Assembly (NCBI GenBank): GCA_023136205.1
Contig: JAGLRQ010000131.1
Span: 1-7,205 of the forward strand
From: Candidatus Auribacterota bacterium
GTDB taxonomy: Bacteria; Auribacterota; UBA6266
Length of the DNA stretch: 7,205 nt
Direction: 5' to 3'
The position numbers and the translations under genes are program-made. The notes under the pieces are model-generated. The model had not been told where the DNA came from. It saw only the letters and a list, made by a program, of their open reading frames with translations, and did no database searches. Positions 1 to 7,205 of this stretch are shown piece by piece. Numbering within the stretch: the stretch's first letter is position 1; each line of letters opens with the position of its first letter.

Positions 1-965
1 TTTTTTATAACTTGCCATATGTGTTTCGGATTGAAGTCTTCAGAAGCAAAAAGAAAGCATTCAAACCCGAACTCTATTATCTTCTTATTCAACAAATGGT
101 TGTTTGTTACAAAAAGAACTCCACAGTTTTTGTTCTCAACCAGGTATTTAGCAATAAGGGTTGCGCGCATAAAGTGTCCAAACCCTAAATCAGGCCCCCC
201 GTCAATAATAAATAATACTTTCCTGCTTTTATCTTCAGGTTTTTTCTGTAAAACATGGGCATTAATAGATTTCAAGTGAGGATTTTTCTCTAAAAATCTG
301 ATAATTTTTTTTAAATCCACTATGTTTTTACGATCCCAAAAACGCTTGTAAATACCCTCCATAAACTTAAAATCTGCCATGTTGTCGATAGATAATCTAT
401 ACCCGGCCTTTTGGAAAACTTTTGCCGGCTTAAAACAGACTGTTTTCCCAAATTCAGGGTGTTCCTTAAGATAAATAGTTACATGCTCTTTATGATAATC
501 CCGGATATCAGATAATCGATAAACTTTTTTAAGTATGCTTAAAGACACTACTGAAAATCCCTCGTGAATGCTAAAGACATCCGGATCCTCTACAAAATAA
601 TCCGCCCCTTTACCAGTCATTACCTTAATGAACCTGTCTATTTCTCTTGGCTCTATTAAAGGAGCATCCCCGGTAATCCTTACAATATAATCCGCCTTAA
701 AATTATCTGCCGCATCAATGTAACGTCTTAAAACATCACTTTCACTGCCTCTGAAAAATTTGATCTTGTATCGTTTACAAAACTTAACTATCGTGGTATC
801 GGCTTCGGTAGTCGAGGTTGCCACAACAATATCATTCAAGTTACTACACTGTTTTAATCTTTTAACAATATGCCAAAGTACGGGTTTGCCGCATAAATCC
901 ATTAGTACCTTGCCCGGCAGCCTTAATGAACCCATTCTTGCCTGAATAATAGCAACTGTTCTCAT
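1..965 (-). CDS. Fusion protein: SpsF/COG1861-type sugar cytidylyltransferase (CTP_transf_3-like, about the first 240 aa) joined in frame to the N-terminal domain of a PseG/SpsG-like UDP-sugar hydrolase. The 3' end runs off the left window edge.
   Basis: This ORF is not in the supplied track. I reverse-complemented 965..1 by hand and got ATG at 965..963 followed by 321 sense codons with no stop, in frame to position 3. The N-terminus MRTVAIIQARMGSLRLPGKVLMDLCGKPVLWHIV, plus IVRITGDAPLIEP and YRLSIDNMADFKFMEGIY, match the conserved blocks of SpsF-like/acylneuraminate cytidylyltransferase-family enzymes. After a short linker (LQKKPEDKSRK), from about nt 218 downward, the sequence VLFIIDGGPDLGFGHFMRATLIAKYL matches the PseG/SpsG N-terminal signature (..D.....G.GH..R...LAK..). 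The ATG overlaps the upstream stop codon (TAATG). Confidence 0.8.
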   Translation of the reverse strand, partial: MRTVAIIQARMGSLRLPGKVLMDLCGKPVLWHIVKRLKQCSNLNDIVVATSTTEADTTIVKFCKRYKIKFFRGSESDVLRRYIDAADNFKADYIVRITGDAPLIEPREIDRFIKVMTGKGADYFVEDPDVFSIHEGFSVVSLSILKKVYRLSDIRDYHKEHVTIYLKEHPEFGKTVCFKPAKVFQKAGYRLSIDNMADFKFMEGIYKRFWDRKNIVDLKKIIRFLEKNPHLKSINAHVLQKKPEDKSRKVLFIIDGGPDLGFGHFMRATLIAKYLVENKNCGVLFVTNNHLLNKKIIEFGFECFLFASEDFNPKHIWQVIK

Positions 966-967
966 TA
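963..967 (-). promoter_or_regulatory. TAATG stop/start overlap (translational coupling) between the short NeuB paralog and the cytidylyltransferase fusion
   Basis: On the minus strand, the TAA stop of the 294-aa ORF (967..965) shares one nucleotide with the ATG (965..963) of the downstream ORF. There is no strong Shine-Dalgarno upstream (..CTGGAAAAAATAATG). Confidence 0.6.
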
Positions 968-1849
968 TTTTTTCCAGGATTTTCTAATCTTTAAAAGAGG
1001 CCTAAGGCCATCAGAAGAGTCAGCACGCCAAACACAATCCTCAAACTCGCTTTGCACAGGAGCCTTATCCCCATTTCCATCAGCCAGAGTAAAATCCTCT
1101 TTTTTTTCTGAGCCATTTCTTACAGCATTTATAACTGCCGCGATTTGATCCGGCAACCAACAATGTCCAATCTGAAATTCTTCTCCGGAACCATCAAGAT
1201 CCATATGGAATTCTATCATCGAAGCATTCCATTTATAAACGGCCCTGTATATAACAGAATCTTTAACACTGTGGTCAGACCATCCTACTTCACATTTATA
1301 TCGGTCTCTCAGTGTTTTTATAGCTGACAGGTTACATTGTTCTACAAGCGCCGGGTAAGCGGAAACACAATGAAGCAATGTTACATCTCTTGCCCCGGCA
1401 GACTTTATAACTTGTACCGCTGAATCAATTTCGTCTATGGTTGCCATCCCTGTTGATAAAATGACAGGTATTTTAGTTTTGGAACAAGACTCAAGCAAAT
1501 CATGCCATAGCAATTCGTACGATGCTATCTTATAAGAATCAACATATGGCTTAAGCTCTTCAACTGCTTCAAGATAGAAAGGAGTACACAAAAACTTCAG
1601 ATTTAACTCATGGCATTTTTGTTTAAGTCTCGGAATAAATTCTAACGGAAGTTCCCAATTTTGTTTTTCACGGTGCCGGGGACTCGCGTTTAATATTTCA
1701 GGGGCAAAAAGTTTATCTATCTTAAAAAGCTGAAATTTTATTCCATCACAGCCGATATTTTTCGATGTTTCAATAAATTTTAAACAGCGATCCAGATCTT
1801 TATTGTGGTTACTTGATATTTCGGCTATAAATTGCACATTGTTTACCAT
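965..1849 (-). CDS. NeuB-family (PEP-condensing) sugar-acid synthase paralog, short form without the C-terminal SAF/antifreeze-like domain (SpsE-like)
   Basis: The 294-aa ORF carries the NeuB TIM-barrel motifs in canonical order: FIAEISSNHNKD, CDGIKFQLF, SYKIASYEL, IPVILSTGMA, VTLLHCVSAYPA, VGWSDHS and MIEFHMDLD. Both predicted metal-ligand histidines are present (SDH and E.H). The protein ends at ..CVWRADSSDGLRPLLKIRKSWKK, which is about where the linker to the SAF domain starts in full-length homologs. By eye it shares roughly 30% identity with the 344-aa paralog in this window. Confidence 0.8.
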   Translation of the reverse strand: MVNNVQFIAEISSNHNKDLDRCLKFIETSKNIGCDGIKFQLFKIDKLFAPEILNASPRHREKQNWELPLEFIPRLKQKCHELNLKFLCTPFYLEAVEELKPYVDSYKIASYELLWHDLLESCSKTKIPVILSTGMATIDEIDSAVQVIKSAGARDVTLLHCVSAYPALVEQCNLSAIKTLRDRYKCEVGWSDHSVKDSVIYRAVYKWNASMIEFHMDLDGSGEEFQIGHCWLPDQIAAVINAVRNGSEKKEDFTLADGNGDKAPVQSEFEDCVWRADSSDGLRPLLKIRKSWKK

Positions 1850-1852
1850 GGG

Positions 1853-1859
1853 CCCCCTT
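1853..1859 (-). promoter_or_regulatory. Shine-Dalgarno-like AAGGGGG upstream of the short NeuB paralog
   Basis: The minus-strand sequence is TAG AAGGGGG CCC ATG. The G-rich purine block lies in the 10-nt gap between the flippase stop (1862..1860) and the ATG at 1849. Spacing is on the short side. Confidence 0.5.
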
Positions 1860-3341
1860 CTATCTCGCGTTTTGCCTGTTTTTCAAAAACCTTTCTTTGA
1901 TATTCTTTAAAACATCAAAATCCCTGTTCATTTTGATAAGGAAAGGAATATACAAAAAGCTGTAAATCACAACACATGTAAAAACATTCAGGATTGACAA
2001 TTCATCTTTCATTACAAAACGGTCCATTGAAAACAGCAGCGCTGCCATAAGCAAAAATTTACACATTATTGCCGCATAATATCGAACTATTTCAACTGTA
2101 GAAAAGATTGTTGACGCTGCTGCCAGAAAAATAACCGTAAAATGAAACGCCAAAGAGACTGTTGTCGCAATCGCCACGCCAACAATGCCATACCCTGAGG
2201 CTATAGCCAGATAATTCAAAATTACCGAAAGAATACATGAAATAATTATCAGCGGATACATTACAAGATACTTTCTAATGGTAATAAGGTAGTTTCCATA
2301 AACATTGCCAAGAGCAACAAAATATATGCTCAAAACAAGGAATTTTAACGCCGGGATACCTTCAACGAACTTTTTCAAAAGTAACCCTATAAAATAAGGC
2401 GCGCATATATATGTCAGGCCTATTACAATCGGCAAAAAATCCGAAAATGCGGCAGCCGATTGGCTTAAATATTTTCTTAAATCGTTTTTATCATCTTTCT
2501 CTCCAAATTTTTCCTGGAAATGCGGCAGTAAGACAACCGCCAAGGAAGTATGAATACTGGTCAGATAATTACACGCCATTATCGCAATGGAATAAAACCC
2601 CATAAACCTGTATCCAATCATGCCTATTATCATTATCCTGTCGATAGATCTGAAAAGAGTTCCCATAAGCCCCAGGACTCTCAGCGGAAGCCCAAAAAGG
2701 ATAAGTTTTTTAAGCTGTTTCCAATCACAGGCAATTTTGAATTTATATCTTTTGTGATAGTATATATAAACTATATTAAAAATAAGGCTAAGCCCTGTGG
2801 CCCACATAAATCCGTAGATCTTAAAAAAATATGACAGGACACCTACAAGGATGACATTTATAATCGCGGATAAGACCATTTGCTTTCCGGCAATATAAAA
2901 ATTCTTATACGCCCGGAGAATCGAAATGAAGAAATTATTTATTCTCTGAAGTATAATAATTATCGAAACAAAGATAAGCCCATAAAAAAGTTCTTCTGAA
3001 AGCTTTTCCCTGAATAAAAAAGTATAAACTATTATGCCAATCGCGACAACAGTCGAAACAATAGTAATAAAGCTGAATGTAATGTTTTTAATCTTATCTG
3101 CTGCCTTCTCATCCTTTTTACCTATCTGATAGGGAATTTCAATGTTGATTGCCGTTGTTGTTCCGAGAGTAATGTATTTTGCGAAATTCAACACTACCTG
3201 AAGAACCGCCCATATTCCTACCTGTACCGGGCCTAAAAACTTCCTTGAAAGAATAGCGCCAATCACGCCAACAGCCTGCGTTATAATATTAGCCGCTGAG
3301 TAAACAGCAGTATGTTTTAATATTTCCTTTTTCTTGGACAT
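1860..3341 (-). CDS. MOP-superfamily polysaccharide/oligosaccharide flippase (Wzx-like, Polysacc_synt family)
   Basis: The 493-aa ORF is extremely hydrophobic, with many runs of about 20 I/L/F/V/G/A residues (I estimate 12 or more TM helices). The N-terminus KHTAVYSAANIITQAVGVIGAILSRKFLGPVQVGIWAVLQVV resembles the conserved start of Wzx/MOP flippases (..R.LGP...G..). A basic cytoplasmic tail and the location inside a sugar-biosynthesis operon also fit. Confidence 0.75.
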   Translation of the reverse strand: MSKKKEILKHTAVYSAANIITQAVGVIGAILSRKFLGPVQVGIWAVLQVVLNFAKYITLGTTTAINIEIPYQIGKKDEKAADKIKNITFSFITIVSTVVAIGIIVYTFLFREKLSEELFYGLIFVSIIIILQRINNFFISILRAYKNFYIAGKQMVLSAIINVILVGVLSYFFKIYGFMWATGLSLIFNIVYIYYHKRYKFKIACDWKQLKKLILFGLPLRVLGLMGTLFRSIDRIMIIGMIGYRFMGFYSIAIMACNYLTSIHTSLAVVLLPHFQEKFGEKDDKNDLRKYLSQSAAAFSDFLPIVIGLTYICAPYFIGLLLKKFVEGIPALKFLVLSIYFVALGNVYGNYLITIRKYLVMYPLIIISCILSVILNYLAIASGYGIVGVAIATTVSLAFHFTVIFLAAASTIFSTVEIVRYYAAIMCKFLLMAALLFSMDRFVMKDELSILNVFTCVVIYSFLYIPFLIKMNRDFDVLKNIKERFLKNRQNAR

Positions 3342-3366
3342 AATTTAATAGTTACTTTCAACTTTT

Positions 3367-5217
3367 TTATTCAACAAGCTGATTAAAAATACCAACAAAA
3401 TCATCGTCAGAAAAGGGTATTTCAACAACGTAATCATCAGGGTTGGCATAAAAAAACTCTTTTATTATGGAAATAGCGTCTTCAATTTCTGAAAAGGTTT
3501 GCAGGGATCTGCCAAATACATCTTTTGCTTCTTTAATAATGTTAAAATAATCAGCACACACACAAAGAACGCTTTTCCCGGCCTTAGCAGCTTCAAAAAG
3601 CGCCCCCGAAGGATAATCTACAATCACTTTGTCCGCATGTTTCGCTAATTTTATAAATGGCTCTTCACGAACGGTTATATTTCTATATCCCTTATCCTCT
3701 ATATACTTAAGTATTGACTCCCTTGCCCATTCCTGCCCTATGGAATGTTTGTACACAAAATCAAAACTTGTTTCCCGCCCGAAAAAATCTACAATACTTT
3801 TCTGGTATTTATAATACCAATTAAGAGGATAGATCATATTGTTAAAACTTCTAACTCTATCGGGGAATTTTTTTTCTACATAAATCACCGTCGGCGCTTT
3901 ACCAAATTTCAAAGTCTTTTTCTTTTCTCTTATGCTTCTTAAATAGTGAGCCGACTGAACCGGTTTACAGTCGCAGCTGTATATTTCAGAAAGTGCTCTT
4001 TTGTAATATTCATGGGATATATCATCACGCGTTAAAACAAAATCGTATGTTTCCATCTCAATTACGGCAAACACCTCATTATTTAAAGCAAAGTTAGAAT
4101 GCTGCACACATACACTTTTCGCGCCTCTCATATATTTCGCCGCTATTATAGAGCCCAATGAATCCCTATCAGTATTTCCTCTCGCGAATATACAATCGAT
4201 TTTATTTTTTTTATAAAAACCAAGCATTTTTTCAGCATTTTGAAGAACACAACAACAATCCTCAGAAATAAAGTTTTCCAGAAAGGCAACAACTATCAAC
4301 GATACATCCAGCCCGCATTTATTGTTTATCCACGGAATTATTTTCTTATCATCTTTTAATAACCTGGAACACCGCACACACTCATCCTCTATTTGTTTAA
4401 GAGTACCACTATCTGCTTCCTGTATATCAAGAGACTTTCTTAAAAATAAATCTTCCCGCAGCACCTTGTCCTTTTCCTGTAAGTAAACTTTTGCCCCATT
4501 TACCAGAAGTTCTTTCAGCGGATAATCTACGTCAACAGATCCCGCGTGCATAAAAAAGACATGCCGGTTTTTAAAGGCAGCATTTAAAGTTAAAAGCTTT
4601 GTAACTTTTTCGTACTTAACAAAATTATAAATGCTTTTGAGAAAGGATTTTAGAGATGGATTGCAACCAAATCCCGCATGGTAAGATTCTTTTCGCCGCA
4701 ACCCTTTTTCATCAGCAATTCGCGTGGAAAAAGCAATATTGCTCTTTTTGCAAAATAGCTCTAACAAATCTTTAAATACTTTTCGGTTTATTCGCTTAAA
4801 ATCAAAGATAGATTCGCCGTTCTGTTCGGGAAAAGGTTTAGCAACATAAATTACTTCCTCAATTTCTTTCTCTTTTTCAATAAATTTAGAAATTATAAAG
4901 GAATATATTACTATCGTGTCTACAAAGTACTTAAGACGCAGATAATTTGCTCTGGCAAGAGGTATGTCAAACCTGAAACATAAAGAGATATGCTCTTTTA
5001 GAAAGCCATCAAAAGATTCAAACCACTTAAGCTGGTCAAAATAATAATCCTTTTCCTCAGCTCTCAAATCTTTTTCGGAATAGTAGTCCTCGAGTATTTT
5101 GTATTTAAGATTATTTTTATCTAAATAATATGAGGCAGAACAGTCAAGAGAAATTATACCTTCCCCTTGATAATTAATAGAGGGATCATAATAATCGAGT
5201 AAAAAAAAACGTTTCAT
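3367..5217 (-). CDS. Uncharacterised 616-aa soluble protein. Residues about 215-616 look like a GT-B/Rossmann-type glycosyl (possibly nonulosonyl) transferase, preceded by an N-terminal extension of about 215 aa with unknown function.
   Basis: This is a long uninterrupted ORF in the operon frame with an ATG at 5217 and no hydrophobic TM runs. Rossmann-like strands are RHVFFMHAGSVD and IDCIFARGNTDRDSLGSIIAAKYMRGAKSVCVQHS, which resemble a GT-B N-domain or 2-epimerase block. The C-terminal blocks APTVIYVEKKFPDR, FVYKHSIGQE and ADKVIVDYPSGALFEAAKAGKSVLCV are reminiscent of TagF, Capsule_synth (KpsS/KpsC) and polysialyltransferase C-domains. That it is a real CDS is high confidence. The functional call is low confidence. 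Confidence 0.55.
   Translation of the reverse strand: MKRFFLLDYYDPSINYQGEGIISLDCSASYYLDKNNLKYKILEDYYSEKDLRAEEKDYYFDQLKWFESFDGFLKEHISLCFRFDIPLARANYLRLKYFVDTIVIYSFIISKFIEKEKEIEEVIYVAKPFPEQNGESIFDFKRINRKVFKDLLELFCKKSNIAFSTRIADEKGLRRKESYHAGFGCNPSLKSFLKSIYNFVKYEKVTKLLTLNAAFKNRHVFFMHAGSVDVDYPLKELLVNGAKVYLQEKDKVLREDLFLRKSLDIQEADSGTLKQIEDECVRCSRLLKDDKKIIPWINNKCGLDVSLIVVAFLENFISEDCCCVLQNAEKMLGFYKKNKIDCIFARGNTDRDSLGSIIAAKYMRGAKSVCVQHSNFALNNEVFAVIEMETYDFVLTRDDISHEYYKRALSEIYSCDCKPVQSAHYLRSIREKKKTLKFGKAPTVIYVEKKFPDRVRSFNNMIYPLNWYYKYQKSIVDFFGRETSFDFVYKHSIGQEWARESILKYIEDKGYRNITVREEPFIKLAKHADKVIVDYPSGALFEAAKAGKSVLCVCADYFNIIKEAKDVFGRSLQTFSEIEDAISIIKEFFYANPDDYVVEIPFSDDDFVGIFNQLVE
5201..5209 (-). repeat. T9 homopolymer on the coding strand (A9 on the plus strand) in codons 3-6 of the 616-aa gene
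   Basis: The minus strand reads ATG AAA CGT TTT TTT TTA CTC. It is the longest mononucleotide run I found in the window; other runs reach at most 8 nt. Confidence 0.9.
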
Positions 5218-5240
5218 TTTACAATAAAAAATTGGTTTTC

Positions 5241-6275
5241 CTATGAAATAAGCTTCCAGTCGAGAGGGGTTCCATTTTTAATGTTTTTCCTCGCCGTTTT
5301 TCCCAAAATTTTTTTAAAATTGTTGGGTTTAAGCCCATCTGCCGGCCTTATGGAACGGACATTATCTTCCGTAAACTTTTCCCCTTTTTTAATATCTTTT
5401 ACAACAAACAAAGACCTTCTGAAAACACGGCTTTTTTTCTGGCCGGGGGTTAATCCATAATGTATTTTCCCGAGGGCGTCTTCCGCCATGCGAATATTAT
5501 CAACCAGATCTTTTAGTTCTGCCGGCTCAAGAGAAAAGAAACTGTCGGGAGTTTTTATCTTTCGTGATAAAGTAAAATGTTTTTCAATCATACACGCTCC
5601 CAGAGTAACAGCCGCGGCTGATACACCAGTTCCCATCGTGTGGTCCGAAAGCCCAACAGGAAGGTTAAACCTTTTTTTCATATCGGTTATTGTTCTAAGA
5701 TTCATCTCCCGCGGACGGGCAGGATAACTACTTACGCATTTTAAGAGTGTTATATCTTTCGCACCTGATTTTTTAGCAGCATTTACCGCTTCTCTTATTT
5801 CAGATAAATCAGCCATTCCGGTTGATAAAATCACCGGTTTTCTTGTTTTTGCCATATATTCTATTAAAGGTATGTCAACCAGCTCGAAAGAGGCTATTTT
5901 GTGCAATGGAACATTTATATCTTCAAGAAAATCAACCGCTGTTTTATCAAAAGCTGTTGAAAAAAATATTATGCCTTCGTCATCCGCAATTTTTTTAAGT
6001 TTTTTAAACCAGTGCCAGGGAGTATATGCTTTGCTGTAGAGCCTATACAATGTCTGCCCTCCCCACTTCGGATGATCTATCTTAAAATACCTCTTGCAGG
6101 AGTCTATCGTAAGTGTATCCGGGGTATAAGTCTGAAGTTTTATCGCGTCCGCGCCGCATTTTTTCGCCTTTTTTATCATTGCCACCGCGCGGTTAAAATT
6201 CTGGCCGTGATTTGCCGAAATTTCGGCAACGACAAAACAACGTTTTTGTTTTTTTATAACACTACCTGTTTTCAT
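5241..6275 (-). CDS. pseI: Nonulosonic acid synthase of the NeuB family with a C-terminal SAF domain, most similar to pseudaminic acid synthase PseI
   Basis: The 344-aa ORF has these motifs: VVAEISANHGQN, ADAIKLQTYTPDTLT (the ISANH and QTYTPD.(L/M)T forms are what I remember from PseI rather than NeuB/LegI), HKIASFELVD, KPVILSTGMA, ITLLKCVSSYPA, VGLSDHTMG, MIEKHFTL and PDSFFSLEP. The SAF domain is RRSLFVVKDIKKGEKFTEDNVRSIRPADGLKP...GKTARKNIKNGTPLDW (about nt 5244..5423). The start ATG at 6275 overlaps the upstream gene by 14 nt. Confidence 0.8.
   Translation of the reverse strand: MKTGSVIKKQKRCFVVAEISANHGQNFNRAVAMIKKAKKCGADAIKLQTYTPDTLTIDSCKRYFKIDHPKWGGQTLYRLYSKAYTPWHWFKKLKKIADDEGIIFFSTAFDKTAVDFLEDINVPLHKIASFELVDIPLIEYMAKTRKPVILSTGMADLSEIREAVNAAKKSGAKDITLLKCVSSYPARPREMNLRTITDMKKRFNLPVGLSDHTMGTGVSAAAVTLGACMIEKHFTLSRKIKTPDSFFSLEPAELKDLVDNIRMAEDALGKIHYGLTPGQKKSRVFRRSLFVVKDIKKGEKFTEDNVRSIRPADGLKPNNFKKILGKTARKNIKNGTPLDWKLIS

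Positions 6276-7205: not shown

Follow-up and report, generated by a model that had tools for sequence, protein, structure and literature searches.

The 616-aa gene and its operon

The window, meaning the whole stretch of 7,205 nucleotides analyzed here (positions 1 to 7,205 of contig JAGLRQ010000131.1, Candidatus Auribacterota bacterium), harbors the following genes and gene parts:

1-965, reverse strand: fusion of a cytidylyltransferase with a PseG-like domain, 573 aa in full, of which about 321 codons from the start lie in the window (NCBIfam)
965-1849, reverse strand: second synthase of the NeuB family (294 aa), lacking a SAF domain (Pfam NeuB, 2e-58)
1860-3341, reverse strand: Wzx-type MOP flippase, 493 aa, immediately downstream of the gene under study (Pfam Polysacc_synt and Polysacc_synt_3; NCBIfam MOP flippase)
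3367-5217, stop codon included, reverse strand: predicted GT-B-fold glycosyltransferase, divergent LIC12162-like (reading frame, AlphaFold2, Foldseek)
5241-6275, reverse strand: PseI, pseudaminic acid synthase with NeuB and SAF domains, immediately upstream (TIGR03586, Pfam)
6262-6795, reverse strand: formyltransferase-like protein, 177 aa, catalytic domain only (Pfam Formyl_trans_N, 1.7e-10; ArnA/Fmt-type NCBIfam models)
6786-7205, reverse strand: C-terminal part of a PseG-like UDP-sugar hydrolase (Pfam, NCBIfam)

The open reading frame at 3367-5217 is a real gene. It starts with ATG, encodes 616 amino acids and is the largest reading frame of the window; the original prediction could place it in no named family, and searches of Pfam and NCBIfam indeed returned no match, even at E ≤ 1. 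The gene begins 23 nt after the stop codon of pseI and ends 25 nt before the start codon of the flippase gene, both on the same strand, confirming its proposed location between the sugar-acid synthesis genes and the flippase. Also as predicted, Pfam and NCBIfam detected no other glycosyltransferase in the window, apart from the PseG-like hydrolase, which is represented by its C-terminal piece. A promoter and terminator scan gave counts at background level, and tblastn against annotated plasmids, using the 616-aa protein and its relative P0163 as queries, yielded no match.

PseI scores 483.6 bits against TIGR03586 (cut-off 340.25) and matches both Pfam domains, NeuB and SAF, while the flippase displays about 14 hydrophobic segments. 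The formyltransferase-like reading frame overlaps those of both the PseG-like protein and PseI, with orthologs of 54% identity in the loci L006 and L015. A near-identical contig (L001) contains the full-length PseG-like hydrolase (314 aa), which reaches 127 bits against TIGR03590, below the cut-off of 153.55, as well as the complete cytidylyltransferase-PseG fusion at positions 14253-15974, where NCBIfam models of KdsB/PseF type match residues 1-120 and PseG matches residues 249-509. The second NeuB-family synthase scores well below the NCBIfam cut-offs for NeuB and PseI. Equivalog cut-offs are passed by PseB (515 bits, cut-off 408) and PseC (491 bits, cut-off 424), and cytidylyltransferase, PseG-like and PseH-like proteins are present along with PseB, PseC and PseI. 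Because these three enzymes pass their cut-offs and the other proteins are found as well, the pathway to CMP-activated pseudaminic acid (CMP-Pse) is essentially complete, with transfer as the sole missing step.

Predicted fold, domains and conserved residues

The AlphaFold2 model of the whole protein (pLDDT 90.5, pTM 0.90) displays the Rossmann-like strands that had been proposed, and a Foldseek search against the PDB returned 198 matches at E ≤ 1e-3, with GT-B matches at E of about 1e-7. The best 50 of these 198 matches are all GT-B nucleotide-sugar enzymes, including OtsA, BshA, PglA, NeuC and MnaA. The protein is thereby predicted to adopt a GT-B fold of two Rossmann-like alpha/beta domains, preceded by an extra N-terminal alpha/beta module. 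Sequence identity with the matched GT4-type transferases and UDP-GlcNAc 2-epimerases is 10-13%, and the match is one to the generic GT-B fold, with UDP-GlcNAc 2-epimerases and hydrolases scoring equal to transferases. Boundaries of the GT-B domains were taken from secondary structure rather than from coordinates and are hence approximate:

4573-5217, reverse strand: N-terminal alpha/beta module, residues 1-215 (AlphaFold2 secondary structure)
3928-4572, reverse strand: putative GT-B N-terminal Rossmann-like (acceptor) domain, residues about 216-430 (secondary structure)
3370-3927, reverse strand: predicted GT-B C-terminal (nucleotide-sugar donor) domain, residues about 431-616 (AlphaFold2 strands, conservation)
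3748-3750, reverse strand: K490, conserved in 49 of 51 sequences
3592-3618, reverse strand: D534-x7-E542 motif (conservation in the 51-sequence alignment)

In the model, the N-terminal module comprises four strands (residues 2-7, 20-23, 119-126 and 162-167) and a helical bundle (55-115), with a disordered linker at 171-185. It is conserved full-length throughout the family, D70 and D100 being almost invariant. When residues 1-215 were modeled separately (pLDDT 83.7), no significant match among PDB structures was obtained (best E 0.013, TM about 0.3), in agreement with the predicted extra module of about 215 aa without recognizable motif. A thrice-repeated D-Y-Y element had been noticed in this region, and its copies LLDYYDP (residues 6-12), LEDYYSEKD (42-50) and EKDYYFDQ (55-62) are present; three DYY within 60 residues are improbable by chance in this sequence (P about 1e-4, shuffling). 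The triplet is nevertheless ruled out as a conserved repeat element, as the middle copy alone is kept in homologs (D44 in 23/30, Y45 in 23/30, Y46 in 29/30), whereas the outer copies are poorly kept (D8 in 4/30, Y9 in 2/30, D57 in 5/30 and Y59 in 1/30).

Strands of the putative acceptor domain lie at residues 219-222, 243-248, 342-346, 367-371, 393-396 and 418-421, with a helical insertion at 270-338. This domain contains H373 (window positions 4099-4101), a residue found in 51 of 51 sequences, within a Q-H-[GSA] motif, and weak matches to N-domain stretches of TuaC and BshA map to about residues 300-385 of the relative P0176. The C-terminal domain contributes strands at 443-447, 486-490, 514-517, 530-533, 549-555 and 572-575, and the blocks quoted for it in the original prediction are all present, namely APTVIYVEKKFPDR (residues 441-454), YKHSIGQE (489-496) and VIVDYPSGALFEAAKAGKSVLCV (531-553). 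D534 is conserved in 51/51, E542 in 48/51 and P536 in 46/51 sequences. Conservation thus marks H373, K490 and D534-x7-E542 as candidate catalytic residues. The protein contains no convincing transmembrane segment, nor was a membrane-binding segment identified; a membrane protein is ruled out, since the segment of highest hydropathy holds Glu and Asp and lies within a confidently modeled helix.

Family relationships and gene neighborhoods

Structural likeness exists to GT4-type enzymes, exemplified by BshA (3MBO), PglA (8DQD) and an OtsA-like protein (5TVG), which share the two-Rossmann GT-B architecture at E of about 1e-7 and a TM, normalized to the target, of 0.5-0.6. In the C-domain, D534-x7-E542, behind which A-x-x-x-G-x-P-V is found, resembles the EX7E motif of GT4 and may be its counterpart. 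Differences are the about 250 additional residues found here (the 215-aa N-terminal module and the helical insertion at 270-338) and the leading acidic position, occupied by Asp in the 616-aa protein and by Glu in EX7E. Sub-threshold Pfam matches of the relatives are of the same type, with Glyco_trans_1_2 in 9 of 51 (best 5.6e-5, C-domain region), Glyco_transf_4 in 5 of 51 (best 1.2e-5, N-domain) and Glyco_trans_4_4 in 3 of 51 (N-domain); no family member passes the Pfam gathering threshold for a GT4-type model of the Glycos_transf_1/Glyco_transf_4 clan.

A resemblance of the C-terminal region to TagF, KpsS/KpsC and polysialyltransferases, as originally put forward, gained no support: the weak Pfam matches are to GT4-type models, and the best 50 Foldseek matches are GT4-type enzymes and UDP-GlcNAc 2-epimerases. 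The suggested Pfam searches gave no match of the 616-aa protein or of the 51 members to Glyphos_transf (PF04464, TagB/TagF), Capsule_synth (PF05159, KpsS/KpsC; GT107/GT118) or the polysialyltransferase family (PF07388), and none of the protein or its relatives to MAF_flag10 (PF01973, Maf flagellin), among the families listed for the members (25 of 26, E ≤ 1). TagF, KpsC/KpsS and sialyltransferases are absent among the best 50 of 198 Foldseek matches, as are KpsC/WbbB structures, which likewise gave no PDB sequence match. The HP and [DE][DE]G motifs of bacterial GT-B sialyltransferases (GT38/GT52/GT80) are absent throughout the 616-aa protein, and the 51-sequence alignment contains no conserved HP or D/E-D/E-G columns. 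On the basis of the best 50 Foldseek matches, the Pfam families listed and the missing motifs, kinship with TagF, KpsC and polysialyltransferase was rejected.

The best functional analogy is provided by Tanf_01245 and TFUB4_00887 of Tannerella forsythia, transferases of pseudaminic or legionaminic acid derivatives whose knockouts lose the terminal nonulosonic acid (NulO). These are soluble GT-B proteins of 442-445 aa, TagB-like and with DXD, D/E-D/E-G and HP motifs, encoded directly downstream of CMP-NulO genes (PMC5420450). The 616-aa protein resembles them as a predicted soluble GT-B protein encoded beside CMP-NulO genes, but lacks HP and D/E-D/E-G, and a relationship at the sequence level did not show up. 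Retaining transferases with CMP-activated ulosonic or nonulosonic acids as donors are also known in KpsS1 (GT118) and the KpsS/KpsC/WbbB/KrkA group (GT107, GT99, GT140), which derive from GT-B and have additional subdomains of helices (PMC12887879). The 616-aa protein likewise combines a predicted GT-B fold with added helical parts; no sequence similarity to this group was detected.

The protein had been called an orphan, which is refuted by 32 close homologs, recovered again when the search was repeated with the broad alignment A2, and by 980 cluster representatives found in an exhaustive profile search at E ≤ 1e-3 (about 1000 clusters at 50% identity). These representatives are nearly all full-length (about 600-650 aa) and derive from Omnitrophota, Auribacterota and Planctomycetia metagenomes, the clades being mutually distant with only 22-25% identity. 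One member is a tandem fusion, in which the equivalents of H373, K490, D534 and E542 are kept in both halves, and the extra 300-aa N-terminal extension of the relative P0119 matched neither Pfam nor NCBIfam, thus identifying no fusion partner. PDB sequence searches with the single sequence and with the A1 and A2 profiles returned nothing meaningful, and no solved structure was found within the family.

The claim of an undescribed family is not supported as it stood: the family is uncharacterized but not wholly undescribed, being remote full-length kin of the catalogued TIGR04331/PF27859. The 616-aa protein itself does not match TIGR04331 even at E ≤ 1. Eighteen of 51 relatives match it weakly (best E 4.9e-9), none of the 51 reaching the curated cut-off of 225 bits and all remaining far below, and their C-terminal domain is collinear with positions about 362-524 of the 585 in the profile. 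Precomputed annotations assign PF27859 weakly to P0019, P0032, P0182 and P0188 and not to the 616-aa protein; a confident match is recorded for P0163, which scores 307 bits on the A1 family profile. By hhalign, the window clade (A1) and the PF27859-positive subclade (A3) align over 610 columns with a probability of 100% (E 3.5e-96, 23% identity). This alignment spans the full length. The 616-aa protein, which belongs to a large family of full-length proteins, is divergent and remote kin of the "LIC12162 family transferase", a family that exists by annotation only. Homology to the LIC12162 family is shown transitively through relatives, and sizes are similar (585 profile positions versus 616 aa), although alignment to TIGR04331 is confined to the C-terminal domain. 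Both groups occur in surface-glycan loci adjoining nonulosonic-acid genes, a LIC12162-family gene being located next to neuABC in Herbaspirillum (PMC6679464). No experimentally characterized LIC12162-family member was found, the literature mentioning LIC12162 in one paper, in passing, and TIGR04331/PF27859 not at all, and no published biochemical or genetic evidence was found for any member of either family.

Gene neighborhoods were counted in 19 informative loci, using genes within the fetched regions. The original prediction was to stand or fall with an association of homologs with NulO loci, and because 14 of the 19 loci carry a NeuB/PseI-family gene, immediately upstream of the family gene in 7, this association holds. 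Fifteen of the 19 loci encode a Wzx flippase, which is the immediate neighbor of the family gene in 10, and the distant PF27859-positive subclade is among those with Wzx. Locus L007 is arranged in the order PseB, PseC, PseF-like, PseG/H, PseI and then the family gene, and several loci, e.g., L007 and L008, contain no other candidate NulO transferase beside a complete CMP-Pse set. NeuB was not found in the fetched region of 5 of the 19 loci. Two of the loci (L002/L003) lack NeuB within 10 kb on either side of the family gene; here, the neighbors are WbuX/Y/Z-like amidotransferase genes, a PseB/FnlA-like dehydratase gene and an Epimerase_2 gene, which look like a 2-acetamidino-6-deoxyhexose pathway. 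Other sugar pathways and several other glycosyltransferases are encoded in family loci as well, and a trio of GFO oxidoreductase, DegT aminotransferase and GNAT acetyltransferase co-travels with the family gene in many of them, which hints at another amino-sugar pathway. Membrane enzymes of GT-C type are encoded repeatedly, in about 7 of 17 loci, and the locus gene tables carrying Pfam annotation contain no O-antigen ligase or polymerase Pfam families.

Candidate function in nonulosonic acid transfer

As judged from its gene context, the 616-aa gene is a good and well-supported, if unproven, candidate for a pseudaminic-acid transferase, and no match to a characterized family of unrelated function was found that would speak otherwise. 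We lean, by a modest measure, toward a cytoplasmic CMP-Pse-dependent glycosyltransferase that acts on a lipid-linked acceptor before flipping. The operon would make a CMP-activated nonulosonic acid of pseudaminic-acid type, which may be N-formylated; a soluble or peripheral GT-B enzyme would attach this sugar to a lipid-linked glycan at the inner membrane face, whereupon the adjacent Wzx flippase would export the product. The C-terminal domain would bind the donor nucleotide, with K490 presumably contacting the phosphate. In the GT4 EX7E motif, the second Glu contacts the ribose, and E542 of D534-x7-E542 may do likewise. The invariant H373 in the N-terminal Rossmann domain may serve as catalytic base or position the acceptor, and the family-specific N-terminal module, with D70 and D100, might aid acceptor or membrane recognition.

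Against the transferase reading speak the absent HP and D/E-D/E-G motifs, the generic fold match, the missing TIGR04331 and precomputed PF27859 matches of the 616-aa protein itself and the loci without NeuB. Because the loci hold other sugar pathways and other glycosyltransferases, the family gene could also handle a different sugar: as a GT-B glycosyltransferase within this glycan pathway, its product might use, e.g., a UDP-linked di-N-acetylated or acetamidino hexose to add the residue that precedes or follows the nonulosonic acid, in which case the linkage to Pse genes would reflect a shared glycan locus only. GT4-type enzymes normally use UDP- or GDP-sugars, and it is GT4-type models that the weak sequence matches hit and GT4 EX7E that D-x7-E resembles; the NeuB-less neighborhoods of L002/L003 and the co-traveling GFO/DegT/GNAT trio fit a different sugar as well. 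We nevertheless regard this as unlikely, given that the family gene directly follows PseI in 7 loci, that NeuB is found in 14 of 19 across clades only 22-25% identical, that L007 and L008 offer no other candidate for NulO transfer by their complete CMP-Pse sets, and that a related LIC12162-family gene lies beside neuABC in Herbaspirillum (PMC6679464). A hydrolase or 2-epimerase instead of a transferase is very improbable. Such a GT-B-fold nucleotide-sugar enzyme, analogous to PseG, NeuC or LegG, would act in a modified branch of the NulO pathway or together with the second NeuB-type synthase, and UDP-GlcNAc 2-epimerases, including the hydrolyzing NeuC, do rank among the best Foldseek matches at E values equal to those of transferases, with a second NeuB-like synthase encoded in the window operon. 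Most loci, however, already contain a PseG-like gene, the second pathway in the window's operon comes with a separate PseG-like domain as part of the cytidylyltransferase fusion, and most loci possess a single NeuB and yet the family gene. Among the families listed (25 of 26), moreover, Epimerase_2 was matched by 0 of 51 members, in contrast to GT4 and putative-glycosyltransferase models, which are represented.

The direct adjacency of family gene and flippase in 10 of 19 loci, together with GT-C enzymes in about 7 of 17 and the lack of O-antigen ligase or polymerase Pfam families in the annotated tables, could also indicate loading of a lipid carrier. The 616-aa enzyme would then place the nonulosonic acid on undecaprenyl phosphate or a phospholipid as the first of three components (transferase, flippase and GT-C), similar to ArnC/ArnEF/ArnT or GtrB/GtrA/GtrC. 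After flipping by Wzx, the lipid-linked sugar would be passed to the final acceptor in the envelope by a GT-C enzyme of the periplasm (PMT_2/ArnT-like, YfhO or DUF2079). The ArnA-like formyltransferase domain gene of the operon parallels the Arn pathway, and KpsS, which transfers an ulosonic acid to a lipid acceptor, sets a precedent (PMC12887879). This scheme is rather improbable, as many loci contain no GT-C genes within the fetched range, the 616-aa protein shows no membrane-binding segment, and the several other glycosyltransferases in the loci are consistent with the building of an oligosaccharide repeat. The known loading enzymes of Arn/Gtr-type systems furthermore belong to a different class, being membrane-anchored GT2 proteins rather than soluble GT-B. 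That the family forms the cytoplasmic part of an unrecognized three-part pseudaminylation system, following Arn/Gtr-like logic with a soluble three-domain GT-B that loads CMP-activated, perhaps N-formylated, pseudaminic acid, is likewise a long shot; if true, this system would define a new CAZy family.

That a glycosyltransferase is encoded next to NulO genes is no surprise and is what a specialist would expect. To our knowledge, few transferases of pseudaminic or legionaminic acid have been characterized, and these belong to unrelated families, namely Maf, FlmG, the TagB-like Tanf_01245 and KpsS1/GT118. As late as 2024-2026, new glycosyltransferase families that handle ulosonic acids continued to be described (PMC5420450, PMC12887879). 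If a member of the family described here transfers Pse, a function would be assigned to the catalogued but uncharacterized LIC12162-like superfamily, a new CAZy family would probably be founded, and a handle would be gained on the surface glycans of the little-known phyla Omnitrophota, Auribacterota and Planctomycetota.

Organization of the window operon

The main open reading frames of the window share one strand, are closely packed, and follow one another in this order of transcription:

6786-7199, minus strand: C-terminus of a PseG-like protein
6262-6795, minus strand: formyltransferase-like gene, 177 aa (Pfam/NCBIfam scans)
5241-6275, minus strand: PseI (484 bits, cut-off 340)
3367..5217, minus strand: gene of the 616-aa protein
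1860-3341, minus strand: Wzx-type flippase
965-1849, minus strand: second NeuB-like synthase without SAF domain, 294 aa
1-965, minus strand: start of a further gene (573 aa in the near-identical contig L001)

The 616-aa reading frame, which starts with ATG, is the only large one of the window and is flanked by gaps of 23 nt and 25 nt. In a sequence scan of the window, promoter-like and terminator-like sites occurred at background level only, which fits a single operon.

The window differs from positions 8013-15217 of L001 (DAOWCX010000034.1, Candidatus Auribacterota MAG GCA_030639325.1) by 5 mismatches in 7205 nt (99.93% identity), encodes a 100% identical 616-aa protein, and is therefore a near-identical population variant of this public contig. 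Upstream, L001 encodes PseB (515 bits, cut-off 408), PseC (491 bits, cut-off 424), a cytidylyltransferase, a PseH-like GNAT acetyltransferase, a GFO-type oxidoreductase, a second DegT aminotransferase and a PseG-like protein. Together with PseI, the PseB, PseC, cytidylyltransferase, PseH-like and PseG-like products make this locus, as judged from their predicted functions, a pseudaminic-acid (Pse)-type pathway that is complete as far as CMP activation. The 573-aa gene further downstream encodes a cytidylyltransferase with a fused PseG-like domain; combined with the second NeuB (the two genes together at L001 13369-15974), it suggests a second, partial nonulosonic acid (NulO) branch within this operon. 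Locus L021 has a comparable pair, a short NeuB and CTP_transf_3.

The formyltransferase-like protein comprises the catalytic domain only, with ArnA/Fmt-type matches, and its reading frame overlaps both the PseG-like gene and PseI. L006 and L015 contain orthologs with 54% identity, L002 and L022 longer forms. The protein suggests an N-formylated Pse derivative.

Family, fold and conserved residues of the 616-aa protein

All sequence blocks quoted in the original prediction are present in the protein, which has no Pfam or NCBIfam match at E<=1 (the Pfam copy scanned being without PF27859) and no PDB match by sequence search. Calling it an orphan was nevertheless an overstatement. A word-indexed search returned 32 homologs of 612-637 aa, unnamed or "hypothetical", from Omnitrophota and Auribacterota metagenomes, and an exhaustive profile search of 1.84 billion representatives yielded 980 at E<=1e-3 (597 at E<=1e-10, 272 at E<=1e-30); genome matches added Planctomycetia MAGs. 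Most of the 150 representatives listed among these 980 are full length, and in most of those listed the alignment starts at profile position 1-6, so that the N-terminal region belongs to the family proper.

The family is also less undescribed than had been proposed, being remote kin of the catalogued LIC12162 family. Weak precomputed matches to Pfam PF27859 (LIC12162) are recorded for two close homologs, and 18 members of a 51-sequence broad alignment, scanned singly, matched NCBIfam TIGR04331, "LIC12162 family transferase" (best E 4.9e-9), all with scores far below the 225-bit cut-off; the alignment is collinear, pairing residues about 408-590 with profile positions about 362-526 of 585. P0163, a family protein with a confident precomputed PF27859 match, scored 307 bits on the window clade's profile, and profile-profile comparison of its subclade with the window clade extended over 610 columns (probability 100%, E 3.5e-96). 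The window protein itself has no TIGR04331 match at E<=1 and no precomputed PF27859 match; these matches in its relatives and the 610-column alignment identify it, at the level of sequence, as a divergent member of a superfamily already labelled in databases as a putative transferase. We found no experimental work on the LIC12162 family and no mention of TIGR04331 or PF27859 in the literature; the name LIC12162 appeared in one paper only, where a gene of this type adjoins neuABC in Herbaspirillum (PMC6679464).

An AlphaFold2 model built from a 30-sequence alignment reached pLDDT 90.5 and pTM 0.90, with disorder at residues 171-185 only. Foldseek against the PDB gave 198 matches at E<=1e-3, and the best 50 are all GT-B nucleotide-sugar enzymes (E about 1e-7, identity 10-13%, target-normalised TM 0.5-0.6), confirming the predicted GT-B assignment. 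They include trehalose-phosphate synthase, BshA, PglA, GtfA, CalG1 and many UDP-GlcNAc 2-epimerases, NeuC among them. TagF, KpsC/WbbB and sialyltransferase structures are absent from these best 50 of 198 matches, leaving the suggested resemblance to TagF, KpsS/KpsC and polysialyltransferases unsupported.

By its secondary structure the model appears to fall into three alpha/beta units, spanning residues 1-215, about 216-430 and about 431-616, the second of them interrupted by a long helical insertion at 270-338. In relatives, weak alignments to GT4 N-domains fall at roughly residues 300-385, and GT4 C-domain and TIGR04331 alignments at roughly 410-590, so that units two and three would form the GT-B core and unit one an extra module, in agreement with the domain split originally placed at about residue 215. 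A separate model of residues 1-215 is confident (pLDDT 83.7), and no solved structure matched it significantly (best E 0.013, TM about 0.3). The D-Y-Y triplet noted earlier in this region is statistically unusual in the window sequence but not conserved in homologs.

H373 and D534 are invariant (51/51) in the broad alignment, and near-invariance extends to K490 (49/51), E542 (48/51), P536 (46/51), D70 (50/51), D100 (49/51) and N513 (49/51). H373 belongs to a Q-H-[GSA] motif that follows a strand in the N-terminal Rossmann domain. The C-terminal domain carries an acidic-x7-Glu motif, D534-[YRF]-P-[ST]-[TG]-x-[LF]-[FY]-E542-[AS], which we take to resemble the GT4 EX7E donor-binding motif. The window protein lacks the HP and D/E-D/E-G motifs of sialyltransferases, and the 51-sequence alignment has no such conserved columns. 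P0039 (1274 aa; L009 7322-11128 / L020 7322-11146) consists of two family modules in tandem fusion, which recalls KpsC with its dual GT modules; its halves are 30% identical and both retain H373, K490, D534, E542, D70 and D100, which suggests two active modules. P0119 (906 aa) is extended at its N-terminus by about 300 aa (residues 1-300; 'VVSHDAGGAEIL...') without Pfam or NCBIfam match, which may form an additional Rossmann-like domain.

Gene neighbourhood across family loci

The proposed NulO association of homologs was borne out by a survey of 19 informative distinct loci. A NeuB-family gene is contained in the fetched region of 14, directly upstream in seven (L001, L007, L008, L009, L012, L013, L014). 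Wzx-type flippases occur in 15/19, in 10 of them next to the family gene. The association is kept in the PF27859-positive subclade (L021, L022, L023), whose identity to the window protein is only about 24%, and in L007 the family gene follows PseB, PseC, cytidylyltransferase, PseG/PseH and PseI. Among the exceptions, no NeuB was found within 10 kb in L002/L003, where the neighbours have the appearance of an acetamidino-6-deoxyhexose pathway, nor in range in L017 or in L016, which has NulO-type genes; L011 and L019 are short contigs. Several other genes recur:

Recurrent genes in loci with a family gene
GT-C-type membrane glycosyltransferases (PMT_2/ArnT-like, YfhO, MptA_B, DUF2079; joint list): L004 10616-12316; L006 15909-19182; L007 940-4223 and 13097-14413; L008 14256-16856; L020 14312-16774; L016 1539-3323; L002 21645-end
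Small HTH_17 (excisionase/MerR-like) gene: L001 1425-1709; L002 3268-3459; L007 4328-4567; L008 365-604
GNAT acetyltransferase, GFO/IDH/MocA oxidoreductase and second DegT aminotransferase: L001 4647-7491; also L008, L010, L015, L016, L017, L022
B12-binding radical SAM enzymes: L001 1-1256; L020 11158-12756; L021 6248-7792 and 16114-17622; L022 2869-4848

The HTH_17 gene lies directly upstream of a PseB-like gene in four different loci and may act as a conserved regulator heading the operon. The GNAT/GFO/DegT trio co-travels with the family gene, with up to 70% identity between loci, and calls to mind the 3-amination of a UDP-sugar of WbpB/WbpE/WbpD type. The radical SAM enzymes hint that the sugar may undergo unusual C-methylation or some other radical modification.

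A candidate pseudaminyl transferase

That the 616-aa protein is a GT-B nucleotide-sugar enzyme of the local glycan pathway is highly probable. We lean, much less firmly, towards a cytoplasmic glycosyltransferase whose donor would be the CMP-Pse-type product of the operon and which would act on a lipid-linked acceptor ahead of flipping by Wzx. A precedent exists in Tannerella forsythia Tanf_01245/TFUB4_00887, soluble GT-B enzymes encoded directly after CMP-NulO genes (PMC5420450), although they have no detectable relationship to the 616-aa protein.

Transfer of another sugar of the same glycan is the main competing explanation and seems rather unlikely; L002/L003, with neighbours suggestive of another sugar pathway, speak for it. 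We regard as improbable a carrier-loading role in a transferase, flippase and GT-C system, for which speak the recurrent PMT_2, YfhO and DUF2079 genes, the ArnA-like formyltransferase and the absence of O-antigen ligase or polymerase Pfam families from the Pfam-annotated locus gene tables. A PseG/NeuC-like hydrolase or epimerase is more doubtful still. The protein, ordinary in kind, is a solid candidate: a divergent member of the uncharacterised LIC12162-like GT-B superfamily, and of the window operon's products the most plausible pseudaminyl transferase.
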